Shown here one piece after another: positions 1 through 64,000 of a stretch of DNA of 64,000 bases. Each line of letters begins with the position of its first letter. The stretch's first letter is position 1. Source of the stretch: Phycisphaerales bacterium (lineage in GTDB: Bacteria > Planctomycetota > Phycisphaerae > Phycisphaerales > UBA1924); assembly GCA_046156035.1 (NCBI GenBank), contig JBJXEW010000016.1, positions 15,185 through 79,184 on the forward strand, read 5' to 3'. The translations under genes were made by a program, and so were the position numbers. The notes under the pieces were generated by a model, which was not told where the DNA came from, did not search any database, and was given only the letters and a program-made list of their open reading frames with translations.

Positions 1-979
1 GGTCGATTTCGAGCGAGCGCAGGCTCGATGCATCGATGAGCAGCCGGTCGCCGGGCTGTTCTCGCTTGGGTGGGCGTAGGTGCAAGAGCGCGGGACCAGT
101 GCCCCCCCCCCCACCGCCACCCGCCTCCTCGCGCGGCACCTGCGTCGCGAGCAGATAGCGCACAATGACACCGGCAGGGATGGCCAGAGCATCTTCATCG
201 CCCAGACCGAACGCCGCGAGCGTGGCGACACCAAACTGTTTGAGAAGGGCCTCGCGTGATTCGCCCAAGCGAAACTGCCACTGCGGGCGGGGCGTGCCGG
301 GCAGGCCCAGGGCGCTGAGCACCCCCGCGAGGCGGGGCGGGGGCTTCATGTCGGCGGTCTCGGCGTACAGCACCTCGCTGATGCCGCGGCGGGAGAGTTC
401 GTCTACGAGGGCTTCGGCGGGGCAGGAAAAGACGGTGATCTCGCCGGTGGAGAGTTCAGCAACCGCCACCGCAGCGATCTGCCCGGCGTGGGCTGACGGA
501 GGCAGCGAGTGCGTGCCGTTGCGGCGGCCCGCGGGCGTGGCCGCATCCGGTGGGAAGCAGACGCAGGCGAGGTGGTTTGGGCGGTCGTCGCTGAGGAGCG
601 ACTGATCGATGAGCGTGCCGGGCGTGAGGATGCGGGTCACAGCCCGCTCAACGATCTGGCCCGCCTTCACATCGGCCACGTCCTGCACCTGCTCGCAGAC
701 GGCCACGCGAAAGCCCGCCGCGATGAAGCGGCGGAGGTATGTATCGAGTTGGTGATAGGGCACGCCCGCCATGGGCACGCCCGCGGTGCGCTGCGTCAGC
801 GTGAGGCCGATGGCCTTGTGGGCCTTGACCGCATCGTCATCGAACATCTCGTAGAAGTCGCCGATGCGGAAGAGCAGGAGGCAGTCCGGATGGCGTTCCT
901 TGAAGCGCGCGTGCTGCCGCATCGCGGGCGTGTCGCGCGGGTCGGCGGCTTTTTTGGCCGGCGGTGGCGTGGGGGGCAT
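1..979 (-). CDS. mutS: DNA mismatch repair protein MutS, N-terminal ~326 codons (gene runs off the left edge)
   Basis: Absent from the ORF track because it has no stop in the window. Manual reverse-strand translation from ATG 979-977 gives MPPTPPPAKKAADPRDTPAMRQHARFKERHPDCLLLFRIGDFYEMFDDDAVKAHKAIGLTLTQRTAGVPMAGVPYHQLDTYLRRFIAAGFRVAVCEQV..., the canonical MutS mismatch-binding domain I. Confidence 0.9.
   Translation of the reverse strand, partial: MPPTPPPAKKAADPRDTPAMRQHARFKERHPDCLLLFRIGDFYEMFDDDAVKAHKAIGLTLTQRTAGVPMAGVPYHQLDTYLRRFIAAGFRVAVCEQVQDVADVKAGQIVERAVTRILTPGTLIDQSLLSDDRPNHLACVCFPPDAATPAGRRNGTHSLPPSAHAGQIAAVAVAELSTGEITVFSCPAEALVDELSRRGISEVLYAETADMKPPPRLAGVLSALGLPGTPRPQWQFRLGESREALLKQFGVATLAAFGLGDEDALAIPAGVIVRYLLATQVPREEAGGGGGGGTGPALLHLRPPKREQPGDRLLIDASSLRSLEID
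102..112. repeat. C11/G11 mononucleotide tract inside the mutS reading frame
   Basis: Counted directly: g101 followed by 11 consecutive C (102-112). On the coding strand it reads GGT GGC GGT GGG GGG GGG GGC, a Gly7 run in ...QVPREEAGGGGGGGTGPALL... Confidence 0.9.
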
Positions 980-1073
980 CTGGCCAGAGGATAAGCGAGG
1001 CACGGGGTGCATGTGCCAGCGGGTATGGCCGCGAGCAACGCCAGACTCACACCAAGCCCATGCGGCAAAGGCA

Positions 1074-1107
1074 CGCCCACCCCCCGCCCCCTCCCTCTGG
1101 GAGGGGG
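1074..1107. repeat. Solo copy of the inverted-repeat arm that flanks the DUF559 cassette at 43021-43538
   Basis: CGCCCACCCCCCGCCCCCTCCCTCTGGGAGGGGG matches 43505-43538 at 33 of 34 positions. It contains the hairpin CCCTCCC-TCT-GGGAGGG and lies between the stop of the 1139-1876 gene and the mutS start. Confidence 0.8.
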
Positions 1108-1138
1108 TGTAAAGGCAGCGGCGCACCACCACCCCCTG

Positions 1139-1876
1139 TCACGCCGCGAGGGGGCGGGAGAAGAGCGTCTGGGTCCGTGCGGGTTGCCCGATCGCTTCTG
1201 CGAGCGCGAGGACGGCCGCACAGTCTGCCCGCTTCCACCAGCCCAGGCGGCGGACATCTCGCTCGATGGCGGCCACCGGCACGACCTCGTGCACGCGGGT
1301 GCGAAGGTCGGCACGCCCGCCGAGTTGCCAGAGAAGCACCGCCGCGTCGATGGGTGAGGCACCGCCTTCCTCATTCCCCCCAGCACCACCGGCCCCACTC
1401 CCCCCACCCCACACGCGGCCGCCGCTTGCCGCGCCCGCGGCCTGCGCGGTGTGGGGGGGAAAGGACTGGGCGAGCAGCCAGGTGCTCGCGCGCAGGGACG
1501 ATTCGATGCGTTCGGCAAGCGGCGCGGCCAGACCGCGCCCGCAGTCGTTGGCTTGGCGGGCGAGGTCGCCAAGGCCCGCCATGGCGACCGCCACGGCAGA
1601 GCCGCAGGGCCGGTTGGAAGACGCGGCTCGCGCGGCGAGGTGAATCTGGTCGCACAGGCGTGCCGCGGCCTCCAGAGCCTCGGCCGTGGGCGCGTAGGTG
1701 AGTTCGGTCATGCGTTGGAGGGCAAGGCCCAGCGCGGCCACGGTGGCTGAGGGTGCCTCGCTGAGCCGCAGGCGAACGGACAAGGGCAAAGGCCGCCCGT
1801 TGGCCGCGAGGGCGTCGATCAGGGCCTCCCACTGGCCGGTGTCCGCGAGACGCTCGATCTTTCGGATGTTCAACAT
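1139..1876 (-). CDS. hypothetical protein (245 aa)
   Basis: ORF 1139..1906 trimmed to ATG 1876 (MLNIRKIERLADTGQWEALIDAL...), which has AAGGAGCA 6 nt upstream. No family recognised. Confidence 0.6.
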   Translation of the reverse strand: MLNIRKIERLADTGQWEALIDALAANGRPLPLSVRLRLSEAPSATVAALGLALQRMTELTYAPTAEALEAAARLCDQIHLAARAASSNRPCGSAVAVAMAGLGDLARQANDCGRGLAAPLAERIESSLRASTWLLAQSFPPHTAQAAGAASGGRVWGGGSGAGGAGGNEEGGASPIDAAVLLWQLGGRADLRTRVHEVVPVAAIERDVRRLGWWKRADCAAVLALAEAIGQPARTQTLFSRPLAA

Positions 1877-2023
1877 GACTTGCTCCTTGGAACGCCAAAC
1901 CACCAACCCCTGAATCCCACGCCGTCCTCAGCCCGCCCTTGCGCCTCGCCTGCTTAGTTGTACGAGGATTTCGGCTGTTTGGCACGTCAAAAGACTGCCT
2001 TTGTTTGGAGAACCGAACCCTTA

Positions 2024-2065
2024 CTGACAGGACGCTGTCAGTGGCGACTGACAGCGCCATGTCAG
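2024..2065. promoter_or_regulatory. Two tandem 18-bp palindromes CTGACA-N6-TGTCAG (candidate operator pair) in the divergent region upstream of pilT
   Basis: 2024-2041 is CTGACAggacgcTGTCAG and 2048-2065 is CTGACAgcgccaTGTCAG, with centres 24 bp apart. They lie in a locally less GC-rich 376-bp divergent intergenic region. Confidence 0.45.
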
Positions 2066-2251
2066 GGGTGGGCCCCGGGAGGTACCGATGGTCCCGACGC
2101 GGCCGGTTGTGCGGGTTGGCGAAGGGCCGCGGCGCGGGGAGGCTGTGCCGCGAAGGCGGGGACACGTGCGAGCACATTGGCCTTGCGGCGCGGGTGTGGC
2201 ACGTCGATCAACTCAGGGTTCGGGGTCTTCCTGCACCGGGAGGGGTTTGCC

Positions 2252-3307
2252 ATGCAACTCATCGACATTCTCAAGGCCGCGTACGAGGCTGACGCGTCGG
2301 ACATTCACCTGGTGGCCGGGCACGCGCCCGTGATGCGGGTGCACACGGTGGTGTCGCCGCTGGACATGCCCGTGCTCTCGGCGGAAGTCTGCATGGGGTT
2401 CGTGAAGGAGATGGCCCCCAAGGAAGCCTTCGCCCGCTTCGAGCAGAACAAGGACGCCGACTTCTCGTTCTTCGCGCAGGGCATCGCCCGCTACCGCGTG
2501 AACGCCCACATGCAGCGCGGCGCGGCGGCCCTGGCCCTGCGCATCGTGAAGACCAAGGTGCCGCCCTTGGAGAAACTGAACCTGCCGGACGTGATTGCGC
2601 GGCTGACCTACCTGCCACGCGGCTTGGTGCTGGTGACGGGCGACACGGGCAGCGGCAAGAGCACGACGCTGGCGGCGATGATCCAGAGCATGAACGAGCG
2701 CTACAACAAGCACATCATCACCCTGGAAGACCCGGTGGAGTACACGTTCCAGAGCCAGACGTCGCTGATCGAGCAGCGCGAACTGGGGCAAGACATGCCC
2801 AGTTTCGCCTCGGCCCTCAAGCACGCGCTGCGGCAGGACCCGGACATCATCCTGGTGGGTGAGATGCGCGACCTGGAGACGACGGCGCTGGCCATCACGG
2901 CGGCGGAGACGGGCCACCTGGTGCTGAGCACGCTGCACACGGTGAGCGCGAGCCAGACGGTGGAGCGCATCATCGACATGTACCCGGCCAACCAGCAGAA
3001 TCAGATCCGCTCGATGCTCGCCAACACGCTGCAGGCGGTGGTGAGCCAGACGCTCTTCTCGAGGATCGATGCCCCGGGCATGGTGCCCGCTGTGGAGGTG
3101 CTGCTGTGCACGCCCGCGGTGCGCAACCTGATCCGCGAGGCCCGGACGTTCGAGATTCCCAACGTGATCGAGACGAGCAAGGCCCTGGGGATGACAACGC
3201 TCGACAAGAGCATCGCGGAGTTGTATTTCAACGGGATGATCAGCCGCGACGATGCGATCGCTTCTTCCACCATGCCCGACAAACTGGAGCGGCTGCTCGC
3301 CGCCTGA
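2252..3307 (+). CDS. pilT: type IV pilus twitching-motility (retraction-type) ATPase PilT
   Basis: 351 aa from ATG 2252 (GGGAGGGG RBS). Walker A GDTGSGKST, Walker B DPDIILVGEMRD, His box TGHLVLSTLHT, and PilT-specific AVRNLIRE motif. The N-terminal extension of ORF 1958.. has no family similarity. Confidence 0.9.
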   Translation: MQLIDILKAAYEADASDIHLVAGHAPVMRVHTVVSPLDMPVLSAEVCMGFVKEMAPKEAFARFEQNKDADFSFFAQGIARYRVNAHMQRGAAALALRIVKTKVPPLEKLNLPDVIARLTYLPRGLVLVTGDTGSGKSTTLAAMIQSMNERYNKHIITLEDPVEYTFQSQTSLIEQRELGQDMPSFASALKHALRQDPDIILVGEMRDLETTALAITAAETGHLVLSTLHTVSASQTVERIIDMYPANQQNQIRSMLANTLQAVVSQTLFSRIDAPGMVPAVEVLLCTPAVRNLIREARTFEIPNVIETSKALGMTTLDKSIAELYFNGMISRDDAIASSTMPDKLERLLAA

Positions 3308-3312
3308 GGGCA

Positions 3313-3439
3313 GGCACTGGGCATCGGGCACTGGGCACTGGTGTTCCGGTCCTGATGCCTTGCGTGTGCCGCAGATCCCCTCGTTTAACCGTTTCGCCTC
3401 GTGATCCTCCCCAGTGCCTAGTGCCCAGTCCCCAGTGCC
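3313..3439. repeat. Family A element: inverted pair of 29-nt arms built from (GCACTGG)-like heptamers, between pilT and pilC
   Basis: Left arm 3313-3341 is GGCACTGGGCATCGGGCACTGGGCACTGG. Right arm 3411-3439 is CCAGTGCCTAGTGCCCAGTCCCCAGTGCC, an imperfect reverse complement. Spacer is 69 nt. The left arm is 29/29 identical to the reverse complement of 17926-17954. Confidence 0.85.
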
Positions 3440-3454
3440 TTCCGCTTCTTCATC

Positions 3455-4681
3455 ATGCCCCTTTACCGCTACACAATCCGAACCACCGGCGGGCAGGCAC
3501 AGACCGGCACGGTGACGGCCGAGTCCATCGCCACGGCGGCCACGGTGCTGCGCAACCAGGGCGCGCACGTGCTGTCGATCTCGCCGCTGAAGGATGCGCT
3601 CATCAGTTCAGGCCTTGCGGCGCGGATCAAGGAACTCAACGCCGGCAAACCCAAGGCCAAGCACGTTCTGGACTTCACCACGCAGTTGGCGGTGATGATG
3701 CGTGCCGGCATCAATCTGCGTGCCGCGCTTGACGGGATCGCCGAGCAGACCGAGCACCCCAACTTCAAGAAGGTGATTCTGGCGATCAAGGGCGACGTGG
3801 AGGCGGGCAAGCAATTCTCGGCGGCGCTGCAGCGGCACCCGCGTCTGTTCGGGCCGCTGTACATCCACATGGTGCGCGCGTCGGAGATGTCGGGCGCGTT
3901 CGCCCAGATGCTCGACCGCATCGCCGGGTACATCGGCCAGGAGATCGAGACACGCAAGATGGTGATCGGCGCGGCGATCTACCCCGGCGTGATCGGCACC
4001 ATGGCGGTGGGCGTGACGGTCTTTCTGCTCACGTTCGTGCTGCCCAAGTTCAAGGCGGTGTTCGCGGGCAAGGAGGACGTGCTTCCGGGGCCAACCAAGT
4101 TCCTGCTGGGCCTGTCGGAACTCATGGTGGCGCAGTGGCCCCTGATCCTGGGAGCGGTCATGCTCGCCATCGGCGGGCTGTACGCGTTCAGCCGGACCGC
4201 CGTGGGCTCGTTCTGGATCGACAAGATGAAACTCACGATCCCGATCCTTCGCACGATGTTCCGCTCGCTGTACATCAGCCGGTCTCTCCAGACCATGGGC
4301 CAGTTGGTGAACGCGGGCGTGCCGATGCTGGACACGCTGGCGATCACCGGCGACATCTCGGGCAACACGTTCTACCGCAACCTGTGGAAGAGCGTGTACA
4401 CGAACGTGAAGCAGGGCAAAAAGATCGCCCAGCCGCTGCAGAAGAGCCCGCTCTTGCCGCAGAGTGTGGTGCAGATGATCTCGGCGGGTGAAGAGTCCGG
4501 AAAACTGGGCGAGGTGCTCGACGAGATCTCGGTGTACTACGCCAAGCAGTTAAAGGACCACATCAAGACGGTTACCAGCATGATCGAGCCCATCATGATC
4601 GTCATGATGGGATCGGTCGTCGGTTTCATCGCCATGGCGATCATTCTGCCCATCTTCAAGATGAGCCAGATCGTAAAGTGA
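3455..4681 (+). CDS. pilC: type II secretion system F family / type IV pilus platform protein (PilC/GspF)
   Basis: 408 aa with a cytoplasmic N-domain. Hydrophobic segments are AAIYPGVIGTMAVGVTVFLLTFVLP, WPLILGAVMLAIGGLYAF and IEPIMIVMMGSVVGFIAMAIILPIF. The duplicated GspF-type architecture ends ...ILPIFKM. Confidence 0.85.
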   Translation: MPLYRYTIRTTGGQAQTGTVTAESIATAATVLRNQGAHVLSISPLKDALISSGLAARIKELNAGKPKAKHVLDFTTQLAVMMRAGINLRAALDGIAEQTEHPNFKKVILAIKGDVEAGKQFSAALQRHPRLFGPLYIHMVRASEMSGAFAQMLDRIAGYIGQEIETRKMVIGAAIYPGVIGTMAVGVTVFLLTFVLPKFKAVFAGKEDVLPGPTKFLLGLSELMVAQWPLILGAVMLAIGGLYAFSRTAVGSFWIDKMKLTIPILRTMFRSLYISRSLQTMGQLVNAGVPMLDTLAITGDISGNTFYRNLWKSVYTNVKQGKKIAQPLQKSPLLPQSVVQMISAGEESGKLGEVLDEISVYYAKQLKDHIKTVTSMIEPIMIVMMGSVVGFIAMAIILPIFKMSQIVK

Positions 4682-4733
4682 AGGCGGCAGGGTCTGGTTC
4701 GGCCCCCCGACGCGGGGCAGTTTGAGGAAAGCC

Positions 4734-5444
4734 ATGCGACCCGCGCCCTCCAACCTTCGCTCGATCGCTCCGGTCGGCGTGCCCGCGCCTCCACGCGGCC
4801 TGTACGCCGGTGCGACGGCGTTCACGCTGCTGGAGACTGCGCTGGCCACGGTCATTCTGGCCGTGGGCATCCTGGCGCTGATCGAGGCGCAGGGCTCGTT
4901 CACGCGCCTGAACGATTTCTCAAGCAACGCGGCGACCGCCAGTTATCTCGCCGGCGAACTGCGCGAACGGATGCGGCCGCTGCCCCGGCACGACGCCGTG
5001 ACGGGCCTGTACTCGAGCACCAGCGGCGGGCAGCCCACGCTGGTCGGGTGGGGCCGCGAGACCGGGGAGACCACTCCCGCAGACCTCGACGACCTGGACG
5101 ACTACGACGGCGCAACGTTCGGAACCGGCGGCACCTTCGCCGGACCGATCGACGCCACCGGGCGCGTGCTGCCTGAACTGAACAACGCGGGCGAAGCCCT
5201 GATGACCAACGGCGTGCAGGTGAACATGCGCGGCTGGTCGCAGACGGTGTCGGTGGAGAAGGTCGATCCGCGCAACTTCGCCACCGTGCGGGGCGACGGC
5301 TATGCCGTGGCCGCGACCGGCGGCACGCCGGCCATCACCGTCGATCAGTTCCCGCTGCGGGTCACGCTCGTGGTGAGTTTCACGGCCCCGGGAGCGACGA
5401 GCGCGGAAGAGATGGCCCGGGTCGTCTTCATCGTGCCGCCCTGA
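4734..5444 (+). CDS. prepilin-type N-terminal cleavage/methylation domain protein (pseudopilin/minor pilin-like)
   Basis: ATG 4734 preceded by GAGGAAA. It has a long leader, then ...GATA/FTLLETALATVILAVGILALIE (F-T-L-L-E with Glu at +5, but Ala at -1). Confidence 0.75.
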   Translation: MRPAPSNLRSIAPVGVPAPPRGLYAGATAFTLLETALATVILAVGILALIEAQGSFTRLNDFSSNAATASYLAGELRERMRPLPRHDAVTGLYSSTSGGQPTLVGWGRETGETTPADLDDLDDYDGATFGTGGTFAGPIDATGRVLPELNNAGEALMTNGVQVNMRGWSQTVSVEKVDPRNFATVRGDGYAVAATGGTPAITVDQFPLRVTLVVSFTAPGATSAEEMARVVFIVPP

Positions 5445-5446
5445 GG

Positions 5447-5516
5447 AGACGCCAGACTTCAGACGCCAGTCAGGACCAAGCAACAAGCACTCAGGACCGA
5501 TTCGGAGGCACAGGAC
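5447..5516. repeat. Short direct word repeats filling the pseudopilin / PilX_N-gene spacer
   Basis: AGACGCCAG at 5447-5455 and 5461-5469. TCAGGACC at 5470-5477 and 5491-5498. CAGGAC again at 5511-5516. Confidence 0.6.
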
Positions 5517-5523
5517 ACGCACA

Positions 5524-8343
5524 ATGACCCGCTCGTCGCGCCCACCATGCCGCAACCCGCGCCAGCCCCTCACCACCCGGCGCGCCGTGGTCTCGGTGCT
5601 GGCGATGATGTTCCTGGTTCTCTTCGGCTCCCTGGGCCTGGCCATGACCATCTCCAGCAAGGGCAACCTGCGCACCGCCAGCACCCAACTGCACGTCTAC
5701 AAGGCCCTGGGCGCGGCCGAGACCGGCCTCGCGGTCGCCAAGGCACGCCTGCAGGAGGCCGCGGGCCGCTTCATCGTGGATCGCGGCACGATGGACGGCA
5801 CCTACGCGGCCAAACTCTGGTCCGGCACGCTGAGCGGTGGCGACGGGCAGAAGACCGTGCTCGCACCGCCCAGCGGCTTCGGCGAGCAGTCGCTCCCCGC
5901 TGGCATCGCACAGGCCGTCGTCAACGTCCACGCGGCGGACAGCAACACCGTCACGGTTTCGGGCCTGGCCAGTTCGCCAGTGGTCTCCAGCGCTCCGGCC
6001 GGCACCGACACAAGCGTCTACGCGGCGTCCAACTGGGTGGTGACTGCGCCTGTGGCCATCGAGGGCGCGGCGGCGAGCGGGTCTCTGAACGCGGCGTTCC
6101 AGATCACCTATGCGCCCCTTGCCAACGGGACGGACATCCGCATCATCGCCACGGGCTTCAGTTCGCTGGGCACAAGCGGCTCGGGATTCTCGTTCAGGAG
6201 CCACGCGGCCGCGGCAGACCGCTCGCTCACGCGGACGATCTCGCAGGACTTCCGCATTGTCAAGCGGCCGCGCCACGCGGTGCTGAGCCCCTCGCGCGTT
6301 CTCATCGGCAAGAACGTGCAGGTGACGGGCGACCTGGCAACACGCTACGACGAGACCACCTTCGAGAACGGTGAACCCTCACGCGTGAAGAGCGATTTTT
6401 ACGGCCTGAACGCCACGCTCGATGACATCCTCGACGCCCTGTACGTGGGCGTGGTCGCCAGCGACATCGACGGCGACAACCGCCTGCGCACGGCCCACGC
6501 CGGCGAGGCCGCCGGTCTGCCGACGGCCGCGACCAACCCAAGCCTGTTCGCTGACGGCGCGGCCCCCTTCGCCGACGCGACGCGCGACGGGTACGTCGAT
6601 GACTTCGATCTGTTCCTGAACTTCTACGGAGCCGACGACGGCACGGGCCGCAAGCGTGTGGACCTTTCGGGCGTGGCCGTGCCCGACACCGATCTGATGT
6701 ACCTGGTCGATTCCGCCGTGCCCGACCGCAACCGCAACAGCGTGTTCGGCTACACCGATGCCAACACGAACGGCCGCTGGGAAGAGACCGAGGTGCTGCT
6801 GGATGACGACGACGTGGTGCTGGGCTATCTGGACGGCATCATCGACTACAAGGACCAGTACGCCAAGGTGCGCGGGTCGCTCTCCTTCAAGGTGACCAGC
6901 GCCCAGTGGCTGGCCGACCAGGGCAGTTACAAGAACTTCATCAACGGGCCGATCAGCGCGAAAGCCGGGCAGGCGCCCGTCAGTTTCGGCGTGGCCGACA
7001 GCGCGTTGCCCACGATCGATGCTTCCACCTTCGCCAACCCTCAGGCCACGCTCAGCGCCAAGGCCACGGGGGGTTTCAACGCCCAGGTCGGCACGCAGAT
7101 CGGCTGGAGTTCCACCGACCTGGCCAACTACCCCTCGGCCAACAACCAGCCGGGCCAGCCGCAGTATTGGCGCGCCAGCCTCGACAACGCCGTGGTGAAG
7201 GCCGCGACCGGGCAGGACCTGTGGGAGAAGATGCCCTTCAACTCGCCGGCGTTCACCGACTACTACATCCGCCCGCGCTACGTGAACATGACGTTCACGA
7301 ACGCCACGATCCCCAAGGGCAACAACGGCCTGTTCGTGAACTGCAAGTTCATCGGTGTCACGCTGGTGGACTGCGAGACGGGCAACACCAACAGCAACTG
7401 GAACCTGTACGGCCGCCTGAAGTGGGACATCGCCCAGGCCAAGCCGGTGCCCTACACCGACCCGCTGGACAAGTCGGACTTCCTGCGGTACACAAGCGGG
7501 ATCGTGACCGATGGCCCGGCGAACTACGCCGACTTCCCCGACCCGCCGGTGATCGCCGGGCAGATCCGCACCGGCGCGGCACGCGACACGAAACTCTACT
7601 CGAACAACCTGCGCTTTCACAACTGCGAGTTTGTCGGGTCCATCGTGGCGCCCACGCCCAGCACCTTCACGCACGTGCGCAACAAGGTGCAGTTCACGGG
7701 CTCCACGCGCTTTCGCACGATGATGACCGACTCGAACGAGGCCACGGCCGCGAACTTCAGTTCCTCGGACGTGGCGGAACTGAAGAAGAGCGCGATGATC
7801 CTGCCGAACTACTCGGTGGACATCGGCACGTTCAACAGCCCGACCGATTCGTACACCGGCTCCAACCCGCCGACGCCCCAGAGTGTGCAACTGACGGGCA
7901 CCGTGATCGCGGGTGTGCTCGACGCCCGCGGCAACACCACCATCGATGGGTCGCTCATGCTGACCTTCGACCCCACACCGGGCGTCGGGCCGCTCGAGTA
8001 CTTCGGCCAGAGCGTTGGCAACCCTGCGTTGTTCAACACGTCGCTGGGCTACTTCGGCGATGAGGACGGCGACGGCGAATCGCTGGACCCCGAAACGCTC
8101 CCTCTGGAGGGTGGCATCAAGATCGTGGGGTGGGATTCTGATGGTGACGGCCTGGCCGACCTGCCGCACACGCCGCGCCCGGATGCGGGGCAGATCGCCA
8201 GCGGGGCGATCACCGCCGTGCCGTTCTACGGCTACGGGCGCGTGGTGCTGAACTGGAACCCCAACCTGCCGATGCCCGACGGCATCATGCTGCCGGTGCA
8301 GGCGGTGGCGCTGGCGGGCACGTATCGGGAGGGCCAGCGATGA
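5524..8343 (+). CDS. large (939 aa) PilX_N-like anchored protein with beta-helix-like and Ca-binding Asp-rich repeats
   Basis: The N-terminus RRAVVSVLAMMFLVLFGSLGLAMTISSKGNLRTASTQLHVYKALGAAETGLAVAKARL resembles the PilX N-terminal pilus-assembly domain. Internal motifs are DIDGDNRL, TRDGYVDDFDLFLNFYG and DEDGDGESLD...DSDGDGLADL. Repetitive N/T/G-rich strands (NNGLFVNCKFIGVTLVDCETGN, NNLRFHNCEFVGSIV) suggest a parallel beta-helix. Confidence 0.75.
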   Translation: MTRSSRPPCRNPRQPLTTRRAVVSVLAMMFLVLFGSLGLAMTISSKGNLRTASTQLHVYKALGAAETGLAVAKARLQEAAGRFIVDRGTMDGTYAAKLWSGTLSGGDGQKTVLAPPSGFGEQSLPAGIAQAVVNVHAADSNTVTVSGLASSPVVSSAPAGTDTSVYAASNWVVTAPVAIEGAAASGSLNAAFQITYAPLANGTDIRIIATGFSSLGTSGSGFSFRSHAAAADRSLTRTISQDFRIVKRPRHAVLSPSRVLIGKNVQVTGDLATRYDETTFENGEPSRVKSDFYGLNATLDDILDALYVGVVASDIDGDNRLRTAHAGEAAGLPTAATNPSLFADGAAPFADATRDGYVDDFDLFLNFYGADDGTGRKRVDLSGVAVPDTDLMYLVDSAVPDRNRNSVFGYTDANTNGRWEETEVLLDDDDVVLGYLDGIIDYKDQYAKVRGSLSFKVTSAQWLADQGSYKNFINGPISAKAGQAPVSFGVADSALPTIDASTFANPQATLSAKATGGFNAQVGTQIGWSSTDLANYPSANNQPGQPQYWRASLDNAVVKAATGQDLWEKMPFNSPAFTDYYIRPRYVNMTFTNATIPKGNNGLFVNCKFIGVTLVDCETGNTNSNWNLYGRLKWDIAQAKPVPYTDPLDKSDFLRYTSGIVTDGPANYADFPDPPVIAGQIRTGAARDTKLYSNNLRFHNCEFVGSIVAPTPSTFTHVRNKVQFTGSTRFRTMMTDSNEATAANFSSSDVAELKKSAMILPNYSVDIGTFNSPTDSYTGSNPPTPQSVQLTGTVIAGVLDARGNTTIDGSLMLTFDPTPGVGPLEYFGQSVGNPALFNTSLGYFGDEDGDGESLDPETLPLEGGIKIVGWDSDGDGLADLPHTPRPDAGQIASGAITAVPFYGYGRVVLNWNPNLPMPDGIMLPVQAVALAGTYREGQR

Positions 8344-9080
8344 ACAGTGAAGGCACGAAGGCACAGAGGCACCAAGGCACGGCGGACGGGACGTCCGCCC
8401 CACCGTCCGCCCCACCACGGCCACGGCGGGCGTTCAGCCTGGTGGAGTTGCTCATCGCCCTCACCGTGAGCGCCACGCTGCTGACCGCGACGATGGTCGC
8501 ACTCGATGTGATGTTCAAGCGCTACTCGGCCATCAGCGATTCGGCCGGCTCACACGTGGTCGCCCGCACCGTGATGCACCGGATGCTCTCGATGATCCGC
8601 ACCGGCTCCGACTTCGGCCCCTTCCCCGCCGACGTGCTGGACACGGACCAGAACCCTGTGACCAGCACGAGCATGGAGTTTGTCTCCGCGCAGGACACCG
8701 CGGCCGGCACACGCACGCTCGCCCGCATCGAGCGGCGCGAGGCCACGACGCTCACCCTGGAGAACGTGAGCACCGTGCAGCGCGGCCCCTTTGCGCTCTG
8801 GCTCGTGATCGAGACGACCACGCCCGCGGGCACCACAATCCAGGAACGCCCGCTCATCGACGGCGTGACGGCCGTCTCGTTCAACCTGCTCTACGACGTG
8901 GGCCCGCGCCTGCTGCGGGCGACCATCGACCTCTCCATCCAGCCGCGCAGCAGCCAGGTGGGTGAGTACGACGCGACCACGCGCCAGTACTCAGAGCGGC
9001 GGATGATGCAGGCGGATGTGAGCGATCAGGTGGTTCGGCTGGTGGCCTCTGCCGGGCCGCGTATGAACGACGGGGAATAG
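8340..9080 (+). CDS. prepilin-type N-terminal cleavage/methylation domain protein (pseudopilin, PilW/GspJ-like)
   Basis: ATG 8340 overlaps the upstream stop (ATGA). ...RPRRA/FSLVELLIALTVSATLLTA has Glu at +5 and Ala at -1. The 30-aa leader is partly encoded by the family B octamer repeat. Confidence 0.75.
   Translation: MNSEGTKAQRHQGTADGTSAPPSAPPRPRRAFSLVELLIALTVSATLLTATMVALDVMFKRYSAISDSAGSHVVARTVMHRMLSMIRTGSDFGPFPADVLDTDQNPVTSTSMEFVSAQDTAAGTRTLARIERREATTLTLENVSTVQRGPFALWLVIETTTPAGTTIQERPLIDGVTAVSFNLLYDVGPRLLRATIDLSIQPRSSQVGEYDATTRQYSERRMMQADVSDQVVRLVASAGPRMNDGE
8349..8380. repeat. Family B element: four tandem octamers (GAAGGCAC-like)
   Basis: The units are GAAGGCAC GAAGGCAC AGAGGCAC CAAGGCAC. 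They are followed by the hairpin GGCGGAC-gggac-GTCCGCC and a tandem GTCCGCCCCACC x2. The array starts 5 nt after the stop of the 5524-8343 gene. Confidence 0.85.
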
Positions 9081-9091
9081 CCGCGCCGCCC

Positions 9092-10027
9092 TCACTCACG
9101 AGCCCTCAGCCGCTGGATTGCGCCCGGGAGGCGGCTGAGCAAGTCTGCCGCGAGCATCCCCCCGCTTGCCTTGTGCTCTCTCGCCCACACATCCGCCGCA
9201 CGCCCGTGGGCCCACACGCCCGCGCACGCGGCCACAAACATCGAATCCTTCGCGCCAGCCGCGAGCAACTGAGCGAGCAAGCCGCCGACCACGCCCGCCA
9301 GCACATCGCCGGTTCCGCCCGTGGCGAGCGCCGCGTTGCCCGTGCGGTTCACCCACACCCGCTCGCCGTCGGCCACCACCGTGCCTGCGCCCTTGAGCAC
9401 CACGACCGCGCCCAACCGCTTCGCCAAGGCCTGTGCCGCGCCTGAGCGGCTGGCGGGCTCCACCGCGTTGCCCGCGATGCCCAGGGCTCCGGCCAGTCGC
9501 TTCCACTCGCCGGGGTGCGGAGTGAGCACCAGCCGCCCGTGCGCCGAACGTGCCAGCGACGGGTCGCCCGAGATGGCGTTGAGCCCATCCGCATCCACGA
9601 CCACCGGGCACGCCGAGGCTCGTAGCACGGTGCGCACCACTCCCGCGGCACCGGGCCCGCCCCCCAGGCCCGGCCCGAGCACCACGATATCCACGCCTTG
9701 CACGGCTTCCGCCAGTGCCTTGCCGGAGCGGCGGGCATCGACGCTGCCACTGGCAACGCACGCCAGCGCTATGCCCGTTGCCGAGGGCACCAGCCTCAGC
9801 ACATGGCCCACGATCGGCTCGGGAGCGGCTACTCGGCACAGGCCCACGCCGCAGCGCAGTGCCCCCAACGCGGCCAGCGCAGGAGCGCCGATCATGCGTG
9901 TGGTGCCCGCCGCGCACCCCCCCACGACCAGCACGGTGCCGAAGGTGCCCTTGTGCCCCTTCGCGGGCCGCGCGGGCAGCCGTGGAGTGGTGACCAAGAG
10001 GCGACGGGCTGAGGGGTGTGTGGCCAT
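9092..10027 (-). CDS. nnrD: ADP-dependent NAD(P)H-hydrate dehydratase (YjeF C-terminal domain type)
   Basis: 311 aa with KGTFGTVLVVGG, VVDADGLN, LTPHPGEWKRL and GGTGDVLAGVVGGLLAQ motifs of the carbohydrate-kinase-like Nnr2 family. Confidence 0.85.
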   Translation of the reverse strand: MATHPSARRLLVTTPRLPARPAKGHKGTFGTVLVVGGCAAGTTRMIGAPALAALGALRCGVGLCRVAAPEPIVGHVLRLVPSATGIALACVASGSVDARRSGKALAEAVQGVDIVVLGPGLGGGPGAAGVVRTVLRASACPVVVDADGLNAISGDPSLARSAHGRLVLTPHPGEWKRLAGALGIAGNAVEPASRSGAAQALAKRLGAVVVLKGAGTVVADGERVWVNRTGNAALATGGTGDVLAGVVGGLLAQLLAAGAKDSMFVAACAGVWAHGRAADVWAREHKASGGMLAADLLSRLPGAIQRLRARE

Positions 10028-10132
10028 GACAAGGGGTGCACCGCGGAATGGCCCGCAACCGAGCGCGGGTCAATACGGTATCGGTGCAGTCGCACATGCG
10101 TGCGTTTCCACGGATGCAACGGAGCCCGAGCC

Positions 10133-11353
10133 ATGAGCGTTTCCCGCCGCGACTTTCTCGCCTCAGCCGTCTCTGCCGCCGCGCTTGTGGGCGCTGCGGG
10201 CGCGGCCACGCCCGCGCTGGCCCGGTTGATGCGGGCTGACGGGCCGAAACTGAACATCCTGATCTTGGGTGGCACGAGCCTGACCGGGCCGCAGATGGTG
10301 GCCTATGCCCGCACTCGCGGGCACAAGGTGACGGTCTTCAACCGGGGCCGCACCGAGAAGCGCAAGGGGTCGGTCGGTGACGATGTGGAGCGGTTGCTGG
10401 GAGACCGCGACCCGGCCAAGGGTGAGGGGCTCAAGGCCCTGGAGGGCGACCGGACGTGGGACGTGGTGATCGACACATCGGGCTACTACCCGCGCATCGC
10501 GCGGGCGAGCGCGGAACTGCTCGCCAAGCGCACGAAGCAGTACATCTTCATCTCGACGATCAGCGTGTACAAGGACGGCATGCCCGTGGGCAGCGACGAG
10601 ACGGCCACGCTGGCCACCATGCCCGACCCCACGAGTGAGGACATGGCGGGCGGCAAGTATTACGGCGCTCTGAAGGTACTGTGCGAGAACGTGGTGCAGG
10701 AGGTGTACGGCAAGAACGCGTGCATCGTGCGGCCGGGCCTGATCGTGGGCCCCGGAGACGACACGGACCGGTTCACCTACTGGCCGGTGCGTGTGGCCAA
10801 GGGCGGCGAGGTGCTGGCCCCCAACACGCCCGCGGACCCGATCCAGTACATCGACTGCCGCGACTTGGGCGAGTGGTGCATCCGTCTGGCCGAGAGCGGC
10901 ACGGGTGGTGTCTTCAACGCGGCCGGGCCGGTGCCGGGCATCTCGATCGGCACGCTGCTGGATGCGTGCAAGAAGGCCAGCGGGTCGGACGCCACGTTCA
11001 CCTGGGTGCCAAGCGAGTTCCTTGCGGAAAAGCAGGTGGCCCCTTGGGGCGACATGCCCGTGTGGGTTCCGCCGGGCGATGCGGATTCAGCGGGGATGTC
11101 CACCACCAAGAGCGGCCGGGCGGTGGCGAAGGGCCTCACGTTCCGGCCCGTGGAACAGACCGTGAAGGACATTCTCGCGTGGTGGCCGGGCGAGATCGAG
11201 CGCCGCAAGCGTGTGGGCGCGGAGATGGTTGAGCAGGCGAAGAAGGACGGCAAGGAGCCCCCGAACCTGCCCGACCCGAACCTCCTGCGCGCGGGCATCT
11301 CACGCGAGCGCGAACTCAAGGTGCTGGAGGAGTGGAAGGCCAAGAAGGGCTGA
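10133..11353 (+). CDS. NAD(P)-binding epimerase/dehydratase-family (Rossmann) protein with twin-arginine signal
   Basis: ATG 10133 gives MSVSRRDFLASAVSAAALVGAAGAATPALA (Tat motif SRRDFL), then ILILGGTSLTGPQMV, a glycine-rich dinucleotide-binding loop. Confidence 0.8.
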   Translation: MSVSRRDFLASAVSAAALVGAAGAATPALARLMRADGPKLNILILGGTSLTGPQMVAYARTRGHKVTVFNRGRTEKRKGSVGDDVERLLGDRDPAKGEGLKALEGDRTWDVVIDTSGYYPRIARASAELLAKRTKQYIFISTISVYKDGMPVGSDETATLATMPDPTSEDMAGGKYYGALKVLCENVVQEVYGKNACIVRPGLIVGPGDDTDRFTYWPVRVAKGGEVLAPNTPADPIQYIDCRDLGEWCIRLAESGTGGVFNAAGPVPGISIGTLLDACKKASGSDATFTWVPSEFLAEKQVAPWGDMPVWVPPGDADSAGMSTTKSGRAVAKGLTFRPVEQTVKDILAWWPGEIERRKRVGAEMVEQAKKDGKEPPNLPDPNLLRAGISRERELKVLEEWKAKKG

Positions 11354-11475
11354 GGCCGCTCCCTTGGGTACCCCCACGCTCCGCGTGGGTGTTCCGCCTT
11401 GCGTACCCCCACTCTCCGACCGAAGGTCCGCCGCGGCGGAGCGGGTCTTCTCATGGATCAACATGCGCGCGGGCG

Positions 11476-13395
11476 TCAGCGCCCCGCGGCCACCGCATCA
11501 CGCCGTCCCAGTTCTCGCACCTTCCGAAAGGTGCTGCGGAAGTACTCGGTGTACGCGATGCGCGCTCGCGTGCCCTTCACCGGGTCGCGCCAGCGGTTCG
11601 TGTCGTCGGAGATGGCCTTGTAGGTTTCGGCCGTGAACGGCACGCGTGTAGTCGTGCCGTCTTTGGCCACCATCTCGTGCTCCGGGAAGGAATAGAACAG
11701 CCGCGTCATCTCCGCCAGGCGGTCGGGCGGGAAGGCCGAGTCCGTACGGGCCTTGTTGAGCGCATCCCACGCGCCGCGCAGTTCTTCCCCCGCATCCACA
11801 CCGAAGGCCCCCATCATCACGATCAGGCCCGTCCGCCAGCCGCGCACGGGCGTGTCGGAGGCGAGGTCAAACGGGTTGGTCTTGTCGGCGAAGTGGTCGA
11901 GATATCGCTCGTACATGACGCGGCGGACGGGCATGCGGCGCAGCCGCGAGGTGAGCGGCCCCATGCGGTCCTCACCGGCCGCCGACTCCGCGCCCCCCGC
12001 GCCGGGCCGGCGCGGATTGCCGCTGCTTGCCGGGTCACTCCGCGCGGCAAACTGCCAAAGGGCTTGGCCCTCTTCGCTCAGGCAGAACTCGACAAAGTGC
12101 CGGGCGATTTCCGGGTTGCGCCCGCCGCGCAGGATGGAGACGGGGTCGGCATCGATGTAGACCGATCCGGGCGGGTCGATGTAGCCAACGCGAGATTCCT
12201 CCGCGCTCTGGCCGGTGCGCTGGATCGATTGGGCCTGACCACGCCCATAGAAGTCGATGGCGACGCCCGCGATGGCCTCGCCCTGGCTCACATCGATGGG
12301 CGGCTGCGTGGAGGCGGATGCAAAGTAGCGGGCGTTGGCCGACATCTCACGCAGGATGCGCCAGCCCTTCTCCCAGCCCTCCTTGTTGAGCACCGAGTCG
12401 TAGTTGGTGGCCACGGAGCCCGACTGGCGTGCATCGGCGAGGGCGAGCAGGCCGCGGTAGCGCGGGTCGCAGAGTTTCTCGAAGGCGTCGGGGATCGGCA
12501 GGCCGTGCTCCCGCAGCAGATCGCGGTTGTAGACGATGCCGAAGCCCGACAGGGCCGTGCCCAGCCAGAACTGCTGAGGGTCGTAGAGTTTTTCGGAGCC
12601 GATCTTGTTGGTGCCGAACCAGTCGTCCAGTTGGGCCTTGCTGAAACCGGCGGGGGCGGACATGGAGACGCCCAGCAGGCGCTCGGTGCGGGCCAGGTCA
12701 AGGCGGACACTGGCGGGCTGGCCCACGCGGAGAGCCGCGCGCCAGTCGATTCCACCGGTCTCGATCCCCGCGGCGGGCACTCGCACACGAAGCGTCTCGC
12801 CCGCGATTGTCGCGTCCACCATCACGGGATCCGCCGTGTCCAGCGTGGCCAGTTCGGGAGCCTTCGCGGGCAGGGAGAGCGTCGCGGGCTCGCTCCGTGG
12901 CACCGCTGAAAGCGCCACCCACAGCGACACGTTGTTGGTGTCCTTCAGCCGGTTGTGGTCGAAGGAGCCGCCGCCGAACATGATGTCGATCGGGACCGTG
13001 TCGGGTGTGAAGAGCGGGTCGAGCGAGAAGTCGGTTCGCAGGAGTGCTTCGGGGTCGGCTTTGCGAATCTGGGAGACGATGCGGCTGGCCGCGGCACCGT
13101 ACTGGGCCTGCAAGAGCCGGACAATCTCCGTGGTGCCGCCGGGCGTGCGCCAGTCGATAGCAACACTCGCCCCGTACACGCGCTGGTGCCAGCGCCCGAA
13201 AGCCGCGCCGAACTCGGAGCGGATCTGCTCCACGTGGGGCGTGACGATCATCAGCGTCTGCGCGGCGGATCCGCCCGCGCCGCCGGCCCCTCCAGGGTGC
13301 GCCCCTCCCCCCCCCTGCAGGCGCGAGCGCACCACCATCGGCGTCGCGAGGATCAGGGCGAAGAGCACGAAGATGATCCACGGCGCGGCACGCAC
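11476..13395 (-). CDS. ABC transporter periplasmic substrate-binding protein (family 1, iron/polyamine-like)
   Basis: This is the 3' two-thirds of the 943-aa ORF 11476..14307. A likely GTG start at 13395 precedes the signal/anchor RAAPWIIFVLFALILATP. SBP-like blocks are LMIVTPHVEQIRSEF, GFGIVYNRDLL, VGYIDPPGS and RNPEIARHFVEFCLSEEGQ. The start codon is uncertain. Confidence 0.7.
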   Translation of the reverse strand: MRAAPWIIFVLFALILATPMVVRSRLQGGGGAHPGGAGGAGGSAAQTLMIVTPHVEQIRSEFGAAFGRWHQRVYGASVAIDWRTPGGTTEIVRLLQAQYGAAASRIVSQIRKADPEALLRTDFSLDPLFTPDTVPIDIMFGGGSFDHNRLKDTNNVSLWVALSAVPRSEPATLSLPAKAPELATLDTADPVMVDATIAGETLRVRVPAAGIETGGIDWRAALRVGQPASVRLDLARTERLLGVSMSAPAGFSKAQLDDWFGTNKIGSEKLYDPQQFWLGTALSGFGIVYNRDLLREHGLPIPDAFEKLCDPRYRGLLALADARQSGSVATNYDSVLNKEGWEKGWRILREMSANARYFASASTQPPIDVSQGEAIAGVAIDFYGRGQAQSIQRTGQSAEESRVGYIDPPGSVYIDADPVSILRGGRNPEIARHFVEFCLSEEGQALWQFAARSDPASSGNPRRPGAGGAESAAGEDRMGPLTSRLRRMPVRRVMYERYLDHFADKTNPFDLASDTPVRGWRTGLIVMMGAFGVDAGEELRGAWDALNKARTDSAFPPDRLAEMTRLFYSFPEHEMVAKDGTTTRVPFTAETYKAISDDTNRWRDPVKGTRARIAYTEYFRSTFRKVRELGRRDAVAAGR

Positions 13396-13412
13396 GGCCA
13401 GAGTGTAACAGG

Positions 13413-13462
13413 GAAGACGGAAGGCACGAAGGCACGGGGAAGGCACCGAGGCACAAAGGCGC
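13413..13462. repeat. Family B element (GAAGGCAC-like octamers)
   Basis: GAAGACGG AAGGCAC GAAGGCAC GGG GAAGGCAC CGAGGCAC AAAGGCGC, in the divergent spacer between the SBP start (13395) and the SDR start (13534). Confidence 0.8.
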
Positions 13463-13533
13463 GAAACCGCGGGGGCGCGGCACACGGGTGGGAGCGGGCC
13501 AATAGTTCCGCGCGGGTGCATGGAGCGGCAAGC

Positions 13534-14244
13534 ATGGCGGATGGTCATCCAGTGGCGGTCATCACGGGCGCGGGCAGCGGCATCGGGCGGGCAACCGCCG
13601 TCATGCTCGCGCAGGCGGGCTTTGCCCTCGTGCTCGTGGCCCGCACGCGTGAGGCCGTAAGCGAGACCGCCGCGCTCACGGGCGTGACCGAACGCGTGGA
13701 GGTGGTGGGCGGCGATGTGGGCGATGCCTTCCAGTGCAAGCACATGATCGCGCGGGCGGTGGAGCGCTTCGGGCGGCTGGATGCCCTCATCAACAACGCC
13801 GGCCTCGCGCCCCTGCTGGCCATCGACAAGACCGATCCCGAAACCATCGACAAGGTCTTTCGCGTGAACGCGATGGGCCCGGCATGGGCGATCCACCACG
13901 CCTGGCCGATCTTCGTGAAGCAGAACAAGGGGTGCATCGTGAACGTCGGCAGCATGGCCACGTTCGACCCGTTCCCCGGTTTCTTTGCTTACGCCGCGGC
14001 GAAGGCGGCCGTGAACCTGATGGCCGCAAGCTGCGCCAAGGAGGGCAAGCCCTTCAACATCCGCGCGTTCACGGTGGCCCCCGGCGCGGTGGAAACGCCC
14101 ATGCTCCGCAAGATCATGCCCGAGCAGAACCTGCCGACATCCAAATGCCTGGCCCCGAGTGATGTGGCGAAGGTCATCGTGCAATGCGTGCTGGGCGAGC
14201 GCGACAGCGACAACGGCAAGACCATTGCGATACCGAGCCCGTGA
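13534..14244 (+). CDS. short-chain dehydrogenase/reductase (SDR) family oxidoreductase
   Basis: 236 aa from ATG 13534: VAVITGAGSGIGRA, NNAG, and the catalytic Y-x3-K in FFAYAAAKAA. Confidence 0.85.
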   Translation: MADGHPVAVITGAGSGIGRATAVMLAQAGFALVLVARTREAVSETAALTGVTERVEVVGGDVGDAFQCKHMIARAVERFGRLDALINNAGLAPLLAIDKTDPETIDKVFRVNAMGPAWAIHHAWPIFVKQNKGCIVNVGSMATFDPFPGFFAYAAAKAAVNLMAASCAKEGKPFNIRAFTVAPGAVETPMLRKIMPEQNLPTSKCLAPSDVAKVIVQCVLGERDSDNGKTIAIPSP

Positions 14245-14540
14245 AACAAGGCACGGAAAGTACGCAGAGGGCGCGGAGAATGCAGAGGGACGCGGAGACA
14301 AAGGCAAAGGACTGAACGCAAGCGCTCACTTGCAACAGAGAGCGCACGGATCTGCCTCTGGGATTCTCCGCCGCCTGGGCGTACTTGGATCGGTTGAAAC
14401 ACGGAGAACACCGAGTCACACGGAGATCGCGCCTTCCTCCGTGGCCCTCCGCGGTCTCCGTGTTTCAATCCGGCCTTTGTCCGTTCTGCCTCTGCGTTCC
14501 TCCGCCCCCTCTGCTTCCTCTGCGTACGTGCCTTTGCCGC
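14245..14540. repeat. Family C composite palindromic element filling the whole convergent intergenic region
   Basis: Left arm ~14245-14320 is AACAAGGCACGGAAAGTACGCAGAGGGCGCGGAGAATGCAGAGGGACGCGGAGACAAAGGCAAAGG... The right arm ~14429-14538 is its imperfect reverse complement (...CCTCTGCGTACGTGCCTTTGCC). The words GCAGAGG, CGCGGAGA and CACGGAGA recur. Confidence 0.75.
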
Positions 14541-14542
14541 CC

Positions 14543-15511
14543 TCACACGCTGATGCGCCCCACCAGGAATGTCACCGCGTGCCCGCCGATGCGCACGCGC
14601 TGGCCCGCATCCTCGCACCACAACTCCCCGCCGCGCTTGGAGACTTGGTGGCCCCTGAGCACATCCTTCTTCAACCGGCGTGCCCAATAGGGCGTGAGCG
14701 TGCTGTGGGCCGAGCCCGTCACCGGGTCTTCATCCACACCCGCCTGCGGCGCAAAGAAGCGACTCACAAAGTCGTGCCCCGATCCGGGGGCCGTGACGAT
14801 CACACCCACACCTCCCAGCGCGGCCACCTTCTCCATGTCCGGCTTCAGGCCGTACACATCGCGCCGGTTCTCAAACACCGCCATGATCCGCCCGTGAGAC
14901 TTGTACGCCTCCGCGGGCTCCTGCCCCAGCGCGAAGCAGAGTTCATCGCTCACGGCGCAGGGTGTGCCCGCCCGCCGCGGAAAGTCCAGCACCAGCAAGT
15001 CGCCCGCCCGCTCCACCGGCAACGGGCCGCTGGCGGAGTCGAAGACGATGCGGTCGCCCTTCACGCCCTCGTGGCTCCACAGAACGTGTGCCGCGGCGAG
15101 CGTGGCGTGCCCGCACAGGTCCATCTCCACGGCGGGCGTGAACCAGCGCAGGCCGAAGCGCGGGTCGTTGCCCTTCTTGCCCTTGGGCAGCAGGAAGGCT
15201 GTCTCGGAGACGTTGTTCTCCGAGGCGATCTGCTGCATGAGTTCGGTGGCGAGCCACTTCTTCTCGAGCATCACCACCGCCGCGGGGTTGCCGTGGAATC
15301 GGCGTGAGGTGAAGGCATCAACCTGGTAGATGGGGAGCGTTACGGGCTTCGCGGCGGAGCCTGCCCCTGCGTTGGCCGCGGGTGAGCCGTTGGACCTGCT
15401 GGTGGTACGGGCAGCGGCACGGGGGGCGGCCGTGCGCTTTCTGCCCTTCGGCGAGCCGCGGGCTTTGGTGGGGGTGCGGGCCGCGGTTCGACGCTTCACT
15501 CTCTTGGCCAT
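14543..15511 (-). CDS. PhzF-family isomerase with ~55-aa Lys/Arg-rich N-terminal extension
   Basis: Core motifs are LPIYQVDAFTSRRFHGNPAAVV, NVSETAFL, MDLCGHATLAAAHVL and DPVTGSAHSTLTPYW. No in-frame ATG, GTG or TTG occurs between the basic tail (MAKRVKRRTAARTPTKARGSPKGRKRTAAPR...) and the core, so the tail must be translated. Alternative start at 15529. Confidence 0.8.
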   Translation of the reverse strand: MAKRVKRRTAARTPTKARGSPKGRKRTAAPRAAARTTSRSNGSPAANAGAGSAAKPVTLPIYQVDAFTSRRFHGNPAAVVMLEKKWLATELMQQIASENNVSETAFLLPKGKKGNDPRFGLRWFTPAVEMDLCGHATLAAAHVLWSHEGVKGDRIVFDSASGPLPVERAGDLLVLDFPRRAGTPCAVSDELCFALGQEPAEAYKSHGRIMAVFENRRDVYGLKPDMEKVAALGGVGVIVTAPGSGHDFVSRFFAPQAGVDEDPVTGSAHSTLTPYWARRLKKDVLRGHQVSKRGGELWCEDAGQRVRIGGHAVTFLVGRISV

Positions 15512-15567
15512 AGGGCTATCAGGATACACGCAAACCCAGGAGGGCAGGCGGCGGTACGCTGGGGGCT

Positions 15568-16029
15568 ATGGCAGCCACGCGAAAGACCGCGAAGAAGGGC
15601 ACGCCCGTGCCATCGAAGGCCGTGCCATCCCGGTTCGTGCCATCGAAGTCCGCCCGCCGCGGGCGGACGTCGATGTCTACACCCGCCAAGCCAAAGCATC
15701 GAAGTCGGCCGCAGGGCCGCCCGACTTCGATGGCACGGGCCAAGGCCACACGCGCGGCAGACGCGACGCTCCTCACGCACATCCCCAACGTCGGCCCGTC
15801 CATCGCGGCCGACCTCGCAGCGATCGGCATCCGCACGCCCGCCCAACTGGTGGGCAAAGACCCGACGACGCTCTACCACCAGAGCAACAAAGCCCGCGGC
15901 ATGGTGCAAGACCCCTGCCTGCTCGACTGCTTCATCAGCGCGGTGCGGTTCATGGAGGGCGGACCGCCCACGCCGTGGTGGAAGTTCACGGAGGAGCGGA
16001 AGAGGATGATGGGGCGCACGTACGGCTAA
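15568..16029 (+). CDS. helix-hairpin-helix domain protein (Cdd1/mitomycin-resistance-like)
   Basis: The C-terminal 95 aa LLTHIPNVGPSIAADLAAIGIRTPAQLVGKDPTTLYHQ...DPCLLDCFISAVRFMEGGPPTPWW fit the HhH family. The N-terminal 54 codons are encoded by repeats, so the true start may be ATG 15673 or 15730. Confidence 0.65.
   Translation: MAATRKTAKKGTPVPSKAVPSRFVPSKSARRGRTSMSTPAKPKHRSRPQGRPTSMARAKATRAADATLLTHIPNVGPSIAADLAAIGIRTPAQLVGKDPTTLYHQSNKARGMVQDPCLLDCFISAVRFMEGGPPTPWWKFTEERKRMMGRTYG
15607..15736. repeat. GTGCCATCGAAG-type repeats and two perfect hairpins inside the annotated 5' end of the HhH gene
   Basis: GTGCCATCGAAGG at 15607-19, GTGCCATCC at 15622-30, and GTGCCATCGAAGTC at 15637-50. A 9-bp stem GTCCGCCCG/CGGGCGGAC spans 15648-68. 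A 12-bp perfect stem CATCGAAGTCGG/CCGACTTCGATG spans 15697-15732, and its 3' arm contains the in-frame ATG 15730. Confidence 0.8.
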
Positions 16030-16053
16030 TGCAAGCACCCGGCCCGACCCGCA

Positions 16054-16581
16054 CTAGAACAGCTCAGGCCGGTCGCGCAAGTACGCCATCATTCGGGCAA
16101 ATGCCGGTTCCATGAGTGTGCAAACAGCATCGCTCTGGTCCGCGAGCCATTGGCCGAGGTGGCTTGCCATGAAGCCTTCGTACGGCAAACTTCGTGGCGT
16201 TCGCTCGCCATCCGCCTGCCACTCGCGCACGCGGACCACGATGCGATCAAGCGACTCGACGAGGCTCGCGCTCCCCAACACTCGGTGGCAATCGGCGGCA
16301 AGAGCAAACATCTCAACTCCATCATCATTCCAGATAGCGCAAGCCAATCCGTCGCCTTCGACGTGCGCACGAACGCAGCCTTCGACGAGGACAGCCCTGA
16401 ACCCAAAGGGCAGCTTCGCTACGTCCGCAGGCCGAAAAGCGGCACCACCGGCCAGATGCACGCCTTCATCCCAGATGGCGCCGGAAAGTTCGCCGTTGCT
16501 CCACTCGTGTCGCTGATCGGCGGGAATCTGGGAGTAGAGTATCGGGCCGGTGCACATGTTCACCCCGAGCGAGTTCTCCAT
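16054..16581 (-). CDS. hypothetical protein (175 aa)
   Basis: ORF 16054..16845 trimmed to ATG 16581 (MENSLGVNMCTGPILYSQIP...). Visibly less GC-rich than its neighbours. No family recognised. Confidence 0.55.
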   Translation of the reverse strand: MENSLGVNMCTGPILYSQIPADQRHEWSNGELSGAIWDEGVHLAGGAAFRPADVAKLPFGFRAVLVEGCVRAHVEGDGLACAIWNDDGVEMFALAADCHRVLGSASLVESLDRIVVRVREWQADGERTPRSLPYEGFMASHLGQWLADQSDAVCTLMEPAFARMMAYLRDRPELF

Positions 16582-16869
16582 CGGCCTCCCTGGAGAGGTT
16601 TGCCGTAGCAAACTCCGCCTGGGGGCCGCGGGATGCAGAGGCGAATGATATTCCGGCCGTTGGCATAGATTGCGTGCCACCACGTCCGTGGCGGCGTGGA
16701 GGCCGGTGGCACTGAGGTGCAACCCGGTGCCGCACGGTCGCGTTGGCTTCCCGTGCCACCGCAAGTCGGGGCCGTTTCGGGCCCGACTTCGGTGCCCTTC
16801 GCCTTCCGCCCGGCTGAGGGCGGACCATTTCGGCGAGCCTCGCACCGGCCGTGATCACAGCCCACCCCC

Positions 16870-17166
16870 ATGACCCCACCACATCCCCTTCGTCTACCAT
16901 CATCACGAGTTCCCGCGATGATGCCATCCTCCCACGATCTTTTGCCTACCACCCCCACGCCCACCCCCACGCCCGCGCTCTCCCCCGAAGAACTCGCCGC
17001 CTGGCGCGCCACGCCGGAATACCTCAGCGCCAGAGAGTTCGGCATTGACATGGAAGTGCTCGAATTCCTCCAGACTTTGTCGGCCGCGGAGCGCATAGAA
17101 CGCAATGACCGTTTCGCCGCGCTGGTCAGTGCGGCCCGCGCCTCTCAAGTCCGTTCACGATCATGA
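16870..17166 (+). CDS. small hypothetical protein, upstream partner of the nucleotidyltransferase gene
   Basis: 98-aa ORF whose stop overlaps the next start (ATGA at 17163-17166). The C-terminal half LSPEELAAWRATPEYLSAREFGIDMEVLEFLQTLSAAERIERNDRFAALV looks helical. Start uncertain (alternative ATG at 16918/16921). Confidence 0.4.
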   Translation: MTPPHPLRLPSSRVPAMMPSSHDLLPTTPTPTPTPALSPEELAAWRATPEYLSAREFGIDMEVLEFLQTLSAAERIERNDRFAALVSAARASQVRSRS

Positions 17167-17660
17167 CGACCACGCTTGACCTGTTGCAGCGGCTCCACGA
17201 CTCGGGCTTTCACATGGTCATCGTGGGGGGTGTCGCGGGTGCTGCGCACGGCTCATCCTTCACCACCACCGATCTGGATGTGAGCGCTCCCCTCGACCCT
17301 GACAACATCGCACGCCTGCTCGCGGCACTGGCGGGCCTCAACCCGCGCTGGCGCATGCATCCGGCCCTGCCTCCTCTTCCCGCGGACCCCGCCGGTTATG
17401 CCGGCTTCAAGAACCTCTACATCCGAACCACGCTGGGCGATCTTGACGTGCTCGGCGAGATTGCAGGCATCGGCGCCGCCGCGGCCGTCGAGGCAAACTC
17501 CGAATGGCGCGACTTCGCTGGCATCCGTTGCCGCGTCATCACGCTGGATGCGCTCATCCGTGCCAAACGCGCCCTGGGTCGTCCCAAGGACCTTGCCGTC
17601 GCCACGGAACTGGAAGCCATCCGCGGCCGACACCGAACCTCTCGCGGCGAAGGTTCCTGA
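17163..17660 (+). CDS. minimal nucleotidyltransferase-fold protein
   Basis: 165 aa. VIVGGVAGAAHGSSFTTTDLDV matches the hG[GS]-x9-13-DhD pattern of Pol-beta-superfamily nucleotidyltransferases. Confidence 0.6.
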   Translation: MTTTLDLLQRLHDSGFHMVIVGGVAGAAHGSSFTTTDLDVSAPLDPDNIARLLAALAGLNPRWRMHPALPPLPADPAGYAGFKNLYIRTTLGDLDVLGEIAGIGAAAAVEANSEWRDFAGIRCRVITLDALIRAKRALGRPKDLAVATELEAIRGRHRTSRGEGS

Positions 17661-17864
17661 GCCTGCGGTGGAGCACTCCGTTGAGGCTGTGCCATGTTCC
17701 CCTTGGCAATCTTGATCACGTCAGTGCCAGCCTGCCCCCCCCACCGGTCATCCTGCCTCCGTCCCGCCACCGACCGCGGCGGGCAGGCAGTGGCTACAAC
17801 CCGCGGCCCCTTCGCGGCCGAAAACACGGAGCGTCTCGTCGGGACCGCGTCTGGCTGTGAAAGA

Positions 17865-17884
17865 GCCCCGGCTCGCGCCGGGGC
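17865..17884 (-). terminator. candidate aspS terminator hairpin
   Basis: GCCCCGG-ctcgcg-CCGGGGC (7-bp GC stem). On the minus strand it is followed by TCTTTC, and it lies downstream of the family A arm. Confidence 0.35.
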
Positions 17885-17925
17885 CTCATTGGCCGTTGCG
17901 TGACCAGCCGCGCCCGGTGCCATCA

Positions 17926-17954
17926 CCAGTGCCCAGTGCCCGATGCCCAGTGCC
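17926..17954. repeat. Family A element, single arm, 4 nt after the aspS stop
   Basis: CCAGTGCCCAGTGCCCGATGCCCAGTGCC is the exact reverse complement of 3313-3341 and matches 29569-29597 at 28 of 29 positions. Confidence 0.85.
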
Positions 17955-17958
17955 TTCT

Positions 17959-19851
17959 TCAGGCCGTCCCCTGCCCCTTGTCCCCTGCCACCTTCTCCGG
18001 TTCCCACGTGCTCTTCACGTGCAGGTCCTTGAGTTGGGCATCGGTCGCCGCGCTGGGGGCGCGGGTCATGAGGTCGGCCCCGATCTGGGTTTTGGGGAAG
18101 GCGATCACATCGCGGATGTTGTCGGTGCCGCAGATGTGCATGATGAGGCGGTCAAAGCCGAAGGCGATGCCCGCGTGCGGGGGCGCGCCGAACGAGAGGG
18201 CCTCCAGTAGAAAGGAGAACTTCTCTTTCGCGCTCTCGGGCGAGAGGCCCAAGAGTTGGAAGACCTTGGACTGCACCGCGCGGTCGTGGATGCGCACGCT
18301 GCCGCCGGCGATCTCGCTGCCGTTGACGACGATGTCGTAGCCGGCGGAGAGGATGCTCTCGATCGCGTCGTCGTCGTTCACATCGGCGTTCACGAAGAGG
18401 TCGCGCTGGTCATCTCGCGGGGCCGTGAAGGGGTGGTGCATGGCGACCCACTTGCCCGTCTCCTTGTTCTTCTCGAACATGGGGAAGTCGATGACCCAGA
18501 GGAAGTTCCAGGGGCCCGTGCCTCCCGCCCCCGCCTTTGGCACGAGGCCCATGTCGCGGGCCACCTTCTGGCGCAGTTCGCCGATGGCCTTCGTCGCAAT
18601 CGAGTACGCATCGGCCACGAACAGCACCGTGTCGCCAACCTGCGCCCCCACCGCCGCGAGAAACTCCGCCTTCAGCGGCTCCAGGAACTTGGCGATGCCG
18701 GTGTCCAGTTTCGGCTGCCCATCCTCACCCTTGATGCACTTGACCACGGCCACGCCGCCCGCCCCGAAGGGCTTGGCGAGGTCGGAGTATCCATCCGTGA
18801 TCTTGCGTGTGAGTTTGTCCGCGCCGCCGGGCACGCGCAGGGCTTTCACTACGCCGCGCTTGGAGTTGAAGCGTGGACGGTCCTTGCCCTTCTCCAGGGC
18901 TTCCTTGAAAACCTTGAAGTCGGTCTTTGCGGCAAGTTCACTCAGGTCGGTGATGAACAGGTCGTAGCGCGTGTCGGGCCGGTCGATGCCGTACTTCTCC
19001 ATCGCGTCGCGGTACGTCATCCGCTGGATCGGCGGCACGTCGTAGTCGAGCATCGTCTTCCAGAAGTGGCGGACGAAGCCCTCCATCGTCTCCATCACGT
19101 GGTCGCGCCGGACGAAACTCATCTCCAGGTCGATCTGCGTGAACTCGGGCTGGCGGTCGGCCCGCGGGTCTTCATCGCGGAAGCAGCGGCAGATCTGCAT
19201 GTAGCGATCCGCCCCCGCCACCATGAGAATCTGCTTGAACAACTGCGGGCTCTGGGGAAGAGCGTAAAAACTGCCCGGCACGTTGCGGCAGGGCACCAGA
19301 AACTCGCGGGCGCCCTCGGGCGTGCTCTTGTAGAGCACGGGCGTCTCCACCTCCAGGAAGCCGCTCTTGCCGACAAAGTACTCGCGCGTGGCCTGCAGGC
19401 CCTTGCTGCGCGTGGCCAGGATCGCCTGCATCGTCGGCCGGCGAAGGTCAATGTACCGGTGCTTCAGCCGCAACTCCTCATTCGGCAGCGCGGCCAGATC
19501 GTCCGGCAAAAACGGCGGGTTCTCCGTCTTGTTGAACACCTCCAGGCGCGTCACCACCAGTTCCACCTTGCCGGTGGCGTGCTTGGGGTTCTCGCCGCCG
19601 ATGCGGACGCGCACCTTGCCCTCCACACCGATCACATCCTCGTTGCGGAGTTTGTCGGCCGCGTCGCAGAGCGCGGCGGGGCAGCCGTCGTCCTTGTCGA
19701 ACACCAGTTGGGTGATGCCCCAGCGATCGCGCAGATCGATGAAGATCAGGCCGCCGTGGTCGCGGTAGGAGTTGACCCAGCCGTTGAGAGCGACGGTCTG
19801 GGCGACGTGCGAGGAGCGGATTTCACCGCAGGTGTGGGTTCGCCTGAGCAT
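17959..19851 (-). CDS. aspS: aspartate--tRNA ligase
   Basis: ORF trimmed to ATG 19851: MLRRTHTCGEIR...GGLIFIDLRDRWGITQLVF (OB anticodon-binding domain), FRDEDPRADRQPEFTQIDLEMSF (class II motif 2), and GAPPHAGIAFGFDRLIM (motif 3). Confidence 0.95.
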   Translation of the reverse strand: MLRRTHTCGEIRSSHVAQTVALNGWVNSYRDHGGLIFIDLRDRWGITQLVFDKDDGCPAALCDAADKLRNEDVIGVEGKVRVRIGGENPKHATGKVELVVTRLEVFNKTENPPFLPDDLAALPNEELRLKHRYIDLRRPTMQAILATRSKGLQATREYFVGKSGFLEVETPVLYKSTPEGAREFLVPCRNVPGSFYALPQSPQLFKQILMVAGADRYMQICRCFRDEDPRADRQPEFTQIDLEMSFVRRDHVMETMEGFVRHFWKTMLDYDVPPIQRMTYRDAMEKYGIDRPDTRYDLFITDLSELAAKTDFKVFKEALEKGKDRPRFNSKRGVVKALRVPGGADKLTRKITDGYSDLAKPFGAGGVAVVKCIKGEDGQPKLDTGIAKFLEPLKAEFLAAVGAQVGDTVLFVADAYSIATKAIGELRQKVARDMGLVPKAGAGGTGPWNFLWVIDFPMFEKNKETGKWVAMHHPFTAPRDDQRDLFVNADVNDDDAIESILSAGYDIVVNGSEIAGGSVRIHDRAVQSKVFQLLGLSPESAKEKFSFLLEALSFGAPPHAGIAFGFDRLIMHICGTDNIRDVIAFPKTQIGADLMTRAPSAATDAQLKDLHVKSTWEPEKVAGDKGQGTA

Positions 19852-19907
19852 AGGGGCGGAGTGTAGGTGGCCGTGAGGAGCGGGCCGCTCCGCGATATCC
19901 TGCCCGC

Positions 19908-20423
19908 ATGGCCGCATCCAAGGACACCGTCAAGCCGTTCATTCGCCTCATGCTCAGCGGCGCGTTCGCCGGCAAGGGGTGGCAAGGCCCCACACTCTCG
20001 GGCAGCCTGCGAGGCCTGAGCGCCCGCGAGGCACTCGCCCGCCCGATCAAGGGGCGCAAGTGCATCTGGGAGCAGGTGCTGCACGCCACGTTCTGGAAGC
20101 ACGTCGTCCTGCGCGCCGTGACCGGCGTGGATCTGCCTTCACTGGGCCTGAGCCCCCCAAACTGGCCGCGCGTGCCGAAGGCGGAGAAGGTGCCAGCCGC
20201 GGAACTGGAACGCCTTTGGAAGGCTGACCGCGCCCGGCTGGCGCGCGTTCACGCCGAACTGGTCGCGGAAGTCGAGCGGCTGTCGAGCGCGGCGATGTGG
20301 AAGAGATCGACACCGGACCGCCGCTTCCATCGCGCGTTCTACCTCGCGGGCATGGCGGCCCACGACGCGTACCACACTGGTCAGATCAACCTGTTGAAGC
20401 GGGTGGTGCGGACGCGCGGGTGA
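19908..20423 (+). CDS. DinB-superfamily protein
   Basis: 171 aa. Four-helix DinB-like pattern with conserved His positions (EQVLHATFWKH ... AAHDAYHTGQINLL). Confidence 0.7.
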   Translation: MAASKDTVKPFIRLMLSGAFAGKGWQGPTLSGSLRGLSAREALARPIKGRKCIWEQVLHATFWKHVVLRAVTGVDLPSLGLSPPNWPRVPKAEKVPAAELERLWKADRARLARVHAELVAEVERLSSAAMWKRSTPDRRFHRAFYLAGMAAHDAYHTGQINLLKRVVRTRG

Positions 20424-20510
20424 TCGTGGCTGTCGCCAGCGGGGCACCGGGTGCATCCGCAGCGGCTGGGCCCGGTATCGATAGATGATTCGTCCGAGGA
20501 CGCGCCGGCT

Positions 20511-21446
20511 ATGCCTTCGCACGATGGAGCGATCTCACGCCGCCACTTCACCAGCCGGGCCGCCGGCGCGCTCGCCTTCCTTGCCGCGCACGACCTGCTC
20601 ATCGGCCGCTGCGCCCAGCCGCCTGCGGGTGTCGATCCGCAAGGCGTTGGGCGTGCCGGCACGGGGCCGCTCATTCGCTCGATCATGCTCCAGACCGCCG
20701 TGCCACTGGCCGAAATGCGGGCGTATTACTGCGACCGTTTCGGAATGCCCGAGGTTGAGAGCGGCCCTGCGCGGCTGGTTCTGCGGGCGGGCGCGTCGCT
20801 CGTTGAGTTCCACTCGCAGACGCGAAGCGACACCGACCCGCACGAACCAAGCCCGCTCCCGCTGGTTACCCACGAGCGTGGCCCCTTCTACCACTTCGCG
20901 TTCAACATCCCGCCGCGAAAACTACGGGCGGCCCGCGCGTGGTTGCTCGAGCGGACGGCCCTGGTGCCCACGCCGGCCCAGTTGCGCGATCCGGACTACC
21001 CGGATGACGTGCGCCACTTCCGATCGTGGAACGCGCACTCGCTCTTCTTCTTCGATCCGGCGTACAACATCGTGGAGTTCATCGCCCGCCACGACCTGCC
21101 GACTGACCCAGCGTGGACCGCCGGAGACACCTTCACGGCGGCGGACATTCTCTACGCCAGCGAGATCGGCTTTGTAGTGGAAGACCCGCCGCGGCACGGG
21201 CGGATGTTGCACGATTGCCTGGGCCTGAGGGCCTACCCACCCGGCGCGGACACGTGGTGGGCCATGGGCGACGAACGCGGCTTGCTGCTGTGCCTGCCCA
21301 AAGGGCGCGTCTTCGGCGAGAACACGGCCACGCGCAAGGCGTTCGCCGTCTTTGAGACCGAGGCGATGGTCGGGTTGGCGCAGAACGCGCACACCAAGCC
21401 TGTGGCGTTTGAGGGTCTGCCCTACAGCGTCAACATCCAGCCCTGA
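20511..21446 (+). CDS. VOC (glyoxalase/extradiol dioxygenase-like) family protein with Tat-like N-terminus
   Basis: ATG 20511 gives MPSHDGAISRRHFTSRAAGALAFLAA. Two beta-alpha-beta-beta-beta-like modules follow (LVEFHSQ..., FYHFAFNIP..., HSLFFFDPAYNIVEFI). Confidence 0.65.
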   Translation: MPSHDGAISRRHFTSRAAGALAFLAAHDLLIGRCAQPPAGVDPQGVGRAGTGPLIRSIMLQTAVPLAEMRAYYCDRFGMPEVESGPARLVLRAGASLVEFHSQTRSDTDPHEPSPLPLVTHERGPFYHFAFNIPPRKLRAARAWLLERTALVPTPAQLRDPDYPDDVRHFRSWNAHSLFFFDPAYNIVEFIARHDLPTDPAWTAGDTFTAADILYASEIGFVVEDPPRHGRMLHDCLGLRAYPPGADTWWAMGDERGLLLCLPKGRVFGENTATRKAFAVFETEAMVGLAQNAHTKPVAFEGLPYSVNIQP

Positions 21447-21461
21447 GCACCCGCCCGCGAA

Positions 21462-22154
21462 TCAGCGGCGGCGGCGCGCCGCCGCGAGCAGGCCCAGGCA
21501 GCCCAGGGCAGCCGCGCCGGGCGTCGGGATGGTCTCGAAGGTGGCGCCAGCCAGGAACGCCACACCATCGAAGAACGAGACAACCGGACCGCCGGTGAAG
21601 CGGAGTTCCGTCACGGTCTGGCCGACGAATGACGGACCGAGTTGGAGCACCTGGCGGTCGAGGCGATCGCGGCCGAAGAGCGTGGGGACAACCGTGTCGT
21701 CGGTGATGATGTTCTGATAGATGTTGTCGAAGTGGTCGCGGATGTTCAAGCCCTGAACGAGGTCGAACGACGCGGCCGCGCCGCCGGTGCCGAAGACCTC
21801 GACCTTGCCGTTGAACGCGCCGAGGGAGCCGAAGCCGGAGTTGATGAGCGTGTAGAGCCGCAGCGCGTCGGGAATGCTCACGGGGAACGAGTGCACTTCG
21901 GCATCGCCGACGCCGTTGGTTTGCACCGCCCCCAGCGAAAGCGGGTCGTCGAAACGCAGGCCCAAGGCGAAGGGCACGCCGCCGAAGTCGAGCGTCTGCC
22001 CGCCCACCGGATAATCCAGCCCGCCGGTGTACGTGCGAGCATCGGCATTGATCCGTGACGACAGATCGACGTGCACAAAGTCGGCCCGGGCCACGCCCGC
22101 GAGCGACACAACAACGGCAACCGCCGACGCGGCAACGAACGTGCGAGTATTCAT
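21462..22154 (-). CDS. secreted protein with PEP-CTERM-like C-terminal sorting tail
   Basis: Signal peptide MNTRTFVAASAVAVVVSLAGVARA. The C-terminus ...FETIPTPGAAALGCLGLLAAARRRR has a Pro-containing motif, a hydrophobic helix and an Arg cluster. Confidence 0.75.
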   Translation of the reverse strand: MNTRTFVAASAVAVVVSLAGVARADFVHVDLSSRINADARTYTGGLDYPVGGQTLDFGGVPFALGLRFDDPLSLGAVQTNGVGDAEVHSFPVSIPDALRLYTLINSGFGSLGAFNGKVEVFGTGGAAASFDLVQGLNIRDHFDNIYQNIITDDTVVPTLFGRDRLDRQVLQLGPSFVGQTVTELRFTGGPVVSFFDGVAFLAGATFETIPTPGAAALGCLGLLAAARRRR

Positions 22155-22413
22155 GGTTTCCTTCTCTTCCTCTACCTTCTTCCTTCAACCCACCCGCGGC
22201 GTGCGCAGCGCACCCGCCGACTCGTGACAAATATACCTCGCATTTCGGACGTTGCCACCCAAACGAAACGCGATTCTCCGGCGCGCTCAGCAACTCCGGC
22301 GCGTCGGCATGGAGTAGCGGCTCCTTCTGCCGCGCCCCCGCCCCGGCCCCGCAGGACATGCGCGCAGGCATGAACGCAGGCCCAGCCATGAGCACCCGAG
22401 CGCGATGCCGCCC

Positions 22414-24903
22414 TCAGCACCCTTGGTAGTACGCCGTGATGTAGTCGCCCAGGTTGTCCGGGAAGGGCTCGCCGCACTGCCCGCTGCCGTCGGGCGTGAA
22501 GGCCGTCTGGTATCCCTCGTCGTACGGCGGCGCGTTGCCGGGGCAGGCAATCGCGTAGCCACCGGGCCCCGGGATGTGCGGAACCGTGTAGTAGTCGGTG
22601 ATGAAGTCGCCCAGGTCGTCAGGGTTCAGTGCGCCGTCGTTGTTGTACTCAACCGTGCAGGCGGGCGCACTCACGCTGAAGGCGACCGTGGCTCCCCCCA
22701 CTCCGCCCGCGATGCCGTCGCCGGAGGGGAGAGATGCAGGACTCGTGGGCACCAGCACCTCGCCGTCGAGCGCCTGCCCGCCGGTGGTGGCCGTCACCGC
22801 CGCGGCGATGTTGAGGGTGTACTCGCCGGGAACCAGCGCCGAGGCCGTGGTGAGACGCGCTCGCTGATCGACCGCGGAATACGTGAGAGTCACCGGCACA
22901 CTCCCCGACGGGCCGGTGAGCGTGTAGTGGCCCTGCGCGGTGTTGACGGGCGCGCTGAAATAGACGTCAACCTGTTGCGTCGCGTCCTCGAAGGCCAAGG
23001 CCGTCCCCGGGTCGGGCACCACCTGCACCACCTTGGGCGGGCCCACGGGCATCGGCTCGCTCACGTTGCTGCTGGCCAAAATCCAGACGTCCGGATCAAG
23101 CGCCATCGCCGTGACGGTGTCGGCAACGGGAACGCAGTAAAACTGAGACGCGGCCTGCGTGTTGTTGACGACGACCGTGGACGAGGTTCCACCCTGCGTC
23201 AGGCGCACGTCGATGGGCATCTCGAACTTGCCTCCCGATCCGTGCGCGGGGTTCTGCGTCTGCCGTACATGGAAGCGGGCGTACTTGCGACCGTTCACGG
23301 TGATGCTGTCGAACCCGCTGGCGTACGCCACCTCGCCGGTGCCGTAGACCCACTGGTTGAAGAACTGGGTGAGGCTGGTGCCCACCACACCCTCGGCGAC
23401 GGCACGGAAATCGTCGGTGGTGGCCGCCGACCCCGTGTGTGCAGCGCGGTGCGCAGCGATCACGTCGAAGAAGGCCTCGTCGCCCACCGCGTGCCGGAGC
23501 ATGTGGAGCACCCAGCCGCCCTTGTAGTAACTCGTGGAGGTCTGGAAGATCCGGTTGGCGTTGGTGGTGTCGAAGACGTAGACCGTGCCGGAGTTGGCTC
23601 CGGGCCGACGGGCGGCCATGGCCGACTTGAGCGCGGGCAGACCCGTGCTGCCGATCTTCTTCTCGTACCACAGCGCCTCGGAGTAATCCGCAAAGCCCTC
23701 GTTGAGCCAGATGTCGTTCCAGAACTTGCACGTCACGTCATCGCCCCACCACTGGTGCGCGAGTTCGTGCACGGTGACGTATTCAATGAAGACGCCCTGG
23801 CCGGTCATCGTTTGATGTTCCATCCCGCCGCCGAACTGGAACTGGTACATGCCGTACTTCTCGTTGACGAACGGATAGATGCCGAAGAGGTCGCTGTACA
23901 GGTCCAGCGCGGGCAGGCAGATCTCCCAGTTGGCGCGATTGGCCGGGGTATCGCTGGCGGGCCACAGGTAGAAGTCCACCGGCATCGTGGCCCCGCCGCC
24001 CCCGGGGATCGTCCACGGCACGCTGTACGCGTTGTACGGCGTGGTGGCGAAGGCCACCAGGTACGTCGCGATCGGGTAGTTCGTCTTGAAGTGATACCGG
24101 CTGCGACCGCCACTCAGCGCAGCCACGCCCTGGAGCAGGCCGTTGCTCGCCGTCACCAGCGTGCTCGGCGCCGTCACCTTCATCTCCATCGTGAACTTGT
24201 CCGACATATCGCCGGGCTGACCAAAATCACCGTCCTTCGCCGGCCACCACGTGTACGCGAAGTAGGGCTCGCTGAGCGTGGCCACCAGCGGAAGGCCGTT
24301 CTGGCTGGTGAACTCGATAGACCCGAAGCCGCGGCTGATGGCCTCGCCCGTGTACCCGATCGTGAGCGTGAACACCTCGTCCGCGGCGTAGGCGCGGTCA
24401 AGGGTCACCACCCGCGTGGTGGTGCTGGGCGCACTGATGTTCGCCAGCGGCCAACTCGCCCCGTTGAGCGTGAGCCCGGTCACGACGAACTGCGACCGCA
24501 AGCGGACCGTGAACTGGTTCGTGCCCGGCGTCACCACACGCACCGTATAGGCACAGGTGCCGGTGAGGTGGTTGTTGATGGTCGGATCGAACGCCAAGTC
24601 CAGAACCACGCTCTGCAGGTCGGTGGCCTGAAAGGCCTCCTGCCTGCTGACCCCTGCAAACGGATCGTCTTCACCCACTTCGCCGCCCTGCGACATCCGC
24701 AGCCGCATCGCGGCCTGCTTGCCGCACCCGGCGATGTCGCACTCGTGCCGCTGGAAGCCCAGCGCGTTCTGCGAGGCGATCAGGCAGTCGTCGTGAACGG
24801 CCACATCGCCCGGCCCAGCGCCCATCCCGCCCACGGCAAGGGCGGACCCGCACAAAGCAAGAACCATCGCGCGGCGGGTCCGGTCGTTCATTTGATTGGC
24901 CAT
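22414..24903 (-). CDS. M1-family zinc aminopeptidase with Ig-like and C-terminal dockerin-like (ends Gly-Cys) domains
   Basis: 829 aa. GGMEHQT (GxMEN variant), HELAHQWWGD...WLNEGFADY (HExxH-x18-E). The C-terminal duplicated motifs are NPDDLGDFITDYY and FPDNLGDYITAYYQGC. Confidence 0.9.
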   Translation of the reverse strand: MANQMNDRTRRAMVLALCGSALAVGGMGAGPGDVAVHDDCLIASQNALGFQRHECDIAGCGKQAAMRLRMSQGGEVGEDDPFAGVSRQEAFQATDLQSVVLDLAFDPTINNHLTGTCAYTVRVVTPGTNQFTVRLRSQFVVTGLTLNGASWPLANISAPSTTTRVVTLDRAYAADEVFTLTIGYTGEAISRGFGSIEFTSQNGLPLVATLSEPYFAYTWWPAKDGDFGQPGDMSDKFTMEMKVTAPSTLVTASNGLLQGVAALSGGRSRYHFKTNYPIATYLVAFATTPYNAYSVPWTIPGGGGATMPVDFYLWPASDTPANRANWEICLPALDLYSDLFGIYPFVNEKYGMYQFQFGGGMEHQTMTGQGVFIEYVTVHELAHQWWGDDVTCKFWNDIWLNEGFADYSEALWYEKKIGSTGLPALKSAMAARRPGANSGTVYVFDTTNANRIFQTSTSYYKGGWVLHMLRHAVGDEAFFDVIAAHRAAHTGSAATTDDFRAVAEGVVGTSLTQFFNQWVYGTGEVAYASGFDSITVNGRKYARFHVRQTQNPAHGSGGKFEMPIDVRLTQGGTSSTVVVNNTQAASQFYCVPVADTVTAMALDPDVWILASSNVSEPMPVGPPKVVQVVPDPGTALAFEDATQQVDVYFSAPVNTAQGHYTLTGPSGSVPVTLTYSAVDQRARLTTASALVPGEYTLNIAAAVTATTGGQALDGEVLVPTSPASLPSGDGIAGGVGGATVAFSVSAPACTVEYNNDGALNPDDLGDFITDYYTVPHIPGPGGYAIACPGNAPPYDEGYQTAFTPDGSGQCGEPFPDNLGDYITAYYQGC

Positions 24904-25067
24904 AGTGCAAACCTACCACAAGGTGGGCCGAATGCCTGAACATACGTCGTCAATGTTGCCCAGAGTCTCATTTTCCGCCAAGATTCGGCGGAAATCCCCG
25001 GTTTCGGCGGTCCCCACGCGCGCCCCATCTTCCCGCGTCCCCGCAGGGGTGCCCAACAGCCGGCCCC

Positions 25068-26897
25068 TCACCGGAAGATGAGCACCCGCGGCGAAACCAG
25101 CAGCACCGGCTCCTTGTGCATTTGCAGGAGTGACCGCGCCGAACTCAGGATCGTTGCCGACGGGCCCGGTCCGACCGCTTCGCCCAGCATGGCGGCAAAG
25201 GGCCCGGCTGCGCCCGCACCGTCCCGGGTCAAAGCCGGTGCCGCGGCGCTCATGCCAAAGCCCCCGAGCATGTCTTCCAGCATCTCCTCGAACCCCTTTG
25301 GGGCCGGGTAATCGAACACGTCGAATGACCCCTCAGCAAGGTTGAGCCCCGCGGCCATGTCGGAGAGGGCCGTGTCCAGGCCGCCGAGGTTATCGGCCAT
25401 CTTGAGCGCGATGGCCTTCTCACCGACGAAGAGCCGCCCCTCCGCCGTCTGCTTCAGGTCAATCCCCTTGCGCCCGGCGGTGACTCGCCCCGCAAACAGG
25501 TCGTAGACCTGCACCATCTTCTCCCGCACGAGCGCCTTCTCGGCCGCGCTCCAGCCCGTGGCCGAGGCGGCCATGGCCGCACGCGGGCCGCGCCCGCGAC
25601 CGACGGTGTTGACGTTGAACTTCTCGTACAGGCCCCCCAGCGACATCTTGCCGCCCACGACGCCGATCGAGCCCACGATGCTCGAAGGTGTGACGTACAC
25701 CTTGTCGCCGGCCACCGCGATGTAGTAACCGCCGCTGGCGGCCATGGAGCCGACGCTGACCCACACGGGCTTGCCCGCCGCGGCCACGCGGCGCACGCCC
25801 TTCCAGATCACCTCGCTGGCCACGGCGGAACCACCGGGCGAGTCGATGCGGATCACCAGCCCCTTGATGAGGGCGTTCTCTTCGATCTCGCTGAGGGCGC
25901 GGCGGATGGTGAGGCTGCCCACCGAAGCGCCCCCGCCCAGGAACCCGCCGCTCTCGGAATCGCCATCGACGATCGGGCCGTCGATGTGCACCACCGCGAT
26001 GGTGGAACGCTTGGGCTTGCGCTCCTCCTTGTTCATGAGCATGGAGAAGAGTGCAAACGGGTTGGAGGTGTCGATCGACGGACCGGCGCCCGCGTCCATC
26101 AGGTCGTCGCGCCACTCAACCTTCTTTCCGTAGAGCGTGCCAAGATGCGCGTCCAGGTCGGGCAGGTCGAGGACGGTGTCGATGAGGCCGGCCTTGCGTG
26201 CGTCCTCGGCCAGAGCCTCCCACGCCACCTCCATCGCGCTGTCGAGTCTGGCGTCGTCCATCTTCCGGCCCGCCTTCAGGCGCGCGCGGATCACGCCGTA
26301 CATGCCGTCGAGCAGTTGGTCGATGTTCTGATTCCACTCAGGACTCGGCCGGGCGTTCATCATCGTCTCGGCGGCGCCCTTGTAATCGCCGACCTGCACG
26401 AAGTCGGCCTTCACGCCGGCCCACGCCAGCGTGTCGGCGAGGTACATCTCCTCCATGTAGATGCCCGGCAGAGAGACCGCGCTGCCCGCCTGAGCGATGA
26501 CGTCGTCGGTGTACGAACCCAGCATGAGTTCGGGGGTCCGGTAGAAGTAGGAATACAGGTGCACCTTCTTGCCCGCGGCACGCACGCGCTGGATCGCGGC
26601 GCCCAGTTCCTCCACCTGCGAGGTCTTGAGTTCGGCATCCTTCAGTTTGATGAGCACCCCCGCCAGGTCGGCATCGCCCGCGGCCTGATCCAGCGCAGTC
26701 GTGTATTCGCGCAGCGTGTTGCCGCCCTTGCCCATGCCGCCCAGGCCTGCCGCCGCACGCCGCGCGGGCACGCTCCCCTCGATCTCGATCACGCCGATGA
26801 CGGCCCTGTCCGGAGCCGCGAAGGCCGGCTGGCCGGACGCGACAAGGGCAACCACGAACGCGGCCAGGCGACAGACGGTGTTGCGGATGAGGCTCAT
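25068..26897 (-). CDS. sppA: signal peptide peptidase SppA, 67K type (two S49 domains)
   Basis: ATG 26897 gives MSLIRNTVCRLAAFVVALVASGQPAFA. The duplicated ClpP/crotonase-like S49 modules include VWVSVGSMAASGGYYIAVAGDKVYVTPSSIVGSIGV. Confidence 0.85.
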   Translation of the reverse strand: MSLIRNTVCRLAAFVVALVASGQPAFAAPDRAVIGVIEIEGSVPARRAAAGLGGMGKGGNTLREYTTALDQAAGDADLAGVLIKLKDAELKTSQVEELGAAIQRVRAAGKKVHLYSYFYRTPELMLGSYTDDVIAQAGSAVSLPGIYMEEMYLADTLAWAGVKADFVQVGDYKGAAETMMNARPSPEWNQNIDQLLDGMYGVIRARLKAGRKMDDARLDSAMEVAWEALAEDARKAGLIDTVLDLPDLDAHLGTLYGKKVEWRDDLMDAGAGPSIDTSNPFALFSMLMNKEERKPKRSTIAVVHIDGPIVDGDSESGGFLGGGASVGSLTIRRALSEIEENALIKGLVIRIDSPGGSAVASEVIWKGVRRVAAAGKPVWVSVGSMAASGGYYIAVAGDKVYVTPSSIVGSIGVVGGKMSLGGLYEKFNVNTVGRGRGPRAAMAASATGWSAAEKALVREKMVQVYDLFAGRVTAGRKGIDLKQTAEGRLFVGEKAIALKMADNLGGLDTALSDMAAGLNLAEGSFDVFDYPAPKGFEEMLEDMLGGFGMSAAAPALTRDGAGAAGPFAAMLGEAVGPGPSATILSSARSLLQMHKEPVLLVSPRVLIFR

Positions 26898-27003
26898 GTG
26901 CGAAACTCCGGGCGGCCCAAGGGCGGTGGCCATGGGCAGGCGCAAAGGTATACCGCCGTGGACCCGCGCGGTCGCGGGGGGCACGCGAGCGACAGCCGCG
27001 TGC

Positions 27004-27765
27004 TCAGAGTTTGGCGAGTTCGGCGTCGGGGATATCAAAGTTGGCGAAGGCCTTCTGCACGTCGTCGTTGTCGTCGATGGCGTCCATGAGTTCCAGCACG
27101 CGCTTGGCCGCGGCCCCGCTCACCTGCACGACGCTCGTGGGGATGAGTTCGATGCGTGCCTCTTTCACGACGAACGCGCCCCCCTCCAGGGCCGTGCGCA
27201 CCGCGTGCAGGTCACCGGGCTGGGTGAGCACGATCCAGCGGCCCGGCTGCTCGGCGTCGGGCACAACATCGTCTGCGCCGGCCGCCGCGGCGGCCTCAAA
27301 GAGCGCATCGCCCGCGGGGTGAGGCGGGGCTGGTGCCTCAACAACGACGCGCCCCTTGGTGTCGAACTGGTGGGCCACGCAGCCGCTGGTGCCGAGTTTG
27401 CCGTCGTGGTCGCCGAAGATGAGGCGCAGGTCGGCCGCGGTGCGCGTGCGGTTGTTCGTGAGGGCATCGCAGATGATCGCCACGCCACCCGGGCCGTAAC
27501 CCTCGTAGCGCACGTTCTCCCACGTCTCATCGCCGATCTCACCCGAGCCCTTCTTGATGGCCCGTTCGATCGTGTCTCGCGGCACGTTCTCGTAGCGTGC
27601 CTCATCGATGGCGTAGCGCAGGGTGAGATTCGTCGATGCGTCCGCGCCGCCGTTGCGGGCGGCCACCATGATGGCCTTCACGCACTTGGACCACGCCTTG
27701 CCGCGTTTGGCGTCGGAGATGGCCTTTTTGTGCTTGATGTTGTGCCAGCGACTGTGTCCGGCCAC
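27004..27765 (-). CDS. YebC/PmpR family DNA-binding transcriptional regulator
   Basis: GTG start 27765 (GGAGCACC upstream) gives (M)AGHSRWHNIKHKKAISDAKRGKAWSKCVKAI..., the invariant family N-terminus. The longer ORF to 28017 overlaps the upstream gene. Confidence 0.9.
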   Translation of the reverse strand: MAGHSRWHNIKHKKAISDAKRGKAWSKCVKAIMVAARNGGADASTNLTLRYAIDEARYENVPRDTIERAIKKGSGEIGDETWENVRYEGYGPGGVAIICDALTNNRTRTAADLRLIFGDHDGKLGTSGCVAHQFDTKGRVVVEAPAPPHPAGDALFEAAAAAGADDVVPDAEQPGRWIVLTQPGDLHAVRTALEGGAFVVKEARIELIPTSVVQVSGAAAKRVLELMDAIDDNDDVQKAFANFDIPDAELAKL

Positions 27766-27782
27766 GGCGGGGTGCTCCGTTC

Positions 27783-28613
27783 TCAGTTGCGGGCGTGCCG
27801 CGGGCGAAGCCGGGGCGTGCGTTTGACGGGCGTGGCCTTGCCACGGCGGGCCTTGGGAAGCCGTTTTGCCGGCGCGGGCACGCGGGGCGCTCGGGCAGCC
27901 CGTGGCGTTGGCGGCTTGCGAGCCTTGACCACGGGCGTGCCACTCTGGTCGGCCCAGGCCTGGATCAAGCGGTAGGCCTCCGGCAGTTCGCTGGCCCGCA
28001 GGGTCCGTTCCAGCCACGCGGCGGACTCCTCGAGCGAAGCCCCCTCCTCCAGCACGCCCGCGTGAACCAGCAGCACACGCAGCCGGTCGTCGAGCGGGAA
28101 GGCGTGGCCGCCAAGCGCAAGGAGCATGACGCGGGCGCTGACATACGGCGGCACAACCTGATAGTCGGCCGCCTGCCCGGCCCCGTTCACCGGTGGCTGC
28201 CGACCGAGTGATTCAAGGAAACTCCGCGCTTCGCGCTTGCCGCGTGCGGAAAGATGCGCCAGACGCAGACAATGCTCGTGGCGGTACAGCCCGTGGAGGG
28301 CGTGCTTGATGCGGACCGCGCGGTCGGCGGCACGCGGGAACGACGCGCCCAAAACCGCCACCATCTCCTCGGGAAGGAAAACACGGAACTCGTTGAGGTC
28401 CACCGCGGCATCATCCACGCGCCGCAGCGCGGCCTCCGCCTTGGAGCCGGGGCACTCCCACGCGAGAAACGACCGTAGAAACTCACGCAGGACCGGGTCC
28501 TGATCGGCCGGTCCCTGCGTGAGCGTGGTCACAGGTTCCGGAGGCCTGGCTCGCAGCCGTGCGAGGAGCGCGCCGAGTTTCTTGGTCCGTTCCTGCGACA
28601 TCCTCTTCTCCAT
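27783..28613 (-). CDS. hypothetical protein, possibly HhH-GPD (endonuclease III)-related, with basic C-terminal tail
   Basis: 276 aa. ...VSARVMLLALGGHAFPLDDRLRVLLVHAGVL resembles the HhH-GPD helix pattern. The tail is KARKPPTPRAARAPRVPAPAKRLPKARRGKATPVKRTPRLRPRHARN. Confidence 0.55.
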   Translation of the reverse strand: MEKRMSQERTKKLGALLARLRARPPEPVTTLTQGPADQDPVLREFLRSFLAWECPGSKAEAALRRVDDAAVDLNEFRVFLPEEMVAVLGASFPRAADRAVRIKHALHGLYRHEHCLRLAHLSARGKREARSFLESLGRQPPVNGAGQAADYQVVPPYVSARVMLLALGGHAFPLDDRLRVLLVHAGVLEEGASLEESAAWLERTLRASELPEAYRLIQAWADQSGTPVVKARKPPTPRAARAPRVPAPAKRLPKARRGKATPVKRTPRLRPRHARN

Positions 28614-28646
28614 GCGGTCGCCGAGAATGGCCCTCGGTGCGTTCGG

Positions 28647-29108
28647 TCAGCCATTGTTCTCTGCCGGATCGGGCCCGTCGAGCCCCGCATCGGCCGATTC
28701 GCCCTCGCCCGGTTCCACGGCAGCAAGCCCCTTGGCCTCCCGCTCCGCGGCAACCTTGGAGAGGGCCTCGATAATGCCCGCCTGCCGCTTGAGGCTCCGG
28801 TCGATCCGGAAGGAGAGTGTGGGCAGGCGCGCCGTGTCGATGCGGTTGCCGACCTCACGACGGATGAACCCCGCGGAGTGCTTCAACCCGCCGAGCACCT
28901 TCGCCTCGCTCTTCTCGGGCATGACCGACACCAACACCGTCGCCGTGGCAAGGTCGCTGGCAACCTCCACGCCCGTCACCGTGATGATCCCCACGAGGCG
29001 AGGATCGTTGATGCCGCGGATGAGCAGTTCCTGAACCGCACGCTGCAGCGAAGAGGCCAGTTGACCCCGCTTGCGCTCGTGCGCGGCGTGTGGAGAGCGG
29101 CCGCTCAT
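28647..29108 (-). CDS. rbfA: 30S ribosome-binding factor RbfA
   Basis: RKRGQLASSLQRAVQELLIRGINDPRLVGIITVTGVEVASDLATATVLVSV... is a KH-like RbfA core. Conserved position after infB/DUF503. Confidence 0.9.
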   Translation of the reverse strand: MSGRSPHAAHERKRGQLASSLQRAVQELLIRGINDPRLVGIITVTGVEVASDLATATVLVSVMPEKSEAKVLGGLKHSAGFIRREVGNRIDTARLPTLSFRIDRSLKRQAGIIEALSKVAAEREAKGLAAVEPGEGESADAGLDGPDPAENNG

Positions 29109-29497
29109 GCGCGCTCCTCGAGCAGGGCCCGCTCGCCCGCTGAACGGAGTTCGTTCACCTCGGGGCCGGACAGGAGGGTGTCGAAGTCGATGCCGTCCTC
29201 ATCAACGTCCGGTGCGTCGATCACGCGACCGCTGACGGTGCCGAGTTGTGCATCGCCGGCGGAGCGAAGTTTCTCGACGATGATCGACAGCACACGCTGA
29301 AGGTGCGCCACGTCGCTGCCCACAGCGGCCACGGCGAGGAGCGCCGTGCGGTGGTCATCGAGCCTGCCCACCTCGGCCACGGCCACCATGTGCTCGCGAT
29401 GGAGACGGTCTTTGAGGCTCTTCACCACCCGGCGCTTGTCCTTGAGCGACTGGGCGTGGGCGATCAGGAGTTCGAACTGGAGGAGGGCGAGTTTCAT
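29105..29497 (-). CDS. DUF503 (YlxP-like) protein
   Basis: ATG 29497 gives MKLALLQFELLIAHAQSLKDKRRVVKSLKDRLHREHMVAVAEVG..., typical DUF503. Its stop overlaps the rbfA start. Confidence 0.85.
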   Translation of the reverse strand: MKLALLQFELLIAHAQSLKDKRRVVKSLKDRLHREHMVAVAEVGRLDDHRTALLAVAAVGSDVAHLQRVLSIIVEKLRSAGDAQLGTVSGRVIDAPDVDEDGIDFDTLLSGPEVNELRSAGERALLEERA

Positions 29498-29503
29498 GGG
29501 CAA

Positions 29504-29597
29504 GGCACTGGGCACTGGGCATCGGGAACTGGTGATCGGAATCCACGCGCGCCTTCGGCAACGCGACACCAGTGCCCAGTGCCTGATGCCCAGTGCC
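29504..29597. repeat. Family A element: inverted pair of 29-nt heptamer arms between infB stop and DUF503 start
   Basis: 29504-29532 is GGCACTGGGCACTGGGCATCGGGAACTGG and 29569-29597 is CCAGTGCCCAGTGCCTGATGCCCAGTGCC, with a 36-nt spacer. Confidence 0.85.
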
Positions 29598-29602
29598 TTC
29601 TC

Positions 29603-32473
29603 CTAGAGCGTCCGCTTCACTTCAACCTTCTTGTAGCACTCCAGCACGTCGCCCTCCTTGATGTCGTCGTAGCCGACGATCTTCATGCCGCACTCCATGC
29701 CGGCGCGGGCGTCGCGGGCGTCGTCCTTGAAGCGTTTGAGTTGTTCGAGCACGCGGTCGTTCTCGACAACCACGCCGCCCCGCGTCACGCGGATGAGGGC
29801 ATCGCGCAGCACCATGCCGTCGGTGACGTAGCAACCGGCGACCGTGCCGACGCGCGTGACCTTGAAGACCTTGCGAACATCGGCGTGCCCGAGGATCTCC
29901 TGCCGGATCTCCGGCTCGAGCAGGCCGCTGGCCGCCTTCTTCACGTCCTCCACGATGTCGTAGATGACCTGGTAGGTCCGGACCTCGACACCCTTGATCT
30001 CGGCCATGGACCGGGCCTTGCCGGTGGGGATGACGTTGAAGCCGACGATGACGGCCTTGCTCGCGTCGGCGAGAAGGATGTCGCTCTCGACGATCCCGCC
30101 CACGGCGGCGTGCAGCACACGGACCTTGACTTCCGCGGTTGAGAGTTTCTCGATCTGCGACTTGATCACATCCACCGAACCCTGCACATCGGCCTTGAGC
30201 ACGATGAGGATCTCCTTCACGCTCGCGTCCTTCATCTGGCTGAAGAGCGAGTCGAGCGTGACCTTGGGCTGGTGCAGGTTCGCGAGCCGGTCGCGGTCGC
30301 GGCGCTGCTGGGCCGCCTCTTCGGCGTTGCGCGAAGACTCGGCCACAAAGAACGGGTCGCCCGCGGCCGGCACCTCGTCGATGCCCGAGACCTGCACCGG
30401 CATGGCGGGCCCGGCCTGCTTGATGCGGATGCCGCGGTCGTTGGTGATGTCGCGCACACGCCCGAAGGCCCGTCCGGCAACGATGAAGTCGCCGATCTTG
30501 AGTTCGCCCTCGAGGATCATGACGGTGGCCACCGGGCCGCGCCCCTCGTCGAGTTGGGCCTCCACCACGCGCCCGCGCGCAAGCCCCGCAAAGTCGGCCT
30601 TGAGTTCCAGAACCTGGCTGGTGAGGTCGATGGTCTCCAGCAGTTCCTGGATGCCCGTGCCCTTGAGCGCACTGGTCTTGACGACCTCCGTCTGCCCGCC
30701 CCACGCGATGGGGTTGAGGCCGTTCTCGGCGAGTTGGCCGAAGATCTTCTGAATCTGGCCCTCCGTCGCCTGCGGGGAGTCGATCTTGTTGAGCGCCACC
30801 ACGATGGGCACCTTGGCGGCCTTGGCGTGGTTGATGCTCTCCACCGTCTGCGGCATCACGCCCTCGGGCGCGCCCACCACCAGCACGATGATGTCGGTGA
30901 GGTTGGCGCCGCGCGAACGCATCTCCGTAAAGGCCTCGTGGCCCGGCGTATCGAGGAAGACAATGTGCTTCTTCTCCCCGCCCACCTCCACCTCGGTCCG
31001 GAACGCCGACGTCTTCTGCGTGATGCCGCCGGCCTCGCCCTCGGCCACCTTGGCGTTGCGGATCTTGTCGAGCAAACTGGTCTTGCCGTGGTCGACGTGG
31101 CCCATGATCGTGACGATGGGCGGCCGCGGCTGCTCATCGATGCGCTTGCGATCCGTGAAGACGCCCGCCACGGTCTCTTCCGCGGTCTTGGCCGTCTTCA
31201 CATCCAGTTCGATGTCAAAGTCGATCATGATCTCCTGCGCACGCTCGGCATCGATCCCCGAGTTCGCAGTCGCCATGATGCCCTGCATGAAGAGTTTCTT
31301 CATGATGTCCGAACTCTTGATGCCCGTGGCCGCCGCCAGTTCCTTGATCGTGAACGGCGCGGTGATCTCCACCTTGCCGCCCAGTTCCGCGGCGGTGTGG
31401 GCCCGTTCGCCCGAGGCCGTCTCGCGGGCCCGCATCTCGCGCCGGCGCTGCTTGAGATACCCGCCCGCTCGGGCCAGTCGAGCCTCACGCTCGGCCAGAT
31501 CGGCCTCGGAGAACCCGGTGCCAACGGGCACCTCTTCCGCACCGCCCGCCGGGCGACGCTTGGCCGCGGTGGAGAGGCCGCTATCGCCCGCGCTGCGACG
31601 CTTGTTGCGGCGCGCGCCCTTGTCATCATCACCCGCCGTGGTCGTGCCGGTGGTCACGCCCCGACCGCCGCGCATCGGGCCGCCCGTGCCGGTGCTGGGG
31701 CGGCGTGGCGAACGCACGTCGATCTGCTCGGGCGCCTCGACACGGACCACCTTGGGGCCGCTGAGTTTCACGGCAGACTTGATCTCGAGTTTCTTGCCCG
31801 CGGGCACCACGTTCGTGGGCCGCTGGGGAACGTTCATCGGGGCGGGCGTCACAAACGCACGTGGACCTCCCGGTGGCACCGCTGGCGCACTGACCGGACG
31901 GCCCTCCGCCGCGCCGGGAACCGGCGGCATGGTTTGCGTTGGCCCGGACAGACCACTGGGCACGGGTTCGCCCGACGGAGAATGTGGGCGCGCGGGCGCG
32001 GCCGGCTTCGCAGCGGGTGCCGGGACGGCGGTGGGCGCGACGGGCGCGAGCGTGACCGGCCGCGGACGAAGCGGCGCGGCGGCCGGGCGGTCATCCAACG
32101 GCTGCGGACGCGACGGCGCGGGGCGGTGCGCAGGGGCCGAAGGGTGCTCCGCAGGCGGTGCCGCGGTGGCCGTGCCACCATGGTCAGAGTCGTCTGACCC
32201 GCCCGCATCGTCGCCACCCAAGCGTCTGCGCGCGGTCGCGGGCTTCGCCTTGATCTTTTGCACGTCCACGTGCTGGGAGGTCTCGATGGCGGTCGTGGCG
32301 CCATCCGTGCTGAACCACTCGCGGATGCTGGCCTCGAGGCCGGCGGACACGACCGACGCGTGGCTCTTCACCATGTCGTCGGAGATCCCCTCCGCCTTGC
32401 ACTTGGCGATGATGTCCTTGGAAGGAATGCCAAGGTCTTTGGCGATTTCACTGATTCTCTTGCCCTTGGCCAA
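29603..32473 (-). CDS. infB: translation initiation factor IF-2
   Basis: TTG start 32473 (GGAGCAAGCC upstream) gives (M)[29 protein letters not shown], the canonical IF2 N-domain. The G domain has [20 protein letters not shown] and NKID. The 1094-aa ORF upstream part lacks family features. Confidence 0.92.
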
Positions 32474-32588
32474 GGCTTGCTCCGTTCTCGATCCTGCGAC
32501 TGATCCACACACCGGTCCGACGCTCCGACCAACCCGCGGCCACATCCCGGGCTCGGCCGGGGCGGGCGGAAACACCACGATGCCCGGC

Positions 32589-33944
32589 TCAGGCCGGGCC
32601 GCCCACAGGGGCCGCGCTGGCACCACCCCCACCACCGAGAATGTCCGCGGCACGGGCCTCGTCGGCCACAACCGCCACGACGGGGGCCTCTCCCGACAGA
32701 ATGCTGCCCACACCCACGCCGGCGGCCTCGTCCTCGCGACGCTTGAGTTCCGCCGCTTCCTTCTCGCGCTGCTGCGTCTCCGCCACCTCGCGGGCCTTGA
32801 TGCCCGCGGCCTCCACGGCCGCCTTGGCGATCGACTCTTCCATCCCCACCTCGTTGATGAGAATGTCGAGGCCCACCTCTTCCACATCGAACACGCTCAC
32901 CATGCCCAGCGCGGCAAGTTTGTCCAGTTGCTCGTCCTTCACACCCGGCACGGCCTTGATGGTCTCGGCCATGATTTCCAGGCCCTTGTTGAACTCGGCG
33001 GGAGTCAGGATGTCCACGTCCCACCCGGTCAGGCGGGCGGCCAAACGCACGTTCTGCCCGCGCTTGCCGATGGCCAGCGAGAGTTGATCGTCGCGCACCA
33101 CCACCGTCGCCCGGCCCAGTTCAAAGCACAGGCTGATCTCGGCCACCTCCGCAGGCTTGAGCGCGTTGCCGATGAGGATCTGGCTGGACTCGTTCCAGCG
33201 CACGATGTCGATCTTCTCGCCGTTGAGTTCGTCAACGATGTTCTTGATCCGACTGCCACGCACGCCCACGCACGCACCCACCGGATCAACCTTGGAATCC
33301 ACGCTGGCGACGGCCACCTTCGTGCGGTAGCCGGCCTCGCGTGCCATGGCCTTGATCTCGATGATCTTCTCGGCCACCTCGGGCACTTCAACATCGAAGA
33401 GACGCTTGATGAAGTCCGGGTGGGCGCGGCTCAGCACGATCTTCACCGCGTTCCCCACGTCGCGCACGTCCAGCACGAAACACCGAACTCGGTCGCCCGG
33501 CTGGAACTGCTCACCGGGAATCTGCTCAGACCGCGGCATGAAGGCCTCCGCCCGGTCGATGTTGATGACCAGCGCCCCGCCCTCATACCGCTGCACCACG
33601 CCCGTCACGATGTCGCCCACGCGCTTCGAGAACTCGCCAAGCAGGCTGCTCCGCTCGTCGTCACGGAAACGCTGGATCATCACCTGCTTGAACGTCTGCG
33701 CGGCGATGCGGCCGAGCGTGGCCGGGGCCAGTTCCAGGGGCTCGCCGTGACGGAAGAGCGTCATGCTGCCGCTCACCTGGTCGAACTCGCAGCGGAACTC
33801 TTCCGTATCAAGTGTGTTGAAGTGCTTGCGCGCGGCGGAGATCATGGCCTGCTCAAGGTCCTTGATCAGCGAACCTTTCTCGATCTTGCGATCGCGTGCG
33901 ATCGAATCGAGGATGCGCATCATTTCGGCGGTGTTCATGCTCAT
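32589..33944 (-). CDS. nusA: transcription termination/antitermination factor NusA
   Basis: ATG 33944 (GGAGCACCCGCC upstream). It has an S1 domain ([20 protein letters not shown]), KH domains ([22 protein letters not shown]; [21 protein letters not shown]) and a C-terminal HhH region. Confidence 0.93.
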
Positions 33945-34380
33945 GGCGGGTGCTCCGGTCGTTCGAGATGTCAGGATTTCGAGTTGACGAGTTGAAGAAT
34001 CAAGGGCCGTAAAACAGCGGACTTGCCTGCCCAAAACGAACAAGGCCACCGGCACATCTGCTCGTGCCCGTGGCCCACTCTCCGACGGTACAGCCGCCGG
34101 AACCGCGTGCCCGCAGGCACACGGAAAGGAACAACCTCCACCCTCCGGTCAGGCCATGAGCATCTCCCTTCGGAGAGCCCGGCCGGGCCGGAAGCGCCGG
34201 GGCCGCGACGCCAAGCGACACGCTGGAGCGTCAGCAACCATGTTCAGCGGCTGAGATGCATGCGGGAGTTCCTTGAAAAAGACCACAAACGCGACAAGAT
34301 GTCCGGCAGGAGTTTAGAAGGGTCGAGGGCGATGTTCCACGGGGGCCTCCGCAGGCCCGGGTCGCTATGCTCGGGGCCTC

Positions 34381-34746
34381 ATGGTGCCACTGGCCTCCGA
34401 TCTGCGTGGACGCGACAAGACCGTGCTGGTCTTGCGGTTGCCCTCGATGGTCACCGATGAGCAGGTCTCGATCATCCGCGAAGAGTTCCTCTCACGCATG
34501 CCGCGCCTGTCGGGGGCGGGCCTGGTGATGGACTTTTCCGCCGTCGAACTCATCAACTCCATCGGCATCACCTGTCTCCTCCAACTTGAGGAGGACTGCC
34601 GACGCCAGAAGGCGACCATGCTCATGTGTCAAGTGCCGGCGGCCATCGCCCAGTTCTTCCGCCAGTTGAAACTGGACCGACGGTTCACGGTCATCAAGGA
34701 CATCGACACCGCGGTGGACTCGATCGAGAGTCAGGCCACGCGCTAG
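34381..34746 (+). CDS. STAS-domain protein (anti-sigma-factor antagonist-like)
   Basis: 121 aa. LVLRLPSMVTDEQVSIIREEF...VMDFSAVELINSIGITCLLQL...LMCQVPAAIAQFFRQLKLDRRFTV fits the SpoIIAA/STAS pattern. Confidence 0.75.
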   Translation: MVPLASDLRGRDKTVLVLRLPSMVTDEQVSIIREEFLSRMPRLSGAGLVMDFSAVELINSIGITCLLQLEEDCRRQKATMLMCQVPAAIAQFFRQLKLDRRFTVIKDIDTAVDSIESQATR

Positions 34747-35765
34747 ACCCGGTCGTTGGGTGTCACGGCCCGGTCCACACGCAGCGCCCGCGCACCCTTG
34801 AACTGCCCGATGTGGGCCAGAAACTTCTTCTCACCCTCCACGCACAGCACCACCGGCTTCGCCAGCGGCTTGTCGGTCGCCACGATGTCGCCCACGGCCA
34901 GGCCGCGCAGATCACTGATCGTCATGGTCGTCTCCGCCAGCAGCCCCGTGATGGTCAGCGGCGCACGGTTGAGCGACCGGGCGATACGTCGCGGCGTGTC
35001 GTCGGCCCGGCCCGCCTTGGCCACGCTGAACCACGACTGGCTCGCGAGGTCCTCCATGATCGGTTCGATCACGTTGTAGGGAATGCACAGGTTCATCGTG
35101 CCGGCCCGGCTCGCCATCTTCAGTTCAAAGCCGATGACCACCACCACCTCGTTGGGGGGCACGATCTGCACCAGTTGCGGGTTGCTCTCAGTGGCGTTGA
35201 TCTCGAACGTGATCTGCTTCACGCTCTCCCACGCCTCGCTCAGGGCCGCAAGCCCGCGGCTCGTCACGTTCGAGATCAGGCGGCTTTCGATCAGCGTCAT
35301 CGGCCTCTGCGGGATGAACAGGTCCTGGTTCGTGCCCCCCAGCAGGCGGTCGATGATCGGGTAGATGATCAGCGGGCTGATCTCCAGGCACATCTGCCCA
35401 TCCAACGGCCGGTTGCTGATGAGATTGAAACTCGTCGGGTTGGGCAGCGCCGCGATGAACTCGCCGTAGGTCATCTGCTCGCAACTGGAGACCTTCACCT
35501 CCACGATCGTGCGCAGGAAGCCCGAGAGAGCCGCACCGAAGTTGCGCGCGAAACTCTCGTGCAGCGTCTGGAGCGCACGCATCTGGTCCTTGCTCACGCG
35601 CTCGGGCCGCTTGAAGTCATACGGACGGATCTCCACCGTCGCAAGGTCACGCCGGTTGCGGCTGAAGATCTCCGTCCCGGAATCCTGCCCCGCAACCGGG
35701 GCCTCCCCCGTCTCCACCGCCGAGAGCAGCGCATCGATCTCGGATTGGTCGAGCACGTCGGCCAT
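34743..35765 (-). CDS. fliM: flagellar motor switch protein FliM
   Basis: 340 aa. The N-terminal CheY-P binding motif is LDQSEIDALL. The middle domain has FESRLIS-like blocks. The C-terminal FliN/SpoA-like domain is TISDLRGLAVGDIVATDKP. Confidence 0.88.
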   Translation of the reverse strand: MADVLDQSEIDALLSAVETGEAPVAGQDSGTEIFSRNRRDLATVEIRPYDFKRPERVSKDQMRALQTLHESFARNFGAALSGFLRTIVEVKVSSCEQMTYGEFIAALPNPTSFNLISNRPLDGQMCLEISPLIIYPIIDRLLGGTNQDLFIPQRPMTLIESRLISNVTSRGLAALSEAWESVKQITFEINATESNPQLVQIVPPNEVVVVIGFELKMASRAGTMNLCIPYNVIEPIMEDLASQSWFSVAKAGRADDTPRRIARSLNRAPLTITGLLAETTMTISDLRGLAVGDIVATDKPLAKPVVLCVEGEKKFLAHIGQFKGARALRVDRAVTPNDRV

Positions 35766-35888
35766 GGTCTGGGCTCACGGAAAACACGCTGCGGACCCGG
35801 CGCACCCAACGCCCGCAGCCGCGCCGAACCTCTGCTGGTATCGGACGTACAGATGCCTGACCTTGAACCACGCGGAGTATCCTCTTTC

Positions 35889-37880
35889 ATGCCCTTTGCC
35901 CGAACCCTCTTTCTCCTGCTCGTCGCCCCGCTCGCGTCGGTCGGGCCCGCGTTGGGTGGGCCTCCGGCAGCGGCTACCCCCGCCGACACCGCCGCCGGGC
36001 TGCCCACCCTGAGCGCACCCGCCATCACGCCCGCACGCGCACGACGCCCGCAGGGCGAAGAGGTGCGCGTCCGGGCGGTCGTGCCGCGTTCACCGGCATA
36101 CGCGGGCGAGCAACTACCCGTCGCCGTCGTCATCGACCACGCCGACGGCTTCCACACCTGGCCGCAGCAGGACGTGCTGCCCCCGGATGTTGCCGAGTTC
36201 GCCATCCGCACCACGATCACGGCCACACCGAGCCCGACGCTCAAAGCCACGGTGCACCAAGTGCAGTACCCACAGCCCCACCCCGCCCCCGTCGCCAGCC
36301 CGACCGGCGAAGGCACGATCCAGGTCCCCAGTTACTCCAACATCGCCGTGGCATTTGTACCGATCACCCTCGCGCCCGACGCGGCCAGCGGAACCCTGAA
36401 ACTCACGGTCAGGTTGCAGGCCTGCACAGACCGGTTCTGCCTCCAGCCGCAGACCATCGTCTTCGATGTGCCCATCGACGTCGTGCCCCTTCCCGCGGCG
36501 GGCGCATCGGCCACGCCACGCACGCCCAACGAGCCGGAGTTGTTCGCGGCCTTCGATCAATCCGCCTTTGCCCGAGCCGCCGCGGGCGGGGCCTCGGGCC
36601 TTGCCAAACCTGTAAAGTTTGAGGTCTTCGGGTGGTCATTCTCCATCAACGCAAGCGGCACGGGCGGGACTGCGGGCCTCCTCCTGCTCGCGGCCCTGGG
36701 TGGGTTGCTGCTGAACTTCACACCCTGCGTTCTACCCATCATCCCCATCAAGATTCTGGGCCTGAGTCAGGCCGCGGGCGACCCTCGCCGCTGCCTGCTC
36801 CTGGGCAGCATGATGTCGCTTGGTGTCGTCCTCTTCTGGCTGTGCATCGGCGCCGCAATCGCCTTCATCTCCGGCTTCAAGACCATCAACACCCTCTTCC
36901 AGAACCCCGCCTTTCCGATCTTCGTCGGGGCCTTCATGCTCGTCATGGGCTCGGGCATGCTGGGCGCCTTCAACTTCCGCCTGCCCAACATCGTCTACAT
37001 GATCGACCCCAGCCGCGAGAGCGTGCCCGGCTCCGTGGGCTTTGGCATCATGACAGCGGTGCTCAGCACCCCGTGCACCGCCCCCTTCATGGGCGCCGCG
37101 GCCGCGTGGGCCGCAACGCAGCCCCCGGCAATCACGCTGGCCACGTTCACCTCGATCGGCATCGGCATGGCCCTGCCGTACCTGCTGCTCTCGGCCAACC
37201 CCGCGTGGGTGAAAAAACTGCCGCGCACAGGTCCGGCCAGCGAACTGCTCAAACAGGTGATGGGCATCCTGATCCTGGCCGTGGCGGCGTTCTTCCTTGG
37301 GCTGGGCATCTCATCGGTTGCTACTCGTCCCCCCCAGCCGCCCACGCTGGTGTACTGGTGGGCGGTGGGCATCATCGCCGCCGCGGGTGGCCTGTGGCTT
37401 GCGTGGCGAACGTGGGCCATCACCCGGTCCGCCCTGCGGCGGCTGACCTTTGCGGTGCTCGGCGTTGGGTTCGCGGTGGCCGCTCTCGGGGCCGCAGCGG
37501 GGCTCTCGAGCCGGGGGCCGATCAACTGGGTGTACTACACGCCCGAACTGCACGCACAGGCGCTGCAAGAGAAGAAGGTCGTGGTCATGGACTTCACCGC
37601 CGACTGGTGCCTGAACTGCAAGGCCCTGGAGGCCGCCGTGCTGCACCGGGCGGAGATTGTGGCCCTCTTGGCCTCCGACGGCGTCGTGCCCGTGAAAGTG
37701 GACCTCACGGCCGACAACGAGCCGGGAAACGCCCTGCTCCGAGAACTCCAATGGGTCGGAATCCCGCTGCTGGCCATCTACGGGCCGGGCCTGAGCGAAC
37801 CGATCAAACTGGACACCTACACCGTGCAAGTGGTGAAAGATGCTGTCGAGAAAGCACGCGCCAAACCACGCGGCGGTTGA
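35889..37880 (+). CDS. dsbD: thiol:disulfide interchange protein DsbD (protein-disulfide reductase)
   Basis: ATG 35889 with signal peptide. The N-domain has QACTDRFCLQP, the CcdA-like membrane core has NFTPCVLPIIP and STPCTAPFMG, and the C-terminal thioredoxin has DWCLNCK. The upstream part of ORF 34626.. is antisense to fliM. Confidence 0.9.
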   Translation: MPFARTLFLLLVAPLASVGPALGGPPAAATPADTAAGLPTLSAPAITPARARRPQGEEVRVRAVVPRSPAYAGEQLPVAVVIDHADGFHTWPQQDVLPPDVAEFAIRTTITATPSPTLKATVHQVQYPQPHPAPVASPTGEGTIQVPSYSNIAVAFVPITLAPDAASGTLKLTVRLQACTDRFCLQPQTIVFDVPIDVVPLPAAGASATPRTPNEPELFAAFDQSAFARAAAGGASGLAKPVKFEVFGWSFSINASGTGGTAGLLLLAALGGLLLNFTPCVLPIIPIKILGLSQAAGDPRRCLLLGSMMSLGVVLFWLCIGAAIAFISGFKTINTLFQNPAFPIFVGAFMLVMGSGMLGAFNFRLPNIVYMIDPSRESVPGSVGFGIMTAVLSTPCTAPFMGAAAAWAATQPPAITLATFTSIGIGMALPYLLLSANPAWVKKLPRTGPASELLKQVMGILILAVAAFFLGLGISSVATRPPQPPTLVYWWAVGIIAAAGGLWLAWRTWAITRSALRRLTFAVLGVGFAVAALGAAAGLSSRGPINWVYYTPELHAQALQEKKVVVMDFTADWCLNCKALEAAVLHRAEIVALLASDGVVPVKVDLTADNEPGNALLRELQWVGIPLLAIYGPGLSEPIKLDTYTVQVVKDAVEKARAKPRGG

Positions 37881-37905
37881 CTGTTCCCCCTTGGAGGTCT
37901 AGGTT
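37877..37905 (+). promoter_or_regulatory. candidate sigma70-type promoter for tRNA-Gly
   Basis: TTGACT (37877-82), 17-nt spacer, TAGGTT (37900-05), ~43 nt upstream of the tRNA 5' end. Same layout as upstream of tRNA-Asp. Confidence 0.45.
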
Positions 37906-37947
37906 TTTGGCCCCGTTGGCGGCCCACGCCCTCCGGGGTGACAAGTT

Positions 37948-38019
37948 GCGGGCGTAGCTCAGTGGTAGAGCATCACGTTGCCAACGTGAGGGTCGAGGGT
38001 TCAAGTCCCTTCGCCCGCT
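37948..38019 (+). tRNA. tRNA-Gly (anticodon GCC)
   Basis: Hand-folded cloverleaf. Acceptor GCGGGCG/CGCCCGC, D stem GCTC/GAGC, anticodon stem TCACG/CGTGA with loop TTGCCAA, T arm GAGGG-TTCAAGT-CCCTT. No encoded CCA. Confidence 0.92.
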
Positions 38020-38025
38020 TTGAGT

Positions 38026-38062
38026 GAGCCGGCGGGCCTTCCCGCCGGCTCTGCTTGTTTTT
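38026..38062 (+). terminator. Rho-independent terminator after tRNA-Gly
   Basis: GAGCCGGCGGG-cctt-CCCGCCGGCTC (11-bp stem) followed by TGCTTGTTTTT. Confidence 0.8.
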
Positions 38063-38174
38063 GCACAAGGACAGCGTGCGGCGTGCGCGTTCGCACACAC
38101 GGTGCCGCGTTTGTTTCCTCGGGCGCAACGCGTTAGCATGGCCGCTGTTCGCACGCTCTGCCCGCGGAGGACGG

Positions 38175-41100
38175 TTGCCACGCCCACGCCCCCGAATATC
38201 GCCAACCCTCGTGCTCGCCGTCGCCGCCGGCGGCTTGGTCGCCACATGGCCTGCCCTTGCGCAGCAGCAGGCCTCCACCTCGGCACGCACGCCCGCGGAT
38301 GCCGGGGCCCGAGTCTCCGGGCGAGACTTCGGCGGCATCCGCATCGGCGCGACGGAGCAGACGGGCCCGATCCTGTTCGCCGCGTCTCGTGCAGCCGTGT
38401 GGACGGAGGAGCCCCCGATGGGGCCCGAGGTGGGCACCACGATCGGCGGCCCGGTGCAACGCCTGGTGCTGCGGGGCGATGTGCGGGCCACGCTCGGGGT
38501 CTACGAGTTCAGCGCCGCGCGAGCGGTCGTGTGGATCGAGCGGCTGGAGCCGAGCCCCGCGGACCCGAAGGTGTTCCTGCACCAGGTCGCCGTCTACTTT
38601 GATCGCGTCGGCGATCCAACGGGTGCGCCCGGGTCGGGCCAGTCGGGCGATCGTCTCCTCGTCACGGGCCTCGTGCTGGGTGACGTGAAACTCACCGCCG
38701 ACACACTCGCACGCGGCAGGCCCACAGGCGGCACGCCCGCGGCCGATGCCGAATCCGCATTCCTGAATGAAGGCGAGCGACGGCTCGCCAGATTGGTGGA
38801 AGACCTGCTCGCACCGGAGGGGGCCGCCGCGGAACCTCCGAGCGGGCCCCCGCCCCTCACGCCGGGTTCGGGCGTGATCGTGCCCGCACCGGGCACGGGC
38901 CCCGTGCTCCCGGGCCAGAGCCGCCCCTTCGAGCCCAACTCGCTGCTTGGGCAGGAAGCCGCGCGAGGCCGCACGCAGGAGCGACAGCCCCGCGTAGAAC
39001 TCTCGCCCACGCGCACCGACCCGTTGTTCACCCGCGAGGGGCTCGTCACGTTCGCCGCGGGCGAACCCACGCTCGTCGCTGGCGGGGAGCAGGGCGGCGA
39101 GAACGCCATTCTCATCACCGGCGGCGTGATCGTGCAATACACCGATGCCCGCCGCGACCGCACCCTCCAGATTTCCGCCGAGCGGGCCGTGGCCTTTCTT
39201 GAGGGCGGACCCATCGCCGATCTGCTGCGCGCACCGGCCGACAAGGTGCGCGGCATCTATCTCGAGGGCGAGGTCGTCGCCACCGACGGCACCTACACGC
39301 TCCGCGGGCCCCAGGTGTACTACGACCTGCAGGCCAACCGCGCCATCGTGGTGGACGCGGTCTTCTGGACCTACGACCAGCGCAAGAGCATGCCGCTCTA
39401 CGTGCGCGCCAAGACCCTCATGCAGACCGCGGCCAACCAGGTGCGCGGCGAGGGGGTCACGCTCGCCAACTCCAGTTTCTTCACGCCCCACCTCTCGCTG
39501 GGCGCCAAAACGCTGACGGTGACTCGCCAGCAGAGCGCCGACGGCGGAGGAGCCGTGAGCAGCACCTACGTCCAGGGCGAGGACCTTACGCTCCGCGCCG
39601 GAACGCTCCCCTTCTTCTACTTCCCCAGTTTCGAGGGCAACCTCGAGAACTTCCCGCTGCGAGACCTGCGCGTGGAGAACTCCTCCACCTCGGGCGCGGC
39701 CATCAAGACCAGTTTCGACGTCTTCGGCCTCCTGGGGATCACGCCGCCCGCCAACACCCGCGCCGACCTGCTCATCGACGGCTACACCAAGCGCGGCATC
39801 GGCATCGGCACCGTCGGCACCTACGCCCTGCCGGACCTGCGCGGCGATTTTCTGGCCTACATCGTCCCCGACGACAAGGGCACCGACCAACTCACCACCG
39901 GCGTCGAACGCGAGAAGTTCGGCGAGACCCGCGGGGCATTCGTGGCCGACGGCGTGCTGAGCCTCAGTGATCACTGGATGCTCTTCCTCGAAGGCTCCTA
40001 CATCTCCGACACGAACTTCATCGACGCGTACTACGAACCGCTGGCCGAGACACGCCGGGAGTTCACCAACGCCGCGGACCTGCGCTACCGCTCCGGCAAC
40101 CAGGCCTTCGGCGTGCTCGCCAAGGGGTCGCTGAACGAGTTCACACCCAACGAGTACCTCCTGCAGAGCCAGGGCTACACCGTTGACAAAATGCCCGAGG
40201 TGAGTTTCATCAGCATCGCCGATGATCTCTTTGCCGGCTGGGCACCCGGGCTCGTGAGTTGGAGCAGCGAGTATCGCCTCAGCCGCATGGAGTTCAGCCT
40301 CGAAGACCGCACACCCTTCGACGTGGGCCTGGAGAGCAACGCCCTGGCCCAGAGCGTCTTCGGCCTCAACGCGGGCGACAACATCGGCCGTGAGTTGCTC
40401 AACGATGGCTACGTCGACGAGAGCGTTCACCGCTTCGACACGCGTCAGGAACTCTCCAGCACCTTCACCCTGGGTCCCGTCACCATCACGCCGTTTGTCG
40501 TCGCGCGAGCCACGGCCTACGACAACGACTTCCAGCAGTTCCGGGCCGCCACCGACCCCGCCAACGACGACCAACTCCGCCTCTGGTATGCGGGCGGCGT
40601 CACCGCCTCCACGAGCATCCAGCACGTGGACAACAACGTGGAGAACCGATTCTTCGACCTCCACCGCGCGCGCCACATCTTCGAGCCCTCGATCACCGCC
40701 TGGTCCGCGGGCACCAACATCAAGCAGAGCCTGCTCCCCGTCTACGACGAGGCCGTCGAGAGCCTCGCCGAAGGTTCCGCCGCCCGCTTCAGTTTCGCCA
40801 ACACCTTCCAGACGCAGCGCGGCGGCGAGGGCCGCTGGCGCACCGTCGATTTCCTCAGGATCGACCCCTCGCTCCAGTTCGCCACCAGCGACACCGACCG
40901 CGAGTCGCCCCTCAAACGCTTCTTCGACTACCGCCCGGAATACTCGCAACTCGGCGACGCCTTCAACCTCGACGTGGCCTGGCAGACCACCGACGCCGCG
41001 GCGATCACGTTCAGCCAGATCTACGACCTCGATGTCCACCAAGCGCAGCGCACCAGCACCGGCCTGGTCTTCGATCATTCCGCCGACTTCCGCAGTTTCG

Positions 41101-41447
41101 TGGAGATGCACTATCTGCACCCGCGCGAGTCCACCTTCGTCTCCTTCGGCGGTCAGTACCGACTGACGCGGAAGTACACGGTGGAGGTGGGCGCAACCTA
41201 CGACGTGGACGCGACGGACTTCCAGGAACTCTCCACGCGCCTCACCCGTGAGTTCCCCTCGTTCGTCGTTGCCGTCAAACTCCGCTACAACAGCCTCACC
41301 GACGAGGTCAGCCTGGGCTTCATCCTCTCCCCTCAGGTCCGAGACACACGCCGCGACCAACTCCGCCGCCTCGGACGCGACCAGATCAGCGACACGCCCG
41401 CCGATGGCTCGGGCTCCGGAGGAGCCGACGGGGGCTTCTTCCCATGA
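38175..41447 (+). CDS. LptD/OstA-family outer-membrane LPS-assembly protein (putative)
   Basis: ~1090 aa. A likely TTG start at 38175 gives (M)PRPRPRISPTLVLAVAAGGLVATWPALA/QQ as signal peptide. OstA-like N-terminal repeats are RLVLRGDVRATLGVYEFSAARAVVWIE and ILITGGVIVQYTD...ISAERAVAFLE. A long beta-rich C-terminal region ends ...SLGFILSPQ. Start codon uncertain (ORF opens at 38055). Confidence 0.6.
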   Translation: MPRPRPRISPTLVLAVAAGGLVATWPALAQQQASTSARTPADAGARVSGRDFGGIRIGATEQTGPILFAASRAAVWTEEPPMGPEVGTTIGGPVQRLVLRGDVRATLGVYEFSAARAVVWIERLEPSPADPKVFLHQVAVYFDRVGDPTGAPGSGQSGDRLLVTGLVLGDVKLTADTLARGRPTGGTPAADAESAFLNEGERRLARLVEDLLAPEGAAAEPPSGPPPLTPGSGVIVPAPGTGPVLPGQSRPFEPNSLLGQEAARGRTQERQPRVELSPTRTDPLFTREGLVTFAAGEPTLVAGGEQGGENAILITGGVIVQYTDARRDRTLQISAERAVAFLEGGPIADLLRAPADKVRGIYLEGEVVATDGTYTLRGPQVYYDLQANRAIVVDAVFWTYDQRKSMPLYVRAKTLMQTAANQVRGEGVTLANSSFFTPHLSLGAKTLTVTRQQSADGGGAVSSTYVQGEDLTLRAGTLPFFYFPSFEGNLENFPLRDLRVENSSTSGAAIKTSFDVFGLLGITPPANTRADLLIDGYTKRGIGIGTVGTYALPDLRGDFLAYIVPDDKGTDQLTTGVEREKFGETRGAFVADGVLSLSDHWMLFLEGSYISDTNFIDAYYEPLAETRREFTNAADLRYRSGNQAFGVLAKGSLNEFTPNEYLLQSQGYTVDKMPEVSFISIADDLFAGWAPGLVSWSSEYRLSRMEFSLEDRTPFDVGLESNALAQSVFGLNAGDNIGRELLNDGYVDESVHRFDTRQELSSTFTLGPVTITPFVVARATAYDNDFQQFRAATDPANDDQLRLWYAGGVTASTSIQHVDNNVENRFFDLHRARHIFEPSITAWSAGTNIKQSLLPVYDEAVESLAEGSAARFSFANTFQTQRGGEGRWRTVDFLRIDPSLQFATSDTDRESPLKRFFDYRPEYSQLGDAFNLDVAWQTTDAAAITFSQIYDLDVHQAQRTSTGLVFDHSADFRSFVEMHYLHPRESTFVSFGGQYRLTRKYTVEVGATYDVDATDFQELSTRLTREFPSFVVAVKLRYNSLTDEVSLGFILSPQVRDTRRDQLRRLGRDQISDTPADGSGSGGADGGFFP

Positions 41448-42718
41448 GCATCACACGCCCGAAGGGATTCGTCGCGGCGGGCGTGAAGGCCGGCATCAAG
41501 CCCAGCGGCAAGCCCGACCTTGCCCTCATCGTGCGCACCGCCCCCGACGGGCCCGGCGCGGCCTTCGCCGCAACCTTCACCACCAACGTGATCGTCGGGG
41601 CACCCATCGAGATCGCCCTCGGCCAACGGGCCGCGGCCCTTGCGGCCCGCGTGAATGCCAGCGGCGCAGTGCACGCGGTGAAGGCCTTCCTCATCAACGC
41701 GGGCAACTCCAACTCGGCCACGGGCCAGCAGGGCGTGCGTGATGCCCACGAGTGCATGGCCGCTCTGGCCACAGCCCTCAACTGCGAACGCGACCGCGTG
41801 ATGCCCAGTTCCACGGGCGTCATCGGCCGCCTGCTCCCCACCGCGAAAATCGTGGACGCGGTCCCGGCGCTCGTGCAGGCTTTGGCGAGCGGGCCGCAGG
41901 CCGATGCCAGCGCCGCGGCCGCCATCATGACCACCGACCTCGTTCCCAAGGCCGCGTTCGCAGAGGTCGTGATCGGCGGCGCCAAGGTGAGCATCGGCGC
42001 AATCGCCAAGGGCAGCGGCATGATCGCCCCACGCCTGGATTCCGCCAGCGGCCCGCCGCCCCCAAGCGCCACCATGCTCGCGTTCATCACCACCGATGCC
42101 GCGATTGATTCGCCCACGCTCCAGACCGCGCTCGACGCGGCTTGCGGCGCCAGTTTCAACCGCATCAGTGTGGACAACCACCCCTCGTGCAGCGACACCG
42201 CCGCCATCTTGTCCAGCGGCCTTGTCGGTCCACCTATCCGCGCCAGCACGCGAGAGTTTGCGGCCTTCGCCGCTGCGTTGCAGGCCCTGTGCGAAGACCT
42301 CGCCGAGCAGATCGTGACCGACGGAGAAGGCGCGACCCGCACGTTCCGCGTGGTGGTCGAGGGCGCGGCCACCGATGCCGATGCCGAGCGCATGGCCCGC
42401 GAAGTCGTGAACTCGCCGTTGGTCAAGTGCGCCATCCATGGCCGAGACCCCAACTGGGGCCGCATCGTCACGGCCGCGGGCAACGCCGGCGTGCGATTCG
42501 ATCCCTTGCAGGCATCGCTCGCCATCGGCCCCGTCGTCGTCTATCGCTCAGGGGTGCCACTGCCCGAGGCCCTCGTTGATCCGCGCCTGCCTGTGGCCAT
42601 GGCCAGCAAGCGTGTGGACTGCGTGCTGCGTGTCGGCACCGGCCCCGGCCGCGCATGGATGATCGGCTGCGACCTGAGCGCCCAGTACGTGAGCATCAAC
42701 GCGGACTACACGACGTAG
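41444..42718 (+). CDS. argJ: bifunctional glutamate N-acetyltransferase / amino-acid acetyltransferase ArgJ
   Basis: 424 aa. MSITRPKGFVAAGVKAGIKPSGKPDLALI, autoprocessing site PSATMLAFITTDAAI, C-terminal ...YVSINADYTT. The ATG overlaps the upstream stop (ATGA). Confidence 0.92.
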   Translation: MSITRPKGFVAAGVKAGIKPSGKPDLALIVRTAPDGPGAAFAATFTTNVIVGAPIEIALGQRAAALAARVNASGAVHAVKAFLINAGNSNSATGQQGVRDAHECMAALATALNCERDRVMPSSTGVIGRLLPTAKIVDAVPALVQALASGPQADASAAAAIMTTDLVPKAAFAEVVIGGAKVSIGAIAKGSGMIAPRLDSASGPPPPSATMLAFITTDAAIDSPTLQTALDAACGASFNRISVDNHPSCSDTAAILSSGLVGPPIRASTREFAAFAAALQALCEDLAEQIVTDGEGATRTFRVVVEGAATDADAERMAREVVNSPLVKCAIHGRDPNWGRIVTAAGNAGVRFDPLQASLAIGPVVVYRSGVPLPEALVDPRLPVAMASKRVDCVLRVGTGPGRAWMIGCDLSAQYVSINADYTT

Positions 42719-42719
42719 T

Positions 42720-42743
42720 GAAGGCACGAAGGGACGAAGGCAC
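42720..42743. repeat. Family B element (three octamers) 1 nt after the argJ stop
   Basis: The units are GAAGGCAC GAAGGGAC GAAGGCAC. The same GTGAAGGCACGAAGG string occurs at 8347. Confidence 0.8.
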
Positions 42744-42792
42744 AGGGGCCCGGAGAATGGCGCTGCCGCCCGCTGGTTCTACGATCCCGAGA

Positions 42793-44319
42793 ATGCCCGA
42801 CCGTGTCCGCATCACCGACGTCTCGCCGCGAGACGGCCTGCAGAACGAGGCCGGCGTGATCGCCACGGCGGACAAGGTCCGCCTGATCGAACTGCTCGCA
42901 CGGACGGGTGTGGATGAAATCGAAGCGACCAGTTTCGTCAGCCCCAAGTGGGTGCCGCAACTGGCGGACGCGGCTGAGGTGGTGAGGGGGCTGGCGGCAC
43001 TTGTACGCGGCGGCCCTTACTCCCCCTCCCAGAGGGAGGGGGCAGGGGGGTGGGCAGACAGGCATCAGGAACCCTCTGGGGGTCAGGCACCTGCCTCGCT
43101 CGATCCCCCACCACGCTGGCAACCTCCACTCAAGAAGCAGACCACGCTTGGGCAAGCCAAGGCGCTCCGCCGCGCCGCGACAGGCCCCGAGAAGGCGCTC
43201 TGGGAGGTGCTCCGGCAACGCGAGTGGATGGGCGCAAAGTTCAGACGACAGCATCCATTTGGCCCTTTCATCCTCGATTTTTTCTGCCAGGACAAACTCC
43301 TTGCCGTGGAGGTTGACGGCCAGACACATCGAGGTGCCATCCGAAAGAGTGAAGATGCGCAGCGCGACCTGTTCATCCGGTCATGGGGCGTCGAGGTTTT
43401 GCGGTTCACGAACAACGATGTCCTGGGTTCGCCCAGCGGCGTAGCGGCCAGAATCCGCGATGTCCTGCGCGTGCGACCCTCGCTGGGTACCACCAAGCCC
43501 CTGCCGCCCACCCCCCACCCCCTCCCTCTGGGAGGGGGCTTCGATCCATCAGCCCATCTGCATGGCCCTCCAATCCCCCTCCTCTCCGCCCTCGTCCCCA
43601 ACGAGCGAGGCCTGGACACCTGCCTCGCCGCCAACGCCGCGGCTGGCGGCCCGCTCCTCGGCAAAGTCTCCGTCTTCACCGCCGCGTCCGAGACTTTCTC
43701 CCGCAAGAACACCAACGCATCCATCGCTGAGACCATCGAGCGTTTCAAGCCCGTCATCAGCCGCGCCCACGAAGCCGCCCTGCTCGTGCGCGGCTACCTC
43801 TCCTGCATCATCCGCTGCCCCTTCGAGGGCGACATCGCCCCCGGCGCGGTCGCCGAGTGCAGCGGCCGCCTCCTCGAACTGGGCGTGGATGAACTCGACC
43901 TGGGCGACACCATCGGCGCGGGCACACCCGAAACCGTGCGGGTGATGCTCGACGCGGTGAGCCGCGTCTGCCCGCTCAACGGCTCGCGCGTGCCCCTCAC
44001 GCTGCACCTGCACGACACGTTCGGCCAAGCCGCGGCGTGCGTGCTTGCCGCGCTCGATATGGGCGTGCGTTCCTTCGACGGCTCCGCTGCGGGCCTCGGC
44101 GGGTGCCCCTACGCCAGCACCACGAAGCCCGACGGCACGGTGCAGCGCGCCCCCGGCAACATCAGCACCGAGTTGCTCGTGCGCACCATTCACTCCGCCG
44201 GCTACACCACCGGCGTGGACCTCGCCGCGCTCGACGAGGCCGCCGCATTCGCACGCCAGATCGTGGCCACGGCCCGCGCCGCCGCTCGGCCCGGGCCTGC
44301 TACCGGAGGTCCCGCATGA
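42793..44319 (+). CDS. hydroxymethylglutaryl-CoA lyase interrupted in-frame by a DUF559 endonuclease-domain cassette
   Basis: MPDRVRITDVSPRDGLQNE...FVSPKWVPQLADAAEVVRGL, then a ~180-codon insert, then LLSALVPNERGL...VFTAASETFSRKNTN...VRGYLSCIIRCPFEG...DTIGAGTPE...HLHDTFGQA...GLGGCPYA. It is a single open frame. Alternative start ATG 42757. Confidence 0.85.
   Translation: MPDRVRITDVSPRDGLQNEAGVIATADKVRLIELLARTGVDEIEATSFVSPKWVPQLADAAEVVRGLAALVRGGPYSPSQREGAGGWADRHQEPSGGQAPASLDPPPRWQPPLKKQTTLGQAKALRRAATGPEKALWEVLRQREWMGAKFRRQHPFGPFILDFFCQDKLLAVEVDGQTHRGAIRKSEDAQRDLFIRSWGVEVLRFTNNDVLGSPSGVAARIRDVLRVRPSLGTTKPLPPTPHPLPLGGGFDPSAHLHGPPIPLLSALVPNERGLDTCLAANAAAGGPLLGKVSVFTAASETFSRKNTNASIAETIERFKPVISRAHEAALLVRGYLSCIIRCPFEGDIAPGAVAECSGRLLELGVDELDLGDTIGAGTPETVRVMLDAVSRVCPLNGSRVPLTLHLHDTFGQAAACVLAALDMGVRSFDGSAAGLGGCPYASTTKPDGTVQRAPGNISTELLVRTIHSAGYTTGVDLAALDEAAAFARQIVATARAAARPGPATGGPA
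43021..43538 (+). mobile_element. DUF559 (Vsr-like endonuclease fold) cassette bounded by ~37-bp imperfect inverted repeats
   Basis: The arms are 43021-43057 TCCCCCTCCCAGAGGGAGGGGGCAGGGGGGTGGGCAG and 43501-43538 CTGCCGCCCACCCCCCACCCCCTCCCTCTGGGAGGGGG. The interior encodes ALRRAATGPEKALWEVLRQREWMGAKFRRQHPFGPFILDFFCQDKLLAVEVDGQTH...LFIRSWGVEVLRFTNNDVL. Exact ends are uncertain by a few nt. Confidence 0.7.
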
Positions 44320-45062
44320 TCATGGCGGGCGGCATCGCCACCATCACGCTCGACCGGCCCGAGCGGCGCAACGCGCTCACCCCCGACATCCTCGTCGCCC
44401 TATGCCGCGAGATCGGCCACGTGCGCACGCTGGCCGGGCCTGGCGACGACGAATGCCGCGTACTGCTGCTGCGCGGCTCGGGCAAGGTCTTCTGCTCCGG
44501 CTTCGATCTTGACCTCTGCCGCGACCATCCCGGCGGCTCGGTCATGCGGGCCCTGCTCAGCGGCCTCGCGGCCGCGGTCGCCTCCCTGCGTTCGTGTGAT
44601 GTGCCCGTCGTCGTAGCCGCGCAGGGAGCCGCGATTGCCGGCGGGTGTGCCCTGCTCGGCGGCGCAGACTTTGTCGTGGCCGACACGAATGCCAAGTTCG
44701 GTTATCCCGTGGTCAGGCTCGGTGTCTCCCCCGCGGTCTCCATTCCGTTTCTCCGCCACGCCATCGGCGACGGCCCGGCCCGCGCACGCACGCTCGACAC
44801 GGCCCTGATGGACGGGGCCGCCGCGCACGCACTGGGCCTGGTCTCCGACCTTGTGAGCACGCCCGATCAAGTGCTCCCCGCGGCCCAAGCCATTGCGGCC
44901 CTGTTGGCCGCCAAGCCTCGCCTCGGGCTGACCGCAACCCGCCTCTGGCTGGATGAACTCGCCCTCACCGATGCCAAGCGCGGCCTCGCCGCGTCGCTCG
45001 CCCTCACCGGCGGCGAAGAAGAACGCCGCCTGCTCCCCCAAGTCTGGAGTACACGCCCGTGA
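44316..45062 (+). CDS. enoyl-CoA hydratase/isomerase (crotonase) family protein
   Basis: The ATG overlaps the lyase stop (ATGA). IATITLDRPERRNAL, GKVFCSGFDL, AAQGAAIAGGCALLGGADF. Confidence 0.85.
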   Translation: MIMAGGIATITLDRPERRNALTPDILVALCREIGHVRTLAGPGDDECRVLLLRGSGKVFCSGFDLDLCRDHPGGSVMRALLSGLAAAVASLRSCDVPVVVAAQGAAIAGGCALLGGADFVVADTNAKFGYPVVRLGVSPAVSIPFLRHAIGDGPARARTLDTALMDGAAAHALGLVSDLVSTPDQVLPAAQAIAALLAAKPRLGLTATRLWLDELALTDAKRGLAASLALTGGEEERRLLPQVWSTRP

Positions 45063-45823
45063 CCGACCTTGCCACCCTCACACTCGATGGCTCCGTCGCC
45101 ACGCTCTCGCTGAACCGGCCCGACGCACGCAACGCGCTCTCGCTCGACCTGCTCGCCGCCCTCCACGCGCGGCTGGACGACCTGGCCCGCGCACCCATTC
45201 CCCCCACAGTCCTCACGGTCACCGGCACCGGCAAGTCCTTCTGCGCCGGCATGGACCTCAAGGCCGTGCTCGGCGACAACGCCACCGCCCAGCGCCTGCT
45301 CATGTCCCTCGCGGATTTCACGCTCCGCCTCCGGGCCCTGCCCTGCGTCACCCTCGCCAAGGTCAACGGCGCGGCGATCGGCGGGGGCTGCGGCCTCGCC
45401 ACCGTTTGCGACCTCGCCATCACCCACGCCGACAGCAAGATGGGGTTCCCGGAGGTTGATCTGGGCGTCTGCCCCGCCGTGGTGGCCCCGTGGCTGGTGC
45501 GCAAGGTCGGTGGCGGCCGCGCCCGTGCCATCCTGCTCCGCGGCGGCCTCATGTCCGGCCAACACGCCCTGGCGTGCGGAATCGTGAACGAGTGCGTCCC
45601 CACACGCGACGAACTCGATGCCGCTGCGGCCGCAATCGCCACACGCCTGGCCCAGGGCGGCCCCGCCGCGCTGCGGGCGACCAAGGCCCTGCTCAACGAA
45701 CTCGACGGCTCGAATGACGCGGCACTGGTCCGCCGCGGGGCCGAACTCTCGGCCCAGGTGCTGGCCACGCCCGAGGCGCAGGCAACGCTTAGAGCGAAAC
45801 TGGCCGGGCCGCCCGGCGGCTGA
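45059..45823 (+). CDS. enoyl-CoA hydratase/isomerase (crotonase) family protein
   Basis: The GTG start overlaps the previous stop (GTGA). VATLSLNRPDARNAL, GKSFCAGMDL, KVNGAAIGGGCGLATVCDL. Confidence 0.85.
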   Translation: MTDLATLTLDGSVATLSLNRPDARNALSLDLLAALHARLDDLARAPIPPTVLTVTGTGKSFCAGMDLKAVLGDNATAQRLLMSLADFTLRLRALPCVTLAKVNGAAIGGGCGLATVCDLAITHADSKMGFPEVDLGVCPAVVAPWLVRKVGGGRARAILLRGGLMSGQHALACGIVNECVPTRDELDAAAAAIATRLAQGGPAALRATKALLNELDGSNDAALVRRGAELSAQVLATPEAQATLRAKLAGPPGG

Positions 45824-46505
45824 GTTTCATCACCACCAGCATGGGCCATCCCGCGTGGTTCCCCGCTCGCGGCGCGATGCGGATCAACTCGTCATCCACC
45901 GCGTGCTCGCTCAGGTGCTCGATCGTGAGGCCCGCGGCCACCGCGCCCATGACATAGTCGCTCAGTTGGTTGGGCACGCTGGCCGGCATGGTCTTCACGC
46001 CCGTTGCCGGGTCCGTGAACCGCGCCTGCACACCCCTCAGCATCATAGCCGGGTGCATGATCGTGGCCACCACGAAGCCGCCCGCGTTGGCGGGCTTGGC
46101 GATCCGCCCCAGTTCGCCCATGAGGCCGGGCAGGTCTTTCACGTGGTCAAACACGAGCGCGCAGATCACCCGGTGGAACGAGCCGCCCTCCAGCGGCAGC
46201 GGTTTGGTCAGGTCATGCTCGATCCATCGCACTCGCTCCGCGCCCACCTTGGCCCGCGCGGCCGTGAGCATGCCCGATGAAAAATCAACCGCCACCACTT
46301 CCGCGCCGGCCGCCGCGTGGCGGAGCGCGTGCCGGCCGGTGCCGCAGCCGATGTCGGCCACGCGCAGGCCCCGCACATCGCCCATGAGGGGCAGCGCCAC
46401 CCGCTCCTCCAGCGCCACCAGCGGGTTGCCATCGGTGTCATAAGTGCCGGCCCAGCGGTCGTAGCCCGCCTGTGTCGAGAGGTGTTGAACGGAATCCGTG
46501 GCCAT
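45789..46505 (-). CDS. class I SAM-dependent methyltransferase
   Basis: ATG 46505. Motif I is VADIGCGTGRHAL, followed by VVAVDFSSGML. The 3' end overlaps the convergent crotonase gene by 35 nt. Confidence 0.85.
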   Translation of the reverse strand: MATDSVQHLSTQAGYDRWAGTYDTDGNPLVALEERVALPLMGDVRGLRVADIGCGTGRHALRHAAAGAEVVAVDFSSGMLTAARAKVGAERVRWIEHDLTKPLPLEGGSFHRVICALVFDHVKDLPGLMGELGRIAKPANAGGFVVATIMHPAMMLRGVQARFTDPATGVKTMPASVPNQLSDYVMGAVAAGLTIEHLSEHAVDDELIRIAPRAGNHAGWPMLVVMKLSRRAARPVSL

Positions 46506-46710
46506 GTCCGGCGAGTCTACACGCACAGCCCCCGCATGAACTTTGACTCATGCGCCAAGCGAACCCGCCCTCGGCCCGATTTCAAGCACTTTCTGCCGGT
46601 GGTCCGATACCTGACTCAGCGGCCGTTCGGCACGCTCGCCGACCGCGTCATTCGGCACCCGGCTGCCCAAGCCGGCCCCCGTCCGACCCCTTCGACCACG
46701 GAGCACCGAC

Positions 46711-48144
46711 GTGCGGACCATTGCCATCATCAATCAGAAGGGCGGCTGCGGCAAGACCACCACGGCCATCAACCTCGCGGGCGTCTTCAGCCGCTCAGGT
46801 CTGCGCACGCTGCTGGTAGACCTTGACCCGCAAAGCCACTGCGCCGCGGGCCTGGCCATCCCCGAGCAGCGCATCGACGTCCACATCGGCGACGCGATGC
46901 TCACCAAGGATGAAGACTCCATCGACTGGATGCGCCTCCTGTGGCGCATCAGCCGCAACCTCGACCTCGCACCCAGCACCGTCCGCCTGGCGGGCCTCGA
47001 ATCCGCCCGCGGCGGGCTGGCCGCCCTCGACCGCAGCCACCAGCGCCTCACCAGCGTCGTCTCCCGTCTCGCCGACCAGTACGACATTTGCCTCATCGAC
47101 TGCCCCCCCGCCATCGGGCTGCTCACCTACAACGCCCTCGTGGCCGCAAGCGAGGTGCTCGTGCCGGTCGAGACTGCCTTCTTCGCTCTTCAAGGGGCTG
47201 GCAAGCAGATCAGCACGATCAAGGCGCTCGCCAAACGCTTGGGCGTCGCGGCCCCACACCGCCTGCTCGCCACCATGCACCACGAGGCCAACCCCCTCGC
47301 GTGCGACCTGCTCGGCGAGTTGAACCGCCGCTTCGAGGGGCATGTGTCGCCGGTGGTCATCCGCTACGACACCCACCTGCGCGAGGCCGTGAGTTTCGGC
47401 CAGCCAGTCGTTGAATACGCGCCGCATTCGGCCGGCGCGCAAGACTACACGGCCCTGGGCCGCTGGCTCATCGAGAACCCCGTCGGTCGCACCACCATTC
47501 CCGAGGGTGCCCCCATTTCCGAGAGCGCCCCGGCCGACCCCTCACCGGTGGTCGTGTTGCAGCGTGTACCCGCACCAGCCCCCCACGGCCCAACCCCCGC
47601 TCTGGAGCCCGCGCCGGTGATCCCGCCTCTGGCCGCCACCTCCTTGCTCACGTCGGCAGAGGAGCCCGTCCTCAGCCGCGCCGCCGACCTTGCCGCGCGG
47701 GCTCAGCGACTGCTCGCTCGCACGAGCGTGCTGCAGGAGCCGTCGCCGCGGGCGATGTCGCTCAACGAGTTTTCAAAGCAGCGCGCCACCGCCCGCGCCG
47801 GTCGCGAAACCGGTCAATCGCTCATGGGGGTTCGGCACACCTCGCAGGGCGTGCTCTTCGTGCAGCCACTCTCGGCCGGCAAGGTGCTGGCTATCGCCGG
47901 AGACTTCAACCGCTGGTCGCCCGAGGCCACGCCCATGCGTCTGAACCCGGCGCTGGGCGTGTACGAGGCTGTTGTGCCACTTCCGCCGGGCCGCTTCCAA
48001 TACCGCATCGTGGCCGACGGCCTCTGGATCACCGACGTCTACAACCCCGACCTCGAGCCCAACCCCTTCGGCGAAGCCAACAGCGTGATCGACGTCACCA
48101 GCGAGCACGCGGCCACCCAAACACCCGCCACGTCCGCGGCCTGA
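46711..48144 (+). CDS. ParA/Soj-family ATPase fused to a C-terminal CBM48 / AMPK-beta-type glycogen-binding domain
   Basis: GTG 46711 (GGAGCACC upstream). Deviant Walker A is IINQKGGCGKTTTAINLA, then VDLDPQ, and Walker B is YDICLIDCPP. A ~130-aa Pro/Ala-rich linker follows. The C-terminus VLAIAGDFNRWSPEATPMRLNPALGVYEAVVPLPPGRFQYRIVADGLWITDVYNP matches the GDFNNW...G.Y.YKF.VDG.W pattern. Confidence 0.85.
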   Translation: MRTIAIINQKGGCGKTTTAINLAGVFSRSGLRTLLVDLDPQSHCAAGLAIPEQRIDVHIGDAMLTKDEDSIDWMRLLWRISRNLDLAPSTVRLAGLESARGGLAALDRSHQRLTSVVSRLADQYDICLIDCPPAIGLLTYNALVAASEVLVPVETAFFALQGAGKQISTIKALAKRLGVAAPHRLLATMHHEANPLACDLLGELNRRFEGHVSPVVIRYDTHLREAVSFGQPVVEYAPHSAGAQDYTALGRWLIENPVGRTTIPEGAPISESAPADPSPVVVLQRVPAPAPHGPTPALEPAPVIPPLAATSLLTSAEEPVLSRAADLAARAQRLLARTSVLQEPSPRAMSLNEFSKQRATARAGRETGQSLMGVRHTSQGVLFVQPLSAGKVLAIAGDFNRWSPEATPMRLNPALGVYEAVVPLPPGRFQYRIVADGLWITDVYNPDLEPNPFGEANSVIDVTSEHAATQTPATSAA

Positions 48145-48182
48145 ATGGTCCCCAGTTCACGCAGGAAGAGGAGCGTTGGCCG

Positions 48183-49631
48183 ATGATCGCCGATCCGGGC
48201 CACATCCGATCTCAGCACGAAGCCGCGTACGAGGCGCTGGCCGATTTGTTCCTGGGCGAACTCTCGCAGGTCGCCGCCCACGACGCCGCGCTGGGTGTGA
48301 AACCATCGCACGAGCGCCGCACACACGCCGCGGTCGGCACGCACCCCCACCTGCACCTGGTGACCGCCGAGCCGGCCGACCGACCCGAGGCGTTCGATGC
48401 GCCCACCGGTCCCGGTTCATCGCTCGCGCCCATGCAGATCGAGGCCCTTGTGCTCGGCCACCTGCCGGTCATCGCGGGGGCATGGGCCGGGCAGTACGTG
48501 CGGCACGTGGCCCAGCGCTCCACCCGCCCCGTGGCCCTGGTTCGCCTGTGCGGAGCGAGCATCCGCATCGAGTTGCATGACGCGGGCGCCCCCACCGACT
48601 CCAGGCCGCAGACCTTTGTTGCTGCGGGAAGCCTGACGGATGCGGTTGCTGTGCTGTGCCGGCAGCGCACCCACGTGGTCCTGCACGTCGACCCGCACGA
48701 GGAAGCCCCCCTGGCCGCCGCATGCGCGGCCGCCTCCACGCACGGCATGGGCATCGTCACCATGCTCACCAGCGCCGACGATGCGGGCATCGTGGGTGCC
48801 TATCAGACCATCACCCGGCTCTCACGCGGCATCGAAGCGGGGCAGGGGCTGCACGACACCGCAACACTCAACGTGGTCATCATGGGGGCACCGGAGGCCC
48901 GGGCCCAGTATGTCTGGCGACGCTTGCAAGAAGCCACTGAAACCTTCCTGGGCATCGAGATCTCACTCGCGGCGTGCATCAAGCGAATCGGGTCGGGCCC
49001 TCCGGGCAGGGTCGTGTACGAAGGTCCGTTCACCGCCGGGGCCGTAGCGGTGACTTCATTGCTCACCACCGCGCCAACGACGGAGCCGGCCGCCGCGGCG
49101 GTGCCGCAGGCGCTCACGCTTCCCGCTGGCGCCAAGGCTCTCGTCACACCCGATGCCCGCATCGTTGAAGCGCCGGCCGCGCCCCAGCCTGCATCACAGG
49201 CCGGCGCCGTCGGACCGCGCGCGGACAGCGGTTCGGTGCCCACGGGGCCGTCTGCACTGGCCGCGTGCCTGCCGGGCCTCACGATCCTGCGGGCCCGCTG
49301 CCCGCACGCCGAGGATGTGGAACTCGCGGTGGATGCGGAGGGCCTGCTGCACCTCCTCGCACGCTACCGCACCGATGAGCCCGATCATCGCGTGGTCGAA
49401 CGCCTCCACGCCGCTGCGTGCTGGGCTCGCGTGCACGCCAAGGTGCTCTCCCTCACGTTGCCCGGTGAGGGGGCGGGCACCACGCTCGATGCCGCGTCGC
49501 CCACGCGCCACCTGTTTACAGACCGGCCCGCCGAGCACCGCGCCCTGTTCGACAGCGACGTCAGAATGCACCTGCTGGTGGCTGTGCCACGCGAGCACGC
49601 ATCGCCGTGGGTGTGCGCGGCCGTGAACTAG
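48183..49631 (+). CDS. hypothetical protein (482 aa), possibly a P-loop-less ParA/MinD-like fold
   Basis: ATG 48183 with GAGGAG 9 nt upstream, 39 nt after the ParA-CBM48 gene. The strand/helix pattern IEALVLGHLPVIAGAWAGQYVRHVA ... THVVLHVDP ... GIVTMLTSADDAGIVGAYQTITRL ... LNVVIMG resembles a degenerate ParA-type ATPase core without a Walker A lysine. Confidence 0.6.
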   Translation: MIADPGHIRSQHEAAYEALADLFLGELSQVAAHDAALGVKPSHERRTHAAVGTHPHLHLVTAEPADRPEAFDAPTGPGSSLAPMQIEALVLGHLPVIAGAWAGQYVRHVAQRSTRPVALVRLCGASIRIELHDAGAPTDSRPQTFVAAGSLTDAVAVLCRQRTHVVLHVDPHEEAPLAAACAAASTHGMGIVTMLTSADDAGIVGAYQTITRLSRGIEAGQGLHDTATLNVVIMGAPEARAQYVWRRLQEATETFLGIEISLAACIKRIGSGPPGRVVYEGPFTAGAVAVTSLLTTAPTTEPAAAAVPQALTLPAGAKALVTPDARIVEAPAAPQPASQAGAVGPRADSGSVPTGPSALAACLPGLTILRARCPHAEDVELAVDAEGLLHLLARYRTDEPDHRVVERLHAAACWARVHAKVLSLTLPGEGAGTTLDAASPTRHLFTDRPAEHRALFDSDVRMHLLVAVPREHASPWVCAAVN

Positions 49632-49683
49632 GCCCCGCCGCGAACCTTGCCAAAGCCGCTCAGAGCATTTGTACCGCGCCGTC

Positions 49684-50991
<1,308 letters not shown>

Positions 50992-51173
50992 CCCGTTGGG
51001 CGAAGGGTCCGCCCGTGCCAGCCTACGCGTGCGCAAGATCGAACCCACGGTTCGCGCTGCGGACGCTCAGTGTATCGACGCGCGGACGTTCCCGCTCCAC
51101 TCTCCCGTAACTTCCCGCCTCGAACGCGGGTTTCGCCCGACACGCTCACACACGCGAGCGGTGCGACAAGACG

Positions 51174-51521
51174 TTATCTGGACGGTCGCGTTCGCGGCGC
51201 GTTCGGCCCCGTGGCCCCGGTGCCCTTCGTTGCTGCGGACTTCATCCCCGCGCCCGTCGCCCGGGCTAGGCGCGCCTTGGCCGCGGCAAACTCCTCGTCG
51301 CTGAGCCGCCCCTCATCGTGCATGGCCCGCAACTGCGACAGCAGGCCCGCGTGACCCACCGCCGCGTCTTCGCCCGAAAGCATCTTCCGCCGCAGCACCA
51401 TGATCACCGCCGAAAGCAGCATCACCACGCCCACGAGAATGGCCGTCCACAGCAGGAGCGATGCCTCCCCGGAACCGCTCGGCGTTTGGGCAACGGTGCT
51501 TTGCAACAGCCAACCCCTCAC
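51174..51521 (-). CDS. SHOCT-domain membrane protein
   Basis: 115 aa with a GTG start. The TM segment is LLLWTAILVGVVMLLSAVIMVL, then LSQLRAMHDEGRLSDEEFAAAKARL (SHOCT motif). Confidence 0.65.
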   Translation of the reverse strand: MRGWLLQSTVAQTPSGSGEASLLLWTAILVGVVMLLSAVIMVLRRKMLSGEDAAVGHAGLLSQLRAMHDEGRLSDEEFAAAKARLARATGAGMKSAATKGTGATGPNAPRTRPSR

Positions 51522-52252
51522 GAACTCGACGAAGCAATCGCCTGGCGTATGGGCATGAGCAGGTTGGGCACCACACGCGTTCGCACGATCTCCTCGCCCG
51601 TCTCCGCCAGCGCCGTCTGGATTGTGAGCAGGTCGTCGATCTGGCGCACGCTCCCCACGCGCCGCAGCGTGAGGTACACGCTGATCACGCCCTCACCCTC
51701 CGCGCTGGGCGACCGCGGCCCGCGCTCGTTGCGGGTCTTCACCTCAAAGAACGCCTCCACGGGCTCCGGGCCTTCCAGCGTCATCGCCAGCATCGGCTGC
51801 ACGTTGCTCGGCGTGGCCCCCGGCAGGCTCATGAGCGAGGCCAGCGGGTGGCTCTCGCCCTGCCCGTACAACGCCTCGAACACAATCGCATCGTGGTTCC
51901 CGCCCGCGGCCATGTCAAAGCCATAAACCAATTCCACGCAGTCCACATCCAGCGGGCTGATCGACAGGAAATACGGGGCCGTCTCCAGCACCAGACGGTG
52001 CAGGCGGTACGCCTCCTTCGGGTTGGTCGGGTTCACCACGCCCGAACGCAGGCTCGTCTTCCTCAGTGACACCCACAGGGGGTGCTCATCCTCTTGTGAG
52101 GACTCCAGCGCCAGTTCACCGCTCGCCCGCTCGAAGCGGTCCATGCGGGGGAACTCCTTCCGCACGCGGTCGAAGATCGCCAGCACGGCCTCGCGGGCGG
52201 TGGGCAGGTCCATCTTCAGACTCAGGCGCTGATTGACATAAAAATCTGACAC
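51518..52252 (-). CDS. hypothetical protein
   Basis: ORF 51518..52375. Likely start is GTG 52252 or ATG 52213 (MDLPTAREAVLAIFDRVRKEF...). The stop overlaps the SHOCT gene start. No family recognised. Confidence 0.55.
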   Translation of the reverse strand: MSDFYVNQRLSLKMDLPTAREAVLAIFDRVRKEFPRMDRFERASGELALESSQEDEHPLWVSLRKTSLRSGVVNPTNPKEAYRLHRLVLETAPYFLSISPLDVDCVELVYGFDMAAGGNHDAIVFEALYGQGESHPLASLMSLPGATPSNVQPMLAMTLEGPEPVEAFFEVKTRNERGPRSPSAEGEGVISVYLTLRRVGSVRQIDDLLTIQTALAETGEEIVRTRVVPNLLMPIRQAIASSSS

Positions 52253-52472
52253 CCACGCCGCGTAGTTCGGCGCGGGCTCGTTGCGGTCGTCGGGCGGACG
52301 CCTGTTGGGGGGTCGGTGTGCGATGGGAGAGTGTATTCTGGCAACGCGGAAAGGGAAGCCGCCTTGACCTCCCACTCGCAGCGGTTCGGCCCCCGTTATT
52401 GTTCCTCCGCGCTCGCGCCAAACGCCACACCGTCAGTTCGCCCTCCGGCCTCGCGTAGACGATAATTACACC

Positions 52473-52676
52473 ATGAGCCAGGCAACCACCGTGGAGTTCT
52501 CACAGGAACAGCACGACCGACTCGCGGCCGAGGCTGGCGCGATGGGCCTGACCATCCCCGCCTACATCGAGTTTCTCGCCAACGGCCGCCAGCGACTGCA
52601 CGACGGCCAGTTCGTGGACGCAGCCCGCTTCATGATGAGCAAGCACGACGCGTCGCTGCGAAAGTTGGCGCGGTGA
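52473..52676 (+). CDS. small ribbon-helix-helix-like protein (antitoxin-like, orphan)
   Basis: 67 aa. TVEFSQEQHDRLAAEAGAMGLTIPAYIEFL has a beta-strand followed by two helices, typical of RHH/CopG-type domains. Confidence 0.45.
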   Translation: MSQATTVEFSQEQHDRLAAEAGAMGLTIPAYIEFLANGRQRLHDGQFVDAARFMMSKHDASLRKLAR

Positions 52677-52839
52677 GTCCGCTGGCGAACGGCCACCCCC
52701 GGCTCATCTCCACCGATCAAAGCCTTCGCTGCTGTTCGCCTTGACCTCTACCGCCTACCTGAGGCCATGGGCTACGAGTGGTAGGTCTCGTCGCGTAAGC
52801 CACCCCCAGCCCCTCCCCCGCTTCCGTTACACTCCGCCC

Positions 52840-53523
52840 ATGCCCTCCCTCTTCCGCTCCCCTCACCGCCTCCCGCTCATCGCCCCCTCCATCCTCGCGG
52901 CAGACTTCGCCGACATGGCCGAGGACTGCCGCTCCGTCCTCAAGGCCGGTGCCGACCTGCTCCACGTCGACGTGATGGATGGACACTTCGTTCCCAACCT
53001 CACGCTGGGCCCGGACATGGTCCGTGATGTCCGCAAGCACTGCCCGCTGGCGTTCCTCGACGTGCACCTGATGGTCACCGACCCGGAGCGCTTCATCGAT
53101 CCCTTCGTGGCCGCCGGCGCGAACCACATCACCTTCCACGTGGAGGTCATCCCGCCCGAGCGCATCGCCGAGGTCTCCGAGCGCATCCGCGCTCACGGCA
53201 TCACCTCCGGCCTGTGCATCAACCCGCCCACACCCGTGGAACGCATCCTCCCCCACGTGGACAAGGTCGATCTCCTCCTCGTCATGTCCGTCAACCCGGG
53301 CTTCGGGGGCCAGGCCTTCATTCAAGAAAGCCTCGAAAAGACCCGGGCCATCAGCGAAGAACTCATGCCCAACCAGCGCCTCGAAATGGATGGGGGTATC
53401 AAGCCCGCAAACGCCGATGACGTGATCGAGGCGGGCTGCGATGTCCTCGTCTCCGGCTCAGCCGTTTTCGGCCTGCCGCACGACCGCCGCGCCGCGGCCA
53501 TCACCGCGCTTCGCGGTAAGTAA
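52840..53523 (+). CDS. rpe: ribulose-phosphate 3-epimerase
   Basis: ATG 52840. IAPSILAADFA, HVDVMDGHFVPNLT, DVHLMV, VMSVNPGFGGQAF, MDGGI. Confidence 0.93.
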   Translation: MPSLFRSPHRLPLIAPSILAADFADMAEDCRSVLKAGADLLHVDVMDGHFVPNLTLGPDMVRDVRKHCPLAFLDVHLMVTDPERFIDPFVAAGANHITFHVEVIPPERIAEVSERIRAHGITSGLCINPPTPVERILPHVDKVDLLLVMSVNPGFGGQAFIQESLEKTRAISEELMPNQRLEMDGGIKPANADDVIEAGCDVLVSGSAVFGLPHDRRAAAITALRGK

Positions 53524-53757
53524 CCGTTCGGGTTCGTGCGCGGCACGACGCCTCACTGCGTACACTTCGTCGTTCAGGAACGCCGTTGATATGATCGTGC
53601 TTTGTTTGGATTGAACAGTTGACGCAGGCGAGATGTCGGATCAGGATGTTCCGAACAACTCGCAGGCTTCGTGGGCGAACTTCGTGGAAACGAGCATGAA
53701 GCCCCCTTGGCCAAGCCCCGCGTTGCGTTGTCGAGCCGGCATGTGCAAGGAACGCCC

Positions 53758-54681
53758 ATGAGCAAGGCCCCCACCAGGACCGCCCGCCCAGCCTCACCTC
53801 CAACCGCCCCAACCCCCGACGCGGGCGGCGGTGCCGCCATCGCTGCGCCACCCGCCCGGTCATGGTCCGATGTGAAAGAGCCCCGCCGGGCGGTCATCCC
53901 CGAGGGCCTCTGGCTCCGCTGCCCCTCCTGCTCGGGCATGGTCTACCGCAAGCAGATGGAGGCCAACCTCCACTGCTGCCCGGAGTGCCAGCACCACTTC
54001 CGCATCTCCGCCGGCGAGCGCATCCGCCAACTCACCGACCCCGACACGTTCGAGCCCATGTGGGCGAACCTCCGGTCGGCCGATCCGTTGGGCTTCAAAG
54101 ACCTGAAGAGTTACCGCGAACGCCTGCTCGCCGAGCAGATCAAGAGCGAGTGCGTTGACGCGGTCAAGGCCGGCACCGGCTTCGTCAAGGGTCGGCAGGT
54201 CATGCTCTGCTGCCTCGACCTCTCCTTCATGATGGGCTCCATGGGCAGCGTCGTCGGCGAGATCGTCACACGATCCATCGAGCACGCCACCACCGAGGGC
54301 CTGCCGCTCCTGATCGTCTCATGCTCCGGCGGTGCCCGCATGCAGGAGTCGGGCCTCTCCCTCATGCAGATGGCCAAGACCTCCGCCGCGCTCGCCCGCT
54401 TCGACGATGCCCGCGGCCTCTACATCAGCCTCCTCACCGACCCGACCACCGGCGGTGTCACCGCCTCCTTCGCCATGCTGGGCGACATCATCATCGCCGA
54501 GCCCAAGGCCCTCATCGGTTTCGCCGGGCCACGCGTCATCCAGCAGACCATCCGCCAGGAACTCCCCGAAGGCTTCCAACGCTCCGAGTACCTCCTCGGC
54601 GGCGGCATGGTCGATCGCGTGGTGAGCCGCGCCAACCTCCGCACCGAGATCGCCCGTGTCATCGACTACGCCGGCAAGTGA
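53758..54681 (+). CDS. accD: acetyl-CoA carboxylase carboxyltransferase beta subunit
   Basis: ATG 53758 (AAGGAA RBS). Zinc ribbon CPSC...CPEC, MGGSMGSVVGE-like FMMGSMGSVVGE, SGGARMQE, LTDPTTGGVTASFA. Confidence 0.93.
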   Translation: MSKAPTRTARPASPPTAPTPDAGGGAAIAAPPARSWSDVKEPRRAVIPEGLWLRCPSCSGMVYRKQMEANLHCCPECQHHFRISAGERIRQLTDPDTFEPMWANLRSADPLGFKDLKSYRERLLAEQIKSECVDAVKAGTGFVKGRQVMLCCLDLSFMMGSMGSVVGEIVTRSIEHATTEGLPLLIVSCSGGARMQESGLSLMQMAKTSAALARFDDARGLYISLLTDPTTGGVTASFAMLGDIIIAEPKALIGFAGPRVIQQTIRQELPEGFQRSEYLLGGGMVDRVVSRANLRTEIARVIDYAGK

Positions 54682-56530
54682 GCCCGCGGCCGGCACCTCG
54701 CCCGCCGCGTTCTCCGAACGCGCCGCCCCGGGCCGATGGGCCTTCCTGCTGGCGGGCCTGCTCCACACCATCCTCTCCATCGCCGCCTTCCCGCCCGTCT
54801 CGTGGTGGCCACTGGCCGTACTCGCCCCGCTCCCGCTGGCATGGGCGGTTGTACGGGCCACCACCAACCCCGCCCTCGCCGCACGCTGGACCGCCCTGGG
54901 CGTATTCCCGCTGTGGGTCTTTCACGAGCGCTGGCTCATCGATGTCGCGGGCCTGTGGTACATCCTGCTTGCGATCTATCTCGCCCTGATCACGTGGGCC
55001 TTCGTTCGCATCACCGCGCCCGCGCTGGCGCGGCACAGCCGCGCATCCGCCCCGTTCCTCATAGCGCTCGCCTGGACCGGCCTCGAGGTCCTGCGCGGCG
55101 AACTCATCTGGGGCGGCTACGCGTGGTATCTCACCGGCCACCCGCTCATCGAGATCGCCGCGCTGGCCGCCCCTGCCGCGTGGTTCGGCCAATACGGACT
55201 CACGTTCATCGTCATGCTTGTCGCCGCGACCTTGGCATGCTGCACCGCGCCGCCACAGCCACCCGCGGCCATCGTCACCGCACGCCATCGGCTTTCCACG
55301 GCATGGCCCGCGGCCATCGCCCTCGCGGCGTGGTGCGGCCTGGGTATCGCGTTGCGCGCCATTGCCGATCCATCCGCCACCACAACCGCGCGCGTCGCGC
55401 TCGTGCAAACCGAACTGCCGCAGGACAACAAAGAAGGCTGGACACTCGCGGGCCGCTTGCGTGAGTTCGCACGCCTCGTGGAACTCACTGAGCACGCCGC
55501 GGCATCCGACCCGCCCCCAGACCTCATCGTCTGGCCCGAAACCATGTTCCCCGGCGCGGCTCTCAACGCCCAGGCCGTGCAGGCCCAGCGGGCCGCCGGC
55601 CTCGGCTACGCCCTCGACGCGGCCGATGTGCCGCTGGCGTTTCGGGAAGCCCTGCCACCCCGCAATGGGTCGGCCCGCGTCTTCCTCCCGGCCACCTTCT
55701 TCGCCGACGCGCTCACGGCCGCGCAGGCACGCCTGCGTATCCCGGTGCTCGTGGGCGCCGTCGCCAGCGAAGGCCTGGTCATCTCCACCGCCGCGGACGG
55801 CCGCGTCTCGCAGAAGGCCGACGCTCGCTTCAACAGCGCGTTCCTTGTCAGCAACGGCCGCGTGGACGCCACACGCTACGACAAGATGGAACTCATGGCC
55901 TTCGGCGAGGTCGTGCCCTACATCTGGCGCTTCCAGAAACTGGCCGACTGGGTCGTGAGCCTCGGTGTCCGCGGCTGGACCATGGACCTCGCATGGGGCC
56001 GTGGCCCCTCGGCCTTTGACCTGCCGCTCCAGCCAAACTCTCCCGGCGCTCCCCCCCGCGGCACACTGCGATTCGCCGCGCCGATCTGCTTCGAGGGCTC
56101 GATGAGCCGCGTGGGGCGCGCCCTGGTCAATCAACCCGAAGGCGCGGGTGGGCACGCCCAACTCCTCGTCAACATCTCCAACGACGGCTGGTTCGGCACC
56201 ACGCCCGGCGGGCGCGAGGCCCACCTGCTGGCCTGCCGCTGGCGCTCGGTCGAGTTAGCCGTGCCCCTGCTCCGCGCAGTCAACACCGGCCAGTCCGCTT
56301 GGGTGAATGCTTCCGGCCGGTTGGTTGCAGCCCTGCCCGCCTACGCCAGCAAGGCCCCCGGCCCCGGCAGCGTCCTGCACGCTGCGCCCGCCATCAACCC
56401 GTCACGCCTCACACCCTTCGCACGCTTTGGCAACATCTTCGGCTTTGCGGCCCTCGCGGGCACGGGCGGCCTGTTGTTCATGCAGGTCTGCGCCCGCCTC
56501 CGCGCCAAGTCTCGTCCCAGGTCGCCATGA
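54656..56530 (+). CDS. lnt: apolipoprotein N-acyltransferase
   Basis: Multi-TM N-terminal half. The CN-hydrolase domain has WPET, a catalytic Cys in PICFEG, and NISNDGWFG. The start (GTG 54656) is uncertain. Confidence 0.85.
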   Translation: MSSTTPASEPAAGTSPAAFSERAAPGRWAFLLAGLLHTILSIAAFPPVSWWPLAVLAPLPLAWAVVRATTNPALAARWTALGVFPLWVFHERWLIDVAGLWYILLAIYLALITWAFVRITAPALARHSRASAPFLIALAWTGLEVLRGELIWGGYAWYLTGHPLIEIAALAAPAAWFGQYGLTFIVMLVAATLACCTAPPQPPAAIVTARHRLSTAWPAAIALAAWCGLGIALRAIADPSATTTARVALVQTELPQDNKEGWTLAGRLREFARLVELTEHAAASDPPPDLIVWPETMFPGAALNAQAVQAQRAAGLGYALDAADVPLAFREALPPRNGSARVFLPATFFADALTAAQARLRIPVLVGAVASEGLVISTAADGRVSQKADARFNSAFLVSNGRVDATRYDKMELMAFGEVVPYIWRFQKLADWVVSLGVRGWTMDLAWGRGPSAFDLPLQPNSPGAPPRGTLRFAAPICFEGSMSRVGRALVNQPEGAGGHAQLLVNISNDGWFGTTPGGREAHLLACRWRSVELAVPLLRAVNTGQSAWVNASGRLVAALPAYASKAPGPGSVLHAAPAINPSRLTPFARFGNIFGFAALAGTGGLLFMQVCARLRAKSRPRSP

Positions 56531-57684
56531 ACGCCCCCGGCCTTCGCTCCGTATCATCGCCCATGCCCAAGCCCGAATGGCTGCTCTGCACGCTCGCCCT
56601 CTGCGCCATCACCGGATGCGCGTCCAGCCCCACGTCAACCGCCTCCGCCCCCCTCGCGCCCCCCGCACGCCCAGCCGCGCGGCCAATGCCCATGGCCGCC
56701 CCCGCCAGCACCGAGCCGGTCAGAACCGAGTACTCCGCCGTCGATCAATCACAGTTGCGCGAGCGTGCCCTGCAAACCCTCGCCGCCGCAAGCATGAACC
56801 CTGCCGCGGAGCAGCGTGCCAACGCCATCGAGGCCCTGCTCCCGGTCCCCGGCCGCCTTGAACCCGTCGTCCGCCGCGCCGTGGCAGACGAGAACCTCGC
56901 CGTGCGCGCCATCGCCGCGACCGCGATCGGCAAGGCGCGGCTCAAATCCAGCGCCGACTTCGTGCGGCCTCTGCTCAACGACCCGGCGCCGATGGTCCGC
57001 ATGGGCGCGATCTACGCGCTGGCCCGTTGCGGCGAATCGGTCGACCAGTCGCCCCTGGCGGGGTTCCTCCGCAGCCCCGAGTTGCTCGTGCGCGCTCAGG
57101 CCGCCTTTATTCTCGGTGAGATCGCCAACAGCACCGCCCTGCCCATGCTCCGAGACGCGGCACGGCAGGCCTCGCCCCGAGCCGATCCGCTCCAGGCACG
57201 CCTCATGTACTTGCAAATGGCCGAGGCCATGATCAAACTCGGCGATGAGAACGCCATCCACGAGATCCGCGCCGCCCTCTACCCCGCACGCCCCGAAGAC
57301 CTTGAAGCCACGGCGCTCGCCGCCCAGATTCTCGGCCAGGTGAAGGACCGCGGCTCGCAGTCGCAACTCATCAACCTCGTCGCCATCGTTGACCCGCAGG
57401 CCGGCCCGATGCCCCCGGAGATCCGCCTCGCCAGCGCCCAGAGCCTCGCCGGCATGGGCTGGCCCCGCGCGGCGGAGGTCGCCGCGGAGCACATCGCCTC
57501 TCCCTCAGGACCGATCCGGGCCCAATCCGCCCTGGTGCTGGGCGCCACCGGTCAGCGCGCCAACCTCCCGGCCCTCGCCCCCCTCCTGACCGATCCCGAG
57601 CCCATGGTGGCGATCTCCGCCGCGGCCGCCGTGCTGAAGATCACCGATGGCCCCGGGGTGGGCATGAGGCCCGCTGCCCGGTAA
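56527..57684 (+). CDS. HEAT-repeat lipoprotein
   Basis: The ATG overlaps the lnt stop (ATGA). Lipobox LALCAITGC. Repeated ...VR..AA.ALG... HEAT/PBS-lyase-like units follow (NLAVRAIAATAIGK; APMVRMGAIYALAR; ELLVRAQAAFILGE; GPIRAQSALVLGA). Confidence 0.75.
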   Translation: MNAPGLRSVSSPMPKPEWLLCTLALCAITGCASSPTSTASAPLAPPARPAARPMPMAAPASTEPVRTEYSAVDQSQLRERALQTLAAASMNPAAEQRANAIEALLPVPGRLEPVVRRAVADENLAVRAIAATAIGKARLKSSADFVRPLLNDPAPMVRMGAIYALARCGESVDQSPLAGFLRSPELLVRAQAAFILGEIANSTALPMLRDAARQASPRADPLQARLMYLQMAEAMIKLGDENAIHEIRAALYPARPEDLEATALAAQILGQVKDRGSQSQLINLVAIVDPQAGPMPPEIRLASAQSLAGMGWPRAAEVAAEHIASPSGPIRAQSALVLGATGQRANLPALAPLLTDPEPMVAISAAAAVLKITDGPGVGMRPAAR

Positions 57685-57903
57685 CGGCTCCAGCCGTGTG
57701 CGTGGAACCGCAACCCCCTGCCACAGCGTAACTTGACAACAGCCGGGGCGATCGGATATCAACCCGACTCCCAGCCCGAGCCCACGGCCTGATCGGGACT
57801 TGACCGGTGCCGCTGGCTACACTCTCCGCCCCCTGCCCGGGCCACGGTTTGCGTGGCCCAGCGTTCGCCCGGCGCACGCGCCCCTGCCCTGAGGAACCTG
57901 ACC

Positions 57904-58758
57904 ATGCACATCGTTACCAAGATCCTGATCGTCTTCGGCGCGGTCCTCAGCGTGCTGCTCTCCGCCCTCACCATCGCCTACGCCTCCAACGCCGACGCCA
58001 TCGCCGGCGCTTTCCGCAGCGAGCAGACCGCCCGCCTCGCCGCTGAGTCGGAGCGTGCCTCCGGCATCGCCCTCTCGCAGGCTGAGAAGGCCTCCCTCCA
58101 GCAGGCCAAGGAGACGGCCGAGGCCGAGAAGGCCGTCCTCGTGCGTGAGGTCAGCCAACTCCAGAACGAGCGTTCCCAACTCATCACCGAGGTTCAGAAC
58201 GCCAAACTCGCCGACCAGTCCATCAAGAACCAGATCGCCAACCTCACCGCCACCGCCGAGGCCAACGCCGCCATCATCGGCACCCTCAACAAGGAAGTCG
58301 GCTCGCTCCGCGAGGCCCAGGTCAAGGGCACACGCCGCGAGACCGAACTGGTCGACCGCCTCAACGACCTCGACGGCCAGCGCCAGGTGCTGGAGCAGAG
58401 CACCCGCGCCCTGCAGGAGCAACTCGCCGAGGCCCGCACGGCGCTCGAGCAGGCCAAGAGCGGCGTGAGCGCGACCGCAGGCACCGCCCAGCCCTTCGTG
58501 GCCAGCGGCCCGCTCGTGCAGGCTCGCATCCGTCAGACCTTCAAGAGCCCCGCAGGCGATGACATGGCCGTCATCTCCGAAGGCAGCAACGCGGGCCTCA
58601 AGCCCAACCAGAAACTCTCCATCGTGCGCGGCGGCCAGTTCGTGGCCACGCTCGTCATCACCACGACCGACCTCACGCAGGCCGTCGGCCGTATCGACCG
58701 CCTCGGCCGCACCGTTGAGATCAAGCCCGAAGATGTCGTCCTCAGCCGCCTGGACTGA
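57904..58758 (+). CDS. membrane-anchored coiled-coil protein with C-terminal beta domain
   Basis: ATG 57904 (GAGGAA RBS). The TM segment is IVTKILIVFGAVLSVLLSALTIAY. About 180 aa of heptad-like Q/E/A/L-rich sequence follows, then ...VISEGSNAGLKPNQKLSIVRGGQFVATLVIT... Confidence 0.65.
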   Translation: MHIVTKILIVFGAVLSVLLSALTIAYASNADAIAGAFRSEQTARLAAESERASGIALSQAEKASLQQAKETAEAEKAVLVREVSQLQNERSQLITEVQNAKLADQSIKNQIANLTATAEANAAIIGTLNKEVGSLREAQVKGTRRETELVDRLNDLDGQRQVLEQSTRALQEQLAEARTALEQAKSGVSATAGTAQPFVASGPLVQARIRQTFKSPAGDDMAVISEGSNAGLKPNQKLSIVRGGQFVATLVITTTDLTQAVGRIDRLGRTVEIKPEDVVLSRLD

Positions 58759-58791
58759 CACCCACGCACACGCCCCCAAAGCGAGCCTGCC

Positions 58792-58989
58792 ATGAGCCAA
58801 CTTGGAATGCAGATGCCGGGCGGTTCGCGCCGGGCCTCAACCTTGAACGTCTACACCGGCCTGCTCTTCCTCGCCGTCGTCGCGCTCGCAACCGCCAGCG
58901 TCATGGTCTACGTGGGCGCGGCCAAGGTTGGCCGCGCGGGCGACCCCTTCGCCATGCAGGATGCCAAGCGCATCGAGATCCGCAAGTAA
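58792..58989 (+). CDS. small membrane protein
   Basis: 65 aa with one TM segment (VYTGLLFLAVVALATASVMVYVGA), 33 nt after the coiled-coil gene. Confidence 0.45.
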   Translation: MSQLGMQMPGGSRRASTLNVYTGLLFLAVVALATASVMVYVGAAKVGRAGDPFAMQDAKRIEIRK

Positions 58990-59079
58990 GTTCCCCGCCG
59001 CAGCCGCGAGGCCTCTCACACGCCGCGGGAACCGCTCTCCACGCGCTCGTCCGCTCTGCGTCGATGTGCCCGGCCGTGC

Positions 59080-59107
59080 TTGACACGGCCGATGGGCGGT
59101 CTAGATT
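59080..59107 (+). promoter_or_regulatory. candidate sigma70-type promoter for tRNA-Asp
   Basis: TTGACA (59080-85), 16-nt spacer, TAGATT (59102-07), ~44 nt upstream of the tRNA. Confidence 0.5.
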
Positions 59108-59150
59108 TCTCCCCCTGCCGCGGGGCTTTCGCGGCGACAACTCAACCGTC

Positions 59151-59224
59151 GGGGCGGTAGCTCAATTGGTTAGAGCACCGGACTGTCGATCCGGAGGTTG
59201 CGGGTTCGATTCCCGTCCGCCTCG
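59151..59224 (+). tRNA. tRNA-Asp (anticodon GUC)
   Basis: Hand-folded. Acceptor GGGGCGG/CCGCCTC (one G-U pair), D stem GCTC/GAGC, anticodon stem CCGGA/TCCGG with loop CTGTCGA, T arm GCGGG-TTCGATT-CCCGT. No encoded CCA. Confidence 0.9.
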
Positions 59225-59234
59225 TTTGAAAACA

Positions 59235-59266
59235 GCCTCGCCGCCCGGCGGGGCCTTTTCGTTTTT
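59235..59266 (+). terminator. Rho-independent terminator after tRNA-Asp
   Basis: Stem 59235-42 pairs with 59247-54 (GCCTCGCC / GGCGGGGC, one G-U pair) with loop GCCC, followed by CTTTTCGTTTTT. Confidence 0.75.
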
Positions 59267-59598
59267 GAGCCCGCCGGACGCCCGGTCGCAGGCGCGCTCT
59301 CACGTGCGCCCGTCACCCAGGCCCGTTTCACTCGCCTCTCACGCGCAACCCGCACCGCGCTGCCGCTGAACGGTGCCGCGGCCATGGGGGAAATACACCC
59401 GAATAGGCCGCCGCCCCGCGAATCGCTCGTGCGCAGGAACGTGGCGGGCATAGGGTGCGCCCGGGTCGCCGAGTCAACGCACCACGCGACCTTGCGACGA
59501 ACCCTCGCCCGACCGTTCTGTCGCGCGGTAGCACCACGTCCCTCCCGGCCTCGTCCCGTTCCGTCGGCCACACCCCGCAAGCGGCCATTGACACGCCC

Positions 59599-61506
59599 AT
59601 GACCAGCAGCAACCAGAGCGGCGCGTCCGTGCTCATCACCCTGGCCACGATCCTTGCAGGCGTCGCCACCTTGTATCTCGGTCGCGACCTGCTCATGCCT
59701 TTGGCGATTGCCGGCCTGATCGCCTTCTGCCTCGCGCCCATGGTCCGCCGCCTGGAAAAGCGCCGCGTGCCACGCATCGCGGCGGTGGTCATCGTCAGCC
59801 TCGGCGCTCTGGTGCCGTTGGCGGGTGTCGGTTGGGTCGTGGTGGCGCAAGGGTCCTCCGTCGTCGCCGACCTGCCCACGTACAAAGAATCGTTGCAGAA
59901 GAAACTCAACGGGCTGCGGCGAGCGCTCGCCGACCTTGGTCAGGCCGCGGACACGGTGAACGAACTCGAGCGGAGCATCTCCGCCCCCCTTCCCACCCCC
60001 CTGCCCGACGCGCCCGCCGCGGCGGACCCGCCCGACGCGCTCGCCGTTCAGCCGGCCTCGCCGGCTCCCGCGCCTTCACCGGCGGCGCTCCCCCCCAACA
60101 ACCCCACCGCCCCGACGGGAGCACTGACCGCTCTGGCCGGTGGTGCCGCGGCCGTGCTGGCCCCGCTGGCCATGATCGGCGTGGTCCTCATCATCGTTCC
60201 GTTCATTCTTCTGGAGCGTGAAGACCTGCGCGACCGCTTCGTGGCCCTGCTGAACCGGCGGCGGCCGATTGTCACCAGCACGGCCCTGGACGAAATCGCC
60301 GATCGCGTCAGCGGCTATCTGCGCGCGCAACTCCTCATCAACACCTGCAGCGGCATCGCGATGGCCCTGGCGCTCATGGCCTTGGGCGTGCCCAACGCCC
60401 TGCTCTGGGGCCTCCTGGCGATCGGCCTGCGCTTTATCCCCTACGTCGGGCCGATTGTGGCCTCCGTGCTCCCCGTCGCCACCGCCCTGGTCGTTGCGGA
60501 CGGCTGGCTGCTCCCCGCGCTCGTTCTGGGTGCGCTCCTGACCATCGAATCCCTCACGAACCTCTCCGAACCCTTCGTGCAGAAGTCCTCGACCGGCGTC
60601 AGCAGCCTGGCGCTTCTCCTGGCCGCGGCGTTCTGGTCGTGGGTGTGGGGTGTGCCCGGGCTCCTCGTCTCAACGCCGCTCACCGTCTGCCTGGTTGTCG
60701 CGGGCCAGCACGCGCGGCCGCTCCGTTGGCTGCGCATCCTGCTCTCCGAAACGCCCCCGCTCACACCCGCCGAGCGCCTCTACCAGCGCCTCATCGCGGC
60801 CGAGCCGACCGATGCGGCGCGCCTGGCCACTGAGTTCGGCACCGGGATGCCGCTCGCCGATTTGGGCGACACGCTCCTGGGCCCGGCCCTGGTTGCCGCC
60901 CGCACCGATGCCGAGCGCGACGACCTCGACCCTGACCGCGCGCGGGCCATGGCCTACACCGTCTGCGCTGTGTGCGAAGAACTCGCGCTGCGCCTCCCCG
61001 TCCTTGCCACCACGACCCCGCCAACACCGGGCCGCGGCGTGGTGCTGTGCATCCCCGCCGGTGACGAGATTGACGAGGCGGCCTGCGTGGTCCTAGCCAC
61101 CCTGCTGGCCAGCGCCGGGCTCCCGGCCCGGGCGATCTCTCCCAGCGAGTTCGACACCGATCTGGTGCCGGTGCTTGCCGCGCACACGCCGCGCACGCTC
61201 TGCGTCGTGGCCGTGGGGGCGGCCACAACCAATTGGGCGCGCCGACGGGTCCGCCAGTGCACGCTGCGCGTGCCGGAGGCCGCGGTGTGGGCGCTGCTGC
61301 TGGGGGCTGACGCCGAGCAACCCACCGACACCGAGGCAGTCCGGCGCGCAGGCGCACAACGCGCGTTCACCACCTTCCGCGCAGCCGTGGCCGATCTGCT
61401 GGCCAACGCGGCCCCCGGGCACCCGCAGCCGGCCGCGCCGCCCGGCGACCCGGTGCCCGCGCCGATGACACGGCGCATGGCGCACGGCGAGCACGTTTCG
61501 CCTTGA
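59599..61506 (+). CDS. AI-2E family (PerM/UPF0118) transporter with extended C-terminal cytoplasmic region
   Basis: ATG 59599. The multi-TM core has LLMPLAIAGLIAFCLAPMV, RFIPYVGPIVA, SSLALLLAAAFWSWVWGVPGLLVSTPLT. About 250 extra C-terminal residues follow. Confidence 0.8.
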   Translation: MTSSNQSGASVLITLATILAGVATLYLGRDLLMPLAIAGLIAFCLAPMVRRLEKRRVPRIAAVVIVSLGALVPLAGVGWVVVAQGSSVVADLPTYKESLQKKLNGLRRALADLGQAADTVNELERSISAPLPTPLPDAPAAADPPDALAVQPASPAPAPSPAALPPNNPTAPTGALTALAGGAAAVLAPLAMIGVVLIIVPFILLEREDLRDRFVALLNRRRPIVTSTALDEIADRVSGYLRAQLLINTCSGIAMALALMALGVPNALLWGLLAIGLRFIPYVGPIVASVLPVATALVVADGWLLPALVLGALLTIESLTNLSEPFVQKSSTGVSSLALLLAAAFWSWVWGVPGLLVSTPLTVCLVVAGQHARPLRWLRILLSETPPLTPAERLYQRLIAAEPTDAARLATEFGTGMPLADLGDTLLGPALVAARTDAERDDLDPDRARAMAYTVCAVCEELALRLPVLATTTPPTPGRGVVLCIPAGDEIDEAACVVLATLLASAGLPARAISPSEFDTDLVPVLAAHTPRTLCVVAVGAATTNWARRRVRQCTLRVPEAAVWALLLGADAEQPTDTEAVRRAGAQRAFTTFRAAVADLLANAAPGHPQPAAPPGDPVPAPMTRRMAHGEHVSP

Positions 61507-61678
61507 ACCTGGCGCTGGCCGTGCGCACAGCAGATCGGGGCGAGGCCGGGCACATTTCCCCGATCCGTTGCCGTTCGCCGCGTGAGCCTTGCTTACCCCG
61601 CGCAGCGGAGTATGGTCAAGGTGCAGGCGGGATGCACGCGGCCTCTCCCCAACAAGAAGCGCGATGGAAGGACAGCAC

Positions 61679-61840
61679 ATGCAACCAGCCACGACAACGG
61701 CACGGACATTCCAGATCGATGGAATGTCCGGCGATGCCTGTGTACGGAAGGCGCACACCGCGCTCAAAGGCCTTGATGGCATACGTCCACAGTCGGTCAT
61801 GGGTGACTTGCCCGGCAAGCGGTCGAAGGAGTACTTCTGA
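61679..61840 (+). CDS. small degenerate/truncated HMA (heavy-metal-associated)-like ORF
   Basis: ATG 61679 with GGAAGGA upstream. TFQIDGMSGDACVRKAHTALKGLDGI resembles V.GM.C..C......L..L.GV but has Ser in place of the first Cys, and it ends after about 53 aa. Its stop overlaps the next start (TGATG). Confidence 0.3.
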   Translation: MQPATTTARTFQIDGMSGDACVRKAHTALKGLDGIRPQSVMGDLPGKRSKEYF

Positions 61841-62004
61841 TGGGATTGATTCTGTTGATCCTCCTCATCCTCCTCCTCGTCGGCGGGCTGCCCACCTGGG
61901 GCTACAGCCGCAAGTGGGGTTACGGCCCCAGCGGCGGCCTCGGCCTCCTGCTCCTGATCCTGGTGGTGCTGCTCGTGCTGAACGTGATCCCGCGCGGCTT
62001 CTAG
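61840..62004 (+). CDS. DUF3309-family small membrane protein (54 aa, below the ORF-track cutoff)
   Basis: Manual translation gives MGLILLILLILLLVGGLPTWGYSRKWGYGPSGGLGLLLLILVVLLVLNVIPRGF. The GGLPTW.YSR.WGYGPSGGLG core is the family signature. Confidence 0.7.
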   Translation: MGLILLILLILLLVGGLPTWGYSRKWGYGPSGGLGLLLLILVVLLVLNVIPRGF

Positions 62005-62087
62005 CCCGCGGCCAGCCATGACATCGCCCTCCGCCGGTGGGCATCACGCTCACCGCCGCTCTGTCTCTTCGCGCGAATGAAGGCACC

Positions 62088-62321
62088 ATGTCTACGCCAC
62101 TGAATACGCCCGCCTGTGCCCCCTCCTCTGTACCGCTTGATACAAGCGCGGCCTCTCGCACGCCCATCGCACCCGATCAGGCCATCCGCGACGCGGCGAA
62201 CAACATGGTGAGCGAAGGCAACGCGTCGTCCGCCATCACCCGCCGCGTCAGCGCCATCGACACGCAGGCCATGGCCGAGAGTCGCAAGGGGGCCGGAATG
62301 CATCCGCCCTCACCGTCCTGA
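62088..62321 (+). CDS. small hypothetical protein
   Basis: ATG 62088 preceded by GAAGG. 77 aa (MSTPLNTPACAPSS...DQAIRDAANNMVSEGNAS...). No family recognised. Confidence 0.3.
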   Translation: MSTPLNTPACAPSSVPLDTSAASRTPIAPDQAIRDAANNMVSEGNASSAITRRVSAIDTQAMAESRKGAGMHPPSPS

Positions 62322-62406
62322 TCCCCGACGCCGCGCTCCGGCACGCTCTCCCGCCCGATAGCCACACCTACGCCCCGCTCCTGCGCGGCAGAATCGAGAT
62401 TCTTCA

Positions 62407-62850
62407 ATGCACACCACCCGCCTCATCGCCCCCCTGTTTCTCCTGACTCTGGCGTCGATCACCGGTTGCGATCGCAAGGAAGCCTCCGCTGCCGCCAGCC
62501 GCGACACAACGCAGGCAACGGCGAGCACGAACACCACGGCCCCAACACCGGCCGCAGACAACACCGCCCGCAACAAGTCCGACGCTGGCGCGGACACCAA
62601 GACCCCGATGGACCAGTCGCAGGCCAGCGCCGACATCGACATCACCGCCAACATCCGGCGCGCCATCATGAACGACAAGGCCATGTCCATCAATGCCCAA
62701 AACTGCAAGATCATCACCGAGAAGGCCGGCATGGTCACGCTCAGGGGCGTGGTGAACAGCCAGGCTGAGAAGGATTCCATCGAGGCCAAGGCCAAGGCGG
62801 TTGCCGGCGTCGCCAAGGTCGACAACCAACTCGAAGTGAAGGCCAACTAA
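62407..62850 (+). CDS. BON-domain lipoprotein (OsmY-like)
   Basis: Lipobox LTLASITGC, then a low-complexity linker. The BON domain is DIDITANIRRAIMNDKAMSINAQNCKIITEKAGMVTLRGVVNSQAEKDSIEAKAKAVAGVAKVDNQLEV. Confidence 0.85.
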   Translation: MHTTRLIAPLFLLTLASITGCDRKEASAAASRDTTQATASTNTTAPTPAADNTARNKSDAGADTKTPMDQSQASADIDITANIRRAIMNDKAMSINAQNCKIITEKAGMVTLRGVVNSQAEKDSIEAKAKAVAGVAKVDNQLEVKAN

Positions 62851-62905
62851 CCGCCGTCCGTCTCTTCCCGCCCGCGGCACCGCGTCCAGCACGAAAGTCG
62901 CTTGC

Positions 62906-63397
62906 ATGCCCGAGCCCACCGCCACGCCCGCACCGACACCGCCGCCGCTCCAGGCCGATGCGCCCAGGGTGGTGGTCGTGCACACAGGTCCCGCAGATGC
63001 GCCGCCGGTGGGGTTGGCGAGCGCGGCGACATTCGCCGATCGTCTCGTCGAGCGCGATGCCAAGGCCGATAGCAGCATCCCCACCCCGCGCGTCGATCGC
63101 GTGCAGGACGAAGTGATGACAGCCACCTCACCAGAAGGCCGGCCGCCCACCAGGCACGTGCGCCGGGCCGAGTGGAAGTGGTTCCTCATCGGTGGCAGCG
63201 TCCTGGCGCTGGCCGCCGTCGTCTGGGCCGTCTCCAGCAGCGTGCCTTGGCCCACGCTCCTCTTCGTCGCGGCCCTCCTGATCCTCTTCCTTGGCGCGGC
63301 CATCCCCACATGGGGTGCCGGCCTTCTGCGCGGCGGCGAGGAACGCCAGGCCCGCAAGGTTGCCCTCCTGACAACACCCCGTGACCGCCCCACCTGA
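62906..63397 (+). CDS. hypothetical membrane protein
   Basis: 163 aa. Pro-rich N-terminus and two hydrophobic segments (WFLIGGSVLALAAVVWAV; LLFVAALLILFLGAAIP). Confidence 0.45.
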   Translation: MPEPTATPAPTPPPLQADAPRVVVVHTGPADAPPVGLASAATFADRLVERDAKADSSIPTPRVDRVQDEVMTATSPEGRPPTRHVRRAEWKWFLIGGSVLALAAVVWAVSSSVPWPTLLFVAALLILFLGAAIPTWGAGLLRGGEERQARKVALLTTPRDRPT

Positions 63398-63480
63398 TCG
63401 CCTTTCACATTGATCTTTCCGGGCTCTCAAACAGCCCATCGCCCACCACATTCAGCACCCCCGAATAGAGGAGTTTCAGA

Positions 63481-64000
63481 ATGAGCACCGCCGTCTTCTG
63501 CATCGCACCCACCCAGTCCATCGCCAACAACATTGTCTCGCGCCTCAAGGGCGAGGGCTTCCGTGACAACGACATCTCCGTCCTCTTCCCCGACAAGTCC
63601 AGCACGCGAGACTTCGCCCACGAGAAGAACACCAAGGCCCCCGAAGGCGCCACCGCCGGCGCTGGCGCGGGCGGTGTCATCGGCGGGGCTCTGGGCCTGC
63701 TCGCCGGCATCGGCCTCCTCGCCATCCCCGGTGTCGGCCCGTTCATCGCGGCCGGGCCCATCATGGCCTCGCTCAGCGGCATCGCCGTCGGAGCCGCCGT
63801 CGGCGGCATCACGGGCGCGCTCATCGGCATGGGCATCCCCGAGATCGAGGCCAAGCGATACGAGGGCAAGGTGAAGGACGGCAACATCCTCATCTCCGTC
63901 CACGCCGAGACTTCAGACCACGTCTCACGCGCCAAGAAGGTGTTCGAAACCGAGCAGGCCACCGACATCTCGGCTGGCTCCGAGGCCACCGCCCCGGCCG
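63481..64000 (+). CDS. stress-protein-like membrane protein (YflT/DUF1269-like N-domain plus glycine-zipper segments), 3' end beyond window
   Basis: ATG 63481 with GAGGAG RBS, open to the window edge. MSTAVFCIAPTQSIANNIVSRLKGEGFRDNDISVLFPDK..., GGVIGGALGLLAGIG...GAAVGGITGALIGMGIPEIEAKRYEGKVKDGNILISVH. Confidence 0.6.
   Translation, partial: MSTAVFCIAPTQSIANNIVSRLKGEGFRDNDISVLFPDKSSTRDFAHEKNTKAPEGATAGAGAGGVIGGALGLLAGIGLLAIPGVGPFIAAGPIMASLSGIAVGAAVGGITGALIGMGIPEIEAKRYEGKVKDGNILISVHAETSDHVSRAKKVFETEQATDISAGSEATAPA

Follow-up and report, generated by a model that had tools for sequence, protein, structure and literature searches.

The persistence of inteins and self-splicing introns in conserved genes is usually attributed to their removing themselves. 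The HMG-CoA lyase gene of a Phycisphaerales bacterium raises the question of how a nuclease-bearing segment can persist within the coding region of a metabolic enzyme and stay in its product. The gene lies in a stretch of 64,000 nucleotides, here called the window. A preliminary description of the window, made from the sequence alone, reported that the lyase gene contains an in-frame DUF559 endonuclease cassette whose ends are inverted repeats, and this central claim stands. Three readings were offered with it: a tolerated domain insertion, a recent hit that inactivates the enzyme, and a class of element that inserts in-frame without intein chemistry. The segment is probably a selfish, presumably mobile, homing-type cassette that persists in-frame and without splicing in a functional HMG-CoA lyase.

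Architecture of the chimeric lyase

ORF 42655-44319 (+) is a single open frame, insert included. As first described, it is uninterrupted and its ends are colinear with HMG-CoA lyase; in a Pfam search of the ORF product, the match to PF00682 (HMGL-like) is split into two stretches (E=2.9e-36). The chimera likely starts at the ATG at 42793 (MPDRVRITDV), because P0121, a deposited Phycisphaerales MAG protein that is 100% identical to the 508-aa product, matches from there. In a PDB search, human HMGCL (2cw6) matches aa 1-68 and 266-491 of the chimera (E=3.2e-67), and about 190 residues of the chimera stand where the human enzyme has a loop of about 8, which bears out the alignment proposed earlier as a check. 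The N-terminal lyase part holds the catalytic residues R13/D14 and E44, and the C-terminal part holds H405/H407, C438, and N456. The corresponding catalytic and metal residues of the human enzyme are R41, D42, E72, H233, H235, C266, and N275. All those of the chimera are invariant in 50 homologues, filled and empty alleles (with and without the cassette) included. The TIM-barrel match and the catalytic and metal residues place the protein in the HMG-CoA lyase family. Enoyl-CoA hydratase genes adjoin the lyase gene in syntenic loci, three of which (L002, L003, and L125) also contain carboxyltransferase and acyl-CoA dehydrogenase genes. The best reading of these sequences is that the HMG-CoA lyase carrying the cassette remains a functional enzyme.

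The limits of the insert are set by the nearest insert-less orthologue (L001/P0125), whose lyase part is 88.8% identical to that of the window (Table 1). In DNA and protein comparison the empty site reads CGCGGCGGT/GGCCCCCTGTTT, and the window junctions read GG/PYSPSQ and HGPP/IPLLS (slashes mark the junctions). No stop codon occurs in the lyase frame between 43015 and 43572, and the interposed segment, once put at about 180 codons, can be given an exact size.

Table 1. Coordinates of the lyase gene parts, the insert, and the arm copies in the window
Feature	Position	Strand	Basis or composition
HMG-CoA lyase N-terminal part, aa 1-74, beta1 to alpha2	42793..43014	+	Pfam first stretch; human HMGCL 2-69
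Whole in-frame insert, 558 nt = 186 codons	43015..43572	+	Comparison with nearest empty orthologue L001/P0125
Left arm	43022..43055	+	Perfect 9-bp hairpin CCCCCTCCC-AGA-GGGAGGGGG (43022-43042), then G-run CAGGGGGGTGGGC
DUF559 nuclease domain (Vsr-like PD-(D/E)xK, EDxHD-type), lyase frame	43129..43488	+	Pfam, PDB, AF2
Right arm	43505..43538	+	C-run GCCCACCCCCCA, then hairpin CCCCCTCCC-TCT-GGGAGGGGG (43518-43538)
Short extra linker, right arm to lyase restart, FDPSAHLHGPP	43539..43572	+	Not in empty L001
HMG-CoA lyase C-terminal part, beta3 to end	43573..44319	+	Pfam second stretch aa 290-485; human HMGCL 78-283
Solo arm copy, intergenic	1074..1107	-	C-run and hairpin on + strand; 33/34 identical to right arm

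Two arms bracket the nuclease domain, the right arm being an inverted copy of the left. The left arm codes for the disordered linker SPSQREGAGGW and the right arm for PPTPHPLPLGGG; the left hairpin has a dG of -10.7 kcal/mol (as DNA) and the right hairpin one of -11 kcal/mol. The core of the inverted repeat (43022-43049 and 43511-43538) is 28 nt long and 93% complementary, and it extends with one 1-nt indel to 34 nt (43022-43055 and 43505-43538), limits that refine the imperfect, hairpin-containing repeats of the preliminary description. Other filled alleles, in which 3-7 codons separate the right hairpin from SALVPN, have a shorter stretch from the right arm to the lyase restart than the window has. 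Three copies of the hairpin CCCTCCC-N3-GGGAGGG were counted in the window, whereas 100 shuffles gave an expectation of 0; the arm copy number is 3 per 64 kb. The solo arm, 42 kb away and separated from the right arm by 1 mismatch in 34 just as had been noted, has the stop of ORF 1139-1906(-) on one side and a mutS-like start near 980(-) on the other.

The domain between the arms is a complete DUF559/Vsr-like domain, as the preliminary description held. PF04480 matches aa 120-225 (43150-43467) with E=7.2e-28 and 97.1 bits against a cut-off of 20.6, and the match covers profile positions 5-108 of 109; PDB entry 3hrl matches as well (E=6.6e-14). Of the columns that do not vary among 40 family members, the window domain has all 15, E61, D63, H67, D76, and R79 (core numbering) among them, and these columns are conserved across the lyase chimeras too. 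The putative catalytic residues (the D in ILDF, E-x-D-G, H, and D..R) are kept. The DUF559 profile also matches the proven homing endonuclease I-Bth0305I (3r3p) at E=1.8e-4, with shared E/D/H/D invariant residues, and DUF559 occurs within an intein, both of which point to a homing endonuclease family. DNA damage in vivo has been described for VsrA, a DUF559 protein of Caulobacter (PMC12907096). We infer that the lyase-borne DUF559 is a putative active nuclease with a capacity for mobility.

The DUF559 domain lies in the lyase frame with neither a stop codon nor, as had been remarked, an obvious start of its own. No in-frame ATG, GTG, or TTG is found from the left junction to the first residues of the DUF559 fold, and the first in-frame ATG of the insert, at 43228, falls within the domain. 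An internal translation start is rejected for the window because no in-frame start precedes the fold; lacking a start codon, DUF559 can be made solely as part of the lyase polypeptide. Some other alleles have a Met at ...LTMxRAR.... In the AF2 model, pLDDT is 85-95 for the DUF559 region (aa 107-233), below 50 for the arm-encoded tethers (aa 77-106 and aa 234-257), and above 90 for the C-terminal lyase part. Structure prediction, also among the proposed checks, thus has the DUF559 domain projecting from the alpha2-beta3 surface loop, where it is predicted to fold autonomously on two disordered, arm-encoded tethers. This prediction and the invariant catalytic residues support the first reading, that of a tolerated domain insertion.

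Filled, empty, and remnant lyase alleles

DUF559 is found at the same loop in 42 of the 120 best lyase homologues, all of them from Phycisphaerae. The 42 filled clusters are diverged (59-79% lyase identity) and come from assemblies of four sources (NCBI, JGI, ENA, and Logan); among their contigs are one of 3.8 Mb (JAHBXH010000001.1, with P0127) and one of 4.4 Mb (with P0145). The empty sites that had been called for do exist, and on the lyase tree, a neighbour-joining tree from short alignments, they are interleaved with filled alleles. The loop of Phycisphaerae lyases occurs in several states: clean empty, complete cassette, two arms without nuclease, solo arm, and bare hairpin. In P0164/L127, 119 nt separate the two arms and DUF559 is missing. 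Arm remnants are present in lyases P0157, P0163, P0214-P0217, and P0172.

Selection was compared among the parts of the chimera. The DUF559 core has a pN of 0.109 and a pS of 0.77, the lyase a pN of 0.118 and a pS of 0.561, and the linkers a pN of 0.206 and a pS of 0.331; by these codon comparisons the DUF559 core is under purifying selection. This selection, together with the number of diverged filled clusters, speaks against the second reading, a recent inactivating hit.

Whether the cassette is invasive or only inherited depends on how its history relates to that of the lyase. An ancient vertical domain fusion would need only one early insertion in Phycisphaerae, with patchiness due to arm-mediated deletions alone and no ongoing mobility. 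The accessory domain would then be neutral or useful, for instance in Vsr-like repair or as a moonlighting activity tethered to a housekeeping enzyme, and it would be expected to show the purifying selection found in the DUF559 core. Distances between inserts tend to rise with those between lyases (Mantel p=0.008), which implies that much of the cassette history is vertical, and several sister pairs are congruent in the insert and lyase trees, both of them neighbour-joining trees from short alignments. At this site the genomes L002 and L003 (96.6% identical) are told apart by a single indel, which runs precisely from arm to arm over 474 bp; the 11-bp repeat AACCCCCTCCC bounds it, and one hairpin stays in the empty allele. 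Loss explains this indel no less well than gain does; parsimony favours loss, and a deletion, the simplest view of the indel, would accord with the fusion. Ancestral presence and three independent losses are favoured because P0127 and P0129 share junctions and insert length. The insert pS of this pair is at least as high as the host pS, and the best match to the window insert is only 58% identical. All compared inserts are therefore old, and no recent horizontal copy was caught; near-identical copies of the insert were not found elsewhere, again as the fusion would have it.

Several features of the alleles are nevertheless difficult to derive from a single fusion, which we consider unlikely. 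The correlation between insert and lyase distances (r=0.22) falls far under that of an equal-length control, one lyase half against the other (r=0.60); judged by these distances, cassette history is only partly coupled to host gene history. The arms are conserved as DNA yet are read in all three frames among lyase alleles, junction positions differ by a few codons, and arm types differ. The filled lyase nearest to that of the window (P0123, 78.6%) has an insert core just 41% identical, with a different arm type and a different junction. In the window clade, clean empty sites without arm traces occur beside two filled alleles with unrelated inserts, and the same lyase loop also holds one DUF559 lineage that lacks arms and is very divergent. 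Against the homing-type reading, the flanks of the window cassette resemble those of the empty relative P0125 rather than those of lyases with the most similar inserts, and no co-conversion tract is visible on inspection of the lyase flanks.

Arms and cassettes beyond the lyase

The arrangement of arm, DUF559, and arm is also found in-frame in HsdS (14 proteins), HsdR, N6_Mtase, Eco57I, Type ISP, 6PGL, and ThiD2-ThiE. The gain in 6PGL (6-phosphogluconolactonase) is limited to three clusters, and its DNA architecture is that of the lyase cassette. A cassette between the essential genes rpoB and rpoC is free-standing and has inverted repeats of 68 nt, and in P0361 DUF559 lies inside an intein, with Intein_splicing and Hint_2 matches around it. 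Arm peptides flank DUF559 in 34 of the 42 lyase chimeras and in 22 of 29 other long hosts; none of 117 control proteins has them. Where DUF559 lies in-frame in unrelated hosts, the polarity (hairpin-Grun ... Crun-hairpin) is nearly always the same. A contig scan with the window DUF559 as sole query, using non-conserved peptide words, returned one distant Clostridium locus. Occurrence in many unrelated hosts, including the narrow-clade 6PGL gain and the intein, counts against a fusion specific to the lyase; with the low concordance and the varied arm frames, it argues for an invasive element. The third reading of the preliminary description, an in-frame element class without intein chemistry, is thus supported in architecture and distribution, with nuclease-driven mobility as its conjectural part. 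The preliminary description also held in other respects: orthologues with the segment have flanking repeats too, the profile match is strong, and other arms exist.

Known classes of inserted element account for the cassette only in part. Arms of 28-34 nt with 93% complementarity are terminal inverted repeats as in MITE/TIR transposons, and there are non-autonomous derivatives with two arms (L127/P0164, P0157, and L049). No transposase is encoded in the window cassette (Pfam), and there is no consistent target-site duplication at the window junctions. The 11-bp repeat at the L002/L003 indel is rejected as such a duplication, since it is the arm's own palindromic half. The 9-nt repeat TCCCCCTCC at the outer junctions of the window insert is rejected too, since its spacing of 554 nt is not a multiple of 3 and is unlike the 558-nt insert. 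The chimera has no Hint or Intein match in Pfam at E<=0.01; an intein is rejected on this ground and because there are no Cys/Ser/Thr or His-Asn junction residues and the flanks are disordered (AF2). Rfam has no match in 42900-43700 at E<=1 and the frame is continuous, which excludes a group I/II intron or known structured RNA.

The arms alone form a dispersed repeat, found at more than 120 metagenome loci. The repeat is open in all six frames, mostly with Pro/Gly codons, so that an arm landing in a loop is read as a flexible linker. Arms are read in-frame inside Pfam-verified genes (MM_CoA_mutase, YidC, GDE, Asn synthase, Aminotran_4, DHO_dh, and a glycosyltransferase), and as a dispersed palindromic repeat in-frame in diverse genes they resemble the Rickettsia palindromic elements as a functional class. 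Solo arms share genomes with filled lyases; in L002 a solo arm 10.7 kb off is identical over about 40 nt to the left arm of the cassette. In 754 kb, all DUF559 genes lie within 381 bp of an arm, although the regions within 350 bp of an arm make up only 11% of the bases.

These solo copies raise the alternative that the arms are themselves a mobile, REP-like entity, with DUF559 as their dedicated, RAYT-like nuclease or as passive cargo caught between two arm insertions. Since DUF559 is missing from the surroundings of about 96% of arm loci, the arms may spread in some other way. Solo arms occur both between genes and in-frame in many genes, and the matching solo arm of L002 fits this alternative too. 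A gene within inverted repeats of a dispersed palindrome has the layout of a REPtron, and REPs of the CGTC type lack a known dedicated transposase and occur inside genes (Di Nocera 2013, PMC3733652). Arm orientation relative to DUF559 is flipped at some free-standing loci (L057, L084, and L016), which indicates that the cassette is not a rigid unit everywhere. Mobility of the arms appears even less likely than the fusion. Passive capture explains neither the nearly constant polarity in unrelated hosts nor the purifying selection on the DUF559 core. Neither a GTAG nor a CGTC tag is present in the arms of the window and of the other lyases, and the enclosed gene is DUF559, on which grounds a REP/REPIN-RAYT identity is rejected. 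We know of no PD-(D/E)xK nuclease that acts as a stand-alone transposase. The Y1_Tnp gene (IS200/RAYT-like) near L002/L003, a candidate mobiliser of the arms, is not arm-flanked and is missing from syntenic L125.

An artefact or dead gene (an assembly or binning error, or a pseudogene with a chance open frame) might be suspected because the window belongs to a MAG and long spurious ORFs arise in DNA of high GC content, but it is effectively refuted by the same architecture in 42 independent protein clusters across four data sources (NCBI/JGI/ENA/Logan), codon-level purifying selection on both parts, invariant lyase catalytic residues, and confident AF2 folds for lyase and DUF559.

A probable homing-type cassette without splicing

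On the favoured reading, the hairpin and G-run arm, the DUF559 nuclease, and the C-run and hairpin arm, which sit together in the alpha2-beta3 surface loop, form one homing-type cassette. The chimera would act as a nuclease specific for a site or a structure, a relative of the EDxHD homing endonuclease I-Bth0305I, and would cut cassette-less alleles or arm hairpins, and repair from a filled copy would then install the cassette. The 9-bp hairpin stems could provide homology at the junctions, reproducing exactly the junctions seen between L002 and L003. Selection on the host enzyme would purge insertions that are out of frame or badly placed, and recombination between palindromic arm halves could later delete the cassette and leave one arm. 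It is possible, though we would put it below even chances, that hairpin-armed DUF559 cassettes are a widespread, hitherto undescribed class of mobile element, homing endonuclease genes without splicing, whose arm-to-arm deletion seeds REP-like repeats.

Because it recurs in-frame in many bacterial genes, the cassette behaves like an intein that never splices out. It suggests a third strategy of persistence: remain in the protein, bring disordered linkers, and land in a surface loop. The Pro/Gly arms would then be built-in linkers that tether the nuclease to any invaded host, whether a metabolic enzyme, HsdS/HsdM/HsdR, or a methylase. Such a strategy would explain the common fusions of DUF559 or "endonuclease domain-containing" regions to unrelated enzymes and R-M subunits, and it would give DUF559 a testable role and link this nuclease family to REP-like repeats without a known mobilising enzyme. 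If hairpin-armed DUF559 cassettes are indeed such a class of mobile element, the enzyme partner long missing from a REP-like repeat superfamily would be DUF559, and selfish elements, not repair genes, would lie behind a large share of "DUF559" annotations. In practical terms, the arms mark sites in enzymes that naturally permit domain insertion, and linker sequences of natural origin. For annotation, caution is advisable, as a "DUF559 domain-containing protein" can conceal a functional HMG-CoA lyase.

No prior description of an in-frame, hairpin-armed DUF559 cassette was found in the literature. What comes nearest to it is the phage ShiLan type of insertion, known from DNA methylases of actinophages (Arsenault, Gosselin and Gogarten 2025, PMC11855218). 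Both insertions add no stop to the host frame, lack intein and intron features, contain a nuclease gene, have a disjunct, homing-like distribution, and are predicted to loop out without destroying the host protein. The ShiLan nuclease, however, is an HNH enzyme encoded out of frame from its own GTG start, its in-frame reading is a structureless loop, the phage gene that hosts it is not essential, and the report on it mentions no terminal inverted repeats. In contrast, the DUF559/Vsr-like nuclease of the lyase cassette is in the host frame without its own start and folds as a domain of the host, hairpin arms form its bounds, and the hosts are cellular metabolic and R-M genes.

Inteins with homing endonucleases are also in-frame in conserved genes, sporadic, and matched by empty alleles in close relatives; their nuclease is nested between two flanking modules, and the decay series of the cassette recalls mini-inteins. 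Unlike inteins, the lyase cassette has no Hint or splicing domain and its flanks are disordered, so it must remain in the mature protein. Vsr-like EDxHD homing endonucleases of "fractured genes" (Dassa 2009, PMC2677866; Taylor 2011, PMC3239194) belong to the same nuclease superfamily and are likewise inserted within conserved coding regions. Hairpins occur upstream of the nuclease ORF in these systems, and one fractured gene is intein-less (PMC2677866, PMC3239194). These nucleases are free-standing ORFs that split the host in two, usually with split-intein rescue, or lie in a group I intron, whereas the lyase frame runs straight through its nuclease.

REPtrons and REPIN-RAYT systems share with the cassette a single gene within inverted palindromes that are also dispersed as solo units and doublets. 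A REPtron encloses a Y1 (HUH) transposase; here the enclosed gene is a PD-(D/E)xK nuclease, arm number is low, and the unit lies inside the frame of another gene. Rickettsia palindromic elements are said to lie in-frame in many unrelated protein-coding genes, reportedly since Ogata 2000. The arms are tolerated in-frame as an extra peptide in the manner of these elements and of intragenic REPs (PMC3733652). Both of those carry no protein domain, whereas here two arms bracket a nuclease, and the arm sequence family differs in its all-G/C 9-bp stem, its G-runs, and the lack of a CGTC/GTAG tag in window copies. One metagenomic arm sub-family is preceded by CGTCA, and next to a sub-family with long conserved flanks (L069) lie ORFs for PIN-like toxins and for a fragment of UbiD.

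The chimeric lyase gene

The window contains an HMG-CoA lyase gene in which a DUF559 (PF04480) cassette, a Vsr-like nuclease domain bracketed by inverted repeats ("arms"), is a real, well-supported feature. The preliminary description had proposed a single frame through lyase and insert, and ORF 42655-44319 is indeed open throughout. The true start of the chimera is almost certainly ATG 42793, which orthologues support; ATG 42655, the mechanical ORF start, overlaps the end of the upstream argJ (stop 42718). The resulting 508-aa protein is identical to a deposited Phycisphaerales MAG protein (P0121) annotated only as "DUF559 domain-containing protein". The insert, whose boundaries were set against the nearest insert-less orthologue (P0125, locus L001; lyase part 88.8% identical), includes no stops, and no in-frame ATG, GTG, or TTG precedes the DUF559 fold; the domain had been described as lacking a start of its own, and its sequence predicts expression only as a lyase fusion. 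In a Pfam search of the chimera, HMGL-like PF00682 is matched in two separated stretches (E=2.9e-36) and PF04480 nearly full-length at aa 120-225 (E=7.2e-28; profile positions 5-108 of 109). An alignment with human HMG-CoA lyase (2cw6) covers aa 1-68 and 266-491, and the proposed colinearity of both ends with the lyase family is borne out, as are the hairpin-bearing imperfect inverted repeats and the near-identical distant solo arm (see table).

Coordinates of features in the window and in comparison loci (L-numbers)
Feature	Position	Description	Reference
In-frame insert	43015-43572	558 nt = 186 codons	P0125/L001
Inverted repeat	43022-43049 / 43511-43538	28 nt, 93% complementary; extendable to 34 nt	
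Solo arm	1074-1107	differs from right arm at 1/34 positions	
Stem and G-run	43034-43054	GGGAGGGGGCAGGGGGGTGGG, four G-tracts	
Y1_Tnp gene	L002:5266-5709; L003:5403-5846	147 aa, 4.5 kb upstream of lyase	
Free-standing DUF559 gene	L004:3886-4434	118 aa, in rpoB-rpoC spacer	
DnaE-like gene with arms	L009:~12400-12900		
Tandem arms	L030:2162-2405	three copies, period 108 nt	
Inverted long-flank arms	L069:313-340, 3202-3229	2.9 kb apart	
Partial cassette duplications	L121:9840-10600	3' end/5' start junction	

Both host and nuclease residues are intact in the chimera. The lyase catalytic and metal residues R13/D14, E44, H405/H407, C438, and N456 (human R41/D42, E72, H233/H235, C266, N275) are invariant among 50 homologues with the DUF559 insert (filled) or without it (empty), and 15/15 family-invariant DUF559 residues are kept in the window copy. 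An AlphaFold2 model (mean pLDDT 85.7) comprises a confident TIM barrel (aa 1-76 and 258-500, pLDDT above 90), a separate confident DUF559 domain (aa 107-233, pLDDT 85-95), and two disordered tethers that are the arm-encoded segments (aa 77-106 and 234-257, pLDDT below 50). DUF559 is thus predicted to fold independently on its tethers, as a separate domain within a loop. The DSSP order puts the insertion between helix alpha2 and strand beta3, presumably on the barrel face opposite the catalytic beta-alpha loops.

Between the filled alleles P0129 and P0127, the DUF559 core (pN 0.109, pS 0.77) is constrained as strongly as the lyase (pN 0.118, pS 0.561). Codons of the linkers and arms show relaxed constraint on the protein (pN 0.206), and their low pS (0.331) points to constraint on the DNA. 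A recent frame-preserving hit inactivating the enzyme, one of the earlier suggestions, is ruled out by recurrence of the insert in 42 homologues, the invariant lyase residues, the constrained core, and the intact DUF559 residues.

Presence, absence, and replacement at one loop

Among the best 120 homologues of the chimera, 42 full-length proteins (443-552 aa, some on contigs up to 4.4 Mb) combine PF00682 and PF04480, and their named sources are all Phycisphaerae or Planctomycetes. The insert (144-233 aa) occupies the same loop in all 42, between W(V/I)PQLxD..EV and SALVPN. Filled and empty alleles are interleaved across the whole lyase tree, and presence, absence, and decay recur at this loop, where aligned alleles display five states. 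One clade (P0159/160/161/167/179) carries an armless, very divergent DUF559 in the same loop.

States of the lyase loop and other hosts of internal DUF559
State or host	Alleles or proteins	Description
Clean empty site	P0125; P0140/147/148	P0125 'GLAALIRGGGPLFS'
Complete cassette	filled lyase alleles	
Two arms without nuclease	L127/P0164; P0157	L127: 119 nt between arms; left linker resembles that of full cassettes P0135/P0141
Solo left or right arm	P0163, P0214, P0217, P0215	
Bare hairpin	P0172, P0166	
HsdS	P0262, P0278, P0280, P0286, P0289, P0299, P0301, P0338, P0339, P0344, P0349, P0357, P0358, P0373	14 type I R-M specificity subunits; in central conserved region, between ...DFDPVRAKM and ...LFPDSFEDSELGEIPEGW; arm-flanked
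HsdR	P0326	
N6 methyltransferase	P0253	N6_Mtase
Eco57I-type	P0243	two DUF559 copies
Type ISP	P0330	
6-phosphogluconolactonase/glucosamine-6-P-isomerase family		domain split in two
ThiD2-ThiE fusion		internal DUF559

A precise arm-mediated indel distinguishes two syntenic MAG loci, L002 (filled) and L003 (empty), whose lyase coding DNA is 96.6% identical. The difference is one 474-bp (158-codon) indel; the direct repeat that bounds it (11 bp, AACCCCCTCCC) makes up the 5' half of the hairpin in each arm, and exactly one hairpin is left in L003. Over the stem, the palindrome in each arm turns the inverted pair into direct repeats as well, making precise deletion possible; a break in a solo hairpin loop with repair from a filled copy would equally give these junctions. 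Upstream, both loci carry a Y1_Tnp (IS200/IS605 or RAYT-like) gene, without flanking arms and absent from the syntenic locus L125. P0127 and P0129 have junctions and length in common and their sisters P0166, P0172, and P0174 retain only a hairpin, so parsimony favours three independent losses in this group.

The histories of insert and host were compared by pairwise distances over a 117-column DUF559 core and the lyase, with two random 117-column lyase halves as control. The core-lyase correlation is non-random (Mantel p=0.008) and weak (r=0.22-0.25, against r=0.60, range 0.41-0.73, for the control). The nearest filled lyase to the window's (P0123, 78.6%) has an insert core just 41% identical and a different arm variant and junction; the closest inserts (P0124, P0122, and P0133; 58%, 56%, and 55%) sit in lyases 72%, 71.5%, and 64% identical. 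Across alleles, the left arm is translated in every one of the three frames (PPPRGRGQGVG / SPSQREGAGG / LPLPEGGGRGVG), indicating that the DNA rather than the peptide is conserved, and arms remain ~90% identical in nucleotides between alleles in which synonymous lyase sites approach or exceed saturation. Together with the armless clade, these comparisons indicate probable vertical descent within sub-clades with repeated replacement or re-invasion. Neither a recent transfer of the insert nor a co-conversion tract was caught among the compared lyase alleles.

Arms and cassettes in other genes

Each arm consists of a perfectly paired 9-bp hairpin, CCCCCTCCC-N3-GGGAGGGGG, and an adjoining inner run, of G in the left arm and of C in the right arm; shuffles predict 0 copies. 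A 160-nt spacer (980-1139) holds the solo arm, which comes just past the stop of ORF 1139-1906(-) and precedes a mutS-like minus-strand start by ~95 nt. In all arms alike, the 3' stem and G-run match a canonical motif of the G-quadruplex type, whose folding would compete with hairpin formation; the right arm holds the C-rich complement.

A metagenome scan with CCCCCTCCC-N3-GGGAGGGGG-N2-GGGGG matched the arm at at least 120 loci, with the consensus hairpin then YN-GGGGG-(G)WGGG and several sub-families. The window arm has no stop in any of its six frames (PPPRGRGQGGG, PLPEGGGRGVG, PSQREGAGGW, AHPPAPSLWEG, PTPLPPPSGRG, PPPCPLPLGG); across 135 arms, Pro or Gly makes up 56% of encoded residues and just 4% of frames contain a stop. 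Arms are read in-frame inside methylmalonyl-CoA mutase, YidC, glycogen debranching enzyme, asparagine synthase, class IV aminotransferase, dihydroorotate dehydrogenase, and (as a doublet) a glycosyltransferase. Genomes with filled lyases also have intergenic solo arms, that of L002 being identical to its cassette's left arm over ~40 nt. A DnaE-like polymerase gene in L009 has several in-frame arms (...PSPQPPPGGRG...PPGGGGTGRGG...PLSPGEGGEG...), and in L030 an arm and its 5' flank are tandemly repeated.

DUF559 and the arms occur together, and the same cassette is present in many hosts. Among the arm-bearing metagenome loci listed (754 kb), just 5 contain DUF559, in each case within 381 bp of an arm, although stretches no more than 350 bp from an arm make up only 11% of the bases. 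An exhaustive DUF559 search (1.84 billion representatives) gave 21,848 matches, and the best 150 include ~30 long proteins with internal DUF559. In other hosts, arm peptides with matching polarity flank the inserts (LPSPSGRGVGGEG ... PSPPAPLPEGEG); such peptides occur in 34/42 lyase chimeras, 22/29 other long hosts, 29/217 small DUF559 ORFs, and 0/117 control lactonases. The lactonase insert is a clear derived gain, since the insert is confined to three clusters and missing from all other orthologues, the nearest ones included, and the DNA (host organism 58% GC) has cassette architecture: hairpin CTCCTCTCCCC-GGA-GGGGAGAGGAG and G-run, then C-run and hairpin.

Free-standing DUF559 genes can be similarly flanked: the L017 layout is hairpin-Grun, DUF559, Crun-hairpin, and arms are flipped around the genes of L057, L084, and L016. 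A single locus found by protein similarity alone (L004, low-GC Clostridium MAG contig CAOKNG010000004.1) has GC-rich inverted repeats (68 nt, 96% complementary) around DUF559 in an AT-rich genome, forming a compact ~550-bp cassette between two essential genes. In P0361 (aa 431-680) and P0337, DUF559 lies inside an intein within a split N6_N4 DNA methylase (N6_N4_Mtase), with weak Hint_2 before it, an Intein_splicing C-block (E=2.4e-4) after it, and motifs TADH and VYDLEVEGAHSFI; DUF559 is therefore able to serve as an in-frame intein endonuclease domain. Its profile also matches the homing endonuclease I-Bth0305I (3r3p; E=1.8e-4), with E/D/H/D invariant residues in common. Tandem DUF559 proteins have three (P0241) or two (P0244) domains, and the partial tandem duplications in L121 resemble circle junctions or the outcome of repeated partial invasion.

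A candidate homing cycle and its precedents

The cassette is probably a homing-type element without splicing. The chimera would act as a nuclease that cuts arm hairpins or alleles lacking the cassette; with a filled copy as repair template, the cassette would then be installed, hairpin stems providing junction homology; host selection would purge out-of-frame or badly placed insertions; and the palindromic arm halves could later drive deletion, completing a Goddard-Burt-type cycle. A purely vertical fusion with repeated losses would accommodate the Mantel result and the losses around P0127/P0129, but the core-lyase correlation falls below the lyase-half control and the lactonase insert is a gain confined to three clusters; this reading is unlikely. 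Somewhat more doubtful still is that the arms are the mobile unit and DUF559 their RAYT-like enzyme or trapped cargo. An assembly or other artefact is extremely improbable.

Several known kinds of element are ruled out: for the lyase insert, an intein (no Hint domain, no junction nucleophiles) and an intron (no Rfam family matches the insert); for the cassette, a canonical TIR transposon (no TSD, no transposase) and a REPtron (neither a Y1 transposase nor a GTAG or CGTC tag). Rickettsia palindromic elements are read through in-frame inside genes. Intragenic REPs are palindromic repeats within genes (PMC3733652), and the arms resemble both in being read in-frame inside genuine genes. The nearest known parallel is the ShiLan insertion of phage methylases (PMC11855218), which is likewise in-frame-open, non-splicing, and homing-like; unlike the cassette, it has an out-of-frame HNH nuclease, no arms, and a phage-gene host. 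Vsr-like homing endonucleases are known from fractured genes, split inteins, a group I intron, and antisense within inteins (PMC2677866, PMC3239194, 10.1101/2025.01.02.630785), but in no such case is the nuclease a domain read in frame with an uninterrupted host enzyme. The cassette is akin to both homing-type selfish insertions and intragenic palindromic repeats. No prior description of an arm-DUF559-arm cassette was found in the open-access full-text literature, and a widespread, unrecognised element class is a plausible broader reading.

A separate arm sub-family has long conserved flanks, GTAACCGTTCACT - arm - GAGGGAGAATCTTGATAT(T/G)GCTGGAGTTTGCTATCTCTCC (L033, L037, L038, L063, L069, L099, L107, L110, L124), and may be the end of another element or RNA; in L069 two such arms are inverted around PIN-toxin-like ORFs.

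Follow-up and report, generated by a model that had tools for sequence, protein, structure and literature searches.

The Phycisphaerales stretch analysed here (the window, 64,000 nucleotides long) encodes a ParA-type ATPase joined by a Pro/Ala-rich linker to a putative glycogen-binding module of the AMPK-beta/CBM48 type, and this fusion gene (gene 1) is followed by a second gene (gene 2) that accompanies it in nearly all related loci long enough to show it. We propose that the two products make up an ATP-switched system that tethers and positions cytoplasmic glycogen (alpha-glucan) granules, a reading that seems possible to us while falling somewhat short of an even chance. The parts of gene 1 are the following:

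46711..48144, + strand: gene 1, fusion of a ParA-type ATPase, a linker and a CBM48 domain (open reading frame; Pfam AAA_31/CbiA and AMPK1_CBM)
46711..47484, + strand: ATPase domain of the deviant Walker A ParA/Soj type, aa 1-258 (PDB sequence matches, invariant catalytic residues)
46738..46761, + strand: deviant Walker A motif KGGCGKTT, aa 10-17 (translation; alignment)
47485..47826, + strand: Pro/Ala-rich linker, aa 259-372 (composition; weak conservation)
47662..47727, + strand: conserved basic amphipathic helix EPVLSRAADLAARAQRLLARTS within the linker, aa 318-339 (alignment)
47818..48108, + strand: AMPK-beta-type CBM48 domain, aa 370-466 (PF16561; PDB matches; glucan-contact positions)

Gene 1 has a GTG start, a product of 477 aa and a GC3 of 0.86, which is usual for coding sequence of the window. 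The initial annotation had recognised a deviant-Walker-A ParA/Soj ATPase at the N-terminus from the motifs KGGCGKTT, DLDPQ and LIDCPP, and the Pfam searches bear this out: AAA_31 covers aa 1-176 (E=2.6e-41, 141.9 bits against a cut-off of 27), with CbiA (E=1.2e-17, 64.5 bits, cut-off 25.4) and CBP_BcsQ (61.4 bits, cut-off 21.3) also well above threshold. The top PDB sequence matches are ParA 8ray (E=8e-41), Thermus Soj 1wcv (2e-33) and H. pylori Soj 6iub (9e-32), McdA (6noo) is among the others, and identity to B. subtilis Soj is about 36-38%, a figure as approximate as the Soj sequence used as query. Every residue of the Walker A motif (K10 G11 G12 C13 G14 K15 T16 T17), the signature Lys10 included, is an invariant column of a 26-sequence alignment, and Gly11, Walker A Lys15, Asp39 and Asp130 are kept in 120/120 family members, Asp39 lying within DLDPQ (aa 37-41; Switch I / Walker A') and Asp130 within LIDCPP (aa 128-133; Walker B). 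These invariant catalytic residues predict a functional ATPase of the ParA/MinD type. The domain thus shares with chromosomal ParA/Soj (1WCV, 6IUB, 8RAY) its length of ~255 aa, the deviant Walker A, the signature and Walker A lysines and the catalytic aspartates, but the protein differs from them in its additional C-terminal ~220 aa ending in CBM48, in the loss of the basic nsDNA contacts and in its failure to reach the NCBIfam partition cut-offs. All NCBIfam partition equivalogs score far under their thresholds (92.9 vs 180 for NF041546 ParA_partition), as do the RepA, SopA and PrgP models. The protein begins directly at the ATPase beta-strand and carries no signal peptide; it should therefore be cytoplasmic and meet cytoplasmic glucan only, which makes a glucan-containing envelope structure, one of the cargoes first suggested for it, unlikely.

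At the other end of the protein, AMPK1_CBM (PF16561) matches aa 389-465 with E=8e-8 and 32.8 bits, above the gathering cut-off of 26.8, and CBM_48 (PF02922) reaches 21.6 bits, marginally under its cut-off of 22.4. The glycogen-module motif AGDFNRW...PPGRFQYRIVADGLWITD lies at aa 396-442. A phmmer search of the PDB with the C-terminal 109 aa places the CBMs of AMPK beta2 and beta1 at the top (2f15, E=3e-7; 1z0n, E=1.6e-6), followed by the CBM of SEX4 (4e-4) and then by pullulanase and GlgB. On its sequence, the domain is a member of the AMPK-beta/CBM48 family, as the initial annotation had proposed. The sugar contacts of rat AMPK beta1, which we take to be W100, K126, W133, L146 and N150 in a numbering that reportedly goes back to Polekhina et al. 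2005, align to W402, R432, W439, F453 and N457 of gene 1. Among 240 sequences from two clades these positions hold W in 240/240, R in 236/240, W in 239/240, F/Y in 238/240 and N in 236/240, so that the sugar-binding residues, whose conservation had been named as a check on the assignment, are kept in 236-240 of the 240. Compared with the AMPK beta CBM and the CBM48 of SEX4, PTST and GlgB (PF16561/PF02922), the Trp-Lys/Arg-Trp-Leu/Phe-Asn set is retained, with Arg in place of Lys126 and, across the family, Phe/Tyr in place of Leu146; the known modules, however, are joined to a kinase scaffold, a phosphatase, a coiled coil or a GH13 enzyme, not to a ParA ATPase. Glucan binding by the gene 1 domain is accordingly probable from its residues, with the reservation that AMPK-type CBMs sometimes act as regulatory or protein-interaction modules.

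The Pro/Ala richness noted earlier for the linker holds (20 Ala and 17 Pro), its length being 114 aa rather than the ~130 first given. Its sequence and length differ between members of the family, and the helix at aa 318-339 (net charge +2, pI 11.5) is its sole conserved island in the alignment. A strict regular expression for this helix matches 70/120 clade-A proteins, the clade to which the window protein belongs, and 0/120 proteins of the sister clade B.

The initial annotation had regarded gene 1 as an orphan ATPase that carries its cargo module itself instead of relying on an adaptor. This does not stand: a co-oriented gene 2 is found downstream of gene 1 by tblastn in 110/120 GTDB loci, and in 2 more by HMM, while 7 of the 120 loci end before the region where gene 2 could show. 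The features of gene 2 are the following:

48145..48182, + strand: 38-bp spacer between gene 1 and gene 2, with a purine-rich, ribosome-binding-site-like AGGAAGAGGAG at 48163-48173 (sequence)
48183..49631, + strand: gene 2, the partner, 482 aa, of no Pfam or NCBIfam family (homology in related loci)
48228..48260, + strand: acidic N-terminal motif YEALADLFLGE, aa 16-26, consensus YDALADLFLG (alignments; model)
48435..49070, + strand: central domain, MinD/FlhG/ParA-like fold without a P-loop, aa 85-296 (AF2; Foldseek; weak sequence matches)
49257..49628, + strand: C-terminal alpha/beta domain, aa 359-482 (AF2; Foldseek)

Neither terminator-like nor sigma-70-like sites were seen in the spacer, and we infer that the two genes are co-transcribed. 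Searches of Pfam and NCBIfam with gene 2 returned no family matches, including none to ParB/Srx, HTH or RHH families. Its homologues lie directly downstream of gene 1 homologues in loci L001 and L002, where they are 33-37% identical to it, and the family as a whole comprises 1617 representatives at 50% identity. Within the N-terminal motif, F23 is invariant, and D17, L19, L22, L24 and G25 each occur in 90% or more of the sequences in each of the two partner alignments (A3 and A4), A20 reaching this level in A3 and D21 in A4. Residues 5-25 are modelled as a helix by AF2, and for the first 40 residues the median net charge among family members is -5, gene 2 being acidic across all its domains. 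In its acidity the motif differs from the ATPase-stimulating peptides of ParB, McdB and MinE, which carry Lys/Arg.

The central domain of gene 2 is modelled with pLDDT mostly >90, and Foldseek against the PDB returns FlhG (4rz3) with E=3e-5 and probability 1.0, followed by FleN, HypB, ArsA, MinD, MipZ, McdA (6nop) and Soj; the family profile, compared with PDB sequences, matches FleN/FlhG only (E=0.009-0.2). The likeness to MinD/FlhG is thus suggested by a predicted model (TM about 0.5) and by weak sequence matches. Where FlhG, FleN and MinD, which share the modelled fold (Foldseek probability 1.0, E=3e-5 to 8e-4), have KGGxGK[ST], gene 2 has, after beta-strand 1, G92-H93-L94-P95...W101, and both the Lys and the Ser/Thr are absent. 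Because the fold seems to be retained and the P-loop is not, the central domain is best described as a predicted pseudo-ATPase, and its fold would place gene 2 in the functional world of ParA/MinD. It further differs from FlhG/FleN/MinD in adding the acidic N-terminal motif and a C-terminal domain, and no membrane-targeting C-terminal helix is evident. Duplication of gene 1 was considered as the origin of gene 2 and rejected, as hhalign detected no similarity between the two family alignments (probability 0.14). The C-terminal domain (median net charge -2), modelled alone, has a pLDDT of 92.6; Foldseek finds nothing for it in the PDB at E<1e-3, its weak matches being to PD-(D/E)xK nuclease-like folds (SduA at 1.4e-2, EndoMS, Hjc). 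A nuclease-like DNA-binding role for this domain was rejected in view of these E values (>=0.014), the absence of a conserved D/E-x-K and the acidic charge.

The surroundings of the cassette are those of a chromosomal housekeeping region, with genes for IF-2, NusA, AspRS, ClpX, AccD, Rpe, ArgJ, LptD and Lnt nearby in the window. In an all-against-all clustering of neighbours from 123 loci, the recurrent genes were aroB (32 loci), clpX (16), rsfS (13), a lipoate ligase (11) and one for a metallo-beta-lactamase-fold protein (9/123); division, flagellar and chemotaxis genes showed no consistent linkage to the cassette among the clustered loci, and glycogen-metabolism (glg) genes were linked to it neither in the window nor in any of 126 related loci. 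The earlier remark that parB and parS-like neighbours are lacking is upheld. A tblastn search with B. subtilis Spo0J (an approximate query sequence) found no ParB in the window or in the 126 related loci (1.0 Mb in total), and the parS consensus TGTTTCACGTGAAACA had 0 matches with up to 3 mismatches in the 64-kb window, the consensus being the canonical one, which a divergent parS could escape. The locus therefore departs from ParABS, as it lacks a neighbouring ParB and the window shows no parS match. No plasmid record in PLSDB covers at least 80% of the gene 1 protein, and matches to its ParA part alone are at best <=38% identical. With no full-length match there and a housekeeping chromosomal context, the candidate role of plasmid partition gene was rejected.

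The fusion is not a one-off but represents a conserved family. At least 120 GTDB species and at least 240 protein clusters contain it; it is limited to Phycisphaerae/Planctomycetota as judged by record names, and is near-universal among the sampled members of Phycisphaerae. Complete Phycisphaerae genomes with the cassette include CP054186.1, CP051526.1 and OZ243106.1, and a fusion of clade B is present in CP070827.1. The architecture of ParA ATPase plus CBM is common to all 240 listed homologue clusters, all of which are annotated with PF16561. The GTDB scan relied on a hand-built degenerate DNA pattern that matches 103/120 clade-A proteins and 1/120 clade-B proteins; since it is specific to clade A, the scan is silent on whether both clades share one genome. 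Clade B also consists of ParA-CBM fusions, and no adjacent partner gene was found in the four clade-B loci examined.

The two clades differ at the positions through which Soj contacts DNA. At the equivalents of HpSoj K199, K227, K230 and K247 and of BsSoj R189, the window protein has C198, Y219, H222, H239 and A193, so that 0/5 are basic, and across clade A the basic share at these positions is 66%, 31%, 43%, 0% and 0%. In clade B, by contrast, three of the positions are basic in 114/114 aligned sequences, with R at the equivalents of HpSoj K199 and BsSoj R189 and K at that of HpSoj K230. In clade A, other conserved Arg residues (R207 and R218) could replace the lost contacts, so that DNA binding may persist. 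Nucleoid templating, as originally envisaged, is therefore unsupported for the clade of the window protein, which is non-basic at all five positions, while the sister clade keeps three of them.

How such a system might work can be outlined as follows. The flexible linker of ~115 aa would tie the ATPase permanently to glycogen through the C-terminal CBM48, and ATP-dependent dimerisation would pair two CBMs; many gene 1 dimers on each granule could then give strong multivalent attachment, with release upon ATP hydrolysis. The ATPase cycle would space the granules and share them among daughter cells, much as ParA-family systems position plasmids and carboxysomes, except that the cargo-binding module would lie inside the ATPase. 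In clade B the nucleoid is the likely positioning matrix, as the ATPase there keeps the canonical DNA-contact residues. In clade A the DNA contacts would have decayed and the co-transcribed gene 2 would have appeared, which may regulate the ATPase cycle or give a second point of attachment, perhaps by way of the basic helix that is specific to this clade in the gene 1 linker. The fuller version of this proposal, that Phycisphaerae possess a ParA-family machine for a polysaccharide granule in two states (an ancestral-looking stand-alone DNA-glycogen bridge, and a derived form with lost DNA contacts and a pseudo-ATPase partner), is in our estimation doubtful; in the derived form the ATPase may cycle on glycogen itself, much as MinD does on the membrane. 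Several observations count against the granule model, namely that no glg gene is linked, that the motif of gene 2 is acidic and that clade A has lost its DNA contacts. Most bacterial glycogen particles are, moreover, small and numerous, so that it is not evident why they would have to be partitioned actively. In Phycisphaerae genomes, glycogen-type CAZyme gene clusters are a common prediction (PMC11266412). In the literature searched, no paper connects CBM48 or glycogen with an ATPase of the ParA/MinD family, consistent with the initial view that no such system has been characterised.

The same parts could serve other ends. The CBM could sense glycogen or the energy state, as in AMPK, where it is a regulatory module, with the ATPase and the pseudo-ATPase controlling the positioning of something else, such as the division site or a polar complex. 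MipZ, PomXYZ and MinD would be the analogues of such a device, gene 2 resembles the localisation regulators FlhG/FleN/MinD, and near-universality in the sampled class together with housekeeping surroundings would suit it. So would the binary fission without FtsZ of the Phycisphaerales, whose division machinery is not established (PMC5147048). We nevertheless consider sensing unlikely, as neither division, flagellar nor chemotaxis genes are consistently linked to the cassette and gene 1 ends in its CBM with no evident membrane-targeting helix; the strict conservation of sugar contacts fits true glucan binding but does so equally for sensing and for cargo binding. Alternatively, the two proteins could recruit or organise glycogen enzymes at the granule surface, or set granule initiation or number, in the manner of PTST2/3, plant CBM48 proteins that bring enzymes to starch. 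PTST-type proteins and SEX4, the latter among the phmmer matches, are targeted through their CBM48, the long flexible linker would suit a tether, and the C-terminal domain of gene 2, well folded in its model, could bind an enzyme. Sequence data alone cannot part such a scaffold from granule positioning, but glg genes are not linked and no ATPase of the ParA family is known to us to serve as a scaffold for enzymes on a polysaccharide, so that this use appears distinctly unlikely.

The glycogen connection itself could also be mistaken. E-set/CBM48-like folds are frequently non-carbohydrate modules, and the Pfam scores are modest (32.8 bits, with CBM_48 just under its cut-off); the C-terminal beta-sandwich of gene 1 might accordingly serve protein-protein contact or dimerisation without binding carbohydrate, the cargo being unrelated to glycogen. 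This is improbable in our judgement, given that every one of the top solved relatives truly binds glucan and that the five AMPK beta1 contact positions are kept or conservatively swapped in ~98-100% of the 240 sequences; strict conservation across two diverged clades makes an unused sugar site unlikely. Partition of the chromosome or of other DNA, with an accessory domain on gene 1 and gene 2 as a novel centromere-binding substitute for ParB, is what the nearest solved relatives of the ATPase (chromosomal ParA/Soj), the JGI label 'chromosome partitioning protein' on many members and the par-like gene order of ATPase and then partner might suggest, as might the weak likeness of the modelled gene 2 C-terminal domain to nuclease-type DNA-binding folds. 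Against it, gene 2 has no ParB/Srx or HTH domain and is acidic in all domains, the parS consensus is absent from the window, clade A has lost the Soj DNA-contact residues, the NCBIfam partition equivalogs stay far under cut-off (NF041546), and the strict conservation of glucan contacts would be left without a reason. We regard this reading as very improbable.

Granule positioning by gene 1 and gene 2 would find its closest parallels in McdA-McdB, PomXYZ, MipZ and ParC/PpfA, in which an ATPase of the ParA/MinD family serves a cytoplasmic cargo other than DNA (putatively so here). Like the partners in those systems, gene 2 is adjacent, fast-evolving, of a small family and provided with disordered regions. 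It is, however, far larger than McdB, its N-terminal motif is acidic and it appears from its model to have a MinD/ParA fold of its own without a P-loop. Whereas the cargo is recognised in those systems by a separate adaptor (McdB, PomX/Y, ParP or TlpT), gene 1 has its cargo-binding module fused to it, and its cargo would be a granule of polysaccharide.

ParA/MinD ATPases are the general bacterial means of placing large structures, among them chromosomes, plasmids, carboxysomes, chemoreceptor arrays and the divisome, and glycogen is the most widespread bacterial carbon store; to our knowledge, no positioning system for glycogen has been described. If the present reading is true, this would be the first ParA/MinD system with the ATPase fused straight to a cargo-binding module, and granules would be a new class of cargo for these ATPases, one that the built-in glycogen-binding module allows to be predicted from sequence. 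The gene 2 family, with its 1617 representatives and no Pfam model, would enlarge the range of ParA partners by a new type. The two clades offer a natural comparison between DNA contacts kept without a partner and DNA contacts lost with one. As the cell organisation of FtsZ-less planctomycetes is poorly understood, a conserved module for spatial organisation in Phycisphaerae would be informative about how these cells are arranged.

The ParA-type fusion gene lies exactly where the initial annotation had placed it, and its GC3 of 0.86 is typical for the real genes of the window (65-72% GC), which is ordinary chromosome carrying IF-2, NusA, AspRS, ClpX, AccD, Rpe, ArgJ, LptD, Lnt and FliM. The features of this gene and of its downstream partner are:

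46711..48144 (+): gene 1, GTG start, 477 aa
Gene 1 aa 259-372 (+): linker, 20 Ala and 17 Pro among 114 residues
48183..49631 (+): partner gene, 482 aa, 38 bp 3' of gene 1
Partner regions (AF2), N- to C-terminus: helices; disordered stretch; folded domain, aa 85-296; Pro-rich disordered stretch; domain, aa 359-480

Both domains claimed for gene 1 are recovered by Pfam: AAA_31 covers aa 1-176 (E=2.6e-41; CbiA and BcsQ also match) and AMPK1_CBM (PF16561) covers aa 389-465, with 32.8 bits against a gathering cut-off of 26.8, CBM_48 falling slightly below its own cut-off (21.6 vs 22.4). The linker is Pro/Ala-rich as described (37/114 residues). Among solved structures, the ATPase domain is closest to chromosomal ParA/Soj proteins (8ray, E=8e-41; Thermus Soj, 2e-33; H. 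pylori Soj, 9e-32), and the last 109 aa find their best PDB sequence matches in AMPK beta2 and beta1, within the glycogen-binding modules (E=3e-7 to 2e-6), with the SEX4 starch-binding CBM, pullulanases and GlgB ranking lower. Walker A Lys15, Gly11, Asp39 and Asp130 are kept in 120/120 family members, signature Lys10 occupies an invariant column of a 26-sequence alignment, and the ATPase looks active. By its sequence, gene 1 has the defining features of both the ParA/MinD ATPase family and the AMPK-beta/CBM48 module.

This fusion is one of a large conserved family, of which a protein search with gene 1 listed 120 clusters (47-87% identity), all 120 with ParA-type and PF16561 domains; those with names are called 'AAA family ATPase' or 'chromosome partitioning protein' and come from Phycisphaerae, Phycisphaerales or Phycisphaeraceae. 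A degenerate DNA pattern made from invariant CBM residues, specific to the clade of the window protein (clade A) and with a single match in the window where chance predicts 0, was found in at least 120 different assemblies among GTDB species-representative genomes. Among the matches listed, nearly all are Phycisphaerae, Phycisphaerales, Tepidisphaera or 'Planctomycetota' MAGs and a small number carry the labels Isosphaeraceae or Planctomycetaceae, labels being taken as written in the database records. Wherever the GTDB locus is long enough, the CBM is directly preceded upstream by a ParA domain; no full-length match to the gene 1 protein was found among PLSDB plasmids.

In 32/123 loci, the ParA-CBM gene has aroB (3-dehydroquinate synthase) as its immediate upstream neighbour (for instance at 8583-9812 in the related locus L002), and clpX lies close to it in 16/123, the window among them, a neighbourhood that looks like lineage-level synteny and not a functional link. 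Past clpX, the window has two co-oriented genes, at 51518-52375 (-) and 51174-51521 (-), one encoding a 285-aa protein with no family match and the other a 115-aa protein whose sole match, SHOCT-like and at the C-terminus, is sub-threshold; neither is conserved beside the ParA-CBM/partner cassette in other loci. At 42655-44319 (+), a 554-aa HMG-CoA-lyase family ORF (PF00682, matched as two stretches) is interrupted by an in-frame DUF559/Vsr-like endonuclease domain (PF04480, aa 166-271, E=8e-28), as if a domain or mobile element had been inserted into a metabolic enzyme gene.

The gene 1 family was aligned to the rat AMPK beta1 CBM to place the sugar contacts, which in the numbering of the AMPK CBM-cyclodextrin structure are W100, K126, W133, L146 and N150. 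Their aligned counterparts in gene 1 are W402, R432, W439, F453 and N457. The sugar-binding residues, on which the initial annotation had made its proposal depend, are present at all five positions in nearly all of 240 sequences, drawn from two clades that have diverged (W 240/240, R 236/240, W 239/240, F/Y 238/240, N 236/240). Of all the evidence, this conservation argues most strongly that the CBM has been selected for glucan binding; the alternative, that the CBM-like fold has lost sugar binding, has to be weighed against it. No signal peptide precedes the ATPase beta-strand with which the protein opens (MRTIAIINQKGG); the glucan that it encounters should therefore be cytoplasmic, that is, glycogen. 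Glycogen-type CAZyme gene clusters are commonly predicted in Phycisphaerae in a class-wide genomic survey (PMC11266412).

The picture of a lone gene does not hold, as it missed the conserved partner, found in 112/120 GTDB loci (110 by tblastn and two more by HMM; seven loci end too early and one, L030, lacks it). The partner ORF is preceded by a purine-rich AGGAAGAGGAG, and no terminator-like site was found between it and gene 1. A homologue lies directly 3' of the fusion gene in two Phycisphaerae genomes, complete or nearly so, where the remaining neighbours differ. The partner matches no Pfam or NCBIfam family, and an exhaustive profile search gave 1617 representatives at 50% identity, nearly all full length. 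In its five-region AF2 model (mean pLDDT 78.8), aa 85-296 match FlhG, FleN, MinD, MipZ, McdA, Soj and other SIMIBI NTPases (best E=3e-5, prob 1.0); independently of the model, FleN/FlhG are the only PDB sequences matched by the family profile (E=0.009-0.2). At the expected P-loop position the family has G-H-L-P...W, without Lys or Ser/Thr, and the central domain is predicted to be a pseudo-ATPase of the same fold class as MinD/FlhG. The C-terminal domain (pLDDT 92.6 when modelled alone) has no structure match below E=1e-3, with a weak likeness to PD-(D/E)xK nuclease-like folds, and the N-terminus bears a near-invariant acidic motif, YDALADLFLG. The sole hhalign alignment of the two families is non-significant (prob 0.14); it pairs gene 1 aa 247-259 (47449-47487; last ATPase-domain helix, DYTALGRWLIE) with partner aa 14-26 (48222-48260; YEALADLFLGE), a pairing that could be accidental or could point to mimicry of the ATPase helix by the partner motif.

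With locus L030 as the lead, 120 further clusters were listed, the sister clade B, all with ParA and CBM and all from Phycisphaerae/Planctomycetota. In four clade B loci, neither a partner homologue within ~4-8 kb either side of the gene (the locus extent) nor a ParB was found. Two clade B loci, L125 (5931-7598 (-)) and L126 (6033-7619 (-)), carry, divergent from the ParA-CBM gene, a gene for a 528-555 aa protein of no Pfam family, with an N-terminal hydrophobic segment, three or four internal repeats with 'GDGTGTPGFD' and 35% identity between loci.

R189 of B. subtilis Soj is a known DNA contact, further to those of the H. pylori protein. In the H. pylori Soj-DNA structure, non-specific contacts are made by K199, K227, K230 and K247, and DNA binding is lost when all four are mutated (PMC6393308). 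At these four positions and that of R189, the window protein has C198, Y219, H222, H239 and A193, and basic residues occur across clade A in 66%, 31%, 43%, 0% and 0%; judged by these residues, the canonical Soj DNA-contact site is decayed and not under selection in clade A, where DNA contact might be taken over by other conserved arginines, R207 and R218. In clade B, the K199 and R189 positions are Arg and the K230 position Lys, each in 114/114 aligned sequences. The nucleoid-templated positioning first proposed is thus favoured for clade B, by these three basic positions, and disfavoured for clade A and the window protein, by the decayed contacts. The clade A linker also holds a conserved basic amphipathic helix, SRAxDLAxRAxxL (aa 318-339 in the window protein), matched by a strict regex in 70/120 clade-A and 0/120 clade-B proteins. 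Loss of the canonical contacts, gain of this helix and presence of the partner go together in clade A, and we infer that the helix may interact with the partner's acidic N-terminal motif.

The two genes could also make up a chromosome partition system of the lineage, in which the partner would be novel, but gene 1 differs from ParABS partition ATPases: ParB is not adjacent, parS is absent from the window, the DNA contacts are not conserved and every equivalog score is below its cut-off. The absence of parB and parS beside gene 1 agrees with the initial annotation, the ParB and ParA comparisons having used Spo0J and Soj sequences as queries. The partner domains are all acidic or neutral, which argues against a DNA-binding ParB analogue. 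Gene 1 could instead encode a scaffold for glycogen enzymes, or a glycogen or energy sensor tied to some different positioning task, for example division, in hosts that are FtsZ-less, binary-fission bacteria (PMC5147048). The window contains genes for the ATPase and platform of type II/IV secretion (T2SSE, T2SSF) and the flagellar switch gene fliM, at 1958-4681 (+) and 34743-35765 (-); pili and flagella, which MinD/ParA-like regulators also typically serve, are therefore probably present in the organism.

That gene 1 and its partner form a glycogen-directed ParA-type system seems to us plausible, if somewhat short of an even chance, all functional steps being drawn from sequence and predicted structure. 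Its logic would be similar to that of McdAB-type cargo systems. It departs from them in three respects: the ATPase carries its own cargo-binding module, the cargo is presumed to be a polysaccharide, and a predicted pseudo-ATPase serves as the partner. A full-text literature search found no published description of such a ParA-CBM glycogen system. The CBM would tether the ATPase to glycogen granules, with ATP-driven dimerisation giving multivalent attachment and hydrolysis giving release. In clade B, the nucleoid is likely the positioning matrix, because the DNA contacts are conserved there; in clade A, glycogen itself may be the cycling surface, as the membrane is for MinD. Such a cycle, tuned in clade A by the partner, would space the granules and share them out at division.
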